Source: a virus
Taxonomy: Duplodnaviria > Heunggongvirae > Uroviricota > Caudoviricetes
Virus record (IMG/VR): IMGVR_UViG_2778261035_000005
Direction: 5' to 3' (one strand)
DNA length: 64,000 nucleotides
In this document: positions 1 to 64,000 of the stretch, piece by piece
Layout: every line of letters starts with the position of its first letter
Position numbering within the stretch: position 1 is the stretch's first letter
Position numbers and translations under genes: made by a program
The notes under the pieces: model-generated
The model's input: only the letters and a program-made list of their open reading frames with translations
The model's database searches: none
What the model was told of the DNA's origin: nothing

Positions 1-723
1 CCTAATGAAGCGTGTGGCTTTCTGGTTAGAACTAATGGCGACAAATATCGCTTTATGGAAGCGCGGAATGTTTCGGAGAACCCGCAGAACACTTTTGTAA
101 TGCACGTTGACGACATTATGGCGGCAGAGGATGCGGGTGATGTTATCGCAATCTGGCATTCACATACTGATGAATCAGCAGAAGCATCTTATGCCGATCG
201 TGCAGGCTGCGAAGCGACGGAAGTTCCGTGGATGATTCTGGCTATTCGCAAGAATGTTGAGGGAGATGCCCCTTTCCATTTTAGCGAGATGAATGTGATC
301 ACACCTGATGGTTTCGAAATGCCATACCTGGGCAGACCGTATGTATTTGGCGTATTTGATTGCTGGATGTTGTGTCGGGACTATTTGAAGCGTGAGTTTA
401 ACGTCGAACTAAACCCGAACGCACACCTGCATATTCCATCGTGGTACACCGGCGATAACGACATTCTCGATCAGAACTACCGAAACGAAGGATTGGTACG
501 GCTTGCGCCCGGAACAGAACCTCAACGTGGGGACGTCTTCTTTATCCAATACGGAAAAATGCCTGACCACTGTGCGGTTTATATCGGCGATGGAATGATT
601 CTTCATCACCAGATCGACCGCCTTAGTTGTCGTGCTTATTACGGCGGGATGTATCAGAAACATACGACGCATCACTTGCGTCACAGAGACTTGCTCAAGG
701 GAGATGAGACGTGTCTGAGTTAG
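1..723 (+). CDS. Tail assembly protein K-like (MPN/JAMM plus NlpC/P60 domains), 5-prime partial
   Basis: Frame is open from the window edge. HSHTDESAEASYAD fits the JAMM pattern H-x-H-x7-S-x2-D; a DCWML cysteine-peptidase-like motif follows. Sits immediately before I-like and J-like genes. Confidence 0.8.
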   Translation, partial: PNEACGFLVRTNGDKYRFMEARNVSENPQNTFVMHVDDIMAAEDAGDVIAIWHSHTDESAEASYADRAGCEATEVPWMILAIRKNVEGDAPFHFSEMNVITPDGFEMPYLGRPYVFGVFDCWMLCRDYLKREFNVELNPNAHLHIPSWYTGDNDILDQNYRNEGLVRLAPGTEPQRGDVFFIQYGKMPDHCAVYIGDGMILHHQIDRLSCRAYYGGMYQKHTTHHLRHRDLLKGDETCLS

Positions 724-1304
724 TTCATGTGCAGCTTGGCGGCCCTATGGCCAAACATTTTGGCCGCCACTGGCATCTAAAGGTGCGCAATACAAAACAG
801 GCTCTGGATTTAATTGAGGCCAACAAGCCAGGGTTTAAAGCATGGATGAAGCGCAACATCAAAACCTATGACAGATACCACATCCAGATCACCAATAAAC
901 AGGGCCACAAGTGGTCTGTGGACGAGAGTGAATATCAGATGATGGGGCAGTCTGACAACATTGCAAAAATCCGCATTACCCCTGTTCCGCGAGGGAGCGG
1001 CGGATCTGCTTTTGGGTGGTTTCAGACGGTAGTAGGGGCCGCTTTGTTGGTTGTATCGGCGGTAATGATGCCTGCTTTAGCACCTCTCGGTTTGTCACTG
1101 ATGATGGGCGGTATATCACAAATCATATCGCCGCAAGCCACTAACGAAAGTGTGAGGCAAGCGGATAATTCGAACTCATATTATTTCGACGGCCCTCAAA
1201 ATACAGAAAACCAGGGAAACCCAGTACAACTTATCTACGGCGAGGAAATTCTGGTTGGCTCACAGGTTGTGAGTTCTTCAATCACGATTGACCAGCTAAT
1301 GTAA
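711..1304 (+). CDS. Tail assembly protein I-like
   Basis: Position between K-like and J-like genes; 197 aa with hydrophobic C-terminal segment; GTG start at 711 after AAGGGAG; 13-bp overlap with the K gene. Confidence 0.6.
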   Translation: MSELVHVQLGGPMAKHFGRHWHLKVRNTKQALDLIEANKPGFKAWMKRNIKTYDRYHIQITNKQGHKWSVDESEYQMMGQSDNIAKIRITPVPRGSGGSAFGWFQTVVGAALLVVSAVMMPALAPLGLSLMMGGISQIISPQATNESVRQADNSNSYYFDGPQNTENQGNPVQLIYGEEILVGSQVVSSSITIDQLM

Positions 1305-1321
1305 ACAAGGATTTTTTGAAC

Positions 1322-4300
1322 ATGGAACAGTTCAAGAAGAAAAAGCTACCGCTGTTTATTGCCGGTGCGGGTGGTAAAAAAAGCAGCAAAAGCTCCAGCC
1401 GTACACCGGTTGAAGCCGACGATACCGTAAATTCTCGTGCAATGGCCGCTATCCTCGATCTTCTTGGGGAAGGGGTAATTGGCGGCTTAGTAAATGGCGC
1501 AAGATCTATTTTTATCGACGATCTGCCGATTGTAAATGAAGACGGTTCCTCCAACTTCAGCGGAATCACATGGGATTTTCGCGACGGTTCACAAGACCAG
1601 ACTCCAATGTCTGGCTTTGATTTCGTTGAAACGCCTAAATCCGTCAATATCCAGTTAAAAAAAACACATTATGTAACGGTTTCAATCGATAACGATGAAG
1701 CTGATCGGGTTCGTGTCATCATGAAGTTTCCTTCTTTGCGAAGCATAGATAAAAAAACTGGTGACACGAACGGTACGACTGTTGAGTACAAGTTCCAGAT
1801 AGCAAATGGCGACTCAACATTTGTAGATGTGGTCGCGGAAGGTGAAAAAAGCGTTGGCATTAAGCTAACAGCAAAGAAGACCAGCGTTTATTACCGTAGC
1901 TACGAGCTGAAGCTGCCTAAGCCTGGACGCGCATACAAGGTTCGTGTAGTCCGTATTACCGATGATAACAGTAGCCAGTATCTCTATAACGATACATGGG
2001 TGGATTCAATCGGGGAAATTGTCGATACACCGATGAACTATCCAAACTCTGTTTTAGTTGGATTGAAGGTAAACTCTGAGCAATTCGGCAGCACCATGCC
2101 ATCTCGCTCTTATCTGGTGCGTGGCCTAAAAATTCGAGTACCTTCAAACTATAACGAGTCCAGTAACACTTACGCTGGGGTATGGGATGGCACTTTTAAG
2201 CTGTTGTCTTCTTCGAACCCCGCGTGGATTCTCTTTGATTTGCTGACCAATGCTCGATATGGCCTTGGTCAGTATGTGTCGGAATCTATGATTGACCTTG
2301 GCCAGTTGTACCAGATTGGTCGATATTGTGACGAAGAGGTCGATGATGGCTTTGGTGGCAAAGAGAAACGCTTTGCAATCAATACGCAGATCACCAGTCG
2401 ACAGGACGCATACCGACTAATTCAGGATATTGCTGGAGCATTCCGCGGCATGGTGTTTTGGGCTGGTGGGATGGTTAACATCATGCAGGATAGCCCATCA
2501 GATCCGGTAATGATGTTTACCAACTCTAACGTCAAAGATGGATTGTTTACCTATAAAGGTTCTGCGCGTAAAGATCGCCCATCCGTTGCGCTCGTAACCT
2601 ACAACAACAAGGAGGACGGTTATAAGCAAAACATCGAGTACGTTGAAGATCAGGACGCAATGCGCCGTTATGGTGAGCGTAAGACAGAAGTCGTAGCATT
2701 TGGCTGTACAAGCCGAGGGCAGGCTCACCGAGTTGGTTTGTGGCTTTTATATACCGCCAGAATGGAGTCGGATGTAATTACATTTACTGCCGGCTTAGAC
2801 GCGTCATTTCTGATGCCTGGTGAAACCGTTCTGATTCAGAACAAATATCGCGCAGGCAAACGTAACTCAGGTCGAATTGTGGCGTTTACCAAAAACAGCG
2901 TCACACTCGATGCGCCGGTGTCGTTAGCCAAAGGCGGCTGCTTTATTCGAATACTGAATCAGGAAGGCAAAATCGTTGAACGCGATGTTCTTGAAACTGG
3001 CGAAAATATAACAAAAGTTACGTTTTCAAAATCCCTGTCTTCGGCTGAAACGCCTGTTTTGAACGGCGTCTGGACTATTACAGAACCAGACCTCGAACCT
3101 ATGCGCGTTCGCATCGTTAACATCGCGCAGGGGGAAACGCCGGGTAGCTTTGACATCACCGCTGTTGAGAACAATCCGTCTAAATATGAGGCGATCGACA
3201 ATGGTGCAACGCTTATCCCGCAAAATACGACGGTATTGGACCCGACTTACTCCAAGCCGTCTAATTTGCAAATCACCGAAGGGACTTATCTCTCAAGCCC
3301 TGGCAACCTGTCAGTAAAACTGACTGCAACATGGGAAGGGAAATCTCCAGAGTATTGGATCAGTTGGCGACGTTCTGATGAAAACAATGTATCGAACTGG
3401 CAATCGGCGCGTGTAACCGAAGAGCAATACGAAATCGTTAATGTTGCGGAGAATGGACGCTACGACTTCCAGCTGTATGCGGTTTCATTCAACGGTAAAA
3501 AAACAGAGATTATCAGTACCGTTTATCAGGTGCTGGGCACAATGACACCGCCAGATGCCCCAACGTCATTAACGGTCGTTGGAGACTATCGTAATGTGAT
3601 ACTGAATTGGGTTAATCCAGATTCGGTAGACCTTGATCACATTAATGTTTACGCATCCCAGACCAACAATCTGGATACGGCGAAACTGATCGCAGAGTCT
3701 GCAAGCACCACCTTTACACATGCTGGTCTTGGGGATAGCGAAACGTGGTATTACTGGGTTCGAGCATCGAACAAGCGAGGTATGTTAAGTCCTCCGAACT
3801 CAAACTTGGGTACAGAGGCGACAACTCGCGATGTACTGTCGTTCCTGACTGGCAAAATTACATCTTCCGAGCTTGGTCAGGCTCTGCTTGAGGACATCAA
3901 CAGCAAAGTCTCTCAAGAAGCAGTTGACGAGTTAAATGAGCATATCAACCAGAGCGTCGAATCTTTGGAGGGGTCGGTAAACGACGTTAAGGAAGATATA
4001 GCTGAATTAGATAAGCAGTTCAGCGATAACCTCGCGGATTTTGAAATAAAATTCAACGAGCGTAGCGATGCTTTGGAGAACGCACAAACCGAGCTTAAAG
4101 GTGAGGTTTCGGCAACGATCGACAAGGTCAATGAAGCGTTTGAAAAAATTGATGCTACTGATGCTGCAATTGTTGAAATCGAAAACACCGTATCTGAACA
4201 CGATAAAGCTCTCGCTAATACAGTCGAGGCAATAAAGGCTGCAAGAGATGAAGCGGCGGCTCTTATTGCTAAGGAAAGCGAGGCTCGTGTTGAAGGCGAT

Positions 4301-6049
4301 GCTGCAAACGCTAAACAATTGGAAGTGTTGCAGTCAACGGTAGAGGAAAGCTCCGCTGCCGTTGAAGAAATGAAAAAGACGGTTGCAGAGGTCGATCGTG
4401 CAAGTGCAGAACTGACTACGAACATTGAGGCTTTGGCCAAAACAAATATTGACCTGGCTCTTCGTCAAGATGAAGACCAGCACAAGCAGATGGTCAATAA
4501 CGCGAAGATCGCAACAACACAGAAAACCTTTGCTGATGATATGTCTGCAATGGCCACGAAGGTTGAGGAAATTCGCGTAGAAATTGGCGAAGACATTAAG
4601 GCCAGTATTCTGGAAGAGTCCACCGCTCGTGCCGATGGCGATGAAGCGTTGGCAAAGCGTGTCACTCAGCTGCAATCTAAGTTTGAAGGAGATATCAGCG
4701 CGGCGATTAGTACAGAGCAGGAGGCTCGTACATCTGCCGATGAAGCTCTGACGACACAGATCACTCAGCTTGAGTCGAAAGTAAGCAACGATATCGTCGC
4801 AGCTATTAAGGAAGAGCAAGAAGCCCGAGCAACGGAAGATTCGGCTCTGGCAAGCCAGATCACCCAACTTCAGGCAAAGGTTGATGATGATATTTCTGCT
4901 GCAATACGTAGTGAGCAGGAGGCCCGAGCAAGCGGGGACTCTGCGTTAGCCAAACAAATAAACCAGCTTCAGTCAAAGGTTGACGGTGATATATCCGCGG
5001 CCATCACTCAGGAGCAGGAGGCCAGAGCAAGTGCTGACCAGGCGCTCTCACGAGAAATTAACAGCCTGCGAGCACAAACCGGAACTGATATTGCCGCAGC
5101 GGTTGCTGTAGAGACAAAAGCAAGGACTGATGCCGATAGTGCATTGTCTACCCAGATTACGTCTCTTACAGCAAAAGCTAATGATCTCGAGGCGTCTCTT
5201 GCCAGAGAAACAACGGCTCGTGCAGATGGTGATACCGCTTTAACAAAAGAGGTTTCAAGTTTAAAAGCACAGACAGCGAAAGATATTAGTGCGGCCGTTG
5301 CAGTTGAAACGCAGGCTCGAACTGATGCTGACTCGGCGTTGTCGTCTCAGATCACCAAGCTGACCTCTCAATACAAAGAGGATATTAAAGCGGCTGTAGC
5401 AACCGAAACGAAAACGCGTACAGAGCAAGATGCTGCATTGGCGACTCAAATCACAAACTTAGAGTCTCAAACAGCAGCCAACATTTCTGCGGCGGTCACA
5501 ACTGAAACGACAGCGAGAACGCAGGCAGATAATGCTCTAAGTGGGCGAATCGATACTCTGAAAGCAGAGGTGGATGGAAATACCGCGACAATTCAACAGC
5601 AGGCAACAGCCATTGCTGATACCAACAAAAAAGTCTCAACCGCGTGGACGTTGAAAATGGAGACTTCAACGAGCGGAGGGCAGAAGTATGTTGCCGGTAT
5701 TGCGCTTGGTATCGACACCACCGGTCTTTCTCAGTTTTTGGTGCAGGCGGACAGATTTGGTTTGGTCAACTCTGTTAACGGGAAGATCACCACGCCATTT
5801 GTTATCGAAAACAGTATCGCCTATATGAATGGTGCGTATATCAAGGATGGCACAATCACCAATGCAAAAGTAGGCGATCTGCAATCTACCAATTTTGTTA
5901 GCGGTAGATCTGGATGGCGGTTCGGCAAAAATGGAACGCTTGAGATTAACGGTAATAGCGGCGGCAATGGGCGATTGGTCATAAATGGTCAGCGGATTGA
6001 CGTTTATGACGATAACAACGTCCTCCGAGTGAGAATTGGCCTTCTGTGA
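1322..6049 (+). CDS. Tip attachment / host specificity protein J-like (central tail fibre)
   Basis: About 1575 aa. N-terminus (FIAGAGGKKSSKSS...) resembles lambda J; long coiled-coil region with about ten tandem 33-aa repeats; distinct C-terminal domain. ATG at 1322 preferred over the TTG at 1316 in the ORF track. Confidence 0.85.
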   Translation: MEQFKKKKLPLFIAGAGGKKSSKSSSRTPVEADDTVNSRAMAAILDLLGEGVIGGLVNGARSIFIDDLPIVNEDGSSNFSGITWDFRDGSQDQTPMSGFDFVETPKSVNIQLKKTHYVTVSIDNDEADRVRVIMKFPSLRSIDKKTGDTNGTTVEYKFQIANGDSTFVDVVAEGEKSVGIKLTAKKTSVYYRSYELKLPKPGRAYKVRVVRITDDNSSQYLYNDTWVDSIGEIVDTPMNYPNSVLVGLKVNSEQFGSTMPSRSYLVRGLKIRVPSNYNESSNTYAGVWDGTFKLLSSSNPAWILFDLLTNARYGLGQYVSESMIDLGQLYQIGRYCDEEVDDGFGGKEKRFAINTQITSRQDAYRLIQDIAGAFRGMVFWAGGMVNIMQDSPSDPVMMFTNSNVKDGLFTYKGSARKDRPSVALVTYNNKEDGYKQNIEYVEDQDAMRRYGERKTEVVAFGCTSRGQAHRVGLWLLYTARMESDVITFTAGLDASFLMPGETVLIQNKYRAGKRNSGRIVAFTKNSVTLDAPVSLAKGGCFIRILNQEGKIVERDVLETGENITKVTFSKSLSSAETPVLNGVWTITEPDLEPMRVRIVNIAQGETPGSFDITAVENNPSKYEAIDNGATLIPQNTTVLDPTYSKPSNLQITEGTYLSSPGNLSVKLTATWEGKSPEYWISWRRSDENNVSNWQSARVTEEQYEIVNVAENGRYDFQLYAVSFNGKKTEIISTVYQVLGTMTPPDAPTSLTVVGDYRNVILNWVNPDSVDLDHINVYASQTNNLDTAKLIAESASTTFTHAGLGDSETWYYWVRASNKRGMLSPPNSNLGTEATTRDVLSFLTGKITSSELGQALLEDINSKVSQEAVDELNEHINQSVESLEGSVNDVKEDIAELDKQFSDNLADFEIKFNERSDALENAQTELKGEVSATIDKVNEAFEKIDATDAAIVEIENTVSEHDKALANTVEAIKAARDEAAALIAKESEARVEGDAANAKQLEVLQSTVEESSAAVEEMKKTVAEVDRASAELTTNIEALAKTNIDLALRQDEDQHKQMVNNAKIATTQKTFADDMSAMATKVEEIRVEIGEDIKASILEESTARADGDEALAKRVTQLQSKFEGDISAAISTEQEARTSADEALTTQITQLESKVSNDIVAAIKEEQEARATEDSALASQITQLQAKVDDDISAAIRSEQEARASGDSALAKQINQLQSKVDGDISAAITQEQEARASADQALSREINSLRAQTGTDIAAAVAVETKARTDADSALSTQITSLTAKANDLEASLARETTARADGDTALTKEVSSLKAQTAKDISAAVAVETQARTDADSALSSQITKLTSQYKEDIKAAVATETKTRTEQDAALATQITNLESQTAANISAAVTTETTARTQADNALSGRIDTLKAEVDGNTATIQQQATAIADTNKKVSTAWTLKMETSTSGGQKYVAGIALGIDTTGLSQFLVQADRFGLVNSVNGKITTPFVIENSIAYMNGAYIKDGTITNAKVGDLQSTNFVSGRSGWRFGKNGTLEINGNSGGNGRLVINGQRIDVYDDNNVLRVRIGLL
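4655..5635 (+). repeat. Tandem 99-bp (33-aa) coiled-coil repeats inside the J-like gene
   Basis: About ten successive units of the form DISAAI..EQEAR..AD.AL..QITQL.SKV read directly from the translation. Confidence 0.8.
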
Positions 6050-6142
6050 TAGTAGAAAAAAATATTTACATCGGTAAAAATAAGTAGGTACTTACTTTAT
6101 GGTGGGCAAGGATAGCCCACCAAATCAAGGAGCATATTCAAC

Positions 6143-9100
6143 ATGTGGTACAGGGAAGGTACTATCACATTTACACAGGGTAGCAATACCCTCGTTGGTG
6201 TTGGAACAGCCTGGAACGTAACAGCTAATGGTGTGTTGCCGGGCATGATCGTCATTGGCCCCGACAATAAGCTGTATGAGATCAAGCGCGTAACCAGTGA
6301 TACAAACATTGTTCTCTCAGAACCTTATACCGGCGAAACTCAGTCTGAAGTTCCGTGCCGAATCATTACGACCTATGAAGGTGACTTAACGCAGTTTAGC
6401 GCGCGCTTTACTGCACTAATGTCGCGTATGTCGGCTGATTCCAAGTCTATGCGCAGTTGGTTGACTGCTCTTGATGAGGTGACAATCGAGCGTGAAGACG
6501 GTACAGAAGTGACCGTTAAGCCGCTAATGCAGATCGTCAACGAGCACAACGAAAACGTTGAGTGGTATAAAAATAACACTGACGCGATTGATGCTGCTGG
6601 CGACAAAGCTCGTGAGGCGGCGGCCAGTGCTGCCGCAGCGGCAGAAAGCGCCAATACCGCTGGAGAAAAAGCATCTCAAGCGTCTCAAAGTGCATCCGCT
6701 GCGGCATCCTCACAAAGTGCTGCAAGTGCGAGTGCAACTGCTGCGAAAAGATCTGAAACGAACGCAGAGGCCGCCAAAGAAGCGGCAGCAGAATCAGCGT
6801 CTGTAGCATCGACCAAAGCATCGGAGGCTGCAATATCTGCGTCCAGTGCCTCTGCATCTAAGGATGCAGCCAAAGCATCAGAGACTAACGCTTCATCGAG
6901 TGCAAACGCGGCTGCATCATCGGCAACAGAAGCTGCAAATTCCTCTAAGGCAGCAAAAACGTCAGAGGCAAACGCAAAAGCATCTGAAACGGCAGCCGAA
7001 CAGAGTGCATCGTCTGCAAACAGTTCGAAATCTGCGGCAGAAGCGTCAGCAAGTGCAGCCTCAGCAAGTGCGGATAGTGCTTCATCAAGTGCAACAGCGG
7101 CAGGAAAATCTGCGGATAGCGCATTGTCATCCGCGACAACAGCTACCACAAAAGCGACAGAGGCGACGAGTCAGGCTACAGCTGCTAAAAATTCAGCATC
7201 GGCAGCAAAAACCTCTGAAACAAATGCAAAGACCTCAGAAGACAATGCTGCTTCCTCTAAGGCGGCAGCTGCTGAATCTGCAAGTTCTGCGTCTGCATCA
7301 GCCACCTCAGCATCCGCTTCAAAAGATGAGGCGACCAAGCAGGCATCAGCAGCGAAGAGCAGTGCTTCAACGGCATCCACGAAGGCAACAGAGGCGGCAG
7401 GCAGTGCGACAGCTGCATCTCAGAGCAAAACTGCTGCTGAATCCGCTGCGACCCGTGCGGAAGCTGCCGCTGATCGTGCTGAAGAGATTGCCGGTGCAGT
7501 TGCGATGGAAGACGCAAGCCTTACCACCAAAGGTGTTGTGAAACTTAGCAGTGCTGTCGACAGCACCAGTGAATCGCTGGCCGCAACGCCAAAAGCAGTT
7601 AAAGCAGCCAATGACAATGCGAATAGCAGGGTGCCATCTAACCGAAAAGTTAACGGTAAAGCACTGACTGCGGATATCACATTAACGCCGAAAGATATTG
7701 GTACTTTAAATTCAGTAACGATGTCTTTCTCTGGCGGGGCTGGGTGGTTCAAACTGGCTACGGTTACCATGCCACAAGCGAGTTCCATCGTTTACATCGC
7801 ATTGATTGGTGGCGCTGGTTACAACGTCGGCTCCCCACATCAGGCAGGCATTTCAGAACTGGTTCTACGAGCAGGCAATGGAAACCCCAAAGGGATTACA
7901 GGTGCTTTGTGGAAGCGTACAGCTGTCGGATTAACGAATTTCGCCTGGATCAACACATCCGGCGATACATATGATATTTACGTTGAGATTGGCAATTATG
8001 CGACGAGTGTAAATATCCATTGGGATTGTACTGCAAATGCGACAGTTTCTATTTATACATCGCCAACATATTCAGCGAGTAAGCCTTCCAGCGTTACCGA
8101 TGGTGTTGTTTATACGATGTATAGCACACATCAGAAACCGACGCCGTTAGATATTGGTGCACTGCCAACAACCGGAGGAACAGTTTCAGGTCCGTTGTCT
8201 GTTACTGGTGGGATCACCGGAACATTAAATGGTAATGCAAGTACAGCAACGAAATTACAGACGGCAAGATCTATCGGTGGAGTTGGTTTCGACGGTTCTG
8301 CCAATATTAATCTTCCAGGTGTAAACACTACGGGTAATCAGAACACCACTGGTAATGCCGCAACTGCTACAAAACTACAGACGGCAAGAACTATCGGCGG
8401 CGTGAGCTTTGATGGTACTGCAAATATTAATTTGCCAGGTGTTAATACGACTGGTAATCAGAATACAACAGGTAATGCGGCTACTGCTACGAAGTTGCAG
8501 ACTGCGCGTACTATTAATGGGGTGTCGTTTGACGGTTCGGCAAATATTTCCTTGTCACCAGCAAATATAGGTTGCCCAGCATCTCCTACTGGTTGGTTAA
8601 CTACAGGAAGTAATGGCGGAGCAATAACAACAGCCCAGTTAGTGACGTTATTGCAAAATAATGGAGCCTTTAACACAAAGTCATGGATTGCTCGATGTGC
8701 GTGGGCCTATGCCAATAGTGCAACCATACCAAATAGTGAAACTGGTTGTGGCGTTATTCCATTGGCAGGAGCTGTTATAGAGGTATTTAATAACGGTAGT
8801 AGCTCAAACAATTATACGATCCGTATAACAACGGCCACAACGACGAGTGTCTCTGGTGCTCTCACTAATGCGGAGTTTATCTATGTATTTAATGGCACAG
8901 ATTATTCTCCAGGATGGCGAAGAGTATATAACACGAAAAACAAACCAACAGCCTCTGATGTCGGTGCATTACCTCTTACCGGTGGTACATTATCTGGAGG
9001 TTTGACATCTTCTGGCGAGATCATTTCAAAATATGCAAATGGTTTCCGCATTGCTTACGGTAGCTTTGGGTTCTTTATCCGTAATGATGGGTCGAACACA

Positions 9101-10171
9101 TATTTCATGCTAACAGCATCAGGAGACACATTAGGTTCATGGAACGGTTTGCGACCGATTACAATTAACAATACCAGCGGTGCTGTATCAATTGGTAATG
9201 GACTAAATGTGACTGGTGGCGTAAATGGTAGTTTGAACGGTAATGCTTCAACAGCTACGAAGTTGCAAACAGCGAGAAACATCAATGGTGTTAAGTTTGA
9301 TGGCTCAGGCGATATCAACATTAATACATTGGTATCTCGTGGCCGAGTTACGGCGTTAAGCGGTTCTGCTCAAGGTACTGCTGGCATTCAAATGTACGAG
9401 GCGTACAGCAATAGCTACCCGACCACGTATGGCAACGTATTGCACATGAAAGGTGCGAGTGCTGCTGGTGAGGGCGAGTTGCTTATTGGCTGGAGTGGTA
9501 CGAGCGGTGCACATGCGCCGGTTTTCATTCGCTCCCGAAGAGATACCACTGATGCGGCATGGTCAGCGTGGGCGCAGGTATATACCGCTAAGGATTCAAT
9601 ACCTGGTGTGAATACAACCGGTAATCAGAACACTACTGGTAATGCTGCCACCGCCACAAAATTGCAGACAGCAAGGAAAATTGCTGGTGTGGCGTTTGAT
9701 GGCTCTGCCGATATTACTTTGACTGCGGCTAACCTTAATGCCTATACGAAAACAGAGGTAACAAACCTTCTAAGTTCCTATGTGAAGAGCAGTGCTCTTC
9801 CAAGTATGACTGTGCGAACTTCCTCTGTTTCAGGTGGGGATATGGGCATGAGTTTGTCCACATTCATTAGCCACCTAAAATCAAATGGGGCGTTTAGCAA
9901 AAGTTATTGGATTGGCTTTGGCGATGCTATGGGATTCAATGCTGGCAGTATCAACAATATAACGGGATTTGGTGCTGTAGAATTAGCAGAATCTATAATC
10001 GAAGTTTTTAATCTACCTAACGGTGATTATACAATTCGTTTAACAACGTCACATAAAGCTGACTACGGTGGAGTTACAAACGCAATCCTCGTTTATCACT
10101 ACCGTAGTAATAGAAGTCCGTCAGGTCAATGGCTGAAATTTGCAGGTACTGTTGGGGCAACAAGTAACTGA
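6143..10171 (+). CDS. Side tail fibre protein
   Basis: 1342 aa; Ala/Ser-rich low-complexity region (about nt 6590-7500); five copies of the tail-fibre repeat NGNASTATKLQTAR-I-GV-FDGS; ATG at 6143 preceded by AAGGA. Confidence 0.8.
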   Translation: MWYREGTITFTQGSNTLVGVGTAWNVTANGVLPGMIVIGPDNKLYEIKRVTSDTNIVLSEPYTGETQSEVPCRIITTYEGDLTQFSARFTALMSRMSADSKSMRSWLTALDEVTIEREDGTEVTVKPLMQIVNEHNENVEWYKNNTDAIDAAGDKAREAAASAAAAAESANTAGEKASQASQSASAAASSQSAASASATAAKRSETNAEAAKEAAAESASVASTKASEAAISASSASASKDAAKASETNASSSANAAASSATEAANSSKAAKTSEANAKASETAAEQSASSANSSKSAAEASASAASASADSASSSATAAGKSADSALSSATTATTKATEATSQATAAKNSASAAKTSETNAKTSEDNAASSKAAAAESASSASASATSASASKDEATKQASAAKSSASTASTKATEAAGSATAASQSKTAAESAATRAEAAADRAEEIAGAVAMEDASLTTKGVVKLSSAVDSTSESLAATPKAVKAANDNANSRVPSNRKVNGKALTADITLTPKDIGTLNSVTMSFSGGAGWFKLATVTMPQASSIVYIALIGGAGYNVGSPHQAGISELVLRAGNGNPKGITGALWKRTAVGLTNFAWINTSGDTYDIYVEIGNYATSVNIHWDCTANATVSIYTSPTYSASKPSSVTDGVVYTMYSTHQKPTPLDIGALPTTGGTVSGPLSVTGGITGTLNGNASTATKLQTARSIGGVGFDGSANINLPGVNTTGNQNTTGNAATATKLQTARTIGGVSFDGTANINLPGVNTTGNQNTTGNAATATKLQTARTINGVSFDGSANISLSPANIGCPASPTGWLTTGSNGGAITTAQLVTLLQNNGAFNTKSWIARCAWAYANSATIPNSETGCGVIPLAGAVIEVFNNGSSSNNYTIRITTATTTSVSGALTNAEFIYVFNGTDYSPGWRRVYNTKNKPTASDVGALPLTGGTLSGGLTSSGEIISKYANGFRIAYGSFGFFIRNDGSNTYFMLTASGDTLGSWNGLRPITINNTSGAVSIGNGLNVTGGVNGSLNGNASTATKLQTARNINGVKFDGSGDININTLVSRGRVTALSGSAQGTAGIQMYEAYSNSYPTTYGNVLHMKGASAAGEGELLIGWSGTSGAHAPVFIRSRRDTTDAAWSAWAQVYTAKDSIPGVNTTGNQNTTGNAATATKLQTARKIAGVAFDGSADITLTAANLNAYTKTEVTNLLSSYVKSSALPSMTVRTSSVSGGDMGMSLSTFISHLKSNGAFSKSYWIGFGDAMGFNAGSINNITGFGAVELAESIIEVFNLPNGDYTIRLTTSHKADYGGVTNAILVYHYRSNRSPSGQWLKFAGTVGATSN
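8229..8566 (+). repeat. Three tandem ~120-bp units inside the side tail fibre gene
   Basis: Near-identical units encoding GNAATATKLQTAR-IGGV-FDG-ANINLPGVNTTGNQNTT; further single copies near 9237 and 9639. Confidence 0.75.
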
Positions 10172-10373
10172 TTTAGACATTATTTATATGGCTGTGAGGT
10201 TTAAAATGCGATCTCACAGCCGCAATCATAGGGATATATTAGTGAGTTACTAGATACGAATTTGAACAGCCGTTAAACGGTATATACATAGATAGGTAAG
10301 TATATACCTATAATTGAAAGGAGAAGTGTGATATAAATCCGCCATCCCGATTTGACTTTTCATGGAGGAAAAC

Positions 10374-10697
10374 ATGTCGAACGAGATGGCGGGCGTTACA
10401 ACAGAGCAAGTTGAGCGTATAGCCGCGATCGTTGCTCGGGAGGTTGTTGGCAAATTAGGTAAAGAGCTACGTGAAGAAATTGGCCAGGAGGTCAATGATC
10501 AGCTGAAAACCTACTTTGGTGATATGACCCCGGCGCAACATAGTATTCAACACTCCAATCTGGACAAACTCCTTAACCGGTTAGATTCCATCTCAAGTGG
10601 GTTCTTTGGCGGCATTGTTTCTAAAATAACGTCGTTCATTATTACCGCACTGCTTTTGGGGTTAGCCGCGTATGGCGTAAAAAGTGGACTGCAATAA
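10374..10697 (+). CDS. Putative holin-like lysis protein
   Basis: Small protein with a single C-terminal transmembrane segment directly upstream of the lysis genes; GGAGG RBS before the ATG at 10374. Function is positional inference only. Confidence 0.3.
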   Translation: MSNEMAGVTTEQVERIAAIVAREVVGKLGKELREEIGQEVNDQLKTYFGDMTPAQHSIQHSNLDKLLNRLDSISSGFFGGIVSKITSFIITALLLGLAAYGVKSGLQ

Positions 10698-10710
10698 CAG
10701 GAGATCAAGG

Positions 10711-11403
10711 ATGAAGACTCCGAGAGGCATTCGTAATAATAACCCCGGTAATCTTGATAAAGGATCACCGTGGCAAGGTCTGGTTGCGAATCCAGACGAA
10801 CCGCGCTTTTGCACGTTTAAAGACCCTGTTTGGGGGATTCGTGCGCTGGCGGTGACTCTAATTACCTACCACGATAAACGTCGCGCAAAAGACGGCACAA
10901 GTATCGATACCATTCGTGAAGTTATTGAACGCTGGGCACCGCCGAATGAAAACAATACTGACGCCTACATTAATGAGGTTTCTAAAGCCGTTGGTGTAAC
11001 CGCAGACATGATCATCGATCTGCATGATTACGACATCCTTCGACCTTTGGTTGAGGCAATCATTCGCCACGAGAATGGCCGAGGCCCGCTAAAAACGCTG
11101 AACACCTGGTATGCGGCAGAAGTTATTGAGGAAGGTCTGCGTCGAGCTGGCGTTGTTAAGCCGGTGAAAACCGTGAAGGCTGTTCCTGTAACTAAAGAAA
11201 CCGCAGGCGCAACTGTTACAGCAGGTATTGGTCTGGCGCAGCTGGCCGATGTTATGCCGCAGGTTTCCGCTGCTATGGATAAAGCACAAGGTCATATCTC
11301 TAGCGGGGATACAGTACGCATCATCTTCGGTATTGCCACTATTGTTGTGGCAGGATTCATTGCCTGGTCGCAGGTAAGAAAACATCAGAAAGGGATGGTC
11401 TAA
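10711..11403 (+). CDS. Putative endolysin-like peptidoglycan hydrolase with C-terminal TM segment
   Basis: Lies between the holin-like gene and Rz/Rz1; N-terminal GIRNNNPGNL motif; ATG at 10711 after AGGAG. Catalytic family not resolved. Confidence 0.4.
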   Translation: MKTPRGIRNNNPGNLDKGSPWQGLVANPDEPRFCTFKDPVWGIRALAVTLITYHDKRRAKDGTSIDTIREVIERWAPPNENNTDAYINEVSKAVGVTADMIIDLHDYDILRPLVEAIIRHENGRGPLKTLNTWYAAEVIEEGLRRAGVVKPVKTVKAVPVTKETAGATVTAGIGLAQLADVMPQVSAAMDKAQGHISSGDTVRIIFGIATIVVAGFIAWSQVRKHQKGMV

Positions 11404-11404
11404 T

Positions 11405-11656
11405 ATGCTAGGCAGCCTGATGACAAAGCTAAAAGTTGCTTTGATTACGCTGGCTGCCGTTCTTTTCGTTCTTGTCGGCGCTTACACGATGGGCGGGAAT
11501 GCGGCGCGACGAGCAATGGAAGAGAAGGCAAAACAGGAAGACAGAAAACGACTTCAAAGCACAGTGGAAGTGGTGAATGAGACGAGCAATAAAATACGTC
11601 AGAAAGATGCTTCTGCCGTTCATCGTGAGTTGTATGATAAGTGGGTGCGTCATTAA
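11405..11656 (+). CDS. Rz-like i-spanin
   Basis: 83 aa, N-terminal TM helix followed by a charged coiled-coil-like region; contains an embedded out-of-frame lipoprotein gene. Confidence 0.55.
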   Translation: MLGSLMTKLKVALITLAAVLFVLVGAYTMGGNAARRAMEEKAKQEDRKRLQSTVEVVNETSNKIRQKDASAVHRELYDKWVRH

Positions 11657-11792
11657 ACCACAAACCGCCAGCGTATTGTTCTGCGATGGAGCTGGGCCTA
11701 TCTATATCAGCAATAATGATGTGATGACCGAAGAAACCGAACGCCAAATCCTTTTTCACAATACGATGGGAGAGAGAGTTTGCGGTTGGTGA
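11577..11792 (+). CDS. Rz1-like o-spanin lipoprotein
   Basis: Starts inside the Rz gene in another frame and extends past it; signal peptide with lipobox ISGC. Confidence 0.5.
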   Translation: MRRAIKYVRKMLLPFIVSCMISGCVIKPQTASVLFCDGAGPIYISNNDVMTEETERQILFHNTMGERVCGW

Positions 11793-11823
11793 TGCGAAGT
11801 TCCCCTCACTTGAGGGGAGTACA

Positions 11824-12345
11824 TTATTCTTCGAACAATTTTTCGATAGATTTTGTAGGATAGAACAAAGAACGCTCGTTGTTACCAACCAGCTGGATAA
11901 AGCCTAAACTTTTATAAAACGCCTTGGCTTTGTCATTTAACGCCTCAACGAAAAGTCCATGAATGCCTACAGCAAGAGATGCATTGTACACAACGCGCAT
12001 TGCATGTGTTACAAGCATTGAGCCAAATCCTTGACCTTGAAGGGACTTGTCCAAAGCCAGCCTACCCAAAGTAACACTTGGAACATTCCGATAAGGTACC
12101 TTCTTTTGCTGGCTTCTTGAAGGTAAGGACTCCTTTTCAAAGCAGCTACCTGACAAAGTGTAATACCCTAACACTTTTGGTCTGCCTTCTTTCGTGCAAA
12201 GCACATAAGCGCGAAGAATTTTTCCCTCATGCTGCCTTTTTAAGTGGTTGGTTAAAAAGGCATTTAGTGATTCTTCACCGCAATCAAAACCATTCAAATC
12301 ATAATCTTTCTCTCCAGAGAAAATTTCTATCTTTATATTATCCAC
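11824..12345 (-). CDS. GNAT-family acetyltransferase toxin (TacT/AtaT/KacT-like)
   Basis: 173 aa with GNAT-toxin layout (FDCG...YYTLS...VTLGRLALD...QGFG...FY...GF); GTG start 7 nt after the stop of the upstream antitoxin gene. Confidence 0.8.
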   Translation of the reverse strand: MDNIKIEIFSGEKDYDLNGFDCGEESLNAFLTNHLKRQHEGKILRAYVLCTKEGRPKVLGYYTLSGSCFEKESLPSRSQQKKVPYRNVPSVTLGRLALDKSLQGQGFGSMLVTHAMRVVYNASLAVGIHGLFVEALNDKAKAFYKSLGFIQLVGNNERSLFYPTKSIEKLFEE

Positions 12346-12352
12346 GAGTAAA

Positions 12353-12622
12353 CTACTCCATGCTTTTCAGACGATCAGCAGCTCGTTTCAGCTTGTCGTT
12401 CGGTGCCGGAGGATTGCTTATAGCGTCCATAACCAGATTCCAGGATTCTTCATTCAGAACTAGTCTACGGTGTTGCTCTATAACTTTCACGGCACGTTCA
12501 GATGCACTGCTAACCATAAACTGAGTAATGCTCTGGTTAGACATTGCGGCAGCTTCCTCGATGATGCTTTTATCGTCATCGGTTAATCTCAAATCGATGC
12601 GCTGCTTTTTTAGTGCTGACAT
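12353..12622 (-). CDS. DUF1778-type ribbon-helix-helix antitoxin (TacA/AtaR-like)
   Basis: 89 aa immediately upstream of the GNAT toxin on the same strand; ATG at 12622 preceded by AGGAGG. Confidence 0.75.
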   Translation of the reverse strand: MSALKKQRIDLRLTDDDKSIIEEAAAMSNQSITQFMVSSASERAVKVIEQHRRLVLNEESWNLVMDAISNPPAPNDKLKRAADRLKSME

Positions 12623-12632
12623 GTATTCCTCC

Positions 12633-12660
12633 TGATGGCCGTGATGTAGGAAGGCCATCA
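12633..12660. promoter_or_regulatory. Palindrome TGATGGCC-N12-GGCCATCA, candidate toxin-antitoxin operator
   Basis: Perfect 8-bp inverted arms overlapping the RBS/promoter region of the antitoxin gene. Confidence 0.4.
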
Positions 12661-12890
12661 ATCTCCTCTGTTCAAACTGAGTTTTCGACTCAAAAATTAC
12701 TTTAAAAGGCTATAGCCCATTACGTGTGCATTATCAAATTGTGTACGGCATATCACCGTACTTGTAATATAGAGGTCATTGTTACTTTTTTCAACAGACA
12801 AATACAAGCTATGATTGCCAATTGTTAATCACAACCTACCATTTAACCTTTACACCGCAGCCGTAGGCATTTAGGCTATATCACATATAA

Positions 12891-12908
12891 GAAAACAAGT
12901 TGTTTCAG
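12891..12908 (+). promoter_or_regulatory. Conserved motif GAAAACAAnTTGTTT, copy upstream of parA
   Basis: One of four near-identical copies, each 12-33 bp upstream of a start codon. Confidence 0.45.
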
Positions 12909-12940
12909 ACAATAATAATAGACGCAAAGGGAACTCTCCA

Positions 12941-13609
12941 ATGACCAAGATCTTTGTGGTTGGCGGCACAAAGGGCGGGCCTGGCAAATCCACCGTTGCC
13001 CAGCAAATTGCCGTTTGCCTGAAAGTCAAAAAGAAGAAGAAGGTTTATATCACTGATATAGATATTCAGCGCACGACAACAAGCTGGTGTGAAGACCGTC
13101 GACAGAACGAAGACCTTGAGCTGATTCCTTTTGCATACGTTCAGGATGACATCATTAAGCACCTAAAATCGCTTCAGGGTAGAGCTGAGTTTGTAGTGGT
13201 AGATGCTGGTGGCTTTGACTCCGAAATTCAGCGACAAGCGATGCTGATGGCCGACGTTATCATTATCCCGCTTCGTCCTAAGCGTCGTGATTTGAAATCT
13301 CTGCGTGACATCGATCCTATTATCGACAATGTTCGTAATGTAAACGATAAAGTGAAGGTCCGCGCGGTCATGAACCAGTGCCCGGCTTTGCCATCACAAG
13401 TGTCTCGCATTCTGGCGGCTAAAGAGATTGTCGAGACGTTTGGCATCGAGTCTGCGCCAGTCAATCTATATAACCGCAACGTCTACGATGATGCGGAAGA
13501 GTCTGGTCGTTCTATCTTTGAAATGACCGGTAGCGAGCGCGACAAAAAGGCGGAAGCCGAGTTTGAAGAATTTGTAGATTATCTGTTGAGTCTGGAGGAA
13601 GAAGAATAA
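12941..13609 (+). CDS. parA: ParA-type partition ATPase
   Basis: Deviant Walker A GGTKGGPGKST at the N-terminus; about 220 aa; followed by a small centromere-binding-type gene. Confidence 0.85.
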   Translation: MTKIFVVGGTKGGPGKSTVAQQIAVCLKVKKKKKVYITDIDIQRTTTSWCEDRRQNEDLELIPFAYVQDDIIKHLKSLQGRAEFVVVDAGGFDSEIQRQAMLMADVIIIPLRPKRRDLKSLRDIDPIIDNVRNVNDKVKVRAVMNQCPALPSQVSRILAAKEIVETFGIESAPVNLYNRNVYDDAEESGRSIFEMTGSERDKKAEAEFEEFVDYLLSLEEEE

Positions 13610-13968
13610 TGTCCATGAAAATGGGTGACCTAGCAAAGCGCAAAGAGCCTGATGCACCGGCCAAGAACACAACTCCTTTGCGCCAACCAGTCAGACCACA
13701 GGGACGCCCGACTCGTGGCAAAGAGAAAATTAAAAGCCGCACAATGTCACTGGAAGACGAATACTTCGAACTGCTGGAGATGATGAAGTTCATCCCTCGC
13801 TTCGAGAAATTCACCCGCTCTGATGTGATTCGTGCTGCTATTTTCCATCTTGCGGAGAAGACACCGCAGGAAATCGAGGACATCGTAAAGCTGAACGAGG
13901 CGATCACAGCTGCCGATGTCACGATGCGTACCGATGAAATTAAACGCGAGTTGATGAAGAAAGGTTAA
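13609..13968 (+). CDS. ParG-like small centromere-binding protein
   Basis: 119 aa with basic disordered N-terminus and ribbon-helix-helix-like C-terminus; start overlaps the parA stop. Confidence 0.5.
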   Translation: MSMKMGDLAKRKEPDAPAKNTTPLRQPVRPQGRPTRGKEKIKSRTMSLEDEYFELLEMMKFIPRFEKFTRSDVIRAAIFHLAEKTPQEIEDIVKLNEAITAADVTMRTDEIKRELMKKG

Positions 13969-13969
13969 T

Positions 13970-13998
13970 AATGTGGGCTGTCTAGCCCACATTATTTT
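13970..13998 (+). terminator. Rho-independent terminator after the partition operon
   Basis: Perfect 10-bp stem AATGTGGGCT/AGCCCACATT with 4-nt loop, followed by ATTTTAATT. Confidence 0.7.
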
Positions 13999-14019
13999 AA
14001 TTAAAGTGGAGTGATAATT

Positions 14020-14772
14020 ATGCATTCGTTAGTATTTGCATTTAAAAACATACTCAAGAATGTTATAAACATACTAGGGATGTTAAATATTTTTTTGTCT
14101 GTGAGGGTGAGGAGAAAAGATATAAAAGATAAATTAAAGGAACTTAACAAAGAAAAAGAACAATTAAAAAGCGAAGAAATTATTATTGATTTATACAAGA
14201 AAAAACTCGCATCTAGCAAGGGGAAAGCTAATGATAAAATCAAAGGAAAAATAATTCACTATATTATTGCTAGAGAGTTGGGGAATGATCCTGATAATGA
14301 AGATTTGCGACATAATCTTTTTACAAAGATAAAAGAATCAGAAGAACAGGTTGAAGTTCTGGTTCATCAAAGAGAAGTAAGTGAGCAGGCGAACAAAAAA
14401 GAAACGGTTGTCAATTTATTTTTATTGTATGAAAAAAATAAATTGTTTAAAGCTAAGGGGTTGGCTGTGTTTCTTATAGTTATAAACTTAATTATAGTTG
14501 CGACTCTCGATCTTCCAGCTTGGTCATTGATTATAAGTTTTTTTATTCTCTCTTTGATTATGTTGAAAGATCAGATACTTACTATTCGTGTCTCTAAAGG
14601 ATATTTTGGCACAAGTGCGTATGAAGCGGTTCAATTGCTTAAATTCATCAGAGAAAATTCAGACAAATTTGACTCAGATGATAATGACGGTAGCCCACGA
14701 CGGATATTGAATCCGAAGGGAACAACAAAAAAATCAGACAACCTATTCGATAAAGGGTGGCAAAATGTTTGA
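14020..14772 (+). CDS. Hypothetical membrane protein, AT-rich gene
   Basis: 250 aa; N-terminal TM helix, Lys/Glu-rich coiled-coil-like region, two central TM helices; GGAG RBS before the ATG at 14020; no recognisable family. Confidence 0.55.
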   Translation: MHSLVFAFKNILKNVINILGMLNIFLSVRVRRKDIKDKLKELNKEKEQLKSEEIIIDLYKKKLASSKGKANDKIKGKIIHYIIARELGNDPDNEDLRHNLFTKIKESEEQVEVLVHQREVSEQANKKETVVNLFLLYEKNKLFKAKGLAVFLIVINLIIVATLDLPAWSLIISFFILSLIMLKDQILTIRVSKGYFGTSAYEAVQLLKFIRENSDKFDSDDNDGSPRRILNPKGTTKKSDNLFDKGWQNV

Positions 14773-15187
14773 CCTTGACGCCATCACTAAGTTCTTAAAT
14801 CAGTGTTTTGATCTACTTTTGCTCAAGCAGCCTTTAAGAACTGTTTTCGGAATACTGATTGGTTTCATTATTTTTGTTTTTGTTTACACGTTTAGGTTTG
14901 CGATAGCTCAAGATTTTTATGAAATAGATGGCGTGCATTACGCTGCATGTTTCGTCATCGGTGTTTTAGTTGTTCACACAAGAACATTTTTTGACGTTAT
15001 CAAGGGCACCGCAGTTGATGAAGAAATAGATAGTATGATCAGAGTTATTACGAAGCAGCCACACCTATCTAACCATCAAAAAAACATAATGATTGCTGAA
15101 ATACTTCAAAAAGAAATTGCAGCCATAAGTCAAAAGAGATTGGATAAAGTTGCACAAGAAATAACGGAGAAAAAGACAACTGATTAA
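14765..15187 (+). CDS. Hypothetical membrane protein, AT-rich gene
   Basis: 140 aa with two TM helices; start overlaps the stop of the preceding gene (ATGTTTGA), indicating an operon. Confidence 0.55.
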   Translation: MFDLDAITKFLNQCFDLLLLKQPLRTVFGILIGFIIFVFVYTFRFAIAQDFYEIDGVHYAACFVIGVLVVHTRTFFDVIKGTAVDEEIDSMIRVITKQPHLSNHQKNIMIAEILQKEIAAISQKRLDKVAQEITEKKTTD

Positions 15188-15195
15188 TTTAATTA

Positions 15196-15256
15196 CCTGT
15201 TTCTGTATATAAATAATAAGTAACTTATTAAATATATATACGGAAGCAGGTCTTTT
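15196..15256 (+). terminator. Long-stem rho-independent terminator (GCCTGCTT family)
   Basis: About 16-bp stem CCTGTTTCTGTATATA / TATATACGGAAGCAGG (two G-U wobbles) around an AT-rich loop, then TCTTTT; related copies at 61365 and 63129. Confidence 0.6.
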
Positions 15257-15367
15257 AAAAGACACCCACCAGAACAACTCCCTTCCGTTTCCACTTCCAA
15301 AAACTGCCACCAGTCGCTATCATCCGCTCATTGTGATAAGTAAGTAACTACCTACCAGGTGAGCCAC

Positions 15368-16108
15368 ATGAGCCAAATCTTTTTCGATACCATCGACAAC
15401 AACCAGTACGACTTCATGACAGAGTGGAATACCGCTGTTATGGACAAGTGGGTTGCTGAAAACATTGGTTTGTCGCGCTGCAAAGACGAGGCTGAACTCT
15501 TCGAGACGAAGTGGTTTGATTACCGCGACATGCATCCTCTCATGGCCACCTGCCTTTTTACGGAGGCATACAAACGTCAGTACTCAAATATCATGCTGAC
15601 GCACGGTCGCGAACACTTTGAAACAGCTCCGTTCACCACCGGGTTAAAACGCCTGCCTTATCAGGAGTTGTCGACTGCCAATAAAACGTCTCTATGGAAA
15701 GCACGCCAGTTTGCTGACCGCTATTGCTGCTCATACGACTACTTTATCTCCACCGTTCTTTCCGCAGCTGCACGACGGCTGTGGGACAAGCTGCCGCGCC
15801 CACAGCATTTATGGCAGCCAGAACTGATTGAGATATTTGAAGAGAAATTAGCCAGACGCGCAACAACCCGTCTGGATGACTCTCTGGTTAGCTTTAAGCA
15901 TATGGGAGACATGCAGTTCAACCCGATTCAGGAAAGCTATTTTGAATGGATTCTGGAGCGTTTGCGCACCATCCCTCGCAGTAAGCGCATACGCGCAATT
16001 TTCTCCGCTATCTGGCTAATGGAAATCGTTCCAGAGCGCCTTATTTCCGCCCACTTTCCAGAAGAACTGGAAGAAGCACGGCGGTTTATTGATCCCCTAT
16101 CTAATTAA
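15368..16108 (+). CDS. Hypothetical protein upstream of the helicase
   Basis: ORF of about 246 aa; ATG at 15368 preferred over the GTG at 15359; no recognisable motif. Confidence 0.5.
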   Translation: MSQIFFDTIDNNQYDFMTEWNTAVMDKWVAENIGLSRCKDEAELFETKWFDYRDMHPLMATCLFTEAYKRQYSNIMLTHGREHFETAPFTTGLKRLPYQELSTANKTSLWKARQFADRYCCSYDYFISTVLSAAARRLWDKLPRPQHLWQPELIEIFEEKLARRATTRLDDSLVSFKHMGDMQFNPIQESYFEWILERLRTIPRSKRIRAIFSAIWLMEIVPERLISAHFPEELEEARRFIDPLSN

Positions 16109-16117
16109 CTAATACTA

Positions 16118-16136
16118 GAAAACAATTTGTTTAAAA
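16118..16136 (+). promoter_or_regulatory. Conserved motif GAAAACAATTTGTTTAAAA, copy upstream of the helicase
   Basis: Identical to the copy at 43931-43949; ends 16 bp before the helicase ATG. Confidence 0.45.
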
Positions 16137-16151
16137 AACAAAGGAAAGCAC

Positions 16152-17492
16152 ATGACCGAACTTTGCCATACAGGACGCGGGCTGTCCGAAGAGTTTGATG
16201 AAGATTTCCAGAACAGACTGACGGCATATTTTTGTCGTGATCACGAGTTTCTTACTCGTGCGGGAGATCTGGTTGTGCCTAGCCAATTTGCCAATGCGGC
16301 CAATGCCATATTGGTTAATATGGTTTCGGGCTATTACCGTATGTACAAGAGCGCGCCTTCTTCATCTGCGATTCTGGATATGCTTAAGCGTGCGAAACGC
16401 GATAAGACCATCCGTGAGGAACTCTTCCCGGATGTTGTTGCTGCGTTTAAGCGCATCCTTGCAGAAAAATTGTCTGATACCTCGTACATGGTTGACCAGG
16501 TATCCACATTCGCAAAAAGTGTAGCGTTTGATGATGCTCTGATTAAAGCTGCTGAACTGAAAGAGAAGGGCGACTTTCAGGGGGCGATGGCAATCATGGC
16601 CAAGGTTCAGCAGATAGGCTCGAACGAAGCGACCGGAATCTATGACTACTACACCTCCGCAAGTGAGCGATTGAAAGCGCGTGAATATGAGGCTTCAGAG
16701 GAGTATGTGCCAAACAGCATTACAACTGGACTCCCTCTGCTTGATAGATTGCTGTACCAAAAAGGCTGGGCAAAGCGCGAAATGGTGCTCTTCATGGGTT
16801 TTGCTAAATCCGGTAAATCGACCGCAATGGGTGAGTTTTCCATAAACGCAACGCTTGCTGGCTACAATGTTCTGTATCTCTCGCTGGAGGTTCACACCAC
16901 CATTTTATCCGACCGTTTTGATGCAAGATTGTCGGAGACAGAAATGTCCAAGCTGGTGGAACGGCGCGATGAGGTTCATCGTAAGTTGGCAGAGTTGGGA
17001 GCCACGAAGGGGATTGGTAGTTTGTGGGTGGTTGAGCGTCCGTCAGGAAGTATGTCACCGGCAGATCTGGACCGTATGCTTAACAGCATGAAAGCCAACG
17101 GCATGGTGCCTGACATGGTTGTTGTCGACTACGCAGATTTGATGCGTGCCAGTTATGACCTTCGTGATGATCGCGCCAACATTCGTAGTATCTACACCGA
17201 TTTACGTGCTCTTTATGACAAGCATAACGTTGCTGGAATAACGGCATCGCAGACAAACCGTGAAGGTGGCGCGTCAGAAGTTGCCACAATGATGCACGCC
17301 GCCGACAACATCGAAAAAGTACGTATTGCTGACCTGGTAATAACGATCAACAAAACCGAAGAAGAAGAAGCGAAAGGAGAGGCTCGTCTCTACTTTGCTG
17401 GTTCGCGTAACCAGCAGGGAGGGATCAGCATTCGCGTTAAACAAAACCTCGAACAAATGCGCTTCATTGAGCGAATCTTAGACGTTACCTAA
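16152..17492 (+). CDS. DnaB-like replicative DNA helicase
   Basis: Walker A GFAKSGKST, Walker B-like VVVDYADLM, C-terminal RecA-like layout. Confidence 0.75.
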   Translation: MTELCHTGRGLSEEFDEDFQNRLTAYFCRDHEFLTRAGDLVVPSQFANAANAILVNMVSGYYRMYKSAPSSSAILDMLKRAKRDKTIREELFPDVVAAFKRILAEKLSDTSYMVDQVSTFAKSVAFDDALIKAAELKEKGDFQGAMAIMAKVQQIGSNEATGIYDYYTSASERLKAREYEASEEYVPNSITTGLPLLDRLLYQKGWAKREMVLFMGFAKSGKSTAMGEFSINATLAGYNVLYLSLEVHTTILSDRFDARLSETEMSKLVERRDEVHRKLAELGATKGIGSLWVVERPSGSMSPADLDRMLNSMKANGMVPDMVVVDYADLMRASYDLRDDRANIRSIYTDLRALYDKHNVAGITASQTNREGGASEVATMMHAADNIEKVRIADLVITINKTEEEEAKGEARLYFAGSRNQQGGISIRVKQNLEQMRFIERILDVT

Positions 17493-17573
17493 AAAATAAG
17501 CGTGGAGAACACCTCCACGCTTGATTCATTGGTGAAACAACTTTTCTTTTGCCAAACCACAAAAGAAAAACAC

Positions 17574-18755
17574 ATGAGCCTTTATGTTATATCAACATTT
17601 AGGTTGGTAACAATATTGCCTGTTAAAAGTGGAATTATCGTGAGCGAGCTGAAAGAGTTAATTACCGAATTAGATTTTGAACAATGGTTGGACACTGAAG
17701 GTATCGTTTATCGACGTGGAGGCGTGAGTACTCGCGGTCGTGAAGTGAATATCAAGGAGTGTCCGGTATGCGGCAGCTCCAACTGGAAGGTATATTTCAA
17801 TCTGACCAGTGGCGTCGGTAAATGCTTCGCTGGTGATCATCCCGAAGAGATTCAGTTCAATAAGCTGGTCTTCCTCAAGCACTACAGCGGCAAATCACGA
17901 CGACAGTTCGAGGAATATGTGCAGAACGCCCTTCTTTCCCAGGGGTGGGCACCAAAGAAAGAAGAGCTAGTGCTTGCAAGCACAGTCGAGTTAGAGGGGC
18001 CAGTTGCACTCCCTCGTCATTACGAACTTCCTATAGATGGCCGTCTTCCAGACTATCTGGTTGAACGAAATATATCGCCTGAAATGGCAAAGTATTTTGA
18101 CCTACGATACTGCGTCGAAGGTAAGCACGCCTATGTAGATCCGTATACAGATCAGGTTAAAGGACAGATATTCGATATGCGAATACTGATACCGGTTTAC
18201 GATCTGGATGGGGTAATGAAGACATTTCAGGGACGAGACATTACCGGTACAGCAGAACGCCGCTACCTCTTTCCTATGCAGCTTCCAGCTTCAGGTAAGT
18301 TTCTCTACAACGGCTATAATGCAGTCGGCAAACAGACTGTAGTTGTCTGTGAGGGGGCGTTCGATGTTATGGGGGTTAAACGAGCTATTTTTGACGAAGA
18401 AACATTACGTGATTACGTGGAACCAATAGGAACGTTCGGGATGCATCTATCTGGTAACACCACTCAGGATGCAGAAGATCAGTTAGGCGCGTTCCTGACG
18501 CTCAAGGCGCGTGGGTTACGTAATGTGATCATGATGTGGGATAGTGAAAAGCAAGCTATACGAAACACTATGGCCGCAGCCAGGCGACTGACCAGTATCG
18601 GTCTTAATGTGAAAATTGCATGTTTGGGCGAGGAAGGACTCGACCCCGGCGATGCGACCCCGGGGCAGATTATCAAAGCCTACTATTGCGCAAAACCTTA
18701 CTCACGACAGCTTGAACTTTTAAGCAAGGTAAAAGGCATAGCAGCATTAGTTTGA
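17574..18755 (+). CDS. DNA primase (zinc ribbon plus TOPRIM)
   Basis: CPVCGSS...C zinc-binding motif and TOPRIM-like VVVCEGAFD / MMWDSE; ATG at 17574 follows the conserved RBS context, upstream hairpin at 17508-17532. Confidence 0.7.
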   Translation: MSLYVISTFRLVTILPVKSGIIVSELKELITELDFEQWLDTEGIVYRRGGVSTRGREVNIKECPVCGSSNWKVYFNLTSGVGKCFAGDHPEEIQFNKLVFLKHYSGKSRRQFEEYVQNALLSQGWAPKKEELVLASTVELEGPVALPRHYELPIDGRLPDYLVERNISPEMAKYFDLRYCVEGKHAYVDPYTDQVKGQIFDMRILIPVYDLDGVMKTFQGRDITGTAERRYLFPMQLPASGKFLYNGYNAVGKQTVVVCEGAFDVMGVKRAIFDEETLRDYVEPIGTFGMHLSGNTTQDAEDQLGAFLTLKARGLRNVIMMWDSEKQAIRNTMAAARRLTSIGLNVKIACLGEEGLDPGDATPGQIIKAYYCAKPYSRQLELLSKVKGIAALV

Positions 18756-19892
18756 ACCAGTATTAGTCACGTACACATTGACCGAAAATGATTTAACTTC
18801 TGTGTTGAAGTTGTCAGTCATTACCGCGAGGTAGGCATTCTTGGTATCTCTGAATTGCTTCAGTATGATTTGAACGTTATCGGTGCAAACAAACGAGGTA
18901 GCCAGATTGCCTCCTTTCTCTGAAAAATCCTTCAGGAAGGTGCAGTCAACTTTGCCATCATTAGCGGTGAAGGTAGCATCATCACCCTGCCAGGTAAATG
19001 TAGCGTTAACGCCCTTATCAATGGATTTAGCAATAAGTCGCTGGGTGGCGGATTTTGTTTTGGCTTTGGAAGCCGGCGCTCGATATTTGCCGCTTTCTTT
19101 CAGTTCTGCAATGTAATCACAGCCATTTTTATCTTCTTTATCACAAGCAGCCTGATAAAGCTCAGCTGCTTTTTTATAGTCTTTTTTAACCCCTTCACCA
19201 TACTCATACATAATGCCAAGATTTGTCATGGCATCGGCGTTTCCGAGTTCAGCAGCTTTTTTATACCACTTAATTGCTTCGGCATCGTTGCGTTTAACAC
19301 CTAAACCGTCATCGTATAAGGTGCCTAATGCGAACATGCCATCTGAACTACCTTGATCCGCCGCTTTTTTGTAATAAGTAAAAGCTTTTTTATAACTCTT
19401 TTGTACACCTTTACCATATTGGTAATACGCACCAAGAAGGTAGCTAGCTTTAACATACCCGGCATCAGAGGCTAGATTGAAGTATTTAATGGCGAGCGCA
19501 TGATCTACTTTACCAAGCATCCCCTTTTGATAAATAGCACCAAGATTGTTATAGGCTCTACCTTCACGAGCATCTCCCGCAAGTTTGTAGTACTCAACTG
19601 CTTTATTTAAGTCTTTATCTACACCCTCGCCAAATGTGTACATAACCCCAAGTGCATAATATGCTACTTTGTCTCCCTTTTCTGCAGCGAGATCAATCCA
19701 CTTCTTGGCCTCAACTACATCCTTATCAAAACCATTGATACCATCAAAATAATTTGTCCCTAACTCACTTTGTGCTGCGGTATCCCCTGCGGTAGCGGCT
19801 TCTATCAGCGTTTGTTTATTGTCTGCGTTAACGAATCCAGAGCTAAAAAGCAAAGTTAATGCCAGCAACGATGAAGATTTTATGTATTTCAT
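18747..19892 (-). CDS. Secreted Sel1-like repeat protein
   Basis: Signal peptide MKYIKSSSLLALTLLFSSGFVNA; at least six Sel1-type repeats (A..WY.KAA..G...A...LG.MY..G.GV); C-terminal ~110 aa of unknown fold. Confidence 0.75.
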   Translation of the reverse strand: MKYIKSSSLLALTLLFSSGFVNADNKQTLIEAATAGDTAAQSELGTNYFDGINGFDKDVVEAKKWIDLAAEKGDKVAYYALGVMYTFGEGVDKDLNKAVEYYKLAGDAREGRAYNNLGAIYQKGMLGKVDHALAIKYFNLASDAGYVKASYLLGAYYQYGKGVQKSYKKAFTYYKKAADQGSSDGMFALGTLYDDGLGVKRNDAEAIKWYKKAAELGNADAMTNLGIMYEYGEGVKKDYKKAAELYQAACDKEDKNGCDYIAELKESGKYRAPASKAKTKSATQRLIAKSIDKGVNATFTWQGDDATFTANDGKVDCTFLKDFSEKGGNLATSFVCTDNVQIILKQFRDTKNAYLAVMTDNFNTEVKSFSVNVYVTNTGSN

Positions 19893-20125
19893 ATTTTTTG
19901 TTCTGTTGATATAGGATGAACAGTTTAGACGCGGCAAGTGTCAAGTGTGCGAAAAATGGTACTTAAATTTAGTTAATATGTCAGCTTTGTTGATTTAGTT
20001 TATGGTCGGTAAAGTTACTAGGAAACTAATAACCATAAGAAATAGTACGTCATTTAATTATTGTGGCACTGCTCGTGTTTTGATTAACTAATACCTGCGA
20101 TAAATATAAATAAAGGGAAGCCAAC

Positions 20126-20539
20126 ATGAGCAAAAATAAGCTGATTTTAACAGGAGCTTTATTGTCTTTGTTTGCTTTAGTGGGGTGTAAGCCTACAGAC
20201 GAGAAGGCTATTGCTCTGGGCCAACAAGCAATTGCGGATGATATGAAAGATCCCACGTCGGTGATGTTTAGGAAAGATAAGTTTGTCAGGACTGATCATG
20301 ACGATGGGAGTGTGACAGGCTTTGTGTGCGGAGAATTGAACGCCAAAAATGGCTTTGGTGCATACGTGGGCTATCACTCATATGTTGTTGAACTCGAAAT
20401 GAAGCCAAAGGGCATGTTTTCGAAAGGGGTGGTATACAAAATCCTATCGAAGTCGTTGGCACCTAATGATCCTCATGACTTACAGCGTTATAAGCAGGTC
20501 TACAGAAAGATGTGCAACAGTGAGGCTGTAGCTCATTAA
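20126..20539 (+). CDS. Lipoprotein of unknown function
   Basis: Signal peptide with lipobox LVGC; AAGGGAAG RBS; hairpin follows at 20546-20572. Confidence 0.65.
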   Translation: MSKNKLILTGALLSLFALVGCKPTDEKAIALGQQAIADDMKDPTSVMFRKDKFVRTDHDDGSVTGFVCGELNAKNGFGAYVGYHSYVVELEMKPKGMFSKGVVYKILSKSLAPNDPHDLQRYKQVYRKMCNSEAVAH

Positions 20540-20664
20540 TGGTGAATGCCGGGCAGACTATAAGCCCGGCATCTTCGTATAGGGAACTATTGCGCCTAAA
20601 ATGATAAGTAGATACATACTTAGTTTTTTGTAAGAATACTTTCATCTGTTAGCTAGGAGTTGGT

Positions 20665-21441
20665 ATGAAAGACGAAATTCAGAAATTGGCCTGTGACATC
20701 ATTGATAAAACAGGTTTAGAAATCAGCGAGGGCAGTCGACTAGACATCATTGGAAAGGCCGTCAATACAGCAATGAATCATATCGCTGCTCGTATGGACG
20801 AGATCCCGCTACCAGGGTTGCCTTATCTGAAAGTTGAGTTACACGTATGGGGCGAACCTTCTTGTGCACGGCGTTCTGCATTAGTTGTTTTTATTAGCAA
20901 AGAAAACCCGCTCAGTCTTAAAGTGCAGGTTGGAGCATGGCTTGATGGCAGAGTGATCTACACAAATACCGTTTTTTGTCTTTCAAACGACGAAACTATT
21001 GAAGCGGCCATTCAAGAAGCAGTTCTAGCAATGCGCAGCAGCGGTTTGATGAAGAATAACTACGAAGAGTACTTGCGTTCGATAAGTGGTGAAAAGACAT
21101 TATCTCTGAAAGCAGATTTCGTTACCCCGAAAAATCTGTTGGAAGTTTTGATTAATAAAGGGGCTAATAGTGCCGTAAATGTAATCAGAGAGAGTGAATA
21201 CGCGTCTCTTTGGGATATGTGCAAAAGCCAGTTGGATCTTGTGCATATCGTTGTTGATGCGGGGAAGGCTTGTGATGGCGTAATGGCGGAATTTGCTGGG
21301 AAGATGGTCAGGATTGCTAACGAATTACCGATGATTAAGCAAGAGGCTAAATCATACGCCACCAATCATGTCACAGAGCTTCTTGCCCCTTATCGCTTAG
21401 AAAGCGATCAGCGCAAGATGATTAGCTGGGGAAGTTGGTAA
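20665..21441 (+). CDS. Hypothetical protein
   Basis: 258-aa ORF with AGGAG RBS; no recognisable motif. Confidence 0.5.
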   Translation: MKDEIQKLACDIIDKTGLEISEGSRLDIIGKAVNTAMNHIAARMDEIPLPGLPYLKVELHVWGEPSCARRSALVVFISKENPLSLKVQVGAWLDGRVIYTNTVFCLSNDETIEAAIQEAVLAMRSSGLMKNNYEEYLRSISGEKTLSLKADFVTPKNLLEVLINKGANSAVNVIRESEYASLWDMCKSQLDLVHIVVDAGKACDGVMAEFAGKMVRIANELPMIKQEAKSYATNHVTELLAPYRLESDQRKMISWGSW

Positions 21442-21508
21442 GCTCTCTGTGTGTCGTTTTTTACGCAAACAATGATAGGTAAGCACAAGATTATTTCTGG
21501 CGGTAATT

Positions 21509-21979
21509 GTGAAAGCTGATTTATCAAAAATCCCTTCTATTTCAGGAAATAACGGTTATTCACTTCGTTGTGAGGAAGTAAAGATAAACGGTGAGTCGGC
21601 ATATTGCAGCTATTCCGTTTGCCAGCACACCATTCTTGCCTTCAAAGAAAACCGTCTTCCTCGAACTTCTTTCCAGTCGTGCGCAACCGCTATTAAAGCA
21701 GGCAAATGCAAGGCGTTAAAAATGATGGTTGAAGAGATTCGTAAAGGAGAATCTCTGTATTTCGAAGATATGACCGCACTCATTAAGGAGGTTGAAGAAC
21801 GGAATAAACAAGCCAGAACTATAAAACGAAAACGTGACAGTGTAACGATTAATAGCATGGTTAAGAAGAGCGCCACATCACAAACAGCGATCACTGACGT
21901 GTATGCGGCGTTGCTTGAAGAAACAACAAAAGAAACACATGAGCAAATCGATCAACATATGGAGGCAAAACAACAATGA
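21509..21979 (+). CDS. Hypothetical protein
   Basis: ORF ending in ATGA overlap with the ligase gene; GTG start uncertain. Confidence 0.4.
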   Translation: MKADLSKIPSISGNNGYSLRCEEVKINGESAYCSYSVCQHTILAFKENRLPRTSFQSCATAIKAGKCKALKMMVEEIRKGESLYFEDMTALIKEVEERNKQARTIKRKRDSVTINSMVKKSATSQTAITDVYAALLEETTKETHEQIDQHMEAKQQ

Positions 21980-23298
21980 AAAAGTTGATCGCACTTAAGC
22001 ATAAGCTGGACGAAATGAAAGCTATGGGAACCAATGCAAAAAAAGAGGCATTGGCCAACATGGATGACTTCGAGCAAAGCATGGTTTCATTGATGCTCAA
22101 CCCTTTCATCCGTTTTGGGGTAAAGAAATACAAAGTGGTAGAGCCGCTTAGTGAGTCCGTCCCAAGTGACGAAAAAGCCATTGATATACTGAATAAGCTG
22201 GCCTCTCGCGAGCTGACGGGGAACGCAGCAATAGCTGCTGTTGAGTCTATCGTGGCGTCAATGTGCGCCGATGGGCAGGACGTCTTCCGTCGTTTCCTCT
22301 TAAAAGATCCGAAAGCTGGCGTTGGGATTAGCCTATGCAACAAGGTTTTTGAAAATCCCATTCCGAAATTCGAGGTGCAGCTGGCGTCACCGTATAAAGA
22401 AAAAGGCGACAAATACCCCTTCAAGCCAAACCCTAAAGCAAAATGGCCGATGATTGGCAGCCTTAAGCTCGATGGTTTGCGAGTAATTTGCGAGGTTATT
22501 GTTGACGAGGAAGAGGTTAACTTCCTTTCTCGTACTGGTAATCCAATCACGTCTCTCGATCACTTAAAGCCAGCCATGCTCGAATTAGGCAAACTTTCAG
22601 GCCACAAACACATCTTCTTCGATGGTGAAGGAACAGCCGGTTCATTTAACCAGTCCGTATCTGCATTGCGCAAAAAGAACGTGCAGGCAATTGGCGCTAT
22701 TTATCATGTTTTCGACTTCTTCCTACCGGAATGGCGAGCACAGGCTAAATCCAAAGAGTATGCAAAGACAGGTATGAAGCTGAAAGAGCGCCTGGCTATG
22801 CTGGTGGCGTTGTTCAAAAACGATCGCAGTGAAGGCTACACACAAGACATTCACCTGCATCCGTTCTACATCATCCATAGCCACGAAGACTTCATCGAAC
22901 GCTTCATGAAACGCCTGGACGATAACGAAGAAGGGGAGATGGGCAAAGATCCGAACTCTGTTTACGAGTTTAAACGTACCCGCAGCTGGTGGAAGTTAAA
23001 AGACGAAGACTCAGAAGATGGTGAAATTATCGACTTTGAGCCGGGCGACCCGGACTCTGGTTTTGCCAACACGCTTGGAAAAATTGTTATTCGCCTTGAA
23101 AACGGTGTGATTGTTCGTGCGAGCGGCATTAAGCATAAATATCTGGACGAGATCTGGAACAACAAAGAGAAGTACCGTGGTCGTATTGTCGAGGTTCATT
23201 GTCACGAGAAAACGCCGGATGGCAGCTTACGCCACCCACGACTGAAATGGCCGCGTTGCTTACGCGATACAGAAGATCGAATCGGAGATAAAGAATGA
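21976..23298 (+). CDS. ATP-dependent DNA ligase
   Basis: Adenylation motif I KxDG present as SLKLDGLR; 440 aa with C-terminal OB-like region. Confidence 0.7.
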   Translation: MKKLIALKHKLDEMKAMGTNAKKEALANMDDFEQSMVSLMLNPFIRFGVKKYKVVEPLSESVPSDEKAIDILNKLASRELTGNAAIAAVESIVASMCADGQDVFRRFLLKDPKAGVGISLCNKVFENPIPKFEVQLASPYKEKGDKYPFKPNPKAKWPMIGSLKLDGLRVICEVIVDEEEVNFLSRTGNPITSLDHLKPAMLELGKLSGHKHIFFDGEGTAGSFNQSVSALRKKNVQAIGAIYHVFDFFLPEWRAQAKSKEYAKTGMKLKERLAMLVALFKNDRSEGYTQDIHLHPFYIIHSHEDFIERFMKRLDDNEEGEMGKDPNSVYEFKRTRSWWKLKDEDSEDGEIIDFEPGDPDSGFANTLGKIVIRLENGVIVRASGIKHKYLDEIWNNKEKYRGRIVEVHCHEKTPDGSLRHPRLKWPRCLRDTEDRIGDKE

Positions 23299-23474
23299 TG
23301 CTCGGCTGGATGATTGCATTTTTAGCAGTTGGTTTTTTCATCGGTATTGTGGTGATGTCCAGTTGCATTAATGACTACATTAAAAACGGTGTTATAGAAA
23401 GACGCGGTCGCATTTATCGCATTGTAGAAATAACCAACACCGTGAAGGAGATTAAGGATGATCGTATTAAGTAA
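23295..23474 (+). CDS. Small membrane protein (59 aa)
   Basis: Not in the ORF track (below 60 aa); single TM helix then basic tail; start overlaps the ligase stop. Confidence 0.4.
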   Translation: MMLGWMIAFLAVGFFIGIVVMSSCINDYIKNGVIERRGRIYRIVEITNTVKEIKDDRIK

Positions 23475-23673
23475 ACGGGAGAAGGAAACACTTTATGAAA
23501 TCAGTAAGTGGCCGGAGTTCCCTGAGTACTGGAAGCCTAAAACGCGGGCTAAGTTAGAGCGGTTAGGGTTGGTTGCAAACGTTTCTGAAACGAGGGGGTC
23601 GGCCAACTACCAGTTAACTGATAAAGGGAAAGTATTGCTACAGCAATTAGTAGAATCAGGAGCGTTAAAATGA
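23458..23673 (+). CDS. Hypothetical small protein (71 aa)
   Basis: ORF chained by overlapping start/stop codons to its neighbours. Confidence 0.4.
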   Translation: MIVLSKREKETLYEISKWPEFPEYWKPKTRAKLERLGLVANVSETRGSANYQLTDKGKVLLQQLVESGALK

Positions 23674-23822
23674 TTCCATACATCTCATTAGCTTTTATGG
23701 GTGGCTTTCTTATCGGCTTCGGCATCTGTCGTGATTTAATTAAGCAGGAACTTAAAACCAAAACACTGTGCATCGGAAAGCGTGTGTATCGGGTAGTTCA
23801 TGAAACAAAGGTTAGAAAATGA
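23670..23822 (+). CDS. Small membrane protein (50 aa), paralogue of 23295-23474
   Basis: Same architecture and similar sequence (GFLIGFGIC...RVYRVV versus GFFIGIVVM...RIYRIV). Confidence 0.4.
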   Translation: MIPYISLAFMGGFLIGFGICRDLIKQELKTKTLCIGKRVYRVVHETKVRK

Positions 23823-24109
23823 GCAATTTAACTTCTTGGGACTGGTGGTTGGCCACCTATTTCTTAGCGGCCGGAGTCGCATTCGCCTTTTACGTAGGTC
23901 AGTTAGTCGTAAAACTGTTGCTGATTAAATTTGCTAGTCATAAACGTATCGATGATGGTCTGTGGCGTCTTGGCACCCTGGTGGAAACTCGCTACGGGCA
24001 ACTTAAGGAGAACGAAACCATTACTATCCAAGCGAAACGATTCACTGCCACCATCACAAGAACACCTAGTCGTAGAGTGGCCTTGATCAAAAAAGTCGCA
24101 ACCGAATAA
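23819..24109 (+). CDS. Small membrane protein (96 aa)
   Basis: N-terminal TM helix plus soluble tail; third member of the chain of overlapping small genes. Confidence 0.45.
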   Translation: MSNLTSWDWWLATYFLAAGVAFAFYVGQLVVKLLLIKFASHKRIDDGLWRLGTLVETRYGQLKENETITIQAKRFTATITRTPSRRVALIKKVATE

Positions 24110-24888
24110 AAACACAATGATAAGTATTTACTTACTTATCTTTTATGTATAAGATGACTTTGTTTTCGTTGAGACGCGACTGTTTGAACTTAAATACAAG
24201 TGCAAACGAAGAAGTCTATCTGGCAGTAGCCTAATAAGCCAAACACCAGCGAGGTCAGTTTCCAGCCTCGTTACCGAAATGGGACACACTGAGCGAGTGT
24301 GATTGCAGAACGCAGGAGGGAACATGAATGTTCCCTCCGATGAAGTAACAGAATGGGCGGTCAGTATATTTTCAACTCATATACGACTCCCGGATTCTTA
24401 TCCAATGACCGCCCATCCTGTTACGTCATTTTGTTCAATTATGTCGTTTATACTGGGTTAAAAAGCGGCGACGTAGCCCGGCTGGTATGGTTAGCCAGCA
24501 CACAACGTTGAGGCCATTACATTTTTATCAATTCTAAGGTTCTATTCACAGAGATACCGGCGAGCGTTGATATGTAACATGTTGGGCAAACATTCAATCG
24601 GAGTAGTGGCCTCAACGTTGTGAAGACAGGATAGTTGTGTAGGTTTAACCACTGTTGCCATTGGTGCCTGTTTTCACAACAAATGATTCCATACATCACA
24701 TTGTATAAATTACAAAGTAAGTGCAGTCCTCAGAAACATCATCTACTTAAAGATTTTGCCTTCTACTATTGAGCGAAGTCGAAAGCGTCTGGCACTAACG
24801 AAAAGTGCAAGTAGCGGTGCGTTTCCTGGCAGAAACTAAACCGTCGCGATTGGCACTGTTGAGTAATAAATACTGGCAGTGCCGAATT

Positions 24889-24963
24889 GATGGTGTAGCT
24901 CAGCGGTAGAGCAGTTGGCTGTTAACCAACTGGTCGGTGGTTCGAATCCACCCACCATCGCCA
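24889..24963 (+). tRNA. tRNA-Asn (anticodon GUU)
   Basis: Hand-folded cloverleaf: acceptor GATGGTG/CACCATC, D-arm GCTCAGCGGTAGAGC, anticodon loop CTGTTAA, T-loop TTCGAAT, 3-prime CCA. Confidence 0.8.
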
Positions 24964-24965
24964 AT

Positions 24966-25041
24966 GCCGGTTTAGCTCAGTTGGTAGAGCACCTGCCTTG
25001 TAAGCAGGATGTCAGCGGTTCGAATCCGTTAACCGGCACCA
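24966..25041 (+). tRNA. tRNA-Thr (anticodon UGU)
   Basis: Acceptor GCCGGTT/AACCGGC, D-arm GCTCAGTTGGTAGAGC, anticodon loop CTTGTAA, T-loop TTCGAAT, 3-prime CCA. Confidence 0.8.
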
Positions 25042-25254
25042 ACACAACAGGAAAGAGCATTGAGAACCGCCGAGACTGCCCTGTTTGAAGCGTAAGTCCG
25101 TGCAAACGTCATACAGTGCTCTTTTCGTTGTGGTGAATGCGGCTAAGCGCACGCGGGGAAATGGTTATATTGATCCTTTGTGATGACTATTGGCTCCGTC
25201 CACGGTGGATAACCAGCCAAAGGACACCGGGAAGCACCCGGCACCACAACAATT

Positions 25255-25341
25255 GGAGAGTAGGGAGCATGGTGCTCAAGCGGTCTTGAAAACCGTCCCA
25301 TTGCGCAAGCGATGATGGTTCGATTCCATTACTCTCCGCCA
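25255..25341 (+). tRNA. tRNA-Ser (anticodon UGA), type II with long variable arm
   Basis: Acceptor GGAGAGT/ACTCTCC, anticodon loop CTTGAAA, variable-arm hairpin GCGCAAGCG, T-loop TTCGATT, 3-prime CCA. Confidence 0.65.
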
Positions 25342-25496
25342 GACACAGCGTTGAGCGGTTTGGCCTTTTAATCACCCAGATTAAGACTCCGCTAACATAA
25401 ACCAGACCGCTCAACGCTGTGATAGACAATTACGGCAGACGTTCTTAACCATAGCTTGCTAACATCCTAGCAACACTTTTTTTCAGCGCAAAATTC

Positions 25497-25518
25497 AAAG
25501 GGGCTTCGGCCCCTTTTT
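25497..25518. terminator. Bidirectional rho-independent terminator
   Basis: AAAGGGGC-TTCG-GCCCCTTTTT, between the tRNA cluster and the 3-prime end of the minus-strand gene. Confidence 0.75.
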
Positions 25519-25525
25519 GGCTGGG

Positions 25526-26806
25526 TTAATTAAAACCGAATGAATCAAGTTCTGCTTTTAATTTATCGACCATTTTTTCAACTTCAACCACAATTTCGCC
25601 AATCACCTTTTCTTTGTGTTGATTAGAGCTAAGTTCAAAATAGGCGTTATATAACGCATAACGAGACAGAAAATTTCTAATCTCATTAGCGGGTCTAATG
25701 GTGTAGCCATCGGTTAACACGATATCGGTCTGTCTAGAGTGCTTCTCGTTGAGTTTTATTAGCCGCTTTATCTGTTTTTCATCCTTGAGCACTATCACTT
25801 TGTTAGCTGCAATTTCAAGCTCCCAGCCGACAAAATAACGCAGCGTAGAATTTAATTTAGCCACTTCCTCGGCTGCAATTTCCATTTTCAGCTCAATGTA
25901 GTTTCGCATATGCATAGGTAGGTCATTAAATCTTTGCAGCAAATGTTGTCGGCAGGGGTTGTTGTAAGACCAAAGAACTGCAAACGTAAGCCTATGATAA
26001 CAGCTTATCGCATTGGTATTACAGGCCGAATCACCAACAATCATGCGATCAACATAAAACTCTACGTCTTTTTGGTATTCTTTATTGAATATATCAGCGG
26101 CATAGGTGTCCAGGTAATGAACTTTAGATATTGCATCTTCAAAGAAAAGTTCATTTTCGAAGAAGTTGTATTTGTTCAGGAGACGATAAAGTTTCTTTGC
26201 GTCGTAGGTTTTGCTATTGTCGACATTAAGACCAAAAATAGCAATCAGCAGACTTACTTTTGGACTAATGCTGTTGCGCAGTTGTTCTATGTAAGATCTC
26301 TTTTCACTATCCGCAGATGACGGCAGATAGAAGTCTTTATCTACATAATTTAGAATTAAAATAATGTGGTTAACATACTTAATATAAACAGGGTTTTTTG
26401 TTGCATAGTAATAAACGCCCTTGACGACTTTTATATTCAATTTCAAATTGTACTGACTATCATCCAGTAAGGTTTTGTTAACATCCTCAAGTAATTTATT
26501 ATGCTGTTCAAGTAATATGCCGTACCATTCCTTAAAAGAAGATTTTTTCATTTCAAGAAGCGAAGCCGCCGTCAGCCTGGTCGCTCTCATTGCCGCCTTT
26601 GCACTATGCCTTGCCTCATAAGCGGCCCATGCTGTGGCTAAAAAGGCAAGTGAAGTAGCAAGCGTACCTATAACCTCTACGTTTTCCTTGACGGTATCCC
26701 AGAAAATAATCATCACTGTCCCAAGTATGAGGATTAACAAAACAGGCATTTTATCAGTGTCTTTGGTTAATTTTGAAACTGAATGATACCTAATCGACCA
26801 TACCAT
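25526..26806 (-). CDS. Hypothetical membrane-anchored protein
   Basis: Up to 426 aa; two N-terminal TM helices and a ~350-aa cytoplasmic domain with no motif I can place; AT-rich codon usage; start may be 26749 instead. Confidence 0.55.
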   Translation of the reverse strand: MVWSIRYHSVSKLTKDTDKMPVLLILILGTVMIIFWDTVKENVEVIGTLATSLAFLATAWAAYEARHSAKAAMRATRLTAASLLEMKKSSFKEWYGILLEQHNKLLEDVNKTLLDDSQYNLKLNIKVVKGVYYYATKNPVYIKYVNHIILILNYVDKDFYLPSSADSEKRSYIEQLRNSISPKVSLLIAIFGLNVDNSKTYDAKKLYRLLNKYNFFENELFFEDAISKVHYLDTYAADIFNKEYQKDVEFYVDRMIVGDSACNTNAISCYHRLTFAVLWSYNNPCRQHLLQRFNDLPMHMRNYIELKMEIAAEEVAKLNSTLRYFVGWELEIAANKVIVLKDEKQIKRLIKLNEKHSRQTDIVLTDGYTIRPANEIRNFLSRYALYNAYFELSSNQHKEKVIGEIVVEVEKMVDKLKAELDSFGFN

Positions 26807-27080
26807 TTCAGCTAGTTTAAAGCTGTCTTGCCGGTTCTAGTGTGTCAACCTCACAAAGCCATTTCTGCTTAGTAACCAAACACATTAAATAGGTAATGAC
26901 TCACCTATTCATTTTAGCTATAGTCACGACACTTACTCACTTGAAAGGACTCTATATGGGAAACAAACGTAAACAGGCGCGTCGCGCAGCTCGTCAGGCA
27001 GTGAAGTCAAAGCCACGCATCCACGGCTACGAAATTGACACAATCATCGTTAATGAACAGCAGTTGCACGAGGTGAAGTG

Positions 27081-27326
27081 ATGAAAGTCGTTATCTACGG
27101 ACGAGATAACTGCTCATACTGCAAACGTGCGGTCGAGCTGGCGAAGCAACTAAAGGGACATGGCTACGGTGATTATGAGTACATAAACATCACCACTGCC
27201 GGTATCGATAAGGAAAAACTTAGCGAAATTGTTGGTAAACCGGTAGAGACTATCCCCCAGGTGCTGATCGATGGCCAGCCGATTGGCGGATACACAGAGA
27301 TGGCATCTTTCGTAAGTTTCTTATAA
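27081..27326 (+). CDS. Glutaredoxin-like protein (phage NrdC/NrdH-like)
   Basis: Active-site CSYC near the N-terminus and conserved TIPQVLIDGQPIGG; 82 aa. Confidence 0.7.
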   Translation: MKVVIYGRDNCSYCKRAVELAKQLKGHGYGDYEYINITTAGIDKEKLSEIVGKPVETIPQVLIDGQPIGGYTEMASFVSFL

Positions 27327-27363
27327 GTAAAAGCCACATCTTTGTACATATAGTACATATAAC

Positions 27364-27388
27364 AAAAAAGGCCCATATGGGCCTTTTT
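27364..27388. terminator. Bidirectional rho-independent terminator
   Basis: A-tract, palindrome GGCCCATATGGGCC, T-tract. Confidence 0.7.
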
Positions 27389-27510
27389 CATAACTTCTAG
27401 CTAACCACTACAGTGGCTTAAAGACCACTTCACCCTTGCGTTCAGCTTCAGCTTTAGCAGTCATGAATCGTTTGATCATTTCGACTTTGCTAGCATGGAT
27501 AGTTTTAAAA

Positions 27511-28065
27511 TCAATCTTCCCTTTGTTTTGGGTAGTGTTGTGTTCGTATCGCATAGGAAGCTCCGTCATTTAAATAAGTTAGGCCACGCTCTTGTGTAAA
27601 TCTCTTCACATATCTCTTGTATGTGGCCATCAGTTCTTCGCGTTCTGCCGCAAAGAATAAAATCTGTATGCCTTCATTGTCGGCAACTTTGAGCATTAAG
27701 TCAACTAAAGTACCGTAAAGGTATTGAAGTTCACCTAAAGTAAGATTAAAAGACCCTTCGGGTTTGGCAAATACGTTAATTGGCTCTTCCGCTCCAAGAG
27801 CGACATTCTGGAGCTGTTCTTGCTGCCTGTCAAGTTGAATCATGTCCACAAAACTAACGACAGATACACACAACCCATAAACATCAGCACCTAACATATT
27901 ATGCATAGTTTCTGCGGCAACAGGATCTAAAGAAGGAGGGCAAAAGACTAAACGGTATCTAGCCTTACGAGCTTCATTGCCAGAGAAAACAAAGTCTATA
28001 TCTAAATATGACAGATCACCCGGCAATGAAGCCAAACCAGGTGTAACCAACTTATGCAAGTGCAT
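27511..28065 (-). CDS. Hypothetical protein
   Basis: 184-aa ORF on the opposite strand; no recognisable motif; a 47-aa ORF (27413-27553, minus) overlaps its 3-prime end. Confidence 0.45.
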   Translation of the reverse strand: MHLHKLVTPGLASLPGDLSYLDIDFVFSGNEARKARYRLVFCPPSLDPVAAETMHNMLGADVYGLCVSVVSFVDMIQLDRQQEQLQNVALGAEEPINVFAKPEGSFNLTLGELQYLYGTLVDLMLKVADNEGIQILFFAAEREELMATYKRYVKRFTQERGLTYLNDGASYAIRTQHYPKQRED

Positions 28066-28332
28066 CTGTCTCGAATCCCTCTTTATTAGTATAAGTTGTC
28101 TTATTGTACCCTACCAAACGTTTATATGCATTGTTATGTATTATTTTGATTTTCAATATTACCTCCTAGAACGAAGGGTAGATTTCAAAAAACGCACCCT
28201 CAATGATTCCATACCTACTATGTATGGAATCATTACTGAAAATGAGTTACTTTTACTCTTGATCCTATAAGAATCTATGCCTAATATACTGTTTACTTAT
28301 ACAGTGCATCGGCGTAACTCGGTGATTGTCAT

Positions 28333-29436
28333 ATGAAAAATAGCTTTGACAGAGCACGCGCTGCGGAGAACACCTCAAAAGAGGCGATTGAGTATCTCGA
28401 AAGAGCATCTCAAATGCAGGCCGTTATGATCTCCCAGGTCAGCAATGACATGAGATTCTCGGACGCATTCATGTTATTCACTCGCTTATCTCTGCTGATA
28501 ACAAGACGTCGGCCAGAGATCGCTGTTCATTGTATTTTGATACATGTTTTGCCGCACATTGCCGATGTAAAAGTAAGTGATATTAATAGGTTCATGGTGA
28601 ACCAACTGGTCAACCCACTAATACTGGATGGCAAAATTGTTATGGGTCGCCGCGTTTTCTCTCTGATGAAGCAGTTCCTCAGCTGGTGCGCCTTCCAGGG
28701 GATGATCGACGTGTCACCGTTAAACGATATGTCACTTAACAAAGTTGCCGGTGGCGCAAAGCCCACACCTCGCGAGCGGAAGCTAACCGACGCAGAGGTA
28801 TGGGTGTTCTGGAATATATGGGACTACTTCAATGTGTGTGCTGGTACAAAATGGGCGGCCAGGCTATGTCTTGTATCCGCAAGACGACCTGACGAAGTAC
28901 TGCGGGCTAAAAAAAGTGAGTTCAACCTCCAGCGTGGGGTTTGGAATCAAGGCAAGAGAAACAAATCAGCCCGTGAGCATTCTCTGCCTTTAAGCACATT
29001 AATGCGCACATGCATTGAAGAGTTATTCGAATATGGTAAAGGCAGCCAGTGGCTTGTGCCTTCGAATAAAAAAATCGGGAAAGATCTTCCGATGTCTAAA
29101 GTGGCAATAGCCCAGGCATTACGCCGTATCCTGGAACGACCAGAACTGATGGAGCTTGAGCCATTTACACCACGAGATTTGCGTCGTACTGCGCGTAGTT
29201 ACTTCCCAGCATTAGGCATAAGCCAGGAGGTATCACGTAAAATCATGAACCACAGTCTTGAGGGGATAGATCGGGTCTACGACCGGCACGATTATATGGA
29301 CGAGATGCGAGACGCCTTAGAAAGTTTCTCGACGTACATCGCATCAATCGTAGAGCAACCGGATTTAGACGAAATTGACCACAAATTCAAGGGAGATCGT
29401 CTATCGACAGAGCTTATTCGTGTAAATTTTTCATAG
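28333..29436 (+). CDS. Tyrosine-type site-specific recombinase / integrase
   Basis: C-terminal catalytic region with R...H..R...Y arrangement (RRPDE, TPRDLRRTARS, HSLEGIDRVYDRHDY). Confidence 0.7.
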   Translation: MKNSFDRARAAENTSKEAIEYLERASQMQAVMISQVSNDMRFSDAFMLFTRLSLLITRRRPEIAVHCILIHVLPHIADVKVSDINRFMVNQLVNPLILDGKIVMGRRVFSLMKQFLSWCAFQGMIDVSPLNDMSLNKVAGGAKPTPRERKLTDAEVWVFWNIWDYFNVCAGTKWAARLCLVSARRPDEVLRAKKSEFNLQRGVWNQGKRNKSAREHSLPLSTLMRTCIEELFEYGKGSQWLVPSNKKIGKDLPMSKVAIAQALRRILERPELMELEPFTPRDLRRTARSYFPALGISQEVSRKIMNHSLEGIDRVYDRHDYMDEMRDALESFSTYIASIVEQPDLDEIDHKFKGDRLSTELIRVNFS

Positions 29437-29817
29437 AGACTTTATGGCCTCAACAACCTTTTGTGATGCGCCTTTCTCTTTACCGAATCGCTCGTTATAT
29501 GCAGCAAGAACCTGTTTTTCGTCCTCGTTAAGAGGAGCAGTGCCTTCTTTGTATAAAAATGCTGCGAGTTCGGGTTGGCGTTCTTCCAGCACCATCATCA
29601 TAAGACGACTTGGCTCAATACCCAGTGCCAGCGCCAGCGGACGAACCTTATCGATAGGCAAAGGAATTTTGCCGCTTTTAATTAAAGAAAGGTTGTTGGC
29701 GTTTTTATACCCAATTGTTTTGGCTATCTGGGCCTGGCTCATAGGTGAGGATTCAATCAACCCTGCGATAAAAGCAGCGTAGCGACTTTCTATAAATTCA
29801 ATCTTGTTGTCAGACAT
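29431..29817 (-). CDS. XRE-family helix-turn-helix regulator
   Basis: HTH segment MSQAQIAKTIGYKNANNLSLIKSGK; convergent with and overlapping the recombinase 3-prime end. Confidence 0.65.
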   Translation of the reverse strand: MSDNKIEFIESRYAAFIAGLIESSPMSQAQIAKTIGYKNANNLSLIKSGKIPLPIDKVRPLALALGIEPSRLMMMVLEERQPELAAFLYKEGTAPLNEDEKQVLAAYNERFGKEKGASQKVVEAIKSL

Positions 29818-30379
29818 TGTTACAACCTTTGCGCGTTCAATTCTCTCTGGTAAGTGCTTACCGATATTACATCAAAGGTTAGGGTTGTAAAGCTATTATC
29901 ATTTTTTTCGGCAGGCACTTTAAAGACCGGACAAAGACCAATGCATGGTGAAAAACTAGCCCCAAATAGGTAAGAAAATTAACTTGCATCTAATATGGAT
30001 GTATTCAGTATTGATATAAATTTTAGTAGTATTCCTTACAATAGTATAAGTAAGAATGGATTGATTGAATGAACACCACTATTTCCAGCCTAATAGCTCT
30101 TGAGATCGGACACGTACAAAAATTAGCTGATGAGTGTGTAGCTGACATCCTCACCGAGCTACCGAATGAGCAGATTGAGGTTGGTGTGAATGACACAACT
30201 GGCTTTATATTCGAACTTAACAACAAACGCTTCACGCTTATCAATACCGGCTCCGGGTCTTTAGCCGTCAGAACCTGTTAATCCCTCTTCTACCTGCGCG
30301 AATGGCTTAGTTCCCTGTTCGCGCAGTGCTACATTAAACACACTAGTAAATAATTTGTTTTCATAACAAAGGATTAGCC

Positions 30380-32488
30380 ATGTCCAAAAAACGTTCCATC
30401 AAAGAGGTTCAGGACTTCCGTGACAGTGTAAAACGAGTAGTCGCTCTCCTTTCAGGTAAAAACATCCCTGTTGCAGAACGAGGGGACGACGCTTATGTAC
30501 GCTATAACGATGATGGAGAGCCAATTCTCGTAAACATCCCATCAATCCCAGATAACGCAACACCGGCATTGATGAATGCAGTACGCGGATTTCTAGATCA
30601 TGAAGTTGCTCACATTTTGTTTACCGATATTCATGTGTCCAACAAAATGAGAGAAAAAGGACACGTCCCTTCCTGGTCACTATGGAATGCCTTAGAAGAC
30701 GTGTTCATCGAGCGAAAAATGGGGCAGGTCTTTAACGGAACAAGACGTAATCTGATGGCAACTCAGCGCCTGATAATCGAAAAAGTCTTTAAACCAAAGG
30801 CTTCAGAGGCTATTACTTATTGTGGCAAAGATCAGCGCGCGCTTTTTCTAAACTTCTTTCTCTGTCCGGTTGTAAGAGCCTGGGATGGCCAAGCACCGTT
30901 CGTAGATTTCATGGATGAATACTGGCCTGTCATTGAGAAACCAATTTCATTATTAAAAGAACATGGTATCGATGTGGCCGTGCGTAACATGTCTTGCACC
31001 GAGGATTGTTTAAAGGTGGCTGCGACCATAGCTAAGATCCTCAAAGACACAGAAAGTGAAAGCAAAGGTAAGGAGTCAGCTCCGGGAAAAACTCCCGATC
31101 CTTCAGACGCTGACCAAGCGGATTCCTCTGGAGAAAGTAATGAAGACAATGAAGATCACAAGACACATGAGATGCTAGATAACCACATATCTATAGATGA
31201 TGAGTCACACGGTAAGTACATACATGATGATAACGATAGTGATGATTCAGATAATTCTGAATCATCAGAAACAATATTCGATGATACAAAAAATGATAAA
31301 GAGGTATTAGATTCTGATACTTCCAATAGCGCGACGACAGAAGCAACTACCTCGGATCACGAAAAAAGAAAAACGGCAGAAGACGGCTCTTCAGACATTC
31401 CCACTCCGTCCAAAATGAGTCTGGAAGAGGCTTTAGAGGAGCTTGATAGCATGGAAGATGAAGTCGGAGGCATGACAGAAGATGCACTATCCGAAACGAT
31501 TAAAAGCGAGTTAACAGAAAGCTCGAAAAGCGAATACAGGCCATACAATCGCTCATACGACTTCATCGGTTCGATTGATCAGGCAGAAGCCCATATCAAA
31601 CGGCTTATTAAAACATTCTCCGATATTGATTTAGGTGGATATCCAATCAGCCGTTATCGCATCGTTCCTGAAGGCAACCAACTCTTCGACAAATATATTG
31701 AAAAGCATCTTTCGTCAGGTGTTTCGTCGACGCTGGCAAAAGACCTGGAGCGTGCAATTGCAAGCAGAAACAGAGTTCAGTTTATACCGGGCCAGCGTCG
31801 GGGGCGCATTCATGGTTCTAGTATCTACAGATTAGCAATGAATGATGATCGCGTGTTTCGTAAAAAAGAAGAATCTAAGGCCGTTAACGCCTGTGTTCAA
31901 CAAGTGATTGATTTATCAGGTTCAATGAGCGGCGAAACGATTAAACTGGCTCTTGCAAGTGCATATACCATCGCCGATGCGCTTGATCGAATAAATGTTC
32001 CCAACATTATCACCGGCTTCACAACATTTGGTAGTCATATGGCAGCAGGAGAGCTTAAGGCAATCAAGTATGAGTTCTCTCGCTTTGAATCTTTAATGCT
32101 ACCTATCATCAAAAATTGGAATGAAAAGGCAAATTCTCGCGAAGTTCGCTCACGTATGGGGTGCGTAGGCTACACATTCCCACTTCTTAATAACGTGGAT
32201 GGTGAAAGCATAGCCAGCCTTGCATCGTTATTTTCTGGTCGCATGGAGGACAAGAAGATCATGCTTGTTCTAAGCGATGGCGCGCCGTGGGCTGTTGGGA
32301 GAGGTTTTGACGCTCATTTGCGTTCGGTTGCGAAGCAAATTGAAACGCAGACTGACATTGATTTGATGGCAATTGGCATCATGACTGACGCACCGGAGAG
32401 ATTTTACGCAAACCATGCCCTAGTAACGAGCGTTGATAGTCTTGGTTCATCTGTAGTTACTGAACTATCTCGTATCATTTTGAAGTGA
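30380..32488 (+). CDS. CobT-like protein with acidic linker and C-terminal von Willebrand factor A domain
   Basis: 702 aa; long Asp/Glu/Ser-rich low-complexity stretch; MIDAS motif DLSGSMSG in the C-terminal domain. Confidence 0.65.
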   Translation: MSKKRSIKEVQDFRDSVKRVVALLSGKNIPVAERGDDAYVRYNDDGEPILVNIPSIPDNATPALMNAVRGFLDHEVAHILFTDIHVSNKMREKGHVPSWSLWNALEDVFIERKMGQVFNGTRRNLMATQRLIIEKVFKPKASEAITYCGKDQRALFLNFFLCPVVRAWDGQAPFVDFMDEYWPVIEKPISLLKEHGIDVAVRNMSCTEDCLKVAATIAKILKDTESESKGKESAPGKTPDPSDADQADSSGESNEDNEDHKTHEMLDNHISIDDESHGKYIHDDNDSDDSDNSESSETIFDDTKNDKEVLDSDTSNSATTEATTSDHEKRKTAEDGSSDIPTPSKMSLEEALEELDSMEDEVGGMTEDALSETIKSELTESSKSEYRPYNRSYDFIGSIDQAEAHIKRLIKTFSDIDLGGYPISRYRIVPEGNQLFDKYIEKHLSSGVSSTLAKDLERAIASRNRVQFIPGQRRGRIHGSSIYRLAMNDDRVFRKKEESKAVNACVQQVIDLSGSMSGETIKLALASAYTIADALDRINVPNIITGFTTFGSHMAAGELKAIKYEFSRFESLMLPIIKNWNEKANSREVRSRMGCVGYTFPLLNNVDGESIASLASLFSGRMEDKKIMLVLSDGAPWAVGRGFDAHLRSVAKQIETQTDIDLMAIGIMTDAPERFYANHALVTSVDSLGSSVVTELSRIILK

Positions 32489-32583
32489 TTAGAATAGCCT
32501 TAATGATAAGTAATCACTTACGATATTTGATGGTATATTTATATAAGAAGTTGAAAGCTCATTAGAAAACAAAGGAAAAACGC

Positions 32584-33819
32584 ATGACTACTACTGCACT
32601 GCAAAATGAAAAAAATCCTTCTGATTACCTTGTTTGCAAGTGGTGCGGAAAATCATTTCACTATTTTAAGTCCCATGTAGCCAATGGTAATTGCGAGGGC
32701 ATTCCTGAGTCAGTAAAAGATGCCGATCCTGACACCGTACTGAAAATGTACACAACGCAGTTTCCAGATGAGCCAACGCTATCGAAAAAGGCACTTGATG
32801 CAATTCAAGCTAAACGTGCCGAGCAAACAAGCGAAATGGCCAAATCATCTGGCGTGACCAATAGCCCAGGCTATACAGGCACAGTTGAGTACAAGACAGA
32901 TCTGGTCGCAGCTCACGAACTGCTAAATGTAACGGTGAAAGAACTCGGAACAAAACGTGGGACGCCGCTCATGGTTAGCGTCAACGTCAATACGCCGTTT
33001 CCAGAGTTCGTTCCAGAAGTGAAGAAGGGATACGTATATGGCGACTTCGAACTGATCAAAGACATTTTCATGATGCTTGAACTTGGCATACCAGGCTATT
33101 TGTGGGGTCATGCAGGAACAGGCAAATCTTCATTGCCTACACAACTATGTGCTTTGCTCAATCGTCCGTTAATCCGTGCCCAACATACAGCATCAATGGA
33201 AGAGGCTCATGTTACGGGACAAATTCTGGCGCGTGATGGCTCTACGTATTTCGAGCCTGGCTTGCTTGCGCTCGCAATGAAGCATGGCTGGGTTTACCTC
33301 GCGGATGAATACGACTTTGCGTTTCCACAGATTCTTGGCGTGTATCAGCCAGTGCTGGAAGGTGAAGCGTTGGTCATCAAAGAGGCGACTCCAGAATGGC
33401 GTCGCATTACTCCGCATGAACGGTTTGCTTTCATTGGCACTGGCAACACGAACGGATCTGGTGATGAAACCGGCTTGTACCAGGGTACAAACATCCAGAA
33501 CGCCGCTAACTTTTCGCGTTTTGGCATCGTTTCGAATGTGAAATACATGAGCAAAGAGGCAGAGATCAGCATGTTGATAAATGCTGGCATCGTGGATGAA
33601 TACGCTGAAAAGATGGTTAAGTTTGCCGGTATCGTTCGCGATGGATACGAAGAACACCTGATCAGTCAGCCGATTGGCCCTCGTGAACTTTTGTTGTCGG
33701 CCAAGATTGGAATGATGCGAGGCGACTTTGTGACAGGTATTGAGCGTTCTTTCATTAACAAACTCCCTTCAGCTTCTGCGCAAGCGGCACGTGAAGTTGT
33801 TCAAAAAATATTTGGTTAA
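32584..33819 (+). CDS. CobS/MoxR-like AAA+ ATPase
   Basis: Walker A GHAGTGKS, Walker B LADEYD; Cys-rich N-terminal extension; follows the conserved RBS context. Confidence 0.7.
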   Translation: MTTTALQNEKNPSDYLVCKWCGKSFHYFKSHVANGNCEGIPESVKDADPDTVLKMYTTQFPDEPTLSKKALDAIQAKRAEQTSEMAKSSGVTNSPGYTGTVEYKTDLVAAHELLNVTVKELGTKRGTPLMVSVNVNTPFPEFVPEVKKGYVYGDFELIKDIFMMLELGIPGYLWGHAGTGKSSLPTQLCALLNRPLIRAQHTASMEEAHVTGQILARDGSTYFEPGLLALAMKHGWVYLADEYDFAFPQILGVYQPVLEGEALVIKEATPEWRRITPHERFAFIGTGNTNGSGDETGLYQGTNIQNAANFSRFGIVSNVKYMSKEAEISMLINAGIVDEYAEKMVKFAGIVRDGYEEHLISQPIGPRELLLSAKIGMMRGDFVTGIERSFINKLPSASAQAAREVVQKIFG

Positions 33820-33999
33820 TCGTGCGTAAAGGATGTTTCGGCTCTCTTATCGCTGCTTCTGAAACTGGCAAGGCTTGTCTGGTGTGTCCAGACAAGCCCG
33901 ATTGTCACCAATCAGCAAAAGAAGTTGCGATTTCGATGTATGGGAAGTTCGTAGGCTTCCCCAATGACAAAATCAAAAAAACCAGAAAGGTAAAAACAC

Positions 34000-36900
34000 A
34001 TGAAGGCTCTGATGGTTCGAACTGACTTCTCTCTTGGGGAGTCGGCTCTAAAAGCAGAAAACGCGGTGAAGATTGCCAGAGAAGCTGGCTACACCGCTGT
34101 AATTTCGGCAGATAGCATGAATATTGCGAGTGTTATTCCACTACAACGTGCCGCTGGTGACGACATGGCGGTTATTTGTGGTGTGAAACTAAACATTGTT
34201 GATGATCCCACATACGAGCACCGGGCTAAACTTGCTAAAGAGTCTATGGGATGTATGGAATCATTAGAGCGTGGGCGGAACTACTCCTTTACCGCTCTAA
34301 TTAAAAATGAGCAGGGATATCGAGACATCTGCGAACTAATGACGGCGGCCAACACACGAGAACAGTTCTACTTTGTACCGCGTCTCTCGCTCGAACAGTT
34401 GGTTTCTACATATGCCAAAGGCAACATCATCCTGCTCACTGCCGACATCGGTAGCGTGTTCCAACGCAACGATTTTGCAAAAATCATAAGCTCACTGATT
34501 ACAGCGGGTGGAAAAGACAACTTCTATAGTGTGGTTTATCCGCACCCTACCCCATTCTACGACCAGATTAACGTCCGGGCGATGAAAGTCGCCAGCGCAC
34601 TGAAAATAGAGCCAGTAGCGTTCTATCCCGCTTATTACGAATCGATCGACGATGCAGACATTAAAGACATTGCGCACATGGTTACGAACAACATCAAAAT
34701 CGACCAGCCGCATCGTCTGCGTATCCCCCACCAGCGAGATAACGCCGTCAATGGTCGCCGCCATCTCCTTGAGGCGCTGAAAGCCTTCTCCGTTCGCATG
34801 GATGTGCCGGTAACAGCTGCAATGGCCTCAACAACGCAGGATACCATTATCGATGCCTGCACATGGCGCTGGCATGAATTGCCACCAGCACTGCCAAAGA
34901 TGGCAGACGACGAGCCTGCAACGCTGATGAAACTGGCCGTTGCTGGGCTGCGTAAACGTCTTACCACAAAAGAGTTTGGCTACACACCACCGGCTTCTGA
35001 GAACAGGGTTTATGTTGAGCGACTTAAGTACGAAATGGACACGCTTACTCGCCTGGGATTTTGTGGTTACTTCCTGATGGTACGCGATCTGATGAATCAC
35101 AGCCGTGAAACTGGCATTCCTGTCGGGCCTGGTCGTGGTTCCTCCGCTGGCTCTTTGGTGGCATGGTGCATAGGCATAACCAACGTCGACCCTATCCGTC
35201 ACGGTCTTCTGTTTGAACGTTTCATCAACCCTGAGCGTCTCGACTTGCCAGATGCGGACTTGGACTTCAGCCAGGCACGTCGCCATGAGGTGATCGAGTA
35301 TCTGAATGAACGCTACGGCGAAGATTACGTTGCAGGCATTCCGAACTTCACCTACCTGGGCGCGGCCTCTGCACTACGTGACACCGCTCGTATTTATGGT
35401 GTGGAGTCCGCAGATATGGCGGTATCAAAAGAACTGAAGAACGTCGAGGATGATAGCCTTCCATTGGAAGAGCTGCGCGAACAACTGGCAAGCCTCGACA
35501 AATACGCGACAAAATATCCTGATGCATTCAATGCAGCCTGCAAGTTACAAAGCCTTATGCGTGGCTATGGTAGACATGCGGCAGGGATGATCGTAGCAGG
35601 TGTTCCTCTGACAGAACGAACACCGGTTGAACGACGTGGTGACGCGCGTTGTATCGCATTTGACAAGCGTTACTGCGAGGCTATGGGCCTAATTAAGCTG
35701 GACGTACTTGGCCTGGCGACTCTCGATTTGCTCGATAGTGCAAAACGCTACATTAAAGAGAACACAGGTGAGGATATCAATCTTGATGCCATTTCTCTTG
35801 AAGATCGCAAGGTGCTGGATGGTTTTGCTGCTGGGTACACTCAAGGTGTTTTCCAGCTTGAATCAGGCCCAATGCGCAAGCTGCTTAAAGATTTAGGTGG
35901 TGGAATTGAGCCAATGAGCTTTAAAACGGTCGTTGCTACGACTGCGCTCTTCCGGCCGGGGCCAATTCAGTCAGGCATGTTGGATGATTATGTTTCTGTC
36001 GCCAAAGGCTTTATGACGCCGGAATCATTACACCCCGTTCTTGATGAACTTACCGCAGAAACAAATGGCGTGATTCTTTATCAGGAACAGACGATGAACG
36101 CGACTCGATTGCTTGCGGGCTTCACAATGGCTGAAGCTGACGGCGTTCGTAAAGCGATCGGCAAAAAAGACATGGAGAAAATGAAGAGCATGGGTGAGAA
36201 GTTCATCGTTCAGGCTCAAGCTGGCTGGATAGACGTTGAGCTGGAAGATGGCACTACACAGCGCATTCACCGTGCGGAACATTTTAAATGCGAAGACGGA
36301 ACACTGAAAACTGTCGAAGAGGCGCTTGAACACGGCGCAAAACTACCTATAAACGCAGTACGCGTGACAGCGTCACACCCAGGGCTATCAGAGATGAAAG
36401 CGAAGGAGATCTGGACCGCATTCGAAAAAAATGGTGCCTACCAGTTCAACAAATCACACTCTGTTGCTTACTCCTTGATCAGTTATCAATCTATGTGGTT
36501 GAAAACTCATTATCCCGCAGAGTTTTTCGCTGCTGCTCTCACTATTCTTGGCGAAGATAAACACCAGGGGCTGGTTAAAGATGCGCTGACCTATGGTATT
36601 CGCGTATTGCCACCAGACGTTAACGTGTCATCCAACCGAATCGAGATCCGCACGCTTGAAGATGGCAGCCAGGTGCTGTATGCGCCCTTCTCTGCTGTGA
36701 AGGGGTGTTCTGAGAATGGCTGCCAAGCCATCATGAGAGCGCGAGAAAAAGTTGGCGGCAAATTCGAGTCACTGGCGCAATTCGAAGAAGCTGTCGAGAA
36801 ACGTGCCTGTAATAGTCGAGTGCGCGAATCGCTGCAAAAAGTAGGGGCGTTTGCATCCATCGAGCCAGGTAGTCTGCCAGCAACTGATCCAGAGCGCCTA

Positions 36901-37518
36901 CGCGACCAGGCTGAATTGATGGGAAACCTTGTCATAGACGCAGTTAAAGCCTCACGTCCGTTTGAGATGAACCCCAAACGTTCGGCTGAGATTAACGTGC
37001 TCATGACACGGATGGCGGCTGAAATGGGCTTAGGTGATGAACTAATCCGCCCCAGCATTGGTATTAAGCCGAAAATCATGATCATTCTGGACAATGCGAA
37101 CGGCAATGATGCTCGAACCGGTTACTTTATGGAGAACGGATACGACGATTTTAAGGCCAAGCTATTGACGGCTGGAGATTTACGCATGGGCGATCTCTAT
37201 GTCACAGGCGTTTGCAAGAAGGTTAAAGACAAAGAAAAAGACTACACCAAAGACGAGATCGGCCAGTTCACCGACTTTATGCGTGAAGAGATCAATCTGG
37301 TGCGTCCAACCTATGTGCTGACGTGTGGCAGCCGGGCGACATCGCTCTTCAACAACAAGAGCAAACCATCCGACCTGGTTGGACGCAAAGAGTATCTGCC
37401 GGAGCTGGATGTGACTGTTTTCTACGGATTTAACCCGAATATTTTGTACTTTCGCCCAGAGGAAGGCGAAAAGCTGGAAGCAATTCTTGCAGAGGTAGCG
37501 GAGACTATTAGCAAATGA
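34000..37518 (+). CDS. dnaE: DNA polymerase III alpha-type (DnaE-like) replicative polymerase with extra C-terminal domain
   Basis: 1172 aa; PHP-like N-terminus lacking the usual histidines; central region typical of DnaE-type polymerases; last ~300 aa show a UDG family-4-like pattern. Confidence 0.75.
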   Translation: MKALMVRTDFSLGESALKAENAVKIAREAGYTAVISADSMNIASVIPLQRAAGDDMAVICGVKLNIVDDPTYEHRAKLAKESMGCMESLERGRNYSFTALIKNEQGYRDICELMTAANTREQFYFVPRLSLEQLVSTYAKGNIILLTADIGSVFQRNDFAKIISSLITAGGKDNFYSVVYPHPTPFYDQINVRAMKVASALKIEPVAFYPAYYESIDDADIKDIAHMVTNNIKIDQPHRLRIPHQRDNAVNGRRHLLEALKAFSVRMDVPVTAAMASTTQDTIIDACTWRWHELPPALPKMADDEPATLMKLAVAGLRKRLTTKEFGYTPPASENRVYVERLKYEMDTLTRLGFCGYFLMVRDLMNHSRETGIPVGPGRGSSAGSLVAWCIGITNVDPIRHGLLFERFINPERLDLPDADLDFSQARRHEVIEYLNERYGEDYVAGIPNFTYLGAASALRDTARIYGVESADMAVSKELKNVEDDSLPLEELREQLASLDKYATKYPDAFNAACKLQSLMRGYGRHAAGMIVAGVPLTERTPVERRGDARCIAFDKRYCEAMGLIKLDVLGLATLDLLDSAKRYIKENTGEDINLDAISLEDRKVLDGFAAGYTQGVFQLESGPMRKLLKDLGGGIEPMSFKTVVATTALFRPGPIQSGMLDDYVSVAKGFMTPESLHPVLDELTAETNGVILYQEQTMNATRLLAGFTMAEADGVRKAIGKKDMEKMKSMGEKFIVQAQAGWIDVELEDGTTQRIHRAEHFKCEDGTLKTVEEALEHGAKLPINAVRVTASHPGLSEMKAKEIWTAFEKNGAYQFNKSHSVAYSLISYQSMWLKTHYPAEFFAAALTILGEDKHQGLVKDALTYGIRVLPPDVNVSSNRIEIRTLEDGSQVLYAPFSAVKGCSENGCQAIMRAREKVGGKFESLAQFEEAVEKRACNSRVRESLQKVGAFASIEPGSLPATDPERLRDQAELMGNLVIDAVKASRPFEMNPKRSAEINVLMTRMAAEMGLGDELIRPSIGIKPKIMIILDNANGNDARTGYFMENGYDDFKAKLLTAGDLRMGDLYVTGVCKKVKDKEKDYTKDEIGQFTDFMREEINLVRPTYVLTCGSRATSLFNNKSKPSDLVGRKEYLPELDVTVFYGFNPNILYFRPEEGEKLEAILAEVAETISK

Positions 37519-37647
37519 ACAAAGCGAACACCATGAAGGTGGCCAAAGAGCAAAGAGTTTATGGAAGTAAACAAGATTGGCGATGTGAGACAGTACAGGC
37601 TGAAGCGCCAGACCAGAGTCACGCTATCCAATATTTTTGGTAAGAAA

Positions 37648-37679
37648 GTCGCCTAATGAAAAGCTCGTCAATTGACGAG
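37648..37679. terminator. Bidirectional rho-independent terminator
   Basis: GAAA-AGCTCGTC-AATT-GACGAGCT-TTTCATTT between convergent dnaE and the minus-strand gene. Confidence 0.75.
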
Positions 37680-37691
37680 CTTTTCATTTGA

Positions 37692-38675
37692 CTATCTTGA
37701 ATTAGGGGCTTTCTCTATAATTATTCGATTCAGAATATGATTACGATCACTGTATGGTTCGAAATGTTCTGCAATCGAGTATGAACCGACACTACGTGCG
37801 ACCACATCTTCAAAATATTCAAGGATTTTAGGTAGATACTTTTCATAATTTTGTGAACAAATCGACACTACAGGATCGAATTCTACTAATCGACGCTTTA
37901 CACGTATATGGTTATTTATTTTTTCATATTCATTCATCATAGAGTTCAAGTCTGGTACTACCCGCTCAGGGCTACACAGGTAGGTGCTGCGGTCATACTC
38001 GTCTCCGAATTTATCAAGAGGAACACCTATCTCTAGCAACGTCTTGTTTACTCGCTTTGCAAGCTCAATTATCTCTTTATCTTCTTCTGTAAGCCACATG
38101 TCGACCCACTTTTGTTTGTCTGCCCATTCAGACAGATAATCATCCTTATTGAAAGTTACAGGAGCACATCCAGAGTCACTTCTTAATGCTTTATCCTTTA
38201 TTTTAGAAATTGTTTTTTTATCTAAATGCTTCCAATAAATAGCAGGTTCGTCTAATTCATTATCATCGTGTAGGCATATCAAAACAATTACCACAGGAAA
38301 ATCACAACTTCCCCAATAGGTTATATTTTTATAAGGTATTTGTACGCTTAACCTTCTCTTCATTTTGCGTGAGGTGGTTTTTATCTGAACGCCGATAAAA
38401 AAACCTGTCGAAAGATTATTTTCATATATTTCAACCTGAGCATCCAATCCCATATCAATATCTAGCAATCGACAAGGCCATCTGAAATAACGAGAAATCC
38501 AATAGGCAAACAAGTACTCTCCAGCGTGTCCATCCGCACTGGTTTTCGGATATGTCATACCTTCAGTTTTATTCTTTTCTGCCGCTGGCTTTACAGACTT
38601 AGCTTTTGGGGGGAGGGCTGTTTTTTTAGTCGGCACTGACTTTGTTGCTTTGACTTGTTTGTTAGCCTTATCCAT
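37692..38675 (-). CDS. DUF4365-like protein (predicted PD-(D/E)xK-type fold), candidate defence gene
   Basis: GEYLFAYWISRYFRWPCRLLDIDMGLDAQVEIYENNLSTGFFIGVQIKTTS fits the DUF4365 pattern; Lys-rich N-terminus; ATG at 38675 preferred over the TTG at 38690. Confidence 0.55.
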   Translation of the reverse strand: MDKANKQVKATKSVPTKKTALPPKAKSVKPAAEKNKTEGMTYPKTSADGHAGEYLFAYWISRYFRWPCRLLDIDMGLDAQVEIYENNLSTGFFIGVQIKTTSRKMKRRLSVQIPYKNITYWGSCDFPVVIVLICLHDDNELDEPAIYWKHLDKKTISKIKDKALRSDSGCAPVTFNKDDYLSEWADKQKWVDMWLTEEDKEIIELAKRVNKTLLEIGVPLDKFGDEYDRSTYLCSPERVVPDLNSMMNEYEKINNHIRVKRRLVEFDPVVSICSQNYEKYLPKILEYFEDVVARSVGSYSIAEHFEPYSDRNHILNRIIIEKAPNSR

Positions 38676-38818
38676 TGGTTTTATTCTCAATTTGCTTTGC
38701 TCGGTGTGCCTCCTGATTCTGCACCTTAGCGCCGATACTGTCTACCGCCAATCATGACAGTAAAGCTCTATTTGTTTGATATAATCAGATACACGAAAGT
38801 AAGTTTGAGCATATCAAT

Positions 38819-39271
38819 ATGAACACCGATATTTACGAGAAAATAATGTCTGATCTCGAGTTTGACAGAGACAATCTGGAAGACGTCTGGCGTAAACAAC
38901 CTCGCCTGTTGATGGAGTATGGTTCAAAGCTCGCCCATGCAGAAAGAAGTGTCGCAGAGGCAAAACTTAACCTTGAAGCTGTTGAAGCAAAGCTATACGA
39001 CACAGAGCGTAAAAACTTGAGTATGAATGGCATTAAGTTTAACGAATCTGTACTAGACGCTAAGGTTAAAACAAACCCACAGTATCTGTCTAAACGGCAG
39101 AAGTTGGATGAAGCACGGCACATCGCAGACATATACAAACATGCTGTCGCCGCCTTTTCGCATCGCCGAGACATGATCGTTCAGGCGTCGAAGATGGCTA
39201 TCGTTGAATTAGAGCGATTAGGCTCTGAACGCTTTATTACTCCCCGTTTATTTTTGATAGATAATAAGTAA
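38819..39271 (+). CDS. Hypothetical coiled-coil protein
   Basis: 150-aa ORF; TGATATAAT extended -10-like element about 40 bp upstream. Confidence 0.5.
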   Translation: MNTDIYEKIMSDLEFDRDNLEDVWRKQPRLLMEYGSKLAHAERSVAEAKLNLEAVEAKLYDTERKNLSMNGIKFNESVLDAKVKTNPQYLSKRQKLDEARHIADIYKHAVAAFSHRRDMIVQASKMAIVELERLGSERFITPRLFLIDNK

Positions 39272-39367
39272 GTACTGATCTATCATTTAACAGCTCGAAA
39301 GAGCCACGAATGAACGAAAGCCCAACGCGCATAGCGCCATCGGCCAAATCACAACAAGGAGAAACAC

Positions 39368-40396
39368 ATGTCTAAGACATTACTTGATTTGCTTAACAAA
39401 ACTCGTGAAGACATTGCCGCCAAACGTGGCAACAACGTTGATCTGACTCGTTTAAAAGACGGCGTCAACTATATCCGCATCTTCCCGAATAAAGACGACG
39501 CAAACGGTAAGTTCTTCCAGACTTTCGGTATGCACTACGTTAAGTATCAGAACGAGGAAGGTAAAGAAGCAACCAACGCTTATATTTGTGAGCAACATAC
39601 TCACGGTCGCGCTTGTCAGCTATGCGAAATGGTGATGGAAGGTCGCGCTCGTCACAAGGGTAACAAAGCAATGGAAGAACGCATCGGTCAAATGCGTGCC
39701 ACTCCTCGCTACCTGGTCAACGGCATTCTTTCTGCTCGTGAGGATTTCGCAGATGCTGAGAAATGCCAGTTAATCGAGCTGCCGTCTACTGTATTCGATG
39801 ATATCTGCAAAGCAATCACCGAAGACATCGCTGATGATATCGGCAATCCACTGAGCAAAGAGGAAGGCTACGCATTCCTGATTAAACGTACTGGCTCTGG
39901 TCGCGATACCAAATATGACGTCTCGCCTAAGCGTAAAGTCTACAAAGGCGATATCGAAGATAAATTCTGGAACACCCAGCATGATCTGATCGCATACGCA
40001 AATCAGGCTGATGAAACTCGTCTTCTGTCGACAGTTCGCACTATGGGTCGTCTGATTGGCATCGCTGCACCAACTGCCGCAGCATCTGCACCAGCAATTT
40101 CCTCAACCGCGAAAACATCGGCTGCGGCACTACCTGGATTTGGCTCTGTCACTGGTCATACAGAAGGAGCGACGGCTGTAGCAACCGCGCACACACCGGC
40201 TTCTGAACCAACCAGTCTGGTTGATGAAGAAATCCTCCGTGCCGTTGAAACTGAATTTAAACCAGAGGCAAGTTCCGCTGCCGTTGCCGTATCAGTCAAA
40301 GAGTCTGAAGCAGTCGCAGCGACATCTGTAGCAACCGCATCTGCGACGGAAGATGAAGGTCTGGATGACCTACTGAGAGAGCTGGACTCTCTGTAA
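39368..40396 (+). CDS. Single-stranded DNA-binding protein (gp32-like)
   Basis: Zn-binding-type motif CEQHTHGRACQLC; Ala/Ser-rich linker; acidic C-terminal tail EDEGLDDLLRELDSL. Confidence 0.55.
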   Translation: MSKTLLDLLNKTREDIAAKRGNNVDLTRLKDGVNYIRIFPNKDDANGKFFQTFGMHYVKYQNEEGKEATNAYICEQHTHGRACQLCEMVMEGRARHKGNKAMEERIGQMRATPRYLVNGILSAREDFADAEKCQLIELPSTVFDDICKAITEDIADDIGNPLSKEEGYAFLIKRTGSGRDTKYDVSPKRKVYKGDIEDKFWNTQHDLIAYANQADETRLLSTVRTMGRLIGIAAPTAAASAPAISSTAKTSAAALPGFGSVTGHTEGATAVATAHTPASEPTSLVDEEILRAVETEFKPEASSAAVAVSVKESEAVAATSVATASATEDEGLDDLLRELDSL

Positions 40397-40412
40397 TCCC
40401 ATTACGTGACCA

Positions 40413-40441
40413 GTAAGGCGTCTACGGACGCCTTACTTTTT
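40413..40441 (+). terminator. Rho-independent terminator (AGGCGTCC family)
   Basis: GTAAGGCGTC-TACG-GACGCCTTAC then TTTTT; lies inside the ORF-track start of the next gene. Confidence 0.7.
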
Positions 40442-40456
40442 GGAAGGAATGTACCG

Positions 40457-41401
40457 GTGAATTATCTCTTCGTAGATGGCAATAGCCTGGGTTATTACCA
40501 CCAACAATCTGACAAATTGCACAACGGCGAAATGGAAGTACAGGCTGCTTTCGGCTTTGTTAAGAACGTCCGTCGTTATGCCTCCATCCTCCATGCCCGA
40601 CCTATGATTCTTTGGGATGGATTTAGTGACAAGCGTCGCGACTTTTACCCGGACTACAAAGCAAATCGCGACGACGATCCTGATATGAAAAAGATGAAGG
40701 AAGGCTTTGCTATCCAGAAGCCATACATCCTCAAAATGATGACCGCGCTTGGTATTAACCAAATCATTGCAAAAGATGCAGAAGCGGATGATCTGGCCGG
40801 GCTGCTGGTATCCCGCATGGCACCGCAGCCAACCGTTGAACACATCTATCTGTTAACAGGCGATAGCGACTGGCTTCAGTTAGTTCGCGAAAACGTAAGC
40901 TGGGTAAGCCTGCGTGAAGACGCCAAAAACAAGCAGGTTAATTTTGAGCAATTTGCGGAGCTGACAGGATTCGCCACGCCTCGCGCATTTTTGGAAGCAA
41001 AAGCATTACAAGGCGATAACTCGGACAACATTAGCGGTGTTGGTGGCATTGGTGCTGGCGGTGCGAAAGAGCTGCTGCATGAATGGGGAAGTGTCGCAAC
41101 GATGGTACGCGGCATCAACGACGGCTCAATCGTGGTTAATAAAGGGCGTCATAAGACCGCCTTCAACAAACTAGCGAAGAATGCCTTCAACGAGAAAACA
41201 GGCTGTCGAATGCTCGAAGCGTTCAAGAGAAACATCACGCTAATGAACCTGATTGAGACGAAGTTTCCGCCTACCGAAATCGAAACAATCAAAGGCAATC
41301 GTGACGTGAAAGCATTCGAGCAACTGTGCTACGAGCTGAATTTCCGTTCGTTCCTTGAAGACCTTGAAGTGTTTGTTCTTCCATTCGAAAGGTATTGCTA
41401 A
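40457..41401 (+). CDS. 5-prime to 3-prime exonuclease / flap endonuclease
   Basis: N-terminal YLFVDGNSLGYY and H3TH-like GDNSDNISGVGGIG; GTG start at 40457 after GGAAGG chosen because the track start would include the terminator. Confidence 0.7.
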   Translation: MNYLFVDGNSLGYYHQQSDKLHNGEMEVQAAFGFVKNVRRYASILHARPMILWDGFSDKRRDFYPDYKANRDDDPDMKKMKEGFAIQKPYILKMMTALGINQIIAKDAEADDLAGLLVSRMAPQPTVEHIYLLTGDSDWLQLVRENVSWVSLREDAKNKQVNFEQFAELTGFATPRAFLEAKALQGDNSDNISGVGGIGAGGAKELLHEWGSVATMVRGINDGSIVVNKGRHKTAFNKLAKNAFNEKTGCRMLEAFKRNITLMNLIETKFPPTEIETIKGNRDVKAFEQLCYELNFRSFLEDLEVFVLPFERYC

Positions 41402-41667
41402 TGCTTAAATCGATTATCAATGGCGCTACAACCACCCCTGCCCAACTGGCAAAAGAGATTGTCTTTTATCACGGTGAGTACGCTGTCATCGCACTGCCGT
41501 CAATTCTAGGCGCTGCCGGAATGAAAGCGACAGATCGCGAGTTTGGATTAGTCAGCGAGCAGGTCGTAAAAATCCTCGCTCGTGTATCCAGACTCCTTAA
41601 CCACGATGCGATTGTATTCGATGAATCCGCCGCTTTAAAACGAATCAACGAAACAAAAGGAGCCTGA
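41401..41667 (+). CDS. Hypothetical protein
   Basis: 89-aa ORF overlapping the preceding stop (TAATG). Confidence 0.4.
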   Translation: MLKSIINGATTTPAQLAKEIVFYHGEYAVIALPSILGAAGMKATDREFGLVSEQVVKILARVSRLLNHDAIVFDESAALKRINETKGA

Positions 41668-41669
41668 TC

Positions 41670-42743
41670 ATGGCAAAAGGAAAATCCGCACTGGCACTTG
41701 CTCTGAAAAAGAAAATCGGTAGCAACGACGAAATTCAGAAAGTAACTCATTGGATTGATACAGGCTTTCCACCGTTAAACAAAGCTATTTCTGGTCGTTA
41801 CGATGGCGGCTTCCCATGTGGTCGTATCGTCGAAGTATTCGGTCCTCCAAGTGCAGGGAAAACGTTCCTTGCAACAGCAGCGATGATCTCCGCTCAAAAA
41901 CAAGATGGTCTGGCGGTATTCCTCGATCATGAAAACAGTTTTGACGTTGGCCTGGCTGTAGCCAATGGCCTGAACGCAGATGAGGATGACGGTCAGTGGG
42001 TATACAAGCAGCCTGACACCTTCGAAGACTCTGTAGAGTTGATCGGCACAATACTTAAATTGGTACGTGATGAAGAGCTTATCCCTGAATCAGCACCTAT
42101 CTGTATCGTGGCTGACTCACTTGCGTCTATGGTTCCGAACTCCAAAGCCGAGAAGTTCGAAAAGATGGCTGAAGGCACTGCCAAAGACAAAGATCAGCTA
42201 AACATGAACGACAATACGGCACTGGCTCGTGCGACAAGTGCGAACTTCCCTACTCTGGCTTTGTGGGCACGCAAATACAACGCCTGCATCATCTTCTTGA
42301 ATCAGGTTCGCACAAAAATCGGTGTAATGTTTGGCGACCCTACTACGTCGCCAGGTGGAGATTCACCGAAGTTCTACGCTTCTGTACGTATCCGTCTTGG
42401 TGCATCGGTGATGAAGGATGGTAAAGAGAAGATCGGCCAGGACGTAGGCGCAGAATGCATCAAAAACAAAGTTGCACCACCGTATGGCAAATGCACCTGG
42501 AAATTCTACTTCGATCCTACTCGTGGCCTCGACGTTATCGAATCGCTCGTCGAGTACATGCTGGAAGAAGGATACCTGCCAAAGAACGCCAGCGGGCGAG
42601 TTGAAATTGGTGACAAGAAATACACCAAATCGCAGATCGTCGAGATGTATCGGGAGAAGCCACTGGCTGAAATCATTGCGGCTTTGCAGGCAATCGACGA
42701 CCGAAGAGCAAAAGACAACCCCACCGAGTCAGTAGAAGAGTAA
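41670..42743 (+). CDS. RecA-like recombinase (UvsX/RecA family)
   Basis: Walker A GPPSAGKT within a RecA-like core; AAAGGAG RBS. Confidence 0.8.
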   Translation: MAKGKSALALALKKKIGSNDEIQKVTHWIDTGFPPLNKAISGRYDGGFPCGRIVEVFGPPSAGKTFLATAAMISAQKQDGLAVFLDHENSFDVGLAVANGLNADEDDGQWVYKQPDTFEDSVELIGTILKLVRDEELIPESAPICIVADSLASMVPNSKAEKFEKMAEGTAKDKDQLNMNDNTALARATSANFPTLALWARKYNACIIFLNQVRTKIGVMFGDPTTSPGGDSPKFYASVRIRLGASVMKDGKEKIGQDVGAECIKNKVAPPYGKCTWKFYFDPTRGLDVIESLVEYMLEEGYLPKNASGRVEIGDKKYTKSQIVEMYREKPLAEIIAALQAIDDRRAKDNPTESVEE

Positions 42744-42748
42744 ACACA

Positions 42749-42772
42749 AGGCGTCCACAGGACGCCTTTTTT
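42749..42772 (+). terminator. Rho-independent terminator (AGGCGTCC family)
   Basis: AGGCGTCC-ACA-GGACGCCT followed by TTTTTT. Confidence 0.75.
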
Positions 42773-42835
42773 ATCTCTTGAAAATATATAAGTACTTACT
42801 TATTATTTTCGCATAACAACCACATAGGAAAACAC

Positions 42836-43036
42836 ATGATCAAAATCTATCTATTGGCAGTAGCCACAGGCCTTTCAGTGGCTCTCATCTACGGTTTACT
42901 GGTTCCGTCGCTGATTTCTACCAAGAGTGATTTAGCCGTCATGTTTGGAGTTATCGTTGGTTTTGGTGCTCCTGTAATCGGTCTTATTGCTGGTCGTAAG
43001 TTTATCAACTCATTAATCAAAGCAAAGGGGAAATAA
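42836..43036 (+). CDS. Small two-TM membrane protein
   Basis: 66 aa, two hydrophobic helices; 4 bp upstream of the SPFH gene. Confidence 0.5.
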   Translation: MIKIYLLAVATGLSVALIYGLLVPSLISTKSDLAVMFGVIVGFGAPVIGLIAGRKFINSLIKAKGK

Positions 43037-43039
43037 GTA

Positions 43040-43870
43040 ATGAAGAAAGGTTTACTTGCAGTTGCTCTGGCGGCTATTTGCACAATGGGTCTTACTGGCT
43101 GTGATCGCGTGGAGCCTGGATACGTTGGCATCAAAGTAAACAAATTAGGTGAAGACAAAGGGATCGGTGAAGTGGTTGGCGTTGGTCGCCAATGGACAGG
43201 TCTTAACACCGAACTTTACGTATTCCCGACCTTCAAACAAATGAAGACCTACGACGAGCCGTTCACATTCCAGATGAGTGACGGTACTGCTATTGGTCAC
43301 AAAATTGGCGTTGCGTATCTGGTTAATCGTGACAAGGTAACGACGGTGTTCCAGACCTATCGCAAAGGCGTAGACGATATCACCGAATCAGATCTGCGTC
43401 AGAAAATTGCCGACTCTCTAAACCGTTTGGCCAGCCGTATGACCACTGACTCATTTATCGACGGTGGTAAGGCGCAATTGCTGGACAACGCACTGAAAGA
43501 TATTCAGAAAGAGATGTCTCCGGTTGGTATTGAGGTACTGAGCCTGTCATGGGTTGGAAAGCCTGATTACCCAAAAACCGTCATTGAATCTATCAACGCC
43601 AAAGTAACGGCTAACCAGCGTACTCTGCAACGTCAGCAGGAAGTTGAACAGCGTAAAGCTGAGGCGAATATGCTACGTGAACAGGCTAATGGTGAAGCTG
43701 ATGCTATCCGTGCTCGTGCGCAAGCAGAAGCCGACGCCATTCGTCTGCGCGGTGAAGCTCTGCGTCAAAACCCGAACGTTATGGAGCTGGAAGCCATCAA
43801 TAAATGGAATGGCCAGTTACCGCAGTACATGACTCAAGGGGCTAACACTCCTTTCATTACAGTGAAATAA
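43040..43870 (+). CDS. SPFH/band-7 (stomatin/prohibitin-like) lipoprotein
   Basis: Signal peptide with lipobox LTGC; band-7-like core; Ala/Glu/Arg-rich coiled-coil tail (EADAIRARAQAEADAIRLRGEAL). Confidence 0.65.
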   Translation: MKKGLLAVALAAICTMGLTGCDRVEPGYVGIKVNKLGEDKGIGEVVGVGRQWTGLNTELYVFPTFKQMKTYDEPFTFQMSDGTAIGHKIGVAYLVNRDKVTTVFQTYRKGVDDITESDLRQKIADSLNRLASRMTTDSFIDGGKAQLLDNALKDIQKEMSPVGIEVLSLSWVGKPDYPKTVIESINAKVTANQRTLQRQQEVEQRKAEANMLREQANGEADAIRARAQAEADAIRLRGEALRQNPNVMELEAINKWNGQLPQYMTQGANTPFITVK

Positions 43871-43886
43871 CTCCCCTAAAAAGTTC

Positions 43887-43911
43887 AGGCGTCCAGTTGG
43901 ACGCCTTTTTT
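43887..43911 (+). terminator. Rho-independent terminator (AGGCGTCC family)
   Basis: AGGCGTCCA-GT-TGGACGCCT followed by TTTTTT. Confidence 0.75.
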
Positions 43912-43930
43912 ATCGCAATTATCTTATTAA

Positions 43931-43949
43931 GAAAACAATTTGTTTAAAA
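43931..43949 (+). promoter_or_regulatory. Conserved motif GAAAACAATTTGTTTAAAA
   Basis: Identical to the copy at 16118-16136; ends 12 bp before the ATG at 43962. Confidence 0.45.
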
Positions 43950-43961
43950 GGATAAGAAAAC

Positions 43962-44387
43962 ATGACAGTTATTAAGAAACTCTACGATGCCGCAAACGCG
44001 GCTCTGGATGTTATTGATGATGAAGTATCAAAAGGCTTTCCTGAACCTGATTGGGCGCATCAGCTACGAAACGCTATCGCAGAAATGACCCCATCAGATC
44101 CAACCCCCGACGAGACAGACTGGCAGCGATTCATCCGTATGTACGCTCAGGAAATAGGTCCAACGCCAACGGCAGAGCAGGCAATGCTGCTGAAATACTT
44201 CAAAGAGGCGGGAGAGGATTTACCAATTGATGACTCAGCATATTGGTTCCACTGCGCATGGCGTAAGTATGACGTGATATTCACACAAGGCATGGGAAGC
44301 AAAGATATGGTTGTGTGGCATCTACTCCATATAGACACAGCCGTTGACAGAGTTATTGAACAGTTTTTCCCTAACCAAGAAGATTGA
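43962..44387 (+). CDS. Hypothetical protein
   Basis: 141-aa ORF; no recognisable motif. Confidence 0.45.
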   Translation: MTVIKKLYDAANAALDVIDDEVSKGFPEPDWAHQLRNAIAEMTPSDPTPDETDWQRFIRMYAQEIGPTPTAEQAMLLKYFKEAGEDLPIDDSAYWFHCAWRKYDVIFTQGMGSKDMVVWHLLHIDTAVDRVIEQFFPNQED

Positions 44388-44442
44388 TCGCCTATTCATA
44401 ACTAACAAAATAAGTAAACACTAACCACAAAAGGAAAAACAC

Positions 44443-44718
44443 ATGAGAGTTTTAGTTCGAATCGTTACCAGCACTGTCTATGACGTGTTTCCGCTTTTTA
44501 TGGTCAAAGTCGATGGCCTTAACGATGAAGAAACTGACGCGCTGATCCAGCGTACTCTTGTTGAATATACAGGTCATGACGCTGATTCAGTGATGGTTGA
44601 TGATGATGGTGTTTGTTGGCATAACGGCAACTGTTGGTACGTAGAAGAGACTCAACAAATCAGTAATGAAGATGCTGAACATCTTGAGCGTATTTTAAGC
44701 ATCAGCACTTTTGAGTGA
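44443..44718 (+). CDS. Hypothetical protein
   Basis: 91-aa ORF following the conserved RBS context. Confidence 0.45.
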   Translation: MRVLVRIVTSTVYDVFPLFMVKVDGLNDEETDALIQRTLVEYTGHDADSVMVDDDGVCWHNGNCWYVEETQQISNEDAEHLERILSISTFE

Positions 44719-44757
44719 GTTTACAGTAAAGTTTATATAAGTTAGTATTTACCTATC

Positions 44758-44937
44758 ATGAAGATTTTTATTGAATACTTGTTACTCATCGTTTCAATAG
44801 CTTTTGTCATCGACTGCATTTTCACTGGTGTCATTCGTAAAGTCTTTTCCCCGGTGCACGACGTAGTCATAAACGCTTTGGCTATCGTGCTCGTATTTAA
44901 TTCAGCATTTGATGTAATCAAAGAGGTGGCAGCATGA
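44758..44937 (+). CDS. Small membrane protein (59 aa)
   Basis: Not in the ORF track; hydrophobic throughout; stop overlaps the next start (ATGA). Confidence 0.35.
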   Translation: MKIFIEYLLLIVSIAFVIDCIFTGVIRKVFSPVHDVVINALAIVLVFNSAFDVIKEVAA

Positions 44938-45269
44938 AGACCATCCCATTCGCGCTGTTGTTTCTTTCTTCGATCGTTGTGGCCGACACCACTGTTTATC
45001 AGTGTGAAATGTCTGTAGCCGACGTTAAGAATGGCGCTCTTACCGACGTCATAAAAGCACCATATGGAGCGATGGTCGTAGACAGCGGCGACCAGTTCTA
45101 TGTTGTGCGTGACGATCGAGTGTTGTCATCCCCATATCTCACAAATCGTAATGGCAAATTAACCGGCGTCGGAGAAGACCACTTCGTATACAACAAATAC
45201 AAGGGCTTCTATGGCGTTCACGCTTCTCAGCAAAGCTACCTTTTCGATGACTGCAAGGAGGTTGGGTAA
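44934..45269 (+). CDS. Secreted hypothetical protein
   Basis: N-terminal signal peptide MKTIPFALLFLSSIVVA. Confidence 0.5.
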   Translation: MKTIPFALLFLSSIVVADTTVYQCEMSVADVKNGALTDVIKAPYGAMVVDSGDQFYVVRDDRVLSSPYLTNRNGKLTGVGEDHFVYNKYKGFYGVHASQQSYLFDDCKEVG

Positions 45270-45481
45270 TGGCATTAACACTGGCAGGTCTGGAAATCGA
45301 GAAAACAAGCGGCTACTGGCGTGCTAAGGGTTTCAAGCAGCCTGGCATTCTTGAGCGTCTGGAACGTGAAGATGGGTATATCGTCCACCAGCGGCGTGAA
45401 TGGCGTATGTACGATCCAGAAACAGGAAAACTGACTACAAAAGCCGGAACACTTTGGGGTCTGTTAAAGAAAATACACTAA
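45269..45481 (+). CDS. Hypothetical small protein
   Basis: 70-aa ORF with start overlapping the preceding stop. Confidence 0.4.
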   Translation: MALTLAGLEIEKTSGYWRAKGFKQPGILERLEREDGYIVHQRREWRMYDPETGKLTTKAGTLWGLLKKIH

Positions 45482-45527
45482 ATGCAAACTGACTGCGGCA
45501 CGTTCCGCAGTCATATTTCATAGTCGT

Positions 45528-46061
45528 CACCGCTGACAGCATACACAATCAACTACCGCTGATAGCATATCGAGAGTCTATCTCACCGCTCACAGCATAC
45601 TTTACTCGATTTTTTACCGCTGACAGCATACTTAAGACATTGCATGAATAATGTGTACCGGTATGGGTATAACCAGAACAAAATTACCGCTGGCAGCATA
45701 CGAATGTCTGACATATGCCATTAATTACCGCTGATAGCATATCCAAACAAAAATTCCTCAATAAAACACCGCTGACAGCATACGTTCTATCAGGGAGTAG
45801 CAGGCAATAAATGCCTTTCACTACAAGCAATCAGCGCAATAGCAATAGAATGTTAGTGAGCGCAAACCTATATGGAATGCACTCTTCGAGGTTAGTAACC
45901 ACTGGGGAGGTATGACAGAGCATTGAGTGGTGATAGATGATTTACCGCTCACAGCATACGTTCATCTCACTATACCGCTGGTAGCATATCTTTAACCGTT
46001 CACAGCATACTTTTCAGAAAAATAGCCGCTGATAGCATACATTTCACCGCTGACAGCATAT
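45528..46061. repeat. Iteron array (12 copies of about 18 bp, consensus TTACCGCTGACAGCATAC) downstream of rep
   Basis: Copies at 45528, 45553, 45583, 45614, 45684, 45725, 45767, 45942, 45972, 45993, 46023, 46044; spacings mostly near multiples of about 10.5 bp. Confidence 0.85.
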
Positions 46062-47155
46062 CAAAGCAGTTTGAGACTATTGGAAAGGATCTCAATCATC
46101 TTGATATTTTCAGGCGTCAAATTCTGCGAAAGTTCGGTTATCTTGTTGATAATGTTCTGTTTGGCATCAATTTCCCCAGCTTTCTCATCTGGTTTTTTGG
46201 GTTCGATGTCTTCAGGTTTTGGCGGTGCGACTTTGAGTTTTGGATTGCGGCTGTGAATCTGGATATAGATCGACCGCCCACGCTTAATCTCGCTGTATTC
46301 GAGATAGCCCAAATCTTGGAGAGCTTTTAAGCCGTTACGTATAGTCTGATTCTGCGAGCTGACATTCCTGCTACTCAAATTGAGTCGCGCACGCAATCGA
46401 GCAAGCGATACCGGCGCAGGCTTGGTTGGAAGACTTTCGATGAAGGTGTACAGAGCCTGTGCTGTTTCTTTGCGTGGTAGCTTATTGATAACCTTTAACT
46501 GCAAAAGAACCTTATGGTCAAAGCGATATAGTTCGGCCAGCTTCGGTTCTGCATAGAACACCACCGTATCTTTCTGCTCGTTGTAGTCCACGCTATTGAT
46601 GAGGTGCACCATCAGAAGCGAGATCTTGTTAGAGCCGTCGACGTTCTTTTCTTCATACGTTCTCTGGAAAGACAGAGTTGTACGCATGATCTTCAAAAGA
46701 CTGTTTGTAAGCCGGTCGCGGAGTGTTTTGCGGATCTGTGACGATGGATAGCCACAAAACTTAGCAAATTTCGTGATGCTTAACTCGACACGACCGTTAG
46801 GTTCGCCGTATTCTGCCAGCGAACGCACAACGCCCACCCACGTTTTGAAATCATGATCCATGTCGAGACGAGGACCGGTTATCTTGATATCGGAATAGCC
46901 TTCAGAACGGGCTACTTCGAGCTGGACAAGCTCCTTTGAAGCATCGATCTCATTTGGCTTGTTACGTTTACTGTATTTTGTTCCCTTAAGCGTGGGGACG
47001 AACAACCCCAGTCGCATCAACGCAATTGGTTGGACTGTATTGTTGCTATTAGGGACAAGTTCCCCTGTGTACAATTCAAGGGAACCTTCTTCAAAGTTGT
47101 CGATGTTATCTTCTACTTCTTTGTTATTTTTACCTTTTTTATTTTTTGTGGACAT
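46061..47155 (-). CDS. Iteron-binding plasmid replication initiator (RepA/RepE-like)
   Basis: 364-aa basic protein flanked on both sides by its iterons; ATG at 47155 after an AAAGG RBS preferred over the track start, which would include promoter iterons. Confidence 0.7.
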   Translation of the reverse strand: MSTKNKKGKNNKEVEDNIDNFEEGSLELYTGELVPNSNNTVQPIALMRLGLFVPTLKGTKYSKRNKPNEIDASKELVQLEVARSEGYSDIKITGPRLDMDHDFKTWVGVVRSLAEYGEPNGRVELSITKFAKFCGYPSSQIRKTLRDRLTNSLLKIMRTTLSFQRTYEEKNVDGSNKISLLMVHLINSVDYNEQKDTVVFYAEPKLAELYRFDHKVLLQLKVINKLPRKETAQALYTFIESLPTKPAPVSLARLRARLNLSSRNVSSQNQTIRNGLKALQDLGYLEYSEIKRGRSIYIQIHSRNPKLKVAPPKPEDIEPKKPDEKAGEIDAKQNIINKITELSQNLTPENIKMIEILSNSLKLL

Positions 47156-47173
47156 GTGGACACCTTTGTCATT

Positions 47174-47278
47174 CAACCGCTGACAGCATACTTGATTTGC
47201 CGCTGACAGAATACCAAAAACAGTTGGCAGCATACGGTGAACCGCTGACAGACTATCAATTACCGCTGACAGCATACA
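47174..47278. repeat. Iteron array (4 full copies plus one partial) in the rep promoter region
   Basis: Same consensus as the downstream array; copies at 47174, 47197, 47239, 47261 and a partial at 47223. Confidence 0.8.
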
Positions 47279-47324
47279 TGAACATGACTTCAGACCAGTC
47301 GTGGCGCGGCTTACAGCGATCGGG

Positions 47325-47390
47325 GATCTTATTTGATCTATATAAGGATCTATCTATGGATCTCTTTATTAGGATCTATCCTGTGGATAT
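47325..47390. promoter_or_regulatory. Origin-type region: five GATC sites plus a DnaA-box-like sequence
   Basis: GATC at 47325, 47335, 47347, 47359, 47373 (10-14 bp apart), then TGTGGATAT at 47382-47390 (8 of 9 to the DnaA box consensus). Confidence 0.6.
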
Positions 47391-47476
47391 GTGAATAATT
47401 AAAACAGGCATTTACTACCTTCGGCGCACCTGGTGGGTTATCGTTGCCTCGGCTAACAATCACAGAAAAATGACAT

Positions 47477-48121
47477 ATGGATCTAAAACGCACGCGCTGG
47501 GTTCGTCGTCTTGAAGACGGCTCCTACACTATCGAATCAAATTCCAACCTGAATAAGCAGAAGTTGCTTTGTGACATCTGCGGTATAGCGGCGAAGTGCC
47601 CGATCTACGAAACCAGAATTAAACTTGATAAGGCTGGTGTGAATTTTCATTTAAACAGTTGCATCAGGTACGTTCCATTACTCGCATTTCGTAAACCGAT
47701 CATCGGATTGGATGCTCCCTACTTCAACACACTCCGTTCAGGTGTGACGTGGCGAGATCGTTTATCACCAGACAAGCTGATTTGCCTCGTATCCGCAGAC
47801 ACAGGGAAAATCATCCGTTTTGGGAAAGTAGACAAGGTTTACTCAGGCCCAGTAGACGAAATGTTGCGGAAACACAGCCGGTTTAATCATCTCTGTATGG
47901 GTGGTGAGAAAATCGAGAAGGTAGAAGAAGTGATCCGCAAATCCTACGGACACTTTCTGACCAAAGATAGCCTGCTCACCGCAATCTACATCAGACATGT
48001 AAAACGTGAGTTCGACCTCGAATACCACAGCGAAGAAGAGCTTAACCTTGTTGACCCACGTCCAAAAGCTGGCGTCATAAGCATAAACGCAGCGCGTAAA
48101 AAGCCCACTGACGCGCTGTAA
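47477..48121 (+). CDS. Hypothetical protein
   Basis: 214-aa ORF adjacent to the origin region; no recognisable motif. Confidence 0.45.
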   Translation: MDLKRTRWVRRLEDGSYTIESNSNLNKQKLLCDICGIAAKCPIYETRIKLDKAGVNFHLNSCIRYVPLLAFRKPIIGLDAPYFNTLRSGVTWRDRLSPDKLICLVSADTGKIIRFGKVDKVYSGPVDEMLRKHSRFNHLCMGGEKIEKVEEVIRKSYGHFLTKDSLLTAIYIRHVKREFDLEYHSEEELNLVDPRPKAGVISINAARKKPTDAL

Positions 48122-48375
48122 CCCTCCAGATCGTATATTGGCGTAGATAGAATCTACGCCTCCTCAAAATAGCTCTCATAGCGTTCTACAGTGATCCTGT
48201 CTTATTTTTAGTCATACAGACAAGCAAAGTTGCGCCACAATAAATAGGTATATACTTACTTATAAATTTTGTATATTAAGGCGCTCGTTTCATTCCTAAC
48301 ATACCGTTATGCATAGTTGTTTACCTCCTCATTGCTCTTAAAATTTGTATCAAAATAACCACAAAGGAAAAACAC

Positions 48376-49461
48376 ATGACTTTGCCATACGGCGTCATTT
48401 CTGACTGCCACTACCACAAATGGGATGCGTTCTCCACGACGAACGCAGAGGGGCTTAACTCCAGACTTGAAATACAGTTGGAAGCAACGAAAGAAGCAGC
48501 CATCGCCATGAAGAAGGCCGGTTGTAAGTACATGTTGGTTGCCGGTGATACATTTCACGTCCGAGGAACTGTGTCCCCTTCTGTTTTGCATTACGTAACT
48601 GAAACGTACAAGTGGATTATCAACGAGCTTGATCTGACAGTAGTAATGCTGGCCGGTAATCACGATCTTGAAACCAACGATTCAGTATATAGCGCCAACG
48701 CAGCAGCATCGCTGAGTTCTATCGGCGTGGTAATCGTATGTGGCAAACGCCCACACTCAATAAAAATTGGTGATGTGACTGTCCACCTGATTAGCTGGCG
48801 TAACAATCATGCGGAGCTTATCAGCGATCTGAAAGCATTACGTAAGAGCGTAGAAGGTGATAATCATGACGTTGTTATCCATACATCCATTAACAAAGCC
48901 ATTCCAACAATGCCTGACGTCGGTATCGATGCGCAGGAGTTAAAGGATATCGGCTTTCGTCTCGTGCTTAGTGGGCATTACCACAACCACAAAGAGGTCA
49001 TTCCTGGAGTTATCAGTGTCGGTGCGCTGACCCATCAAAATTGGGGAGATGTTGGATCTCTGGCTGGTTACATGATCGTAAACCCGGACGGCAGTTTCAG
49101 TCACTACGAAACCAGTGCGCCTAAATTCATTAACCTGGAAGATTATGTTGCCGATGACCAAATTCGCGGCAACTACGTGCGTTTCCGCGCCGTAATTGAG
49201 AACGATGAAGAAGGCATTAAGTACCAGAACATCCTCAAAACAATGGGTGCAAAAGGTGTCGTGTGCAACTTCATCCGTAAGTCATCAATGATGGAAGGGA
49301 CAGCAAGCACAACGGAAACCAGCAAAATCGATAGCCTGGGAGAGTCGGTATCTGCTTATTGCAAGATTGTCCACGATACTGACGGCGGATTTGATCTGAG
49401 CAAGTTGGATATTTTGTGTCAGGAAATCCTCACCGAAGCGGAGAGTTCGGAGGCTGTGTGA
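48376..49461 (+). CDS. SbcD/Mre11-like nuclease (calcineurin-like phosphoesterase)
   Basis: Phosphoesterase motifs DCHYH, GDTFH, GNHD, GHYH in order; conserved RBS context. Confidence 0.75.
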   Translation: MTLPYGVISDCHYHKWDAFSTTNAEGLNSRLEIQLEATKEAAIAMKKAGCKYMLVAGDTFHVRGTVSPSVLHYVTETYKWIINELDLTVVMLAGNHDLETNDSVYSANAAASLSSIGVVIVCGKRPHSIKIGDVTVHLISWRNNHAELISDLKALRKSVEGDNHDVVIHTSINKAIPTMPDVGIDAQELKDIGFRLVLSGHYHNHKEVIPGVISVGALTHQNWGDVGSLAGYMIVNPDGSFSHYETSAPKFINLEDYVADDQIRGNYVRFRAVIENDEEGIKYQNILKTMGAKGVVCNFIRKSSMMEGTASTTETSKIDSLGESVSAYCKIVHDTDGGFDLSKLDILCQEILTEAESSEAV

Positions 49462-49690
49462 GGCAAAGTCGTTATGGGAGCTTTCGAGACTTTGCCATCA
49501 CGATGAAAAGACTTGAACGAGGCCAGACGGTGATGTTTCACAAGCCCTACCCGCCACAAGGAAATCCCGTAGCGTTTTATCTTGGAAGGTTAACCAGAAA
49601 AGGCGTATTGAGGCGCAGATCCTTCCCGGCGCATACGGAGTTCAGATTGAAAGAAGGTCAAAAGCTAACACACGGTATCAAAGGTGTTAT

Positions 49691-51607
49691 ATGAAGTTTT
49701 TAAAGCTCCAGGTTGAGAATTTTATGGCTATCGCCAGCGCGGAGGTCGAGTTAGATCAGCGTGGTTTAGTGCTCATTCAGGGTGTTAATAGTGATGATAG
49801 TTCCGCATCAAGTAATGGCTCTGGAAAGTCAACGCTAATGAATAGCCTGATGTGGTGTCTTTATGGCGAAACAGCTCATGGTGTGAAGGGTGACGATGTG
49901 TTGTCTACCGACCATGAAAAGAACTGTCGTGTTGCAGTAACCATCGAGGATGAAGGCAAGAGATATGCGATCATTCGTCACCGTAAACACAAAGAGTTCA
50001 AAAATCGGCTTATCGTTCGTGGTGAAGACGGCGATATGACGAAAGGCAAAGATGCGCTGACGCAAGAGTTCGTCGAGCGTCTGATCGGTGCATCTAAAGA
50101 GGTTTTCATGGCTTCCATCTATGCGAGCCAAGAAGCTATGCCAGATTTACCTGGAATGTCCGACAAAAACCTCAAAACCATCGTAGAAGAAGCCGCTGGC
50201 GTTGACAGACTGACACGCGCCTACGCTATTGCTCGTGAGCGAGCTAATGCAGCTGCCGCACGTATGGATGTGGTTAAAACCAAATTGGAGTCGACAATCT
50301 CGACCATTGAGGCAACACAGTCAGAAATTGAGTCAGCGAAAGCCTCCTCTGAATCATGGGAGCAAGAGCGTTCTAAACGTTATGACGATGCCCTGGCTGG
50401 GCTGGCCAGTGCCGAAGTTGAGTTAACGGAAGTTGAACTTGAGATCCGCACTCTTCCCGAACAGATCCGTGATACCGAGAAGGCAATCGAAAGTGAGCGC
50501 AAAAAGTTAGCCTCAAAAGAAGAACATGACGCCAAGTTGCTCAAAGTTCGTGGTGCGATAACTGATATTCGGGCAAGCATCAAAGCTACAGAAAATAGTC
50601 AGGCTGATGCAATGAACCGCGCGCGTAATTTTAAGACCAAAGCAGAAGAGGTTGGTACTAAAGTGGGATCACCATGCCCTACTTGTGGCAAAGCCTACTG
50701 CGAAGAAGATCTATCAACGGTGAAGGAGAATTTCATTGAACAAGCACGTCAGGAAATTGGTCAGGCGAAGACACTTGCAGAGGCAATGGCTAAACACAAA
50801 ACGAATCTTGAGAAAGCGTTAAGCATTGAGTCTGCCCTTGTTAAAACGACACCTGATGTAACGGCTATCATTGCCCGGATTGAAGAGCTTACGAAACAAC
50901 TCTCATCTTTGCGTCATCGTGAGAAGGAGGTTGTTGCTATTGAGTCTCTTGTGACTCGTGCTCGTACTGAGGTCGATCGTATATCAAAAGAGATTAATCC
51001 GTTTATTGCTCTTATCGCCAGACACGAAGATAACCTGGTATCCAGTAAGTCTACCTTCAAGTCCTTAAAAGATGAGTTGAAGGCTATTCAGGAACAAACG
51101 TTGCTATTGGAAAAAGCTCGTCAGGTCTACTCTCCTGCCGGGGTGCGTTCTCATATTTTGACGTCTGTTACGCCTTTCCTGAATACACGCACTGCCGAGT
51201 ATCTCAATACGTTGTCTGACGGGAATATTACTGCTGAGTGGTCGACGATGGATGTCACTAAAAAAGGTGAGTATCGCGACAAATTCAACATTAGTGTGCA
51301 GAAGAAAGGTTCAAGTAAGTCGTTCCAGACCCTCTCTGGTGGTGAGAAGCGGAAGGTTCGCATTGCGTGTTCTTTGGCATTGCAGGATCTGGTTAGTAAC
51401 CGGGCGAGTAAAAACATCGATTTGTTTATCGGCGACGAAATTGACGATGCACTCGATACAGCCGGTCTTGAACGCCTCATGGGTATTCTGGAGTCCAAAG
51501 CTCGCGAGCGAGGTACTGTGCTGATTATCTCCCATAAAGAGATGAAGTCATGGTTCCGGGAAACTATTACGCTGGAAGTTAAAGAGGGGCGCAGCTATGT
51601 CGTTTAA
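49691..51607 (+). CDS. SbcC/Rad50-like ATPase
   Basis: Walker A NGSGKST, central coiled coil with CPTCGK zinc-hook-like motif, signature LSGGEKRK, Walker B DEIDD. Confidence 0.8.
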   Translation: MKFLKLQVENFMAIASAEVELDQRGLVLIQGVNSDDSSASSNGSGKSTLMNSLMWCLYGETAHGVKGDDVLSTDHEKNCRVAVTIEDEGKRYAIIRHRKHKEFKNRLIVRGEDGDMTKGKDALTQEFVERLIGASKEVFMASIYASQEAMPDLPGMSDKNLKTIVEEAAGVDRLTRAYAIARERANAAAARMDVVKTKLESTISTIEATQSEIESAKASSESWEQERSKRYDDALAGLASAEVELTEVELEIRTLPEQIRDTEKAIESERKKLASKEEHDAKLLKVRGAITDIRASIKATENSQADAMNRARNFKTKAEEVGTKVGSPCPTCGKAYCEEDLSTVKENFIEQARQEIGQAKTLAEAMAKHKTNLEKALSIESALVKTTPDVTAIIARIEELTKQLSSLRHREKEVVAIESLVTRARTEVDRISKEINPFIALIARHEDNLVSSKSTFKSLKDELKAIQEQTLLLEKARQVYSPAGVRSHILTSVTPFLNTRTAEYLNTLSDGNITAEWSTMDVTKKGEYRDKFNISVQKKGSSKSFQTLSGGEKRKVRIACSLALQDLVSNRASKNIDLFIGDEIDDALDTAGLERLMGILESKARERGTVLIISHKEMKSWFRETITLEVKEGRSYVV

Positions 51608-52340
51608 ATTAAGCCGCTCGCAGTTTTTGCAGGTATTTGCAGTGATGCAGTCGATAAAACTGATCAATGGGCATACTTCCAATGGTGCGGCTCCACGTAT
51701 TCTGTGGGGCAGCAACAATATTGACGGAGTACAATTCGCCGCGTTGCTTGGTCTAATATCCGAGACGCCATTGATGCAAAGTTTGAAATCACTACCACCT
51801 GGATGTATTGCGCCGATCCTGATTAATCCTTTTGTTGAGGGGGGATATCTTCCCAACGTCGGGCCTGGGTTTATTGCATCCCATGAAACTGAAGATCTTA
51901 ACATTAATAGCGAAGGGTTCTTTGGGGGTATGGGTGCGCATCACTGTATGGCTTTCACGAACCTTATTCGACTTGCCAATAAGCGGGTGGATAGTTTGGC
52001 ATCGCCAGGTGATGCTTTTACTGGTTTCCTTATCCAAAGGAGGGATAAAAAGTACAGTGCGGACAAACTACAGTTTGTTGGTAAGTATGGAGAAATGGTA
52101 GAAATCGAACTTCAGCTCCCGCATGTTTTAGCAAACGATAGTGCAGACAGTCGGAGGCTGTTGGGCATCATGCGTCATTTCATAGCAAGTGGCGTTAAAC
52201 ATGCCGTAGATAAACGTGTCACGCAGGAAAATGAGTATTCAGACTTTGCAAACTCTCCCCAACCAACGTTGCAAACGGCAATAGTAACCAATTCGTTGGA
52301 GGCGAGATTATTGGAAAACCCTATATGGGGAACATGGTAA
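51597..52340 (+). CDS. Hypothetical protein
   Basis: 247-aa ORF overlapping the sbcC-like stop; no recognisable motif. Confidence 0.45.
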   Translation: MSFKLSRSQFLQVFAVMQSIKLINGHTSNGAAPRILWGSNNIDGVQFAALLGLISETPLMQSLKSLPPGCIAPILINPFVEGGYLPNVGPGFIASHETEDLNINSEGFFGGMGAHHCMAFTNLIRLANKRVDSLASPGDAFTGFLIQRRDKKYSADKLQFVGKYGEMVEIELQLPHVLANDSADSRRLLGIMRHFIASGVKHAVDKRVTQENEYSDFANSPQPTLQTAIVTNSLEARLLENPIWGTW

Positions 52341-52349
52341 GGAGACTAT

Positions 52350-52919
52350 ATGAGTAAAAAAATCAGCGTAGTTGGTGTTGATCCCTCAATGAGCAACTTT
52401 GGGCTTGCTGTGGGCACTTTAGACCTTGAGACGGACGAACTTGAGATTCACGGCCTTACTCTTGTTGAGACTAAAGCGGGGAGTAACAAAAAGACCGTTC
52501 GTGTGAACAGTGACGATCTGCGCCGAGCCAGTGAAATATGGCGTGTTGCGAAGCCAATCATTGATAAGGCAAATATGGTTTTTTGTGAGCTACCGGTTGG
52601 GAGCCAAAACTCTCGTTCGCAGACGTCTTACGGTATTTGTATCGGTGTACTTGCGTGTGTGGATAAGCCATTGATCCAGGTTACTCCAAACGAAATCAAG
52701 CATTTTGTCGGCAATAAACTTACTACATCGAAAGAAGAGATTATCCAGTGGGCTACGAAAAAACACCCTAAAGCACCGTGGCTGCGTCGTAAGCAATCTG
52801 GACAGGATGTTCTCGTGAACAAAAACGAACATTTGGCTGATGCGGTGGCTGCCATCCATACCGGTATGCAAACAGATCAGTTCCGCCAGGTGCGCGATGT
52901 TCTTAAGTCTCTCATTTGA
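52350..52919 (+). CDS. RuvC-like Holliday junction resolvase
   Basis: RNase H-fold signatures VVGVDPS (N-terminal acidic motif), CELP, and C-terminal ADAVAAIHTG. Confidence 0.6.
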   Translation: MSKKISVVGVDPSMSNFGLAVGTLDLETDELEIHGLTLVETKAGSNKKTVRVNSDDLRRASEIWRVAKPIIDKANMVFCELPVGSQNSRSQTSYGICIGVLACVDKPLIQVTPNEIKHFVGNKLTTSKEEIIQWATKKHPKAPWLRRKQSGQDVLVNKNEHLADAVAAIHTGMQTDQFRQVRDVLKSLI

Positions 52920-52992
52920 TTTCATTGATAGGTAAGTGCTTATCTATTAACATGGGCCACTATATTTAGTGGCCCTCTTTATTTGGTGATAC

Positions 52993-55308
52993 ATGATAAG
53001 CATCGTAAAACGTAACGGCCAAACAGAGCCGTTATCCGAAGAAAAATACAACCGCGTCGTAATGTATGGCGTAGAAGGCATTCGTGGTGTAAGCGCATCC
53101 GCTGTAGCAATGGGAGCTGCGGCCAGCATTTTTGATGGGATGACCACCAGCCAGTTGCATGAGGCTTTGGTTAAATCTGCCGCTGATTTGATCTCACCAG
53201 AAGCACCAAATTACTCACAGGTGGCTGCCCGCCTGAACATTTTTAAAATCCGCAAAGATGCCTTCGGTCGTTACGACTATCCGAACTTCTACCAACACAT
53301 TGTCAAGAACGTTAACAAGGGCGTTTATGACAAGGATTTGCTGACACATTATTCGTTTGAAGAGATCGAAGAACTCGGCAATTACATTAAGCCGAAACGT
53401 GACGATCTTTTTGGCTATGCAGCTACGGTGCAGTTGCAAAGCAAATACCTCGTTCAAAACCGTGTTACTGGTGAGATTCATGAGGGGCCGCAACATATCT
53501 ATATGCTGGTAGGCATGTGTCTGTTCCAGAATTGGGAAGACGACTGCGCTGGCAAAACACGTATGGAGATGGTCAAAGGTTTCTATGACGTTACAAGTAC
53601 GTTCAAACTGTCTCTGCCCACACCAATCATGGCCGGCGTCCGTACTCCAACCCGTCAGTTCTCCAGTTGTGTGCTGATTGAGTCTGGCGATAGTCTGAAA
53701 GGGATTAGTGCAGCTTCAGCCGCAATTATCGACTACGTTTCACGTCGTGCTGGAATTGGTATTGGTTTTGGCCGTATCCGTGCGCTGGGCAGCGAGATCC
53801 GCAATGGTGAAGCCACCCATACCGGAGTTATTCCATTCCTGAAGCATTTCCAGACGGCTGTTAAATCTTGTTCGCAAGGTGGTGTTCGTGGTGGCGCAGC
53901 AACAGCGTTTTACCCGATCTGGCATCTTGAAGTTGAAAGTCTGCTGGTGGTGAAAAATAACCGTGGTATTGATGAAAACCGCGTTCGCCATCTTGATTAC
54001 GGCGTCATGAGTAACCGTCTAATGTACCGTCGACTCGTCAGAAGCGAGAACATCACTCTGTTCAGCCCGCATGATGTGCCTGATATGTACGAAGCCTTCT
54101 TCACAGACCAGGAGCTGTTTGAAAAGCTGTACCATAAATACGAAGCCGATGATTCAATTCGCAAGAAGTCAGTACCTGCCATTGAGCTGTTCTCATCTCT
54201 GATGCAGGAACGAGCGTCCACGGGCCGAATTTATATTGCGAACGTCGATCATATTAATGAGCATGGCGCTTTCATTCCTGCTCTTGCACCTGTCCGCCAG
54301 TCAAACCTGTGTATGGAGATCACCCTACCCACCCGTCCACTGGCATTTACCGACGACCCGAACGGTGAGATCGCGCTATGCACTTTATCCGCTTTTAACC
54401 TCGGAGCCATCCGTTCACTGGAGTCTCTTAAAGAGGTGGCGTTCTATGCCGTTGCTGCACTGGATTCGTTACTGGATTATCAAGACTATCCGATGGAGGC
54501 AGCCGAAGTGCCTGCCAAAGCTCGTCGTAGCTTGGGAATTGGTGTAACCAACTTTGCTTATTACCTGGCAAAGAATGGCGTTCGTTATTCTGATACCGCT
54601 GGCAATAAACTGGTGCATGAAACGTTCGAAGCTATCCAGTATTACCTTCTTGATGCCAGCTGCCGACTTGCTGAAGCAAAAGGTGAGTGTGACTGGTTTG
54701 AGCAGACCAAATACGCAATTGGTCAGTTGCCGATCGACCATTACCGTTCTTCATTAGACGAAAGTGGCGAAACCAACTTTGAGTTAAAGATGCCGTGGGA
54801 AGAACTGCGTGAACGTATTGCAAAATACGGCCTTCGCAACTCCACACTGACGGCACAAATGCCATGCGAGACTTCCAGCCAGATCACTAATTCCACCAAC
54901 GGCATCGAACCGCCTCGTGGCCCGGTGTCGGTGAAATCTTCTAAGGACGGCATCGTTAAGATGGTCGTGCCTGAGTTTGAAAAACTGAAGGAACAGTATG
55001 AATACCTGTGGGATATGCCGGACAACCGCGGCTATCTGACAAAGGTGGCGATCATCCAGAAGTTCTTTGACCAGGCTATTTCAGCCAATACCAACTATGA
55101 CCCTTCTCGCTTTGAAGGCGATAAAGTCCCAATGATGACGCTACTGTCAGATTTGCTTCTCGCCTACAAGATGGGAGTTAAAACGCTTTACTACCACAAC
55201 ACCAGAGATGGTGCAGGAAAGCGTGATGACGACGAACCGCAGAATCCACTGGCGCAAGCTGTAGCCGTCGAGCCAGAAGATGAGTGCGACGGAGCCTGCA
55301 AAATCTGA
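52993..55308 (+). CDS. nrdA: Ribonucleoside-diphosphate reductase large subunit (class I)
   Basis: 771 aa; N-terminal ATP-cone-like segment; active-site NLCMEI and C-terminal cysteine pair. Confidence 0.9.
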   Translation: MISIVKRNGQTEPLSEEKYNRVVMYGVEGIRGVSASAVAMGAAASIFDGMTTSQLHEALVKSAADLISPEAPNYSQVAARLNIFKIRKDAFGRYDYPNFYQHIVKNVNKGVYDKDLLTHYSFEEIEELGNYIKPKRDDLFGYAATVQLQSKYLVQNRVTGEIHEGPQHIYMLVGMCLFQNWEDDCAGKTRMEMVKGFYDVTSTFKLSLPTPIMAGVRTPTRQFSSCVLIESGDSLKGISAASAAIIDYVSRRAGIGIGFGRIRALGSEIRNGEATHTGVIPFLKHFQTAVKSCSQGGVRGGAATAFYPIWHLEVESLLVVKNNRGIDENRVRHLDYGVMSNRLMYRRLVRSENITLFSPHDVPDMYEAFFTDQELFEKLYHKYEADDSIRKKSVPAIELFSSLMQERASTGRIYIANVDHINEHGAFIPALAPVRQSNLCMEITLPTRPLAFTDDPNGEIALCTLSAFNLGAIRSLESLKEVAFYAVAALDSLLDYQDYPMEAAEVPAKARRSLGIGVTNFAYYLAKNGVRYSDTAGNKLVHETFEAIQYYLLDASCRLAEAKGECDWFEQTKYAIGQLPIDHYRSSLDESGETNFELKMPWEELRERIAKYGLRNSTLTAQMPCETSSQITNSTNGIEPPRGPVSVKSSKDGIVKMVVPEFEKLKEQYEYLWDMPDNRGYLTKVAIIQKFFDQAISANTNYDPSRFEGDKVPMMTLLSDLLLAYKMGVKTLYYHNTRDGAGKRDDDEPQNPLAQAVAVEPEDECDGACKI

Positions 55309-55368
55309 CATATGGTGGGGGATATCCCCACCTTCTCTTTGATTTGTAAGCCTTGTTTAAACACATAA

Positions 55369-55387
55369 GATAACAACTTGTTTAAAC
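55369..55387 (+). promoter_or_regulatory. Conserved motif GATAACAACTTGTTTAAAC, copy upstream of nrdB
   Basis: Variant of the AACAAnTTGTTT palindrome; a half-site (CCTTGTTTAAACAC) lies at 55351-55364. Confidence 0.4.
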
Positions 55388-55415
55388 GCACCAAAAAAAG
55401 AAAAAGGAAAAACAC

Positions 55416-56558
55416 ATGTCATATTCAACGTTCCGTTTGGGTGCTAATGATGCAACCAAAGAGCCTATGTTCCTCGGACAATCTGTCAACGTGGCACGTT
55501 ACGATCAGCAAAAATACCGTGATTTTGAAAAGTTGATTGAACGTCAATTGTCTTTCTTCTGGCGGCCGGAAGAAGTTGATATTTCGAGCGATCGTATCGA
55601 CTTCAACACGAAGCTGCGGGACCACGAACGTCACATTTTTCTGAGCAATCTCCGTTATCAAACGTTACTCGATTCAGTTCAGGGACGTAGCCCAAATGCA
55701 ACGCTGCTGCCGCTTATCTCTATTCCTGAACTGGAAACGTGGGTTGAAACGTGGTCTTTCTCTGAGACTATCCATAGCCGTAGCTACACCCACATTATTC
55801 GTGGCATGGTGGACGATCCGAGTATTGTTTTTGACGGTATTGTTACGGATGAAGAAATCATCAACCGAGCGATCAGTATCTCTGCTGAATATGACAGGCT
55901 TTATGGGATGACATGCGAGCGCCAGTCGTTAGGTGAGAAGGAGTTTGAACGTCTGTACGTAAATGAATATGGCTGGGAGCCATACCCTTTGCATCGTCAG
56001 CTTTTCCGCACGTTGGTGTCCATTAATGCGCTTGAGGCGATCCGTTTCTATGTAAGTTTTGCATGTACGTTTGCCTTTGGCGAACGGAAGTTGCTTGAGG
56101 GTAACACCAAAATTATGCGCTTTATTGCCCGTGATGAAGCTCTGCATTGCGAAGGAACTGAACGCATGATCCGCTTCATGCGTACCGGTCGCGAAGGTTT
56201 ATTGTGGAAAGAGATTGCTGCTGATGAAGAAAACGTCATTTACGACACCATGAAATCAGTCGCCGAACAAGAAATGAACTGGGCAGACTATCTCTTCAAA
56301 GACGGTTCGATGATTGGTTTAAACGCGGATATTCTGAAGACCTATGTAAAATACCGCACCAATCTGGCTATGAATCGTCTTGGCCTGAAGGCTTTATTTC
56401 CAGAAGTTACCACAGATCCGCTGGTCTGGATGAACAAGTGGTTGTTAACCGACACACTGCAAATTGCACCACAAGAGGCAGAGCAAAGCACATATCTGGT
56501 AGGTCAGATCGATTCTACCGTGGATAAGGCTTCTCTAAGCCAGTTTGCAGACCTGTAA
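55416..56558 (+). CDS. nrdB: Ribonucleoside-diphosphate reductase small subunit (class I)
   Basis: 380 aa with di-iron ligand pattern (E...ETIHSRSY...E...H) typical of class Ia small subunits. Confidence 0.9.
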
Positions 56559-56635
56559 ACCGATACAAAGCATTATGTGGCCTGGCAACGCTGGGCCACA
56601 ATGGATCACAAGAATTAAGAAGGAACAAAACTAGC

Positions 56636-57505
56636 ATGAACTTTACCAAACTGACTGACCACCTGAAACTTGCCACCGATCGTCTCATTGGATTTAAGCC
56701 AGAACCATATGAGTTGCATGAAGGTCATGGTGTAGCTACTGAAAGTATTTACAAGATGGTCGATCAGTTTCATGAACTCTTCCAGCATCCGAGACGCGTT
56801 ATGCCGACACCAGAGCTGCTTCGTCTCCGTGCAAGCCTGATTCATGAAGAAGCTGTAGTGGAAGGTATTCCAGCCGCAATGAATGGGGATATTGAGCAAC
56901 TGCTGGATGCAATGGCCGACTTTTTATACGTTGGTGTTGGTACGATGGTCGCCATCAAAGGTGGTATTTCTACCGGCATGACCTATTACACGCAGGAACA
57001 GAGCATTGATCGCTTTATGCAGACAATTTTTGTGCCCGGTAACACTGTTTTCGATGATATGGCAATGCCATTTCAGGAAGCTCGTGAGGCGTCATATATG
57101 CTCGAAGAGCTGGCAGATAAACTTGAGAACAAGACTGTTAAGGATTCTGAGCTGATTCAGGAACTGCGCCGTGTCATGAACAAAATCTATGTGGCGTGCA
57201 TGATGACCTATCGACTGGCTGATTTCCTCGGTATCAATGTAGTCGAGCTGGTTGGCGAAATTCATCGGTCTAACATGACAAAATTATGGCCTGCTGATGT
57301 CGAGGAACGTCGCCAGGCTGTGGCCAACTGCAAATACGACTCTTCAGACCTGGGATTTCGCCATGCTGATGGTACCGATAAGATGATCGGTTTTCGAATT
57401 TCCGATGGAAAGATTCTGAAGTCTCCAACCTATAGTGATGTCGATTTATCCTCCTTTGTTGAGCAAGCTAAAGCCTCAGCAATGTACGGAATGATCAAAA
57501 AATAA
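56636..57505 (+). CDS. Tandem MazG-like nucleoside triphosphate pyrophosphohydrolase
   Basis: Two consecutive all-alpha MazG-like segments with E..E...E...D acidic patterns. Confidence 0.5.
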   Translation: MNFTKLTDHLKLATDRLIGFKPEPYELHEGHGVATESIYKMVDQFHELFQHPRRVMPTPELLRLRASLIHEEAVVEGIPAAMNGDIEQLLDAMADFLYVGVGTMVAIKGGISTGMTYYTQEQSIDRFMQTIFVPGNTVFDDMAMPFQEAREASYMLEELADKLENKTVKDSELIQELRRVMNKIYVACMMTYRLADFLGINVVELVGEIHRSNMTKLWPADVEERRQAVANCKYDSSDLGFRHADGTDKMIGFRISDGKILKSPTYSDVDLSSFVEQAKASAMYGMIKK

Positions 57506-57648
57506 TTGTAGGTAGTTATCTATCTATGTATATTGTGTTGGCGCGTTAAATTCCTGAAACAACTATTCGTTTTGGTGGCCTATGGCCACCATTTTTTTAT
57601 CTATCTGGCCTTGTACCCTCAATAAATGTAAACTCACGCAATGAATAA

Positions 57649-58779
57649 GTGATTACTTATCTTTGTGAGGTTTTTGTGTCACTCCTTTTGAATCGTGAGC
57701 ATACGAACGGTCAGGTAACAAACGCATCGTATGCAAAAGTTATTGAGACGGTGCTTAAAAGCGGCGTGCAGGCTGATGATCGCACAGGCACTGGTACTTT
57801 AAGCACCTGCTACGTTCCCTCTTACTACATGCTTACTGGTGGGACTGTGCCGCTTATTTCTGGAAAGGCGGTAAATCTTAAGCCACTGCTTGTCGAACTT
57901 GAGTGGTATCTGAAAGGCACGGGCAACATCCAATTTCTCAAGGATAACGGCGTTAAGATTTGGGATGCATGGGCCGATGAGAATGGCGATTTGGGGCCAG
58001 TTTACGGTAAGCAGTGGCGTCGATGGGAAGATACCCGCATCGTGAGCCATAGTGAATATCTGAGCAAGATCGCTACTTTCCGTGAACGCGGGTACAAAGT
58101 CGAGGGATACCTAGGTATCAGTGAAGATCGCGTAGTGCTGTCCCGTGAAATCGATCAGCTACAGCGTATTGTCGATACACTGCGCACGAACCCTACCGAT
58201 CGTCGCATCATGCTTAACGCATGGAACGTAGGCGAGCTTGAGGATATGAAACTGCCACCTTGCCACTTTGTCTTCTCTTTGTGGAGTCGTGAGCTTGATT
58301 TTGAAACCCGTTTAACGATGGCAACTGACATTGGTCTTCAACACAGTCGCCTCGGTTACGAGTCTATCTACACCAAGATGCTATACGATCTGGAGATGGA
58401 CGGCAGTGTTACTGAAGCTGAACTGGATGAACTTGGAATCCCCAAACGCATCCTCAACTCCTGCCTCGTACAGCGTAGCGTAGACACTTTTGTTGGTATG
58501 CCATTCAATATTGCTGGCTATGGCATTCTCACTCATTTTCTCGCGAAGATTACGGGTCACATGGCCGGTGCATTTGTGCATTTTGGCTTTGACGTGCATT
58601 TGTACAATAACCACATGGAAAGTGTGCGTGAGCTAATGCAACGACAGGCTCCAGAGCATTCAGATCCGGTCGTTATATTCCCTAATGAATGGTCTGAGCT
58701 GGATGATTTCAAATGGGACGAGATTCTTATTCTTGGCTATGCCCCTCTACCGTGGATCAAGGTTCCAGTGGCGGTGTGA
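57649..58779 (+). CDS. thyA: Thymidylate synthase
   Basis: DRTGTGT, YGKQWR, RRIMLNAWN and catalytic LPPCH motifs; no in-frame ATG near the 5-prime end, so the start (GTG 57649, GTG 57676 or TTG 57688) is uncertain. Confidence 0.85.
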   Translation: MITYLCEVFVSLLLNREHTNGQVTNASYAKVIETVLKSGVQADDRTGTGTLSTCYVPSYYMLTGGTVPLISGKAVNLKPLLVELEWYLKGTGNIQFLKDNGVKIWDAWADENGDLGPVYGKQWRRWEDTRIVSHSEYLSKIATFRERGYKVEGYLGISEDRVVLSREIDQLQRIVDTLRTNPTDRRIMLNAWNVGELEDMKLPPCHFVFSLWSRELDFETRLTMATDIGLQHSRLGYESIYTKMLYDLEMDGSVTEAELDELGIPKRILNSCLVQRSVDTFVGMPFNIAGYGILTHFLAKITGHMAGAFVHFGFDVHLYNNHMESVRELMQRQAPEHSDPVVIFPNEWSELDDFKWDEILILGYAPLPWIKVPVAV

Positions 58780-58780
58780 T

Positions 58781-59194
58781 ATGGCAAGAGGTATGTATGT
58801 CTTATGCGAAATTGAAGGTGTGCTGGCAAATACCAGCCATCGTAAATCTGTATCTGACTCGGATGCAGGCCAATTCATTGCCGGTGATGAACTCATTTTC
58901 CCCACCAGCCGTATGTTGCGTGGTTTTGCTCGCTCAGGGGCTGAAGTGGTGCTTATCAGTAGCCGCTCTGAAACTCTTGAAGCGCCCACTAAACGATGGC
59001 TGAAAGATTTTGGTGTTGATTACGACTGGCTTCATCTCGTACCGAATAGCACTAGTTATGAGAAGCATATTAAGCGCACATTAGCGGAGCATAAAGGCGA
59101 TCTGCTTATCGCTGCGCTGGTGCACGATCCTCGACTCCGTGCCGCTTTAGCTGACTCTCATCATAGACCGGTCATCTATGAGGTGAGCAAATGA
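58781..59194 (+). CDS. Hypothetical protein
   Basis: ATG at 58781 two bases after the thyA stop; 137 aa; no confident motif. Confidence 0.4.
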   Translation: MARGMYVLCEIEGVLANTSHRKSVSDSDAGQFIAGDELIFPTSRMLRGFARSGAEVVLISSRSETLEAPTKRWLKDFGVDYDWLHLVPNSTSYEKHIKRTLAEHKGDLLIAALVHDPRLRAALADSHHRPVIYEVSK

Positions 59195-59667
59195 AGATGA
59201 TAGCTGCTGTTGGCCGTAACTATGAGATCGGCATAGCGAACGAACTGCCCTGGCGTTGTTCTACCGATCTGAAGCTATTTAAGAGACTCACCAAAAACGC
59301 CACTGTCGTTATGGGGCGTAAAACGATGGAAAGTCTCAAACGCCCTCTTCCAGAGCGTCATAACCTCGTTTTGACGCGCTCTCATGGCTTTGTACCAAAT
59401 GGATTCTACCCTGCTGGTGTGGATGATGTGTTGCGATTACCAGAGCCTGTGTGGGTGATTGGCGGGGAACAAATTTACTCGCTATTCATGCCGCATGTTG
59501 AAGAGATTTGGCTCTCCCACATCGGCGTTGATGTGCCAAACGCCGATGCATTCTTCCCGGCAAGCATGATGCGTAATTTAGGCTTTGTGCCTGTTGAAAC
59601 AGCTTATACCCAACGAGCCAGCGAGGAAGAGCCTGGCTTTTCGCAGATCGTATACAGAAGGTCGTAA
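59191..59667 (+). CDS. folA: Dihydrofolate reductase
   Basis: MIAAVGRNYEIG...LPW...DLKLFK...VVMGRKT...GGEQIY pattern; 158 aa. Confidence 0.85.
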   Translation: MKMIAAVGRNYEIGIANELPWRCSTDLKLFKRLTKNATVVMGRKTMESLKRPLPERHNLVLTRSHGFVPNGFYPAGVDDVLRLPEPVWVIGGEQIYSLFMPHVEEIWLSHIGVDVPNADAFFPASMMRNLGFVPVETAYTQRASEEEPGFSQIVYRRS

Positions 59668-60311
59668 TGGATTACCGGATTGGGATCACTGGTGCTCAGG
59701 GCAGTGGGAAAACAACCCTGGCTAAATATATCGACAAACATTACGGAATCCCTTACGTGGATGCTGGTGTCGGAAGTTTGATGAGCCGCCTCGGTGTTCG
59801 AGTAGGTGAGTCTATGCCTCTATATGAGCGGCTTCAGATTCAAATGGAAATAGCAAAGCATATAGAGCTACTTACACGTGGTGTTGAAGGCTTTGTTATC
59901 GATCGCACACCTGCTGATGTTATGGCCTACACGTTGGATTTGGTCGGCCATACAAATGAAGATCGGTGTATTGAGTTAGCCCTCGATATCGAAAAGTTTT
60001 GCCACAAAACTGCTATTTCAAACTTTAACGCCATTGCTGGCCTACGCCCGGGGGTCGCTCTCTCAGAGCGAGATTACTTGCGGTCACAACGAGCATCATT
60101 AGACCGTCTGTATGTCGCTCGTATTGATGCGTTGATGTGCGGGGAACTGACAAAAATTCACCTGCATCCGCAAAGGGGAGATCTGCAAACCTTCGTCGTT
60201 TCCAACCGGTATCGCACAGTTGAAGCAAGAGCCAGATCAGTAATGAGAATGCTCGATAACGCGGTAGAAAAGATAGAAAACCGCTTCTGTGGCCGAGTTA
60301 CCGTTCATTAG
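59667..60311 (+). CDS. P-loop (deoxy)nucleotide kinase-like protein
   Basis: Walker A GITGAQGSGKTT and downstream DR motif; substrate not assignable. Confidence 0.5.
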   Translation: MDYRIGITGAQGSGKTTLAKYIDKHYGIPYVDAGVGSLMSRLGVRVGESMPLYERLQIQMEIAKHIELLTRGVEGFVIDRTPADVMAYTLDLVGHTNEDRCIELALDIEKFCHKTAISNFNAIAGLRPGVALSERDYLRSQRASLDRLYVARIDALMCGELTKIHLHPQRGDLQTFVVSNRYRTVEARARSVMRMLDNAVEKIENRFCGRVTVH

Positions 60312-60372
60312 AAATTGTTCGCCTCTTCGACATTGCGACAATAAAACTCTCAAAATGGGTTAAGGATAAAAA

Positions 60373-60792
60373 ATGTTTAGTGAACTGTTGCTTGAAGATG
60401 AACTGGATCGGAAAACAACAGAGGCTTTGATTCGTGTAGCGGACGAACATTCACGGTCGCTTATGAGCGATCGAGAGGCTCGTCTGGCTATTCGTGCCAT
60501 ATTCGAAACTGTGCAGGGGCTTGTTGGCGCACAAGTAGGTGAAGCCATTAACATCGCCATGTCTCAGTTCAGTGAAGGCAGTAAAAAGCCTCTGTTTCCT
60601 ATGCATTTGATGCTGGCTGGTGGCACGGTGCTTTATATCTCTGTTTGTCTGGATAGCAACCAAATCAATATTCTCAATACTGCGTCAGGTAAGTGGAAAG
60701 ATCCGATGGTCTGTGAAACCAGTGAAGAAACTTTGAAAAAAGCGGCTCAATTTGTACGTAGCGCACTACTTAAGGGCGCTAAGAAGTTGTAA
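60373..60792 (+). CDS. Hypothetical protein
   Basis: 139-aa ORF; no recognisable motif. Confidence 0.45.
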   Translation: MFSELLLEDELDRKTTEALIRVADEHSRSLMSDREARLAIRAIFETVQGLVGAQVGEAINIAMSQFSEGSKKPLFPMHLMLAGGTVLYISVCLDSNQINILNTASGKWKDPMVCETSEETLKKAAQFVRSALLKGAKKL

Positions 60793-60801
60793 GGAGTTCT
60801 G

Positions 60802-61359
60802 ATGACAACGATTGTTGCAGGCATCGATATCGAGTCTACGGGACTGGATTTCTTTGCTGGTCATAAAATTATTGAAATCGCAATTACCCGCTATGAACTG
60901 GAGACACAGAGACATATTGATAGTCTGGAGATGCGTTTTAACCCTCGCAGAAACATAGATCCGAAAGCTCAAGCCGTTCATGGCATTTCATTAGAACAGC
61001 TCGCAGCTGAACCTTTGTTGTCAAATCATGCCAGCGAAATTGGCGCTTATATGGGGGCATGTAGTGCGTGGATTGCTCATAACGGCGAAGCGTTTGATAT
61101 ACCATTTATTCGACACGAGTTTTCAGGGTATGGAGTAAGACTGCCAGACGTTCCCGTTATAGATACTATGTTATCGGGATTGTGGGCCACAGAAGACGGT
61201 AAACGTCCTCGCCTTGAAGAATTGGCCTTCTCTCTTGGCTTTATATACGATCATGCCAAAGCACATAGTGCCTTATATGACACAAACTTAATGATGCAAT
61301 GCTTCTTTAAGGCACGTAATAAATACGGATTTTTTAAATTACCCTCTGAAATTGTGTAA
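60802..61359 (+). CDS. DEDDh 3-prime to 5-prime exonuclease (DnaQ/epsilon-like proofreading subunit)
   Basis: Exo I DIESTGL, Exo II HNGEAFDIPF, Exo III HSALYD. Confidence 0.8.
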   Translation: MTTIVAGIDIESTGLDFFAGHKIIEIAITRYELETQRHIDSLEMRFNPRRNIDPKAQAVHGISLEQLAAEPLLSNHASEIGAYMGACSAWIAHNGEAFDIPFIRHEFSGYGVRLPDVPVIDTMLSGLWATEDGKRPRLEELAFSLGFIYDHAKAHSALYDTNLMMQCFFKARNKYGFFKLPSEIV

Positions 61360-61364
61360 AACAA

Positions 61365-61403
61365 AAGCCTGCTTTAAAGAGAGTTTGAAGCAGGCTTTCT
61401 TTT
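61365..61403 (+). terminator. Rho-independent terminator (GCCTGCTT family)
   Basis: AAGCCTGCTT - 13-nt loop - AAGCAGGCTT followed by TCTTTT. Confidence 0.7.
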
Positions 61404-61519
61404 AAAGAACAGTCGCCTTTCAATCATTTCCTGCCTGTATTTAATACTTTTCCGCCTGATAGGTTTAGTCAAAATGTAGCCATCGAAACGCAAATGCAAC
61501 TAAACAGAAGGAGACTTAC

Positions 61520-62329
61520 ATGAGTTCGGTTGAAAATGTAATGACAAATGATGATCTGGATGAGCTGACAGCCATGTTGCAATCACTTGATGAACCAGTA
61601 AAAAAAGCTGCACAGGTTGAAAATACTGATGATATTGACGATCTGCTTCTCGGCCTCGATGCTGGCGTAGCCATGAGTTCTGATGATGTTGCCGAAGAAC
61701 AGTTCAATGAAGAAAAAGCAGGTGATTTCAGCTCCGCTTTAAATGAGTTGGAGTTAGCTCATGAGCCTATAAACGTAATTAAGGCTGAAAGTGTTGAATC
61801 TGCCGAAAACGAGCCAGAACAATTGGGATTTATTGAGGTTGAAGAGTGTGTTGAGGTTAATGATGAATTAAAAGTTCAACAGTCAAATGATAGCAATACA
61901 AATAAAAAAGCTCGTACTGCAAGAGGTCCTCGTTTTACTTTAAGTGATAAAGATGATTTGTTTTTCAATAAAGCAGGCTTAGAAAAAGATATTTTCTTAG
62001 ACGCTTACGAAAACGCGCCTGTCAAAGCAAAGGATAAGATATTAAACCTTCTTAATTGGTTTAGCGGAGGTCCAGATATTAGTGTTTACACGGTAATTTC
62101 CATGAGACACCTTCTCACAGAAAAGAAGGCTACAAGTAATAGTATTAAGATTGCTTTAATGAGCAATCCAGAAAAACCGTATCCGCTTAACACTGCGTCA
62201 ACTCAGGCTGGGCAAATGATGGCTGTATTTCCAGCTACAGGAATTGCTGTTAGAGACGGTGGAAATCTAACATTGAACGAAGAATCACCGATCGTTAAGA
62301 AGTTTGTCGCGGAGTACACTATTGGATGA
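61520..62329 (+). CDS. Hypothetical acidic protein
   Basis: 269 aa, strongly Asp/Glu-rich N-terminal half; no recognisable motif. Confidence 0.45.
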   Translation: MSSVENVMTNDDLDELTAMLQSLDEPVKKAAQVENTDDIDDLLLGLDAGVAMSSDDVAEEQFNEEKAGDFSSALNELELAHEPINVIKAESVESAENEPEQLGFIEVEECVEVNDELKVQQSNDSNTNKKARTARGPRFTLSDKDDLFFNKAGLEKDIFLDAYENAPVKAKDKILNLLNWFSGGPDISVYTVISMRHLLTEKKATSNSIKIALMSNPEKPYPLNTASTQAGQMMAVFPATGIAVRDGGNLTLNEESPIVKKFVAEYTIG

Positions 62330-62512
62330 CGTTCCCCTACTGAAAATAAAGCCCATAGAGAGCTTTATAGTGCTGGGTAAGCCAATCACATACCCAGCAC
62401 CACAAAAACGCGCCAGAGAGCTTCTTGTTCGCATTTCTGGCGCGTTTTATTTGATTACCATACATAAAATCAAATGCAAAAATAGGTAATCACTTACCTA
62501 TCGAGAAAGAAG

Positions 62513-63106
62513 ATGATTGCAGCCGAAAAAATCAAACAGCGAAAGCGCGACAACTCTCTTCGTGACCTCTGGAGAACACCTGATTGGCTGTTTTCTGCCA
62601 TTCAACGTTATCTTGGAGTGACATTTGATGTTGACGTTGCCTGCAACAAGGACAACGCAAAGCTGCCTAATTTCATAGGCATTGAGCGTGATGCTTTGAA
62701 ATCTGAATGGGGACAGCCAGGTACAATTGCCTTCCTCAATCCACCCTACTCCAAAATCTCCCCCTGGATTGATGCTGCTATACGTGAGCAGGCTCGCGGA
62801 GTTACAACAGTGATGCTAATTCCTCAATCCCTCGATACAAAGTGGTATGAGCGTGCAACAGAGTATGCGAATGAGACGATTATTCTGTCTGGTGGCCGCG
62901 TAGCGTTTGTCGAGCCTGACGTAAATCTGGGTCAGGTAGAAGTAAACATCAACCCAGGTGGCAGTATGCTCGTTGTTTTTCGAGGATTCTGTCAGGACGC
63001 TGGGCACTCTATAAGCAAGATCCCTTTGGACGTCATGAAAAGTCTGGGAGGGTATGATCCTGCGAATGTGATCAGGAAAAAAAGACCATCAAAGAAGGCT
63101 GCTTAG
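62513..63106 (+). CDS. Phage-type DNA N6-adenine methyltransferase (Dam-like)
   Basis: WRTPDWLF, FDVDVACN and catalytic NPPY in the order typical of phage N6A methyltransferases; no adjacent restriction gene. Confidence 0.75.
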   Translation: MIAAEKIKQRKRDNSLRDLWRTPDWLFSAIQRYLGVTFDVDVACNKDNAKLPNFIGIERDALKSEWGQPGTIAFLNPPYSKISPWIDAAIREQARGVTTVMLIPQSLDTKWYERATEYANETIILSGGRVAFVEPDVNLGQVEVNINPGGSMLVVFRGFCQDAGHSISKIPLDVMKSLGGYDPANVIRKKRPSKKAA

Positions 63107-63128
63107 TTTGTTCTGGCGTCTGTAATTA

Positions 63129-63191
63129 GCCTGCTTCTGTATATATAAATAACTACATATTAATTATTAATATACGGAAGCAGGCTGTTTT
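63129..63191 (+). terminator. Long-stem rho-independent terminator (GCCTGCTT family)
   Basis: GCCTGCTTCTGTATATA - AT-rich loop - TATACGGAAGCAGGC then TGTTTT; near-copy of the element at 15196-15256. Confidence 0.65.
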
Positions 63192-63291
63192 GTATCAGAG
63201 ACTCCAGACCTGAACATCACTACAGAATCCACTAGAACCCCTTCCCAGACGCTTTAAAATCGATTTTATGAACCACTTTAAGGAAACCAAC

Positions 63292-63522
63292 ATGTCATAC
63301 CCGACTAATGTCGTTGCGCTCGTAGAGAGCGATTTTCTGGCCCAGGCTCGTGAAATGATGAAAGATCGTGAGCAGGCTTTCAACTTGTACGAATGGGCAA
63401 TTAAGTGCTTGCATCTTGGCGAGCATCGCGAACTTGTTGAACAGCTTTTAGGTGAGTTGATCAATGAGGTGTTTGCCTTGAATGTTCAACTACATGGTAG
63501 AGAAAATAATCAATCACAATGA
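63292..63522 (+). CDS. Hypothetical small protein
   Basis: ATG at 63292 after AAGGAAA; 76 aa. Confidence 0.4.
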   Translation: MSYPTNVVALVESDFLAQAREMMKDREQAFNLYEWAIKCLHLGEHRELVEQLLGELINEVFALNVQLHGRENNQSQ

Positions 63523-64000
63523 TAGATAAGTACAAACCATTCATAAAGTGAATTGTAAGTGCTAAGATCTGATAGTTTCCAGTCGTAGACTGGAGACTCG
63601 ACCTGATGGGTGGGGGTAAGCGTCACTGGCGTCAGGTTTAAAAAAGCTCACTACCAGCGTAGAACTGGTGCCGTTTAGGTGTCGGGGAAGGGGGAACCAA
63701 AGTGAGCAGAGACAAGGGTCACTTTATGATTGTCGAGTCTGGGGTGTTTCGAGAGGTTGAATCCAGTACTCCCCTTCATAAAGTGTGGGAAGATCTCGGT
63801 TCTGGGGTGCTGTCATCCATAACTTCCCAAGTCTAAGCTGGCAGTAGACTTAGACCATAACTTTTCAGGTTATGAAACGACCAGGTTGGTGAGAGATTTT
63901 TATACTCACCTCCCTGGGAGAGTATTACCTGAAAAGACAACCTCTCACTTCGTTCGAGGTGAACTTCACTCACTTCGTTCGTTCAGTTCAGGTTTATAAA

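Follow-up and report, generated by a model that had tools for sequence, protein, structure and literature searches.

Which of the genes between the primase and ligase genes of this phage are accessory cargo, and what might their products do? The first-pass annotation of the window (the whole 64,000-nucleotide stretch analysed) had correctly located three open reading frames here, encoding a Sel1-repeat protein, a lipoprotein and a 258-aa protein, and had joined them into one moron-like cluster of lysogenic-conversion genes. We find that the window is an Escherichia coli SSU5-like phage-plasmid, to which pWP4-S18-ESBL-07_2 is 100% identical across the locus and phage Cyrano is a 96.7%-identical relative. 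Word-indexed protein searches at the locus returned close relatives only, literature searches on its genes, including on expression or phenotype, found no paper, and an Rfam scan of the whole window at gathering thresholds returned two of the tRNAs and nothing else.

An accessory-gene hotspot downstream of the primase gene

Comparison by blastn reveals that identity to Cyrano stops at position 18739 and that the following 1864 bp (18740-20603) are missing from that phage. The backbone picks up again at 20592-20604 in all relatives compared. Blastn junctions, a survey of the site in relatives and GC content together delimit this variable cargo segment, in which the Sel1 and lipoprotein genes are divergently oriented. 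Upstream of it, the DNA primase gene (17640-18755, plus strand; Pfam Toprim_2/DNAG_N, PGAP coordinates) belongs to the backbone; its 3' end overlaps the stop of the Sel1 gene by 9 bp, and relatives with the insert differ in its last ~5 codons from those with an empty site. At the other junction lies a 39-bp block (20600-20638, plus strand) upstream of the 258-aa gene that is 95% identical in SSU5 and is probably the regulatory region of that gene. The same block is the point at which the backbone resumes.

The post-primase site is empty in some SSU5-like phage-plasmids, holds the Sel1 gene alone in Citrobacter and Enterobacter phage-plasmids, and in SSU5 carries instead SSU5_041, which has no relation to the Sel1 protein and no Pfam family. 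Elsewhere among the relatives it holds a Sel1 gene broken by Tn3/TEM-1, or Phd/Doc with a fimbrial operon. The site directly downstream of the primase gene is therefore an accessory-gene hotspot of SSU5-like phage-plasmids, a group whose wider SSU5 supergroup has a large pool of shell and cloud genes (PMC7969092, PMC3594210). About 4% of complete E. coli genomes contain an SSU5-like phage-plasmid, and about 1% contain one with the Sel1-lipoprotein cargo; the full segment is present in 55 of the 237 SSU5-positive complete genomes.

The insert has a GC content of 0.41, compared with 0.47-0.49 in the flanking replication genes, and the GC3 of the Sel1 gene is 0.37 against 0.46 for the primase gene; taken alone, the lipoprotein gene is not deviant in base composition. 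Direct or inverted repeats flanking the segment do not exceed chance, so that there is no support for an insertion of the transposon or integron type. Similarly to known phage morons, the cargo is present or absent at the same position among close, even near-identical, genomes, deviates in base composition towards lower GC and recurs in unrelated phages, and it shares with them separate orientation, intergenic regions and envelope-exported products, its own promoter and terminator being candidates only. The locus is in sum ordinary, already annotated temperate-phage accessory cargo.

The 258-aa gene (20665-21441, plus strand; PHROG 4248) lies outside the segment. It is full-length in 11 of 11 SSU5-group phage records (100% coverage, 33-86% amino acid identity), including those with an empty site, and keeps the same position in members of the group. 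Sequence comparison marks it as an SSU5-group core gene, and its presence in every SSU5-group phage examined argues against its being a moron. Searches of PDB, Pfam, NCBIfam and PADLOC gave no match, and its Cyrano homologue, CYRAN_34, is absent from the list of genes expressed in lysogeny (PMC9928086). An additional 156-aa ORF (21509-21979) also precedes the ligase gene.

The view that the three ORFs are one co-inherited moron cluster draws on their adjacency and their shared lack of a Pfam functional assignment. The comparative data refute it and leave it a very slight probability, since the 258-aa ORF is outside the indel and conserved even at empty sites, and the other two genes are found apart, the lipoprotein family without Sel1 in many phages and Sel1 without the lipoprotein in the Citrobacter and Enterobacter elements mentioned above. 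The Sel1 and lipoprotein genes are thus separable, independent cargo genes. Cyrano lacks the segment and nevertheless persists as a plasmid, with about 5.5 copies per cell, and makes virions (PMC9928086), so both genes are dispensable for replication and virion assembly. The first-pass proposals of moron cargo and of dispensability are supported for these two genes, which occupy a variable segment here and moron slots elsewhere, and not for the 258-aa ORF, a conserved component; in the comparison with relatives that had been suggested as a check, two genes proved variable and the third conserved, which for that third gene is the outcome named beforehand as contrary to the proposal.

The Sel1-repeat protein and its C-terminal domain

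The longest reading of the Sel1 ORF covers 18747-19937 on the minus strand. Translation almost certainly begins further in, at the ATG at 19892 (MKYIKSS..., 381 aa), since PHROG 8741 aligns from residue 16 and PGAP gives 381 aa in six plasmids; the gene would accordingly span 18747-19892. By eye, residues 1-23 (19824-19892, minus strand) read as MKYIKSSSLLALTLLFSSGFVNA, ending in VNA with cleavage expected before DN, and form the classical Sec signal that the first-pass annotation had noted; the AF2 model gives these residues a low pLDDT and no helix. A Sec signal alone, with no dedicated secretion system, points to periplasmic residence of the protein.

The repeats recognised earlier are borne out at residues ~24-266 (19095-19823, minus strand) by Pfam, the AF2 model and alignment A2. 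PF08238 matches six repeats (E=2e-52, 174 bits against a cutoff of 30.7), and the array is modelled as a superhelix of 14 helices in about seven hairpins with pLDDT >95. Orthologues differ in the sequence of the array and in how many repeats it has, with a 36-aa repeat indel relative to the Citrobacter orthologue. The protein does not reach the cutoffs of the NCBIfam equivalogs MerG, AlgK, MotX and ExoR (34-77 bits against 330-700), and PADLOC reports nothing significant at the locus, only a spurious partial PtuA match in the repeat region. The protein matches 32 solved structures, and in none of them does the best matched stretch run past query residue 273; an Oxalobacter Sel1 protein and EsiB head the list, neither of them an immunity protein.

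The remaining beta-rich C-terminal domain (residues ~283-381; 18750-19046, minus strand), defined from alignments, carries two invariant cysteines and had been called unassigned, a description that stands: a PDB profile search gave no match (best E=0.76), nor did Pfam (best DUF3617, E=0.16). Structure prediction, proposed earlier for this domain, succeeded for the repeats and not for the domain itself, for which AF2 with 14 sequences reached pLDDT 30-56. The domain is nonetheless the most conserved part of the protein. All 36 columns of alignment A2 that are invariant across genera fall within it, and mean column identity over the domain in alignment A3 is 80%. It is confined to Enterobacterales, with five loci in 185,579 species genomes. 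Orthologues carrying it are found at the end of prophages, after tail-tip and tail-fibre genes, and one lies in an orphan-toxin island with CdiA fragments, not adjacent to a toxin domain.

The lipoprotein and its family

The lipoprotein gene (20126-20539, plus strand; PHROG 2320) encodes 137 aa. Its lipobox, ALVGC with Cys21, fits the pattern [LVI][ASTVI][GAS]C and agrees with the LVGC reading of the first-pass annotation; a lipobox is present in 43 of 60 family members. Position +2 is Lys, which under the Lol rule directs sorting to the outer membrane, and the protein is thus predicted to be an outer-membrane lipoprotein. The family, which comprises 1346 cluster representatives, has no Pfam model and is characterised by the motifs LKDPxSAxFR and VCGEVNAKNSFGAYxG and by a conserved Cys pair. 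A confident model predicts a cystatin/NTF2-like fold; sequence identity to cystatin/latexin/PepSY and VirB8/NTF2-like domains is 7-14%, and no cystatin motifs are seen. A phmmer search of PDB gave no match, and the BFVD matches are uncharacterised proteins throughout. Some of the longer family members are fusions with wall-binding SPOR or SH3 domains. Together with the signal peptide and the lipobox, these fusions support an action at the envelope or peptidoglycan.

Of about 50 viral loci, about 30 have the homologue as the immediate upstream neighbour of the tape-measure gene, separated from it by small gaps; in Fraca and AUS531phi the homologue is flanked by K-like and I-like tail genes. In P2-like SEN5, the homologue sits between ogr and int, the att-proximal conversion slot. 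Homologues in tail operons may be late-expressed genes, as opposed to genes active in lysogeny.

The two cargo genes are separated by an AT-rich divergent intergenic region (19893-20125, GC 0.33) with promoter candidates for both: TTGATT at 20080-20085, with TATAAA at 20105-20110 as the best -10 element 19 nt away, for the lipoprotein gene, and CTGACA...TACCAT at 19984-19956 on the minus strand for the Sel1 gene. A promoter scan of the region lists 7 sites compared with 6.6 +/- 2.7 in shuffles, the TTGATT site not among them, so that the sigma70-like promoter claimed earlier for the lipoprotein gene is no better than chance. The hairpin proposed alongside it is real: just after the lipoprotein stop, a G+C-rich structure with an 8-bp stem and a 9-nt loop (20547-20571, plus strand) has a z of -2.6, though it lacks a U-tract and the terminator scan did not flag it.

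Possible functions of the two cargo proteins

On balance, we favour a hotspot carrying two envelope-exported morons that act in the periplasm and protect the lysogen, with the 258-aa ORF as backbone outside this unit. The Sel1 protein would be exported by Sec to the periplasm, where a protein-binding Sel1 superhelix would be joined to the conserved beta-rich C-terminal domain. The Lol pathway would place the lipoprotein in the outer membrane, with its cystatin/NTF2-like domain facing the peptidoglycan layer. Each protein may then bind and neutralise a target that is active in the periplasm or passes into it, either in superinfection exclusion, directed against the tail or ejection proteins of an incoming phage, or as an immunity-like shield against periplasm-acting toxins. 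Against a protective role speak the missing cognate toxin gene nearby in the phage-plasmid, the generic nature of the Sel1 similarity and the failure of PADLOC to return a significant match. The chance-level promoter candidates, the unmodelled C-terminal domain and the possible late expression of homologues in tail operons weigh on the same side.

Known systems offer parallels to both proteins. T6SS Sel1-repeat immunity proteins (PA5086-5088/Tli5b of Pseudomonas aeruginosa, and Sel1E) share the Sel1-repeat scaffold. Klebsiella pneumoniae Sel1E, which confers immunity against VgrG4, also has an uncharacterised C-terminal extension (PMC7108748); like the Sel1 protein, it occurs in Enterobacteriaceae. 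The orthologue in the toxin/immunity island is a further likeness to T6SS immunity. However, T6SS immunity proteins are encoded by their cognate effector (Tle5/PldB or VgrG4), whereas the Sel1 gene has as neighbours the primase, lipoprotein and backbone genes and no adjacent effector gene. Moreover, PA5087 (5jkp) matches at the repeat level with E=5e-16, where Sel1 proteins other than immunity proteins reach 1e-65 to 1e-75. The lipoprotein resembles T5 Llp, phi80/N15 Cor and TP-J34 Ltp in being a small phage-encoded lipoprotein of expected envelope action, and the genes of these proteins, like those of its homologues, are often found beside tail, receptor-binding or tape-measure genes. TP-J34 Ltp targets the tape measure protein. 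No family-profile or fold match links the lipoprotein to Llp, Cor, Bor/Iss or TraT.

A different reading, in line with the host interaction proposed in the first-pass annotation, takes the cargo as virulence factors: a released Sel1 protein would act on the animal host like EsiB of ExPEC, which binds secretory IgA, and the lipoprotein would give Bor/Iss-like serum or host resistance. EsiB (c5321 of CFT073; 4bwr) is itself an accessory Sel1 protein of E. coli and the second-best structure match, with strong similarity (E=1.6e-65), but that similarity is confined to the repeats (query residues 26-251), and the orphan C-terminal domain that defines the Sel1 protein lies outside all 32 structure matches, EsiB included. 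Clinical isolates (urine, blood, stool) are among the carriers, yet soil, wastewater, poultry, pigs and cattle are sources just as much as humans are. The prophage positions of the orthologues, where lambdoid prophages keep virulence morons, also suit this reading; the Sec signal, in contrast, implies a periplasmic protein, and Pfam links the lipoprotein to none of Bor, Iss and TraT. We consider a virulence role unlikely, and envelope protection a more likely function than interaction with an animal host.

Alternatively, the proteins may serve the phage's own lytic cycle after induction, by masking receptors or envelope on lysing cells, as T5 Llp keeps progeny from being wasted on debris of lysing cells, or by modulating peptidoglycan for ejection or egress. 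The many lipoprotein homologues in tail operons and the SPOR and SH3 fusions pointing to the wall would fit such a role. However, Cyrano makes virions without either gene, the lipoprotein gene here stands as a unit of its own next to replication genes, and in P2-like phages the homologue takes the conversion slot; we therefore regard a lytic-cycle role as improbable. The suggestion that the cargo ORFs are decaying, functionless hitch-hikers could appeal to copies that are fragmented or cut by IS or Tn elements. Purifying selection acts on the two genes, though, and they are intact in six diverged alleles (dN/dS 0.12-0.14 for Sel1 and 0.04 for the lipoprotein); the invariant C-terminal columns of the Sel1 protein, the confident lipoprotein model and the large lipoprotein family with its conserved motifs likewise make decay hardly credible.

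Within the protective reading that we favour, a more specific proposal is tentative: a large, as yet undescribed phage-borne family of periplasmic lipoproteins together with the Sel1 protein as an orphan immunity or exclusion factor spread by phages. The lipoproteins may form a cystatin-like family, lipid-anchored or tethered by SPOR or SH3 domains and habitually encoded beside the tape-measure gene, that acts at the peptidoglycan layer to block wall-degrading toxins or the ejection proteins of an incoming phage. In the Sel1 protein, the conserved C-terminal domain may be the anchor and the variable Sel1 array the recognition surface.

Knowledge of the post-primase hotspot, which can also carry TEM-1/Tn3, toxin-antitoxin and fimbrial genes, makes SSU5-like elements easier to read. 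If the lipoprotein family does act in exclusion or immunity, it would constitute a widespread, unannotated envelope-level defence of relevance to phage therapy.

A two-gene insertion in an SSU5-like phage-plasmid

The 10-kb stretch around the locus is 96.7% identical to Escherichia phage Cyrano (OV696614) and ~80% identical to Salmonella phage SSU5, and 2.2 kb around it match E. coli plasmid NZ_AP022089.1 (pWP4-S18-ESBL-07_2, 110 kb) at 100% and ~50 other ~110-kb E. coli plasmids at 93–99.9%. The window is therefore from an SSU5-like phage-plasmid, a well-described group in whose variable regions accessory genes are expected (PMC7969092). We note that it also encodes tRNA-Asn-GTT, Thr-TGT and Ser-TGA (24889–25341), with the Asn/Thr pair ~91% identical to that of phage P1/P7.

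The first-pass annotation read three genes between primase and ligase as lysogenic-conversion cargo. All three ORFs lie where it placed them, and the cargo reading holds for two. In the alignment, window 18740–20603 (1864 bp), with a Sel1-repeat gene (minus strand) and a lipoprotein gene (20126–20539, plus strand), stands in place of ~30 bp in Cyrano, whose identity reaches 18739, within the last primase codons, and starts again at 20604. The right-hand junction (20592–20604) is common to SSU5 and to Citrobacter and Enterobacter relatives. Upstream of the third gene, a 258-aa ORF (20665–21441, plus strand), a 39-bp block (20600–20638) is 95% identical in SSU5, whereas the DNA around it is only ~65–80% identical; this block is probably a conserved promoter/operator of the replication-module operon. 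The shared junction and the block therefore place the 258-aa ORF in the backbone. It belongs to PHROG 4248 and has full-length orthologues between primase and ligase genes in 11/11 SSU5-group phage records (33–86% amino acid identity), and the Cyrano orthologue, CYRAN_34, is absent from the list of lysogeny-expressed genes in the LF82 study (PMC9928086). The 258-aa ORF is thus no moron but a core gene, conserved within and specific to the lineage.

Cyrano, which lacks the segment, is kept at ~5.5 copies per cell and makes virions (PMC9928086). The phage-plasmid can thus do without the Sel1 and lipoprotein genes both for its maintenance as a plasmid and for making virions, in agreement with the first-pass view that neither is needed for replication or assembly. 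The GC content of the segment is 0.41 against 0.47–0.49 in its surroundings, GC3 is 0.37 in the Sel1 gene against 0.46 in the primase gene, and a search around the segment for flanking repeats indicating a transposon found none. The primase and Sel1 genes are convergent and overlap by 9 bp (18747–18755), an overlap that the phage-plasmids of Citrobacter and Enterobacter retain. Relatives with the insert do not share their final primase codons with relatives whose site is empty. The association is therefore old, with the insert supplying the C-terminal codons of the primase.

The site is a hotspot whose content varies among SSU5-like plasmids. Among 237 complete E. coli genomes that match at all, 55 have the full segment, while many plasmids of E. 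coli, Shigella and E. albertii have nothing at the site (matches of ~1.97 kb to a 3.8-kb query). Citrobacter freundii and Enterobacter hormaechei carry a 417-aa Sel1 orthologue alone; in one plasmid, Tn3 with blaTEM-1 is inserted in the Sel1 gene and truncates it; and SSU5 itself has an unrelated 321-aa gene, SSU5_041. E. coli plasmid NZ_CP141793.1 holds Phd/Doc and a chaperone-usher fimbrial operon (locus L004, 6190–11069); since its match to the window runs through 18765 and so takes in the final ~19 bp of the Sel1 gene, this content looks like a replacement.

Both cargo ORFs are intact in the window and five further alleles, which differ by up to 7% at the DNA level. From these alleles, dN/dS is 0.14 for the Sel1 repeats (mean dS 0.118), 0.12 for the Sel1 C-terminal part (0.108) and 0.04 for the lipoprotein (0.078), next to 0.04 for primase (0.231). 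Both are functional genes under purifying selection. That the cargo has diverged less at synonymous sites would fit a later spread of these genes or their recombination between backbones.

Elsewhere in the window, a 395-aa ORF (25526–26713, minus strand) lies directly past the tRNA cluster in a patch of GC 0.38. Its Pfam match to putAbiC (PF16872, E=7.8e-4) is weak and below threshold. Cyrano has a different small gene at this position, and RefSeq marks a fragment of a PhoH pseudogene next to the ORF. The patch has the look of another cargo site, perhaps one that holds a gene of the abortive-infection type. The lowest-GC kilobase (14001–15000, 0.32) is just downstream of ParA-like partition genes; its 140-aa (14765–15187) and 250-aa (14020–14772) ORFs, without a match in a Pfam search, may be further accessory content.

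A large family of phage lipoproteins

RefSeq already annotates the Sel1 gene as 'tetratricopeptide repeat protein' and the lipoprotein gene as 'hypothetical protein'. The lipobox LVGC is present in the latter, with Cys21 followed by Lys at +2, which under the Lol sorting rule predicts an outer-membrane location. Of the regulatory signals proposed for this gene, the TTGATT element exists (20080–20085), but as a promoter it does no better than chance: the best −10 is 19 nt off, the scan does not list it, and promoter-like sites in the region number 7 against 6.6 ± 2.7 in shuffled sequence. The hairpin past the stop codon is real (20547–20571, 8-bp G+C stem, z = −2.6), though it has no U-tract.

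A word-indexed search with the lipoprotein returned close relatives only; an exhaustive HMMER search (E <= 1e-3) widened the family to 1346 cluster representatives, most of them 110–140 aa long. Conserved in the family are the motifs LKDPxSAxFR and VCGEVNAKNSFGAYxG, together with a Cys pair (C68, C130). Neither the window protein nor any of 60 family members searched is covered by a Pfam model, and the seven matching PHROGs have no assigned function. The AF2 model is confident (pLDDT 91, pTM 0.79) and presents a helix on four antiparallel strands followed by a C-terminal helix. Of ten longer members, two carry a C-terminal SPOR domain and a third a C-terminal bacterial SH3 domain; a SPOR fusion also occurs in phage AUS531phi, and in some phage records peptidoglycan-binding domains are annotated under the match. 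Such fusions suggest that the proteins act at the peptidoglycan layer.

Relatives are encoded on at least 426 viral stretches. In ~30 of ~50 surveyed viral loci, the homologue is directly followed on its own strand by the gene for the tape-measure protein, and in 15–17 the three upstream genes encode a tail terminator, a Big_2 major tail protein and a DUF6246 protein. About 7 of the ~50 are P2-like, with sheath, gpD and ogr preceding the homologue; in Salmonella phage SEN5 it lies between ogr and int, and in Fraca and AUS531phi between K-like and I-like tail-assembly genes. The homologues are moron insertions in stereotyped slots. A role as a cytoplasmic tail-assembly factor is ruled out for a lipid-anchored, exported protein.

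The Sel1-repeat protein

The Sel1 gene is better started at ATG 19892, giving 381 aa with the N-terminus MKYIKSS: the PHROG 8741 alignment begins at residue 16 of the longer reading, and in all plasmids examined the PGAP annotation also gives 381 aa. Pfam confirms its assignment, with six Sel1 repeats (E=2e-52), and by inspection it bears the proposed signal peptide, a textbook Sec signal (basic MKYIK, hydrophobic core, VNA|D). AF2 models residues ~24–266 as 14 helices (pLDDT >95) and the last ~100 residues as beta-rich at a low pLDDT of 30–56. This C-terminal domain, rightly called unassigned (neither a Pfam nor a PDB relative was found), is the most conserved part of the protein: 36/36 invariant columns of a 14-sequence alignment fall within residues 290–373, two Cys included. 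The repeat regions of the E. coli and Citrobacter proteins are ~50% identical and one whole 36-aa repeat apart.

Matches to solved structures are at the repeat level only: an Oxalobacter Sel1 protein (6ok3), EsiB (4bwr, E=1.6e-65), SEL1L, HcpC and PA5087 (5jkp, E=5e-16). The protein scores far under the cutoffs of the NCBIfam equivalogs MerG, AlgK, MotX and ExoR.

A pattern scan of one genome each from 185,579 species found the C-terminal domain at only five loci, all in Enterobacterales. Orthologues lie at a prophage end after tail-tip, tail-fibre and Peptidase_S74 genes; in prophage accessory regions, IS-truncated; in E. whittamii as a single-gene islet between yciB and tonB; in Leclercia, fragmented; and in Pseudenterobacter inside a CdiA-fragment island (Fil_haemagg_2, PT-VENN). 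These contexts are typical for accessory genes, and both cargo families recur in phages as separable genes. Just downstream of the orthologue at the prophage end is a second Sel1-repeat gene of 311 aa (metagenome stretch L092, 10047–10982). Sel1 genes may thus move together as small arrays, like the one located downstream of vgrG4 in Klebsiella.

A possible role in envelope protection, and its alternatives

We hold the structural and evolutionary description of the locus with high confidence: the analysis shows site polymorphism, dispensability, selection, export signals, the fold of the lipoprotein, fusions to wall-binding domains and repeated carriage of both families by phages. For its function, we infer that the Sel1 protein and the lipoprotein would work as binders or inhibitors within the carrier cell's periplasm; envelope protection, taken this broadly, is a tentative reading, with a probability somewhat short of even. 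Taken together in a blended judgment, description and protective mechanism earn moderate confidence. A wall-tethered fold of the inhibitor type, with a tape-measure gene as habitual neighbor, would fit a lipoprotein that blocks incoming ejection proteins or wall-degrading enzymes. Its nearest functional analogues are the phage exclusion lipoproteins T5 Llp, Cor and Ltp, which are reportedly encoded beside related tail or receptor genes; Ltp is said to target the tape measure protein. In the Sel1 protein, the conserved C-terminal domain and the variable repeats suggest a fixed anchor and an adaptable recognition surface, respectively. Precedents are the periplasmic Sel1-repeat immunity proteins PA5087 and K. 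pneumoniae Sel1E; the latter has an unexplained C-terminal extension (PMC7108748), as the window protein has an unexplained C-terminal part.

The first-pass annotation pointed to host interaction. Read as action on the animal host, for which an exported Sel1-repeat protein with EsiB among its structural matches may be cited, we consider this role unlikely, and the evidence so far ranks it below an envelope-protective one. A part in the lytic cycle, with tail genes around many lipoprotein homologues on one side and virion production by Cyrano on the other, seems slightly more doubtful still. Of all this, only the large, unnamed lipoprotein family consistently placed beside tape-measure genes seems worth pursuing further.

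What the first reader, a model, noticed from the sequence alone, without database searches (positions are those of the whole stretch)
24300..25520. tRNA cluster embedded in highly structured non-coding DNA with duplicated tRNA 3-prime ends
Three tRNAs (Asn-GUU, Thr-UGU, Ser-UGA) lie in a ~1.4-kb gene-free stretch that also has: a 10-bp perfect hairpin (24315-24338); a long-range inverted repeat GGGCGGTCA/TGACCGCCC (24354-24413); two related long inverted-repeat elements sharing a CGTTGAG core (CACAACGTTGAGGCCA...TGGCCTCAACGTTGTG at about 24509-24622 and CAGCGTTGAGCGGT...ACCGCTCAACGCTG at about 25345-25417); and two copies of a tRNA 3-prime-end-like sequence (CCGGCACCAACACAAC at 25033 and CCGGCACCACAACAAT at 25236). 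These could be small stable RNAs, processing sites, or att-like remnants of site-specific recombination at tRNA ends.
Basis: seen in the sequence. Interest (0 to 1): 0.45.

Follow-up and report, generated by a model that had tools for sequence, protein, structure and literature searches.

The report
Phage RNA-cassette operon with tmRNA-like tag
The gene-free stretch is one long non-coding RNA operon of an SSU5-like phage-plasmid: three tRNAs are strung together with exchangeable structured-RNA cassettes, and the operon opens with an apparently undescribed RNA that carries a conserved ten-codon, tmRNA-style degradation-tag template but no tRNA-like end.

Summary
The three tRNAs, all the inverted repeats (longer than reported: 24, 20 and 20 nt arms) and the duplicated CCGGCACCA..ACAA motif are present.

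The att-remnant reading is not supported. The small stable RNA / processing-site reading is supported by comparative evidence only.

The 1.36-kb stretch (about 24127-25518) is a promoter-to-terminator modular RNA array, also present in P1, HK620, Felix-O1-like, Kuttervirus and other phages. Modules are closed by GUUGUG...CACAAC and separated by long spacer hairpins.

The duplicated tRNA 3' end marks the two junctions of a 205-nt cassette: a spacer hairpin plus a cloverleaf-like STnc100-family RNA (44.1 bits; gathering score 47). The near-identical phage Cyrano lacks exactly this cassette. In relatives the tRNA-Thr/tRNA-Ser gap ranges from 8 to 490 nt.

The hairpins are RNA structures on the + strand: 99% of cells pair, 11 pairs show compensatory changes, and many changes are G-C to G-U.

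The first module (24162 to about 24500) holds GCA AAC GAA GAA GUC UAU CUG GCA GUA GCC UAA UAA = ANEEVYLAVA, followed by two covarying pseudoknots. With a tag-independent anchor, 98 of 99 distinct relatives keep a 10-codon AN[DE]...[AV]A frame plus stop and no start codon. No tRNA-like domain was found. Its function is inferred, not shown.

The parts
24127..24155 (+). Promoter-like site: TTTACT, 17-nt spacer, TAAGAT. Predicted RNA start at about 24162.
   Evidence: Read from the sequence. It has 8 of 12 consensus matches, just under the scan tool's cut-off, so one search does not list it. A TAnnnT hexamer sits 6-7 nt upstream of GUUUUCG in SSU5-like and Felix-O1-like relatives. Michonne has a perfect TTGACA-17-TAAGAT. 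Not tested experimentally.
24162..24500 (+). RNA-A, a ~340-nt structured RNA with a tmRNA-like coding domain. It has a conserved 5' GUUUUCG...GCGAC, the tag frame, two pseudoknots, hairpins I6 and I1, helix 24439-24448 / 24467-24476 and hairpin 24481-24486 / 24494-24499. It ends at the ACACAAC junction.
   Evidence: The first 160 nt are nearly invariant in 21 relatives. More distant relatives L015 and L098 share exactly this span and then run into what looks like a coding sequence. Covariation.
24202..24237 (+). Tag-like reading frame: GCA AAC GAA GAA GUC UAU CUG GCA GUA GCC UAA UAA = ANEEVYLAVA followed by two stop codons. No start codon and no conserved upstream frame.
   Evidence: With a tag-independent anchor, 98 of 99 distinct versions keep GCN-AAN-GAN, 10 codons, then a stop. 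Variable sites at codon positions 1/2/3 are 5/6/10 of 10. All three stop codons are used. Indels of 1-2 nt lie just upstream of GCA. Weak Rfam tmRNA hits fall exactly on this stretch.
24249..24315 (+). Two hairpins with pseudoknot partners directly after the tag. S1 is 24249-24255 / 24265-24271, with loop UUCCA (24260-24264) pairing to UGGGA (24280-24284). S2 is 24285-24290 / 24296-24301, with its loop probably pairing to 24311-24315.
   Evidence: Across families the variants stay complementary. S1: CGAGG/CCUCG, UGAGG/CCUCA, CAAGG/CCUUG, CAGGG/CCCUG. First loop partner: CCAG/CUGG, CCGA/UCGG, CCAA/UUGG, CUCCA/UGGAG. S2: CGCAC/GUGUG, CGCAU/AUGUG, CGUAC/GUAUG, CAGAC/GUCUG. Second loop partner: GCCCG/UGGGC, GCCCUGA/UCAGGGC, GGCGGGAG/CUCCCGCC. 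The second pseudoknot partner in the window's own subtype is uncertain.
24315..24338 (+). Part of RNA-A.
   Evidence: Five of its 10 aligned pairs show compensatory changes in relatives (helix 3).
24340..24429 (+). Part of RNA-A.
   Evidence: z -8.0. 24 pairs, 99.4% paired, many G-C to G-U changes on the + strand. AU to GC and GC to AU swaps in L015 and L098.
24501..24622 (+). Spacer hairpin I2: CACAACGUUGAGGCCAUUAC...GUAGUGGCCUCAACGUUGUG, 20-bp stem with a variable interior.
   Evidence: z -6.7. Three pairs with compensatory changes (GC to AU in 9 and 5 sequences, helix 7). The whole hairpin is absent in L105, deleted between the two copies of the palindrome CAACGTTG.
24617..24680 (+). Short GUUGUG...CACAAC module (I4). 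Its 5' strand overlaps the 3' arm of I2, so the two pairings are alternatives.
   Evidence: Compensatory variants are visible in relatives (AAGACAGG/CCUGUUUU against GGCCACG/CGUGGCC). Resembles the short modules of P1 and other relatives. z -2.8 only.
24681..24888 (+). Module B: conserved AAUGAUUCCAUACAUC, small hairpins, and a pre-tRNA hairpin 24850-24858 / 24877-24885. The least understood part.
   Evidence: Alignment A3. Helix GCGG/CCGY shows a GC to AU compensation (helix 8). The pre-tRNA hairpin is absent or replaced in relatives.
24889..24963 (+). tRNA-Asn (GUU), CCA encoded.
   Evidence: 75.5 bits.
24966..25041 (+). tRNA-Thr (UGU), CCA encoded, followed by the junction ACACAAC.
   Evidence: 76.5 bits.
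25045..25249 (+). The 205-nt cassette that is present or absent among near-identical relatives. It is bounded by the duplicated CCGGCACCA..ACAA motif (25033-25055 and 25238-25260).
   Evidence: Phage Cyrano (97.6% identical) lacks exactly this stretch. The Thr-Ser spacer is 8, 205, 213-224, 294, 320-321, 364 or 490 nt in relatives.
25050..25126 (+). Spacer hairpin of the cassette: GGAAAGAGCAUUG...CAGUGCUCUUUUC. Its loop (about 25071-25108) is a truncated paralog of the 5' part of RNA-A (24170-24209).
   Evidence: The same AGG(U/A)AAGAGCAUUG...CAGUGCUCUU(U/A)CC hairpin recurs in HK620, P1 and many loci. Paralogy score is 28 against 13.3 +/- 2.1 for shuffles, 0 of 2000 reaching it.
25127..25250 (+). 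STnc100-family, cloverleaf-like RNA: 9-bp closing stem GUUGUGGUG/CACCACAAC, a D-arm-like hairpin, two central arms, and a T-arm-like hairpin CCGGG-AAGCA-CCCGG abutting the 3' strand.
   Evidence: Rfam RF02076 at 25109-25277: 44.1 bits against a gathering score of 47, E 7e-8. Fold z -3.5. The P1 homolog has the compensated stem GUUGCGGUG/CACCGCAAC. Family variants GUUGUGAUG/CAUCACAAU and GUCGG/CCGAC. L091's copy passes the gathering score at 48.7 bits.
25255..25341 (+). tRNA-Ser (UGA), class II, CCA encoded.
   Evidence: The same gene follows the variable spacer in relatives.
25344..25421 (+). Spacer hairpin I3: CACAGCGUUGAGCGGUUUGG...CCAGACCGCUCAACGCUGUG, 20-bp stem.
   Evidence: z -9.7. The arms are invariant in nearly all relatives while the loop is replaced (the L049 3' arm differs, breaking pairs), so there is sequence conservation but no covariation. 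It always follows tRNA-Ser.
25455..25518 (+). Operon end: a weak hairpin plus U7 (25457-25484), then a strong two-way terminator AAAGGGGCUUCGGCCCCUUUUU (25497-25518).
   Evidence: Read from the sequence. My regular expression finds the same GC hairpin plus T-run at this distance after I3 in relatives. The next gene (25526-26806) converges on the minus strand.

Best explanation
The stretch from about 24127 to 25518 is a single co-directional non-coding RNA operon of an SSU5-like phage-plasmid, built as an array of exchangeable RNA modules.

Transcription (inferred). It starts at a conserved sigma-70-like site, giving an RNA 5' end at about 24162 (GUUUUCG). It ends at the GGGGCUUCGGCCCC-U5 terminator.

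Order of modules in the precursor:
1. RNA-A (about 340 nt), which holds a tmRNA-style 10-codon tag template (ANEEVYLAVA, two stop codons), two pseudoknots and long hairpins.
2. A spacer hairpin (I2).
3. A short GUUGUG...CACAAC module (I4).
4. Module B.
5. tRNA-Asn and tRNA-Thr.
6. An optional 205-nt cassette: a spacer hairpin plus a cloverleaf-like STnc100-family RNA.
7. tRNA-Ser.
8. A spacer hairpin (I3).

Grammar. Each module ends in ...CACAAC. GUUGUG-type modules are closed by GUUGUG/CACAAC. The same two hexamers can instead extend the spacer hairpins, giving two alternative pairing registers.

Role of the hairpins (inferred, not shown). The 20-24-bp hairpins most likely punctuate the precursor for RNase III. 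The tRNAs and tRNA-like modules are most likely released by RNase P and 3' trimming. The products would be three tRNAs and several stable small RNAs.

The duplicated tRNA 3' end. It consists of the two junctions of the 205-nt cassette. The shared CCGGCACCA..ACAAC sequence allows gain or loss of cassettes by homologous or slipped recombination.

RNA-A. The frame shows a substitution pattern of the kind expected for a translated frame, so it is most likely read by ribosomes in a trans-translation-like way. How a ribosome would enter is unknown, because no tRNA-like domain was found.
For: Identity and context.
- The window is 97-99.9% identical here to phage Cyrano, CMS-2020a and E. coli phage-plasmids.
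- Upstream genes (primase, ligase, small ORFs) are on the same strand.

RNA-level structure.
- 86 pairs in 8 helices are 99.0% paired across 21 relatives, against 33-52% when the 3' partners are slid.
- 11 pairs (41 cells) show compensatory changes, against 0-4 pairs when slid.
- 0 of 500 shuffles reach the observed pairing percentage or covariation score.
- Many changes are G-C to G-U, which pair only in the + strand RNA.

Modularity.
- Cyrano lacks exactly the 205 nt between the two repeat copies.
- The Thr-Ser spacer takes at least eight different lengths in relatives. tRNA-Tyr or tRNA-Thr are present or absent, and I2 is cleanly deleted in L105.
- The same junction, spacer-hairpin and GUUGUG-module grammar occurs in P1 downstream of the C1-controlled ban promoter, in the HK620 late leader, and in Klebsiella siphophages and Kutterviruses.
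- CACAAC occurs 4 times in the 1.43-kb region against 23 times on the + strand of the whole 64-kb window, about 8-fold enriched.

Cassette RNA.
- STnc100 hit with E 7e-8.
- Compensated closing stem in P1; compensated D-like and T-like stems in the family.

Tag frame.
- 98 of 99 distinct versions found without using the tag carry 10 codons plus a stop.
- Third codon positions vary most.
- Synonymous GCA to GCU and AAC to AAU changes occur in Cba120 and P46FS4.
- Stop codons UAA, UAG and UGA are all used.
- Pseudoknot covariation.
Against: - No expression data. The transcription start, the processing sites and the existence of stable products are all inferred. I found no transcriptome paper covering this locus.
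- The promoter-like site matches only 8 of 12 consensus positions and was not listed by the scan. Read-through from upstream genes is equally possible.
- The I3 stem never varies, so it gives no covariation support. It could be a sequence-specific protein or DNA site.
- The STnc100 score is below Rfam's gathering score.
- For RNA-A, no acceptor stem, T-arm or CCA partner was found in the window or in 1.75 Mb of related loci. ARAGORN and the Rfam tmRNA models do not call it. Nucleotide similarity to E. coli ssrA is confined to the tag and is not significant. A canonical trans-translation mechanism therefore cannot be asserted.
Confidence: 0.75

Rival explanations
1. The duplicated tRNA 3' ends are attL/attR-like scars of integrase-mediated insertion of a mobile element into the tRNA-Thr gene (one of the first reader's suggestions).
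For: A 23-nt direct repeat flanks a segment that is present or absent among near-identical relatives. tRNA 3' ends are classic integration sites (established knowledge). Cyrano carries an integrase about 2 kb away.
Against: The insert is 205 nt of non-coding RNA with no recombinase. The distal repeat copy is part of the cassette RNA's own T-arm-like hairpin and closing stem, and matches the Rfam STnc100 consensus. The same junction motif occurs at all module boundaries and in unrelated phages. At this site relatives carry many different cassette combinations, not a single empty/filled pair.
Confidence: 0.04
2. The inverted repeats act at the DNA level, as a replication origin, as partition or recombinase binding sites, or as miniature inverted-repeat transposable elements that share CACA(A/G)CGTTGAG termini.
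For: I2 and I3 share a terminal sequence and have 20-nt arms. The I3 arms are invariant while its loop is replaced. I2 is precisely absent in one relative. The locus lies next to replication genes (primase, ligase).
Against: Stems tolerate G-C to G-U changes, which would be C-A mismatches on the other strand or in a cruciform. There are no target-site duplications at the hairpin flanks. The hairpins keep a fixed order relative to the tRNAs and share strand polarity with them. The L105 deletion is explained by the CAACGTTG direct repeats inside the two arms. No further copies of the GUUGAG/CACAAC grammar stand out elsewhere in the window.
Confidence: 0.08
3. The tag-like frame of RNA-A is not translated. 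It is conserved because the RNA sequence is a binding site or decoy, for example for SmpB, ribosomal protein S1, RNase R or Hfq. On this view RNA-A and the STnc100-like module are ordinary base-pairing or protein-sponging phage small RNAs.
For: There is no tRNA-like domain, no CCA end and no start codon. STnc100 and PasD are described as prophage base-pairing small RNAs (bioRxiv 10.64898/2026.05.13.724894). The 3' half of the frame (CUGGCAGUAGCC) is also predicted to be base-paired.
Against: Variation is concentrated at third codon positions (10 of 10 sites, against 5 and 6). The length is fixed at 10 codons. Three different stop codons occur at the same place. Synonymous changes occur in codons 1 and 2. 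Replacements are conservative (D/E, Y/F, V/M/L). Selection on a pure RNA-binding site would not be expected to give this pattern.
Confidence: 0.3
4. The stretch encodes small proteins: for example the 26-aa ORF 24154-24234, the 52-aa ORFs at 24303-24511, or minus-strand ORFs like the annotated P1 plp/upl and Cyrano CYRAN_40. On this view the repeats are incidental.
For: ORFs of 26-80 aa exist. Homologous regions are annotated as coding sequences in P1, Cyrano, wV8 and others.
Against: The frames are broken by 1-2-nt and larger indels among close relatives. Conservation follows base-pairing, not codons. The annotated coding sequences overlap tRNA genes or whole RNA cassettes on the opposite strand. 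In HK620 an in-frame UAG lies eight codons upstream of the resume codon (read from the sequence).
Confidence: 0.03

Closest known systems
Phage tRNA operons with co-transcribed small stable RNAs, such as the T4 tRNA cluster with species 1 and species 2 RNAs (rnaC, rnaD). Recalled from my own knowledge of the T4 literature; not checked here.
   Same: tRNAs and non-tRNA structured RNAs lie in one precursor. The non-tRNA RNAs have tRNA-like closing stems. Host RNase P, RNase E and RNase III are presumed to process the precursor.
   Different: Here the non-tRNA modules follow a repeated junction and spacer-hairpin grammar, are swapped among close relatives, and include a tag-coding RNA. No sequence relationship to the T4 RNAs was tested.
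STnc100 (Rfam RF02076) and PasD, prophage small RNAs of Salmonella Fels-1 and Stx phages.
   Same: The window's 25127-25250 aligns over the full model (positions 1-206) with E 7e-8. It shares UGGUGAAU...CACCGGGA(A/G)GCACCCGGCACCA. The location is a phage leader or tRNA region, as reported for Stx phages (PMC12370729; bioRxiv 10.64898/2026.05.13.724894).
   Different: The score of 44.1 is below the gathering score of 47. Here the RNA is one cassette of an array inside a tRNA operon, and it folds as a cloverleaf-like four-arm structure. The literature treats STnc100 as a stand-alone base-pairing small RNA.
tmRNA (SsrA), especially the coding piece of two-piece (permuted) tmRNAs.
   Same: A 10-codon frame starts at GCA with no start codon and follows an A-rich stretch. 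It encodes AN[DE]xx[YF]LAVA, ANDDxxLMAA or ANDNYALAAA, against E. coli ANDENYALAA. The stop codon lies in a small hairpin (in the HK620-type modules; not evident in the window's own subtype). Pseudoknots follow directly.
   Different: There is no tRNA-like domain: no acceptor stem with G3-U70, no T-arm, no CCA. No partner acceptor piece was found. It is only 150-340 nt long. The Rfam tmRNA models give 14-16 bits. There is no significant nucleotide similarity to host ssrA outside the tag.
RNase III processing stems of rRNA operons and of T7 or lambda early transcripts (established knowledge).
   Same: Near-perfect duplexes of 20-24 bp flank or separate functional RNAs within a polycistronic precursor.
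   Different: Cleavage has not been shown. Some spacer hairpins in relatives carry T-arm-like hairpins (GGGUUCGAAUCCC), which suggests RNase P-type punctuation instead.

Membership tests
tRNA (RF00005 / ARAGORN) | Cloverleaf with anticodon, T-loop GGUUCGAnUCC and a complete acceptor stem; model score above the gathering score of 29. | tested here: met
   Asn scores 75.5 bits and Thr 76.5 bits. All three genes are called by ARAGORN. The T-loop motif is exact in all three. Ser is not listed by Rfam at the gathering score (the tRNA-Sec model gives 44.6 bits against 47).
STnc100 (RF02076) | Covariance-model score at or above the gathering score of 47 bits. | tested here: not met
   44.1 bits, E 7e-8, full-length alignment. 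The related copy in L091 scores 48.7 bits. The P1 copies are below the gathering score.
STnc100 (RF02076) | Conserved closing helix and 3' hairpin CACCGGGAGGCACCCGGCACCA. | tested here: met
   The window has CACCGGGAAGCACCCGGCACCAC. The closing stem is compensated in P1.
tmRNA | tRNA-like domain: 5'/3' acceptor stem with G3-U70, T-arm, 3' CCA. | tested here: not met
   ARAGORN finds none. No CGAAAACNCCA-type partner and no extra T-loop in the window. None in 1.75 Mb of related loci.
tmRNA | Internal tag reading frame with a resume codon (usually GCA), no start codon, ending in hydrophobic ..AA plus a stop. | tested here: met
   24202-24237 encodes ANEEVYLAVA followed by two stops. 98 of 99 relatives keep the frame. 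The substitution pattern is that of a coding sequence.
tmRNA | Pseudoknots flanking the coding region. | tested here: inconclusive
   Two downstream pseudoknots have covariation support. Upstream there is only a simple hairpin, with no PK1 or PK4 equivalent.
tmRNA | Rfam tmRNA-family model score above the gathering score. | tested here: not met
   tmRNA_permuted gives 16 bits (gathering score 47). beta_tmRNA gives 14.4 bits (gathering score 84). Both hits lie only on the tag.
tmRNA | Aminoacylation with alanine, SmpB binding, and tagging of stalled nascent chains. | not testable with these tools
   Needs biochemistry or proteomics.
Integrative-element att site at a tRNA gene | Direct repeats of the tRNA 3' end bounding an element that encodes, or is mobilised by, a site-specific recombinase. 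| tested here: not met
   The bounded segment is a 205-nt non-coding cassette. The repeat is intrinsic to the cassette RNA and to all module junctions.
RNase III processing stem | About 20 bp or more of near-perfect duplex RNA inside a precursor transcript. | tested here: met
   I1 has 24-nt arms; I2 and I3 have 20-nt arms.
RNase III processing stem | Staggered cleavage within the duplex that depends on the rnc gene. | not testable with these tools
   No RNA-end data are available.
Miniature inverted-repeat transposable element | Terminal inverted repeats flanked by target-site duplications, with multiple dispersed copies. | tested here: not met
   No duplications at the flanks of I2 or I3. 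The copies occur only inside this operon and in a fixed order.

The most novel reading that the evidence does not exclude
RNA-A and its 150-nt stand-alone relatives in P1, HK620, Felix-O1-like phages, Kutterviruses and Klebsiella siphophages would be a new class of phage-encoded 'orphan coding-piece' tmRNA. Ribosomes would really translate its 10-codon template, adding a phage-specified C-terminal tag (…LAVA, …LMAA, …VAA) in place of the host's …ALAA. The tRNA-like function would be supplied in trans (by a host tmRNA fragment, or by a tRNA-like cassette of the same array) or by an unrecognised fold. In that way phages would redirect or disarm ribosome rescue and tag-dependent proteolysis during infection. 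The surrounding GUUGUG/CACAAC cassette array would be a mobile toolkit of tRNA-derived RNAs.
Probability: 0.3. Interest if true: 0.92.

Novelty: new variant of a known kind. Interest (0 to 1): 0.72.

Why it matters
Three points matter if the picture holds.

1. Unannotated or misannotated RNA arrays. The non-coding 'gaps' next to phage tRNA genes would be organised arrays of exchangeable structured RNAs with a simple junction grammar. These arrays are unannotated in the records examined. In P1, plp and upl are annotated on the opposite strand across them, and in Cyrano CYRAN_40 overlaps tRNA genes.

2. A cheap, direct test of phage interference with ribosome rescue.
   - A tmRNA-style tag template lacking a tRNA-like domain is conserved, with a coding-type substitution pattern, in many unrelated enterobacterial phages, including the model phages P1 and HK620.
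   - It is unannotated in all the listed matches among 135 E. coli RefSeq genomes, and no paper found in the searchable library describes it.
   - The test is to look for the predicted C-terminal peptides in induced P1 lysogens.
   - It also raises the question of whether trans-translation can use a template that is physically separate from the tRNA-like domain.

3. Context for the STnc100/PasD small RNAs of pathogenic E. coli prophages. They appear here as cloverleaf-like members of the same cassette family; at least one family member has tRNA-consensus D- and T-arms.

Tried and rejected
- Looked for a tRNA-like domain or acceptor piece. Searched for a CGAAAACNCCA partner of the conserved 5' GUUUUCG and for extra T-loops in the window (only chance-level matches and the three tRNAs). 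Searched 1.75 Mb of related loci for a T-loop followed by a strand complementary to GUUUUCG, and for the reverse complement of GCGACUUUGCGG (only the element's own opposite strand and ordinary tRNAs).
- Considered pairing of the RNA-A 5' end with 24797-24806 (AACGAAAAG). Rejected: relatives have AACGUAAAG with no compensating change.
- Tested homology to E. coli ssrA by local alignment. Not significant, and confined to the tag.
- Scanned species-representative genomes for the tag-plus-anchor pattern. Three hits in unrelated metagenome-assembled genomes, which is the chance expectation. This gave no information on distribution.
- Rfam at a permissive E-value over the region gave nothing beyond tRNA, STnc100 and weak tmRNA hits. 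There was no DicF, C4, group I intron or ribozyme match.
- Considered the alternative +2 frame starting at the overlapping AUG (MQTKK...). Rejected: its first codon position would be the most variable, its length varies (7-9 aa), and the AUG is lost in SSU5, Cba120 and others.
- Literature searches for a phage tmRNA-like element, for 'LAVA' tags, and for Felixounavirus tmRNA found no description. Searches for expression data on SSU5-like plasmids or P1 found none covering this locus.
- The automatic promoter scan did not list the conserved site. I kept it as 'promoter-like' on comparative grounds only.
- Did not build a covariance model. MAFFT put the subfamilies out of register, so the pseudoknot covariation was tabulated with an anchor-based script instead. 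That parse is noisy and some rows are mis-parsed.


Full report
**1. What the window is**

The region is 97-99.9% identical to Escherichia phage Cyrano, phage CMS-2020a and many non-mobilizable E. coli and E. albertii plasmids of about 110 kb. It is 73-81% identical to Salmonella phage SSU5, Klebsiella phage-plasmids and Yersinia pestis plasmids of about 100-137 kb. The window is therefore an SSU5-like phage-plasmid. Upstream lie a primase, an ATP-dependent DNA ligase and small ORFs on the + strand. Downstream, a 426-aa gene with a weak putAbiC match converges on the minus strand.

**2. The observation**

- ARAGORN calls tRNA-Asn(GTT) 24889-24963, tRNA-Thr(TGT) 24966-25041 and tRNA-Ser(TGA) 25255-25341. 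Rfam confirms Asn and Thr at about 76 bits.
- The inverted repeats are longer than described: 11 bp at 24315-24338; 24-nt arms at 24340-24363 / 24406-24429; 20-nt arms at 24501-24520 / 24603-24622 and at 25344-25363 / 25402-25421.
- The direct repeat is 25033-25055 against 25238-25260.
- The hairpins fold far better than shuffled sequence, with z from -6.7 to -9.7.
- No ORF in the 1.4 kb exceeds 80 aa.

**3. The hairpins are RNA structures on the + strand**

I aligned 21 non-redundant relatives, 53-98% identical to the window, from the start of the leader to tRNA-Asn.
- For 86 pairs in eight local helices, 99.0% of cells are paired. When the 3' partners are slid by 1-3 columns, only 33-52% are paired.
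- Eleven pairs (41 cells) changed on both sides and stayed paired, against 0-4 pairs in the slid controls. None of 500 shuffles reaches the observed pairing or covariation score.
- Compensation is concentrated in hairpin 24315-24338 (5 of its 10 aligned pairs) and in 24501-24622 (GC to AU in 9 and in 5 sequences).
- The long hairpin 24340-24429 changes mostly from G-C to G-U. That is tolerated only in + strand RNA, not in a DNA cruciform or in the opposite strand.
- Adding two more distant relatives (L015, L098) adds AU to GC and GC to AU swaps in that hairpin and in the two small hairpins near the 5' end.
- The exception is 25344-25421. Its arms are invariant in nearly all relatives (one, L049, has a changed 3' arm) while its loop is replaced. 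It is conserved, but gives no covariation evidence.

**4. The 'duplicated tRNA 3' end' marks a cassette**

- Cyrano is collinear with the window except that tRNA-Ser follows tRNA-Thr after 8 nt. It lacks exactly the 205 nt between the two repeat copies.
- The extra segment gives a full-length, near-threshold match to the prophage small RNA family STnc100: 25109-25277, 44.1 bits against a gathering score of 47, E 7e-8.
- The distal copy of the repeat (CCGGCACCAC) is the 3' half of that RNA's terminal hairpin plus its closing stem, and is present in the Rfam consensus. It is therefore not a copy of the tRNA end.
- Among SSU5-like relatives the Thr-Ser gap is 8, 205, 213, 217, 224, 294, 320, 321, 364 or 490 nt. 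tRNA-Tyr and tRNA-Thr come and go. Some relatives have only tRNA-Asn followed by a terminator.

**5. A cassette grammar**

Reading those spacers, together with the homologous regions of P1, HK620, Carvaje and many IMG/VR contigs, shows a repeated syntax.
- A junction ...CACAAC.
- A spacer hairpin AGG(U/A)AAGAGCAUUG...CAGUGCUCUU(U/A)CC. In some relatives it encloses a T-arm-like GGGUUCGAAUCCC hairpin.
- A module that opens with GUUGUG(G/A)UGAAU and closes with C(A/G)(C/U)CACAAC.
- Then the next junction. tRNAs are followed by the same ACACAAC trailer.

Because CACAAC and GUUGUG are complementary, they can pair in two ways. They can close each module, or they can extend each spacer hairpin. 24617-24680 is a short GUUGUG...CACAAC module.

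CACAAC occurs four times in these 1.43 kb, against 23 times on the + strand of the whole 64-kb window.

The window's cassette consists of a spacer hairpin (25050-25126) and a long module (25127-25250).
- The module folds as a four-arm cloverleaf-like structure. It has a 9-bp closing stem, a D-arm-like hairpin after 3 nt, two central arms, and a 5-bp hairpin abutting the 3' strand.
- The P1 homolog has the compensated stem GUUGCGGUG/CACCGCAAC.
- Other family members show GUUGUGAUG/CAUCACAAU, GUCGG/CCGAC and GCAC/GUGC compensations. One member carries consensus D- and T-arm sequences. This suggests, as an inference, that the family derives from tRNAs.
- The loop of the cassette's spacer hairpin contains a truncated paralog of the 5' end of the operon's first RNA (score 28 against 13.3 +/- 2.1; 0 of 2000 shuffles).

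**6. The first module carries a tmRNA-style tag template**

A blastn search with the leader unexpectedly hit about 110 nt in Felix-O1-like phages, HK620/HK633 and Klebsiella siphophages. The element's context differs between them.
- In Michonne it lies inside the tRNA array, behind a perfect TTGACA-17-TAAGAT.
- In HK620 it lies inside the late pR'-to-tQ leader.
- In Carvaje it lies upstream of tRNA-Ser.
- In P1 it follows the annotated 'dicF-like region' of the ban operon.

The shared core contains a frame with no start codon, read here from the RNA.

| Phage | Encoded tag |
|---|---|
| Window | GCA AAC GAA GAA GUC UAU CUG GCA GUA GCC UAA UAA = ANEEVYLAVA |
| SSU5 | ANEDTYLAVA |
| HK620 | ANEEMYLAVA |
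| Michonne | ANDNVFLAVA |
| P1 | ANDDLMMVAA |
| Cba120 | GCU AAU GAU AAC ACG UUC ... = ANDNTFLAVA |
| P46FS4 | ANDNAYLAVA |
| E. coli tmRNA, for comparison (ssrA sequence) | ANDENYALAA |

To avoid circularity I rescanned IMG/VR with an anchor in the downstream pseudoknot only.
- Of 99 distinct versions, 98 carry GCN-AAN-GAN, exactly 10 codons, then a stop.
- There are 19 different peptides, including ANDDVVLMAA, ANDDLMLMAA and ANDNYALAAA.
- Variable sites at codon positions 1, 2 and 3 number 5, 6 and 10 of 10.
- Stop codons UAA, UAG and UGA all occur.
- Immediately upstream, close relatives differ by 1-2-nt indels, and HK620 has an in-frame UAG. There is therefore no conventional ORF.
- The overlapping AUG frame is not the conserved one.

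Downstream, two hairpins each pair through their loop with the following segment. Multiple independent compensations support this: CCAG/CUGG, CCGA/UCGG, CCAA/UUGG; GCCCG/UGGGC, GCCCUGA/UCAGGGC, GGCGGGAG/CUCCCGCC.

Rfam's tmRNA_permuted and beta_tmRNA models give only 14-16 bits, exactly on the tag. On one relative, ARAGORN's tag finder even reports 'tmRNA* ANDNVFLAVA**', with a spurious tRNA-like domain.

In SSU5-like elements the module is extended to about 340 nt (24162 to about 24500). More distant relatives share exactly this span.

**7. What is missing**

- No acceptor stem, T-arm or CCA end that could pair with the conserved 5' GUUUUCG was found. This holds for the window and for 1.75 Mb of related loci.
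- Nucleotide similarity to E. coli ssrA is limited to the tag and is not significant.
- The element therefore fails the defining test for tmRNA membership, although it looks like the coding piece of a two-piece tmRNA.
- It is unannotated in all the listed matches among 135 E. coli RefSeq genomes.
- No paper in the searchable library describes it.
- A scan of species-representative genomes gave only chance-level hits.

**8. Mechanism, with what is shown and what is inferred**

Shown by comparison:
- a conserved, strand-specific, modular RNA architecture;
- cassette gain and loss at repeated junctions;
- a substitution pattern of the kind expected for a translated frame in the 10-codon template.

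Inferred:
- transcription from the conserved TAAGAT-type site, or by read-through from upstream, to the terminator at 25497-25518;
- release of the modules by RNase III at the 20-24-bp hairpins, and by RNase P and 3' trimming at the tRNAs and tRNA-like modules;
- cassette turnover by recombination between the CCGGCACCA..CACAAC junctions. The clean loss of 24501-24622 in L105, between two copies of the palindrome CAACGTTG, shows the same kind of event.

Unknown:
- what the STnc100-like and short modules do;
- how, or whether, ribosomes enter the tag frame.

My best guess for RNA-A is that it takes part in a trans-translation-like process with the tRNA-like function supplied in trans (probability about 0.3). 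The main rival is a non-translated decoy or sponge (about 0.3).

**9. Verdict**

- As written, the finding describes a real and non-random feature.
- Its 'att remnant' reading is wrong. Its 'stable RNAs / processing sites' reading is reasonable.
- The tRNA operon itself is ordinary.
- The cassette grammar and, above all, the tmRNA-like tag template without a tRNA-like domain, which is widespread in phages including P1 and HK620, are not ordinary and are directly testable.
- There are no expression data, so every functional statement remains inference.

Noticed in passing
L003 (phage P1, NC_005856) 2629-3198, minus strand; record 69472-70041: The annotated P1 genes plp ('putative lipoprotein') and upl lie on the opposite strand of a run of four to five RNA cassettes (spacer hairpins plus GUUGUG...CACAAC modules). 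These cassettes continue the tRNA-Asn/tRNA-Thr transcription unit. The two coding sequences may be annotation artefacts. Cyrano's CYRAN_40, which overlaps tRNA genes, looks like the same kind of artefact.
   Followed up: partly
L025 (Felix-O1-like IMG/VR contig), about 150-240 nt downstream of its tag module: Where relatives have a normal tRNA-Arg(UCU), this phage has a tRNA-like RNA that ARAGORN misses. It has no D-arm, a UCU anticodon loop and a long variable region. Its acceptor stem is CGGGGCG/CGCCUCG with G3-U70, followed by A73 and CCA, which is the alanine identity set. This was read by eye and is unexplained. It may or may not relate to the neighbouring tag template.
   Followed up: no
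L041 (SSU5-like IMG/VR contig), directly after tRNA-Asn: A tRNA-Thr-like gene carries an insertion of about 95 nt in the anticodon region. Its 5' and 3' thirds match the window's tRNA-Thr. It is either an intron-like insertion or a disrupted gene.
   Followed up: no
window 25071-25108 compared with 24170-24209: The loop of the cassette's spacer hairpin is a truncated paralog of the 5' part of RNA-A, running through GUGCAAACG, the start of the tag. Alignment score 28 against 13.3 +/- 2.1 for shuffles; 0 of 2000 reach it.
   Followed up: yes
window 25526-26806, minus strand: The convergent 426-aa gene directly after the terminator has a weak, sub-threshold match to putAbiC, a putative phage abortive-infection protein (20.1 bits against a cut-off of 22). 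Cyrano has different genes at this position.
   Followed up: partly
L105, against window 24501-24616: One relative lacks the whole 24501-24622 hairpin. The deletion runs between the two copies of the self-complementary octamer CAACGTTG in the arms. It is an example of how these modules are lost.
   Followed up: partly
L003 (P1) 1948-2049, and L091 / L127 (Kuttervirus-like loci): In P1 the tag module directly follows the annotated DicF-like RNA and its terminator. In Kuttervirus-like loci the tag module, an STnc100 copy that passes the gathering score, T-arm-bearing tRNA-like hairpins and tRNAs lie in one orientation within about 2 kb. The co-occurrence of these RNA types was not quantified.
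   Followed up: partly
L012 1709-1862, minus strand: A strong SIB_RNA match (type I antitoxin RNA, 98.6 bits) lies near the tag module in one lambdoid contig. It is probably unrelated.
   Followed up: no

Follow-up and report, generated by a model that had tools for sequence, protein, structure and literature searches.

Two accessory slots beside the glutaredoxin gene of an E. coli phage-plasmid and their cargo: a putative AbiC/AbiP-family gene and a mobile two-gene operon

Two AT-rich genes lie on the minus strand between the tRNA genes and the integrase gene of a phage-plasmid. What are they, and could they defend their carrier against other phages? The question came from a 64,000-nucleotide stretch of DNA (the window), which is an SSU5/pHCM2-type phage-plasmid with 100% identity to E. 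coli plasmid NZ_AP022089.1 over the region compared. The original prediction placed genes of 426 aa (25526-26806) and 184 aa (27511-28065) here, both of which exist as open reading frames, and suggested a role in defence or exclusion. Here, we show that both genes are real, swappable cargo. We consider it probable that two independent accessory ('moron') slots flank the glutaredoxin gene (grx) in the lysogeny-control region, slot 1 holding a member of the AbiC/AbiP family and slot 2 an operon of overlapping 184-aa and 48-aa genes (the 184/48 operon), for each of which we infer a function.

That the two genes are cargo came from comparing elements whose ligase, integrase and repressor are 96-100% identical. 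On these near-identical backbones slot 1, which spans from the terminator after the tRNA cluster to grx, is empty, carries an allele of 35% or 76% identity, or carries an unrelated 302-aa gene. Slot 2 spans from the 3' end of grx to the palindrome before the integrase gene, and is empty or filled with either the 184/48 two-gene module or a YafO toxin cassette. The cargos of the two slots vary independently of one another. The expectation that this would be a variable site was thus borne out; neither gene showed homology to structural or metabolic proteins, and neither was uniformly conserved among relatives. Their AT-rich codon usage, also noted at the outset, is evident in the GC content at third codon positions (GC3), which is 0.395 for the gene in slot 1 and 0.351 for the 184-aa gene against 0.50-0.57 in the neighbouring genes. 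The overall GC of the slot 1 gene is 0.379, in the lowest 1.8% of windows of the same size.

Table 1. Positions of genes, structures and signals in and around the two slots
Feature	Position	Strand	Basis or remark
tRNA-Asn (GTT)	24889-24963	+	ARAGORN, Rfam tRNA matches
tRNA-Thr (TGT)	24966-25041	+	ARAGORN, Rfam tRNA matches
tRNA-Ser (TGA)	25255-25341	+	ARAGORN, Rfam tRNA matches
Very stable hairpin, 20-bp stem	25344-25421	+	Directly 3' of tRNA-Ser; inverted repeat
Terminator-like hairpin AAAGGGGC-TTCG-GCCCCTTT and T run	25497-25518	both	Sequence, folding
Putative AbiC/AbiP-family (putAbiC, PF16872) protein, 407 aa	25526-26749	-	ORF, Pfam, hhalign, AF2
phoH remnant	26956-27081	+	blastn, BLASTP
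GrxA-type glutaredoxin	27078-27326	+	Pfam Glutaredoxin E 6.5e-11
Strong bidirectional terminator AAAAAGGCCC-AUAU-GGGCCUUUUU	27365-27388	both	Folding
48-aa basic protein (pI 9.9), second gene of operon, DUF5486-like	27408-27554	-	PHROG 2140 E 3.8e-14
184-aa acidic protein (pI 5.1), first gene of operon	27511-28065	-	ORF
Sigma-70-like promoter candidate (TTGGTA, 18 nt, TATACT)	28088-28117	-	Consensus scan
Palindrome: two inverted copies of 13-mer AATGATTCCATAC, 7 nt apart	28202-28234		Inverted repeat
Tyrosine recombinase	28333-29436	+	Pfam, PHROG
HTH repressor	29431-29817	-	Pfam, PHROG

The slots have well-defined edges (Table 1). The tRNA cluster (24889-25341), which is kept in relatives, is the left landmark of slot 1, and as originally described it is followed by a bidirectional terminator. 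This GC-rich hairpin is flanked by A and T runs, lies 8 nt beyond the stop codon of the AbiC-like gene and can fold in either orientation, with -13.2 kcal/mol (z = -2.5) for the minus strand. Homology to the E. coli LF82 phage-plasmid Cyrano and to pMB3825A_2 stops at 25518-25521, which sets the left boundary of the slot. The glutaredoxin gene, found in all relatives compared, divides slot 1 from slot 2. A second bidirectional terminator, missed in the first reading, sits between the convergent grx gene and 184/48 operon; it is the stronger of the two, with z of about -3.6 on both strands. Slot 2 ends on the right at 28184-28202, where the palindrome lies; the integrase gene follows about 100 nt further downstream, and relatives, among them pHCM2, keep the palindrome in front of it. 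Its 13-mer occurs as five exact copies in the window (23669, 24682, 28202/28222 and 34253), a count reached in none of 100 shuffles. We considered whether these sites could be the ends of an invertible or excisable segment and think it less likely. Since they are dispersed, and conserved in relatives whatever the cargo, they look more like a set of operator or recombinase sites.

A small basic open reading frame lies among these genes, as the original prediction stated, and we considered it as a functional partner gene. It was rejected as such: it is phoH cut short after 34 codons, with 88% identity to PhoH of pJN2-26 (BLASTP E 1e-17), and at the nucleotide level 26933-27050 matches the 5' end of phoH. 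The order phoH-gp49-grx is intact in pEh65_1 and pHCM2, and the remnant is the scar of a phoH-gp49 deletion.

The cargo of slot 2 had been taken for a lone 184-aa gene. It is in fact a pair: the last 44 nt of the 184-aa gene are shared with a 48-aa gene, whose ATG has a GGAG sequence 6 nt before it. A candidate promoter, recognised solely by its match to the consensus, lies 22 nt upstream of the 184-aa start and is followed by an AGAGGGA Shine-Dalgarno sequence. The two genes were found together in 10/10 genome loci and also in pHCM2 (as a 163-aa protein with a small gene), a Klebsiella plasmid and lambdoid prophages. Across these loci the overlap ranges from 23 to 44 nt and the GGAG is conserved. 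In nine of the ten genome loci no SSU5 backbone genes are nearby. The module as a whole moves among three settings, namely phage-plasmids, the ends of lambdoid prophages close to the integrase, and bare sites in chromosomes. Its two genes are always inherited together and co-diverge with r = 0.96. A tblastn search of both proteins against 50,697 phage records returned Cyrano only.

In Cyrano the same slot holds CYRAN_43, which is 100% identical to the 184-aa protein and is the only gene that the Cyrano record annotates there. CYRAN_43 is the most highly transcribed Cyrano gene in lysogens, 723-fold above prophage background, and is listed just as 'Hypothetical protein' (Misson et al. 2023, PMC9928086). 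These figures are for Cyrano and not for the plasmid of the window, the region being 98.5% identical between the two. The 184/48 pair is thus a mobile two-gene moron, and an identical copy of its first gene is very strongly expressed in Cyrano lysogens. Strong expression of a moron in lysogens fits the idea of defence or exclusion and does not prove it. In the literature searched we found no earlier description of the overlapping 48-aa gene, the wider family, the integrase-proximal site in lambdoid prophages or the fold.

What could the pair do? Searches with Pfam, PADLOC, NCBIfam and PDB profiles assigned neither protein to a defence, toxin or antitoxin family, the one sub-threshold match being DUF5486 for the small protein; this domain was matched, also below threshold, by 11/13 of the 48-aa homologs, and a literature search on DUF5486 found no papers. 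We tentatively propose that the operon is an unrecognised two-protein system, serving phage exclusion or defence or representing a new type of toxin-antitoxin, which temperate phages and phage-plasmids of Enterobacterales (pHCM2 of Salmonella Typhi included) carry beside their integrases and which would be their dominant lysogeny-expressed product. In the reading that we prefer, the translationally coupled genes would give two products that bind each other and work as one complex during lysogeny, either in exclusion and defence or in addiction.

Addiction by itself, with no anti-phage role, is an alternative that we regard as doubtful. The operon would then be a toxin-antitoxin module that stabilises the low-copy phage-plasmid, the acidic upstream protein neutralising the small basic one or the reverse. 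Its organisation resembles that of type II modules: two small overlapping genes in a bicistronic layout with a conserved Shine-Dalgarno sequence, encoding a large acidic and a small basic protein that co-diverge, are inherited as a unit and move between unrelated contexts. Moreover, the YafO-family cassette takes the same slot in relatives, and Cyrano expresses several other toxin-antitoxin modules as morons (PMC9928086). Those operons, however, are expressed only 9-60-fold in the same study, far below the 723-fold of CYRAN_43. The pair shows no evident DNA-binding domain for autoregulation and, in the profile searches above, no similarity to toxin or antitoxin families. Its chromosomal copies lie between housekeeping genes, where addiction would have no obvious role. 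Toxin-antitoxin operons are seldom expressed at so high a level. It should be pointed out that toxin-antitoxin and defence functions are not mutually exclusive.

The model of the 184-aa protein allows another possibility, namely that it is a GNAT-type acyltransferase-like enzyme or a binding protein that brings about lysogenic conversion by altering host physiology; the 48-aa protein would serve as its cofactor or regulator, and neither would take part in conflict between phages. The predicted fold is weakly GNAT-like and lacks the CoA-binding motif: the Q/R-x-x-G-x-G/A pyrophosphate-binding sequence is absent from 39 of 40 sequences of the family. No acetyltransferase family was among the Pfam matches of 27 members. 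A PDB sequence search with the protein gave no match, and a BFVD search with its model gave weak matches, mostly unnamed. We think that this possibility is unlikely.

The gene in slot 1 can be placed in a family. It had been described as a 426-aa protein with no recognisable motif. The open reading frame has that length, and its real start is most likely M20 (26749), giving 407 aa, because homologs as distant as 34% identity start with MP(V/I)L and a hydrophobic helix and because a -10-like box, with its end at 26783, falls downstream of M1. The start called by PGAP is M32. The topology first suggested, two N-terminal transmembrane helices and a large cytoplasmic domain, agrees with our analysis. 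Hydropathy peaks only at residues 2-17 and 24-44; the loop between the helices is acidic (charge -2) and the segment after the second is basic (+5), from which the positive-inside rule predicts a cytoplasmic location for the large C-terminal domain. The AF2 model consists of these helices and a helical domain (pTM 0.70).

The absence of motifs did not survive remote-homology searches. The direct match of the protein to PF16872 (putAbiC) is weak, with 20.1-20.2 bits (E 8-9e-4, residues 143-218 of the 426-aa frame) against a curated gathering cutoff of 22 bits. The same family was matched independently by 8/29 close relatives, with a best E of 1.5e-5. Profile searches of 1.84 billion proteins recovered a small superfamily of 89 cluster representatives, and 52 of the 63 members examined matched PF16872 (best E 1.2e-13). 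Of ten distant members tested, nine exceed the Pfam cutoff, and the relative position of the domain in them is unchanged. In the hhalign comparison with putAbiC proteins, the probability was 100% and the E-value 1.4e-46 over 407 aligned columns. Consistent with this assignment, tblastn links the protein to a PGAP-annotated 'putative phage abortive infection protein'. PADLOC models for AbiC and AbiP were matched by 6/63 members (best E 1.3e-6) and 4/63 members, respectively. The protein in the window gave no PADLOC match at E <= 1, AbiC (PDLC02343) included; this is a detection model and not a defining biological feature. NCBIfam returned nothing for the 407-aa or the 184-aa protein, and a literature search on PF16872 found no papers. 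Taken together, these profile comparisons indicate that the slot 1 protein is a diverged full-length homolog of putAbiC proteins. The similarly named Abi_C (PF14355, the HEPN C-terminal domain of AbiJ/SadR) was set aside as a coincidence of names; it belongs to an unrelated HEPN RNase family and has no match in the protein.

The defence or exclusion role first suggested for both genes has therefore fared differently for the two: homology to AbiC and AbiP supports it for the 407-aa protein, as does the defence-island context of one distant member, which adjoins a Lamassu-type system, and the 184-aa protein shows no defence homology. Even for the former, homology is no guarantee of activity. One AbiC-like protein from Lactococcus, with 38% identity to AbiC, gave no protection against any of the phages used to test it. 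The AbiC-like gene might accordingly be a decaying or non-defensive passenger, such as an inactive relic, or a membrane protein that the phage-plasmid itself uses in lysis timing, superinfection immunity or partition. The slot does bear deletion scars such as the phoH remnant, and truncated homologs occur in databases. Several observations make this reading improbable. The frame is intact and its predicted fold confident, residues invariant in the superfamily, such as H83, Y125 and F196 of the 407-aa protein, are kept, and full-length alleles whose transmembrane anchor is 97% conserved are maintained in Escherichia, Enterobacter, Klebsiella, Salmonella, Cronobacter and Pantoea. Furthermore, Cyrano lacks the gene, yet makes virions and keeps a copy number of about 5.5 per cell; the gene is therefore dispensable for the element's own (lytic) cycle.

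Divergence among the slot 1 alleles is concentrated in the cytoplasmic C-terminal half. For the preferred reading, in which the AbiC-like protein acts in defence, we suggest the following mechanism. The protein would be made in the lysogen, where its conserved membrane hairpin and putAbiC core would form the effector and its variable C-terminal region would recognise a product of the superinfecting phage. Once activated, it could block late phage development or the viability of the host, a parallel drawn with AbiC and AbiP (reduced capsid protein has been reported for AbiC). Blocking the superinfecting phage would protect clones that carry the phage-plasmid.

The original prediction also implied a tRNA-targeted island with its own recombinase. 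The glutaredoxin and recombinase genes are where it placed them, and 28333-29817 is a backbone module for lysogeny and maintenance. As the tRNAs and the recombinase are present in relatives with or without each cargo gene, they are conserved backbone genes of the phage-plasmid family and not the borders of an integrated island. Among 5,426 complete E. coli genomes, 252 carry the recombinase, every time on plasmids, and about 790 PLSDB records have it at an identity of at least 60%. Very stable folding is predicted for the hairpin directly after tRNA-Ser (-41.2 kcal/mol, z = -10.75), which lies in a block 96.8% identical to Cyrano. Cyrano lacks the 182-nt spacer between tRNA-Thr and tRNA-Ser (25056-25237). 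Integration of the region as a genomic island at a tRNA gene through the adjacent recombinase, which the three nearby tRNAs, the recombinase and a 23-nt imperfect direct repeat of the tRNA-Thr 3' end flanking the 205-nt Thr-Ser spacer might bring to mind, is very improbable indeed, for relatives without either cargo gene keep the tRNAs, grx, recombinase and repressor, the recombinase is plasmid-borne throughout, the cargos are bounded by a terminator, the two ends of grx and a palindrome instead of tRNA-derived repeats, and they vary independently.

Elements of the SSU5/pHCM2 type are common in clinical E. coli, Klebsiella, Shigella and Salmonella Typhi, and published defence screens have found few systems in them. 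Our results indicate that highly diverged genes of the AbiC family, missed by PADLOC models, frequently occupy the hotspot beside the tRNA cluster, which extends a poorly understood lactococcal Abi family into temperate elements of enterobacteria. The slot 1 alleles form a natural series (35-100% identity on identical backbones) for studies of specificity. In slot 2, the most strongly transcribed lysogeny gene of Cyrano turns out to be half of a conserved mobile two-gene unit, which offers a tangible candidate, easy to test, for a new function in exclusion, addiction or host modulation.

How do the two cargos compare with known systems? The 184/48 operon has no sequence homology to any toxin-antitoxin family, including the type II systems with GNAT toxins, TacAT and KacAT. 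Unlike these, it has neither the GNAT CoA-binding motif nor an RHH or HTH antitoxin. GNAT toxin genes come after their antitoxin gene, whereas here the weakly GNAT-like 184-aa gene comes first and its partner has just 48 aa.

The putative AbiC-like protein is best compared with AbiC (Prf) and AbiP of Lactococcus lactis, the 'AbiC/P group' (PF16872, PDLC02343). Like them, it is encoded by a single gene on a mobile element and combines an N-terminal membrane anchor with an all-helical soluble domain that has no solved structural homolog. Its two transmembrane helices match the published description of AbiC, AbiP having one, in each case with an extramembrane domain. The putAbiC core lies at residues 79-203 and includes LLEQHN, a Y..HI..IL.Y.DK.FY block, R...I......IA..GL and an FFE block. 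The protein differs in being very diverged, with a sub-cutoff Pfam score and no PADLOC match, and in being larger, at 407 aa against 344 aa for AbiC. Moreover, AbiC and AbiP are found on a dairy plasmid, whereas this gene occupies a fixed hotspot of a temperate phage-plasmid in Enterobacterales.

A published DefenseFinder survey of the SSU5 group reported AbiH, PrrC, PD-T4-3 and others, with no systems in pHCM2-like elements; neither 'AbiC' nor 'hotspot' occurs in its main text. Yet pHCM2 does have the 163-aa gene with its small partner. As sites, the two slots resemble the defence hotspots of prophages, such as those of P2 and P4 and the lambdoid moron sites beside int, a general concept that PMC13586616 sets out. 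In both cases fixed slots between conserved backbone genes receive alternative, unrelated, AT-rich cassettes on the opposite strand, which carry promoters and terminators of their own and are replaced far more quickly than the backbone; the slots described here differ in that they lie in SSU5-type phage-plasmids.

The window region matches the Escherichia phage Cyrano (pLF82), a phage-plasmid of E. coli LF82, and other SSU5/pHCM2-type phage-plasmids, and the E. coli plasmid pWP4-S18-ESBL-07_2 (NZ_AP022089.1; 110 kb, non-mobilizable) is 100% identical to it over 24880-28340. The gene order runs from DNA ligase through small genes, tRNA-Asn/Thr/Ser and a first slot to glutaredoxin (grx), and then through a second slot to a tyrosine recombinase (integrase), an HTH repressor and a CobT-like protein. 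The three tRNAs next to slot 1 were confirmed; tRNAs and recombinase, next to which the original prediction had placed an island, belong to the phage-plasmid backbone. The backbone integrase is found in 252 of 5,426 complete E. coli genomes, on plasmids in all 252, and in about 790 PLSDB records at ≥60% identity.

Coordinates of features in the window (rc, reverse complement)
Feature	Position	Strand
AATGATTCCATAC copies	23669-23681, 24682-24694, 28202-28214, 28222-28234 (rc), 34253-34265 (rc)	
Region upstream of tRNAs	24110-24888	
Inverted repeat	24340-24363/24406-24429	
Inverted repeat, arm CACAACGTTGAGGCC	24501-24520/24603-24622	
tRNA-Asn/tRNA-Thr pair	24889-25041	
Thr-Ser spacer	25056-25237	
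STnc100 match	25109-25277	
Hairpin 3' of tRNA-Ser	25344-25421	
First bidirectional terminator	25497-25518	both
Slot 1 limits	25521/25522 to 27062-27092	
AbiC-like gene (longest ORF)	25526-26749 (to 26806)	minus
grx	27078-27326	
Slot 2 limits	27304 to 28184-28202	
Second bidirectional terminator	27365-27388	both
48-aa gene (53-aa ORF)	27408-27554 (to 27569)	minus
184-aa gene	27511-28065	minus
Integrase	28333-29436	
Repressor	29431-29817	

Both minus-strand ORFs are present where they had been placed, and both cargo genes, already noted for their AT-rich codon usage, are foreign in base composition. The AbiC-like gene has a GC of 0.379 (lowest 1.8% of same-size windows) and a GC3 of 0.395, and the GC3 of the 184-aa gene is 0.351 compared with 0.50-0.57 for ligase, grx and integrase. 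The predicted bidirectional terminator, a hairpin AAAGGGGC-TTCG-GCCCCTTT followed by a T run, folds on both strands and is located 8 nt past the stop codon of the AbiC-like ORF; the second, stronger one had been overlooked. The small basic ORF of the original prediction corresponds to the 5' end of phoH, of which it keeps the first 34 codons (88% identity, E 1e-17). Since relatives carry an intact phoH-gp49-grx, this fragment is a deletion scar.

We compared ligase, integrase and repressor protein identities and slot contents among relatives. The comparison bears out the suspected variability of the position: the backbone is conserved, and the two slots that hold these genes turn over fast.

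Protein identity to the window (%) and slot contents in relatives
Relative	Ligase	Integrase	Repressor	Slot 1	Slot 2
Cyrano	99	100	100	empty (gp49 retained)	184/48 module
CMS-2020a	99	100	98	unrelated 302-aa gene	YafO-toxin cassette
pMB3825A_2	96	99	100	35% AbiC-like allele	empty
IMG/VR contig L029	99	99	100	76% AbiC-like allele	empty
pEh65_1	91	86	66	82% allele + intact phoH-gp49	YafO cassette

Slot 1 begins just past the first terminator and extends to the beginning of grx; slot 2 spans the stretch between the 3' end of grx and a point next to a conserved palindrome. DNA identity to L029 is 88.8% over 24936-27304 and 97-98.5% in the flanks; between the two alleles the TM anchor is 97% identical, and the C-terminal segments fall to 45-65%. 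The AbiC-like gene occupies the tRNA-proximal slot in all nine SSU5-type viral contigs recovered (37-76% identity). It is found in 140 PLSDB records (101 near full length) and, as the window's allele group, in 8 of the 5,426 E. coli genomes, the 184-aa family in 56 and 9, respectively, and both cargos occur together in at least two E. coli genomes. Cyrano forms virions without the AbiC-like gene, so the lytic cycle does not depend on it; the gene is a dispensable, often replaced cargo of a fixed hotspot. An alternative slot-1 cargo is a minus-strand family of 302-304 aa (CMS-2020a locus L002, 4126-5034; Klebsiella pJN2-26 locus L003, 3478-4392), whose E. coli and Klebsiella members are 39% identical and have a common RH(T/I)IVHN motif. 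Since Pfam and PADLOC gave no significant match to this family, we only infer that the motif may resemble the HEPN Rx4H signature. Slot 2 of relatives (L002, 5549-6577; L003, 6061-7518; L006, 2158-3089) contains a toxin gene of the YafO family, ahead of which lies a gene whose product, about 175-205 aa long, is unannotated; that of pJN2-26 additionally contains a colicin E1 immunity-like gene.

Three start codons compete for the AbiC-like gene: M1 (longest ORF), M20 (homolog-backed) and M32 (RefSeq/PGAP; NZ_AP022089.1 53628-54815). Homologs as low as 34% identity begin at the M20 equivalent, with MP[VI]L followed by a hydrophobic helix, and a -10-like box ends at 26783, downstream of M1, so that the gene most likely starts at M20 and encodes 407 aa. 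Starting at M32 would cost the protein most of TM1, a segment whose amino-acid sequence is conserved. Annotated family members range from 394 to 445 aa. The predicted topology held: there are two hydrophobic segments, with an acidic loop and a basic stretch after TM2, so under the positive-inside rule the large domain is cytoplasmic.

The 407-aa protein belongs to the AbiC/AbiP superfamily and has the AbiC architecture. Its own match to Pfam putAbiC (PF16872) is below threshold (E 9e-4; 20.1 bits, cutoff 22), and PADLOC and NCBIfam scans of it gave no match. A word-indexed search yielded a family of 70 clusters, Enterobacterales in every case and mostly on contigs of about 105-112 kb; 8 of 29 members matched putAbiC independently. 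When 1.84 billion representatives were searched exhaustively with a profile, no more than 89 relatives turned up. Among 63 full-length superfamily members, PF16872 was matched by 52 (best E 1.2e-13), and the PADLOC models AbiC and AbiP by six and four; nine of ten members tested singly exceeded the Pfam cutoff, with the domain in the same relative position. Profile-profile comparison of the close clade with a distant PF16872-positive clade (probability 100%, E 1.4e-46) aligned 407 columns, showing that homology covers the entire protein, TM hairpin included. A tblastn match in one Pantoea plasmid is annotated as 'putative phage abortive infection protein'. In Citrobacter and related chromosomes, an integrative mobilizable element with integrase, MobA and TraD carries a distant member (L024/L025, 8001-9278) that directly adjoins a Lamassu-type operon (LmuB_C/MC3/CTD7) and a DUF6602 gene, and a Pectobacterium homolog has an AAA_15/AAA_21 ATPase gene about 6 kb away. 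The similarly named Abi_C/AbiJ HEPN domain is an unrelated family.

The 184-aa protein is the product of the first gene of a mobile moron whose two genes co-evolve. The second, overlooked by the original prediction, emerged from a PHROG scan as a 53-aa ORF that overlaps the 184-aa gene at its 3' end. On Xenorhabdus and Yersinia chromosomes, 184-aa homologs lie between unrelated housekeeping genes, each followed by an overlapping small gene; the small proteins, 51-73% identical, fix the start at M6 (MRYE...), giving 48 aa. Scanning the genomes of 185,579 species gave ten loci, and in all ten the small gene was present, at exactly 48 aa, overlapping the large gene by 23-38 nt compared with 44 nt in the window; a GGAG stands 6 nt ahead of its ATG in nine of them, and only one lies near SSU5 backbone genes. 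In the grx-integrase slot, 35-38%-identical 184-aa alleles are carried by pHCM2 (S. Typhi CT18) and by a Klebsiella plasmid, followed by a homologous small gene of 39-41 aa. Identity to the window's own copy is correlated between the large and the small protein (r = 0.96), and their pI values are 5.1 (acidic) and 9.9 (basic), respectively. In two other genomes the pair sits at a lambdoid prophage edge directly by the prophage's own, different integrase, in one case adjoining a Bor gene; a third copy adjoins dinI.

The module is transcribed at extreme levels in lysogens of the sister plasmid Cyrano. The 184-aa protein is 100% identical to CYRAN_43, and the surrounding DNA (27062-30500) is 98.5% identical to Cyrano, which makes virions and is induced by ciprofloxacin (PMC9928086). 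For LF82 cultures in LB, Misson et al. (PLoS Pathog 2023, PMC9928086) list CYRAN_43 as a moron whose transcription exceeds the median of Cyrano 723-fold. Its value is the highest in Cyrano and, among all LF82 prophage genes, is exceeded only by hokD; S1 Table of that study gives it about 7,084 fpkm, where the repressor has 96, the integrase 50 and grx 13, and log2 values of 11.5-14.9 across all ten samples.

Several other features of the window were also observed. The observed match count of the 13-mer AATGATTCCATAC, which has five exact copies, was reached by none of 100 shuffles. Two of them pair up, with a 7-nt spacer between the 13-nt arms, as a palindrome that precedes the integrase gene by about 100 nt and is kept there in Cyrano, CMS-2020a, pMB3825A_2, pEh65_1 and pHCM2; two copies overlap the ATG starts of small ORFs beginning MIPYI; the copies could be a dispersed operator set or a recombinase core site. 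The hairpin directly 3' of tRNA-Ser has a near-perfect 20-bp stem (-41.2 kcal/mol, z = -10.75), and a similar arm sequence recurs in an inverted repeat upstream of the tRNA cluster. Ahead of the tRNAs, a stretch of about 780 bp contains two long inverted repeats, with no convincing ORF and no significant Rfam family. A 182-nt spacer separates tRNA-Thr from tRNA-Ser and is bordered by an imperfect repeat (23 nt) of the 3' end of tRNA-Thr; it is absent in Cyrano, where the tRNAs are 8 nt apart, and CMS-2020a has a long spacer too, plus an additional tRNA-Tyr. A near-threshold Rfam match to the sRNA STnc100 (44.1 bits, cutoff 47; E 2e-7) was found here. The tRNA-Asn/Thr pair is about 89-91% identical in DNA to tRNA-cluster sequence in P1/P7/D6, which are unrelated phage-plasmids; this suggests that families of phage-plasmids exchanged the pair or that both obtained it from a common host source.

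We propose that the 184-aa and 48-aa proteins could form a complex active in lysogeny, with a possible role in exclusion/defence, addiction or host modulation. The 184-aa gene, the more interesting lead of the two, is already published as an unnamed, highly expressed moron; the module's bicistronic nature, family, integrase-proximal recurrence and presence in pHCM2 appear to be undescribed in the literature. By homology, the AbiC-like protein would act in lysogens against phages that superinfect them, with the membrane hairpin and the putAbiC core, both conserved, serving as effector and the variable C-terminal half as a putative specificity determinant. A recent survey that ran DefenseFinder on SSU5-group phage-plasmids does not mention 'AbiC' in its main text. 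An AbiC-like protein from lactococci showed no activity against the phages with which it was challenged (PMC11381338). Judged from its sequence, the gene in slot 1 is a new, strongly diverged member of the AbiC/AbiP superfamily.
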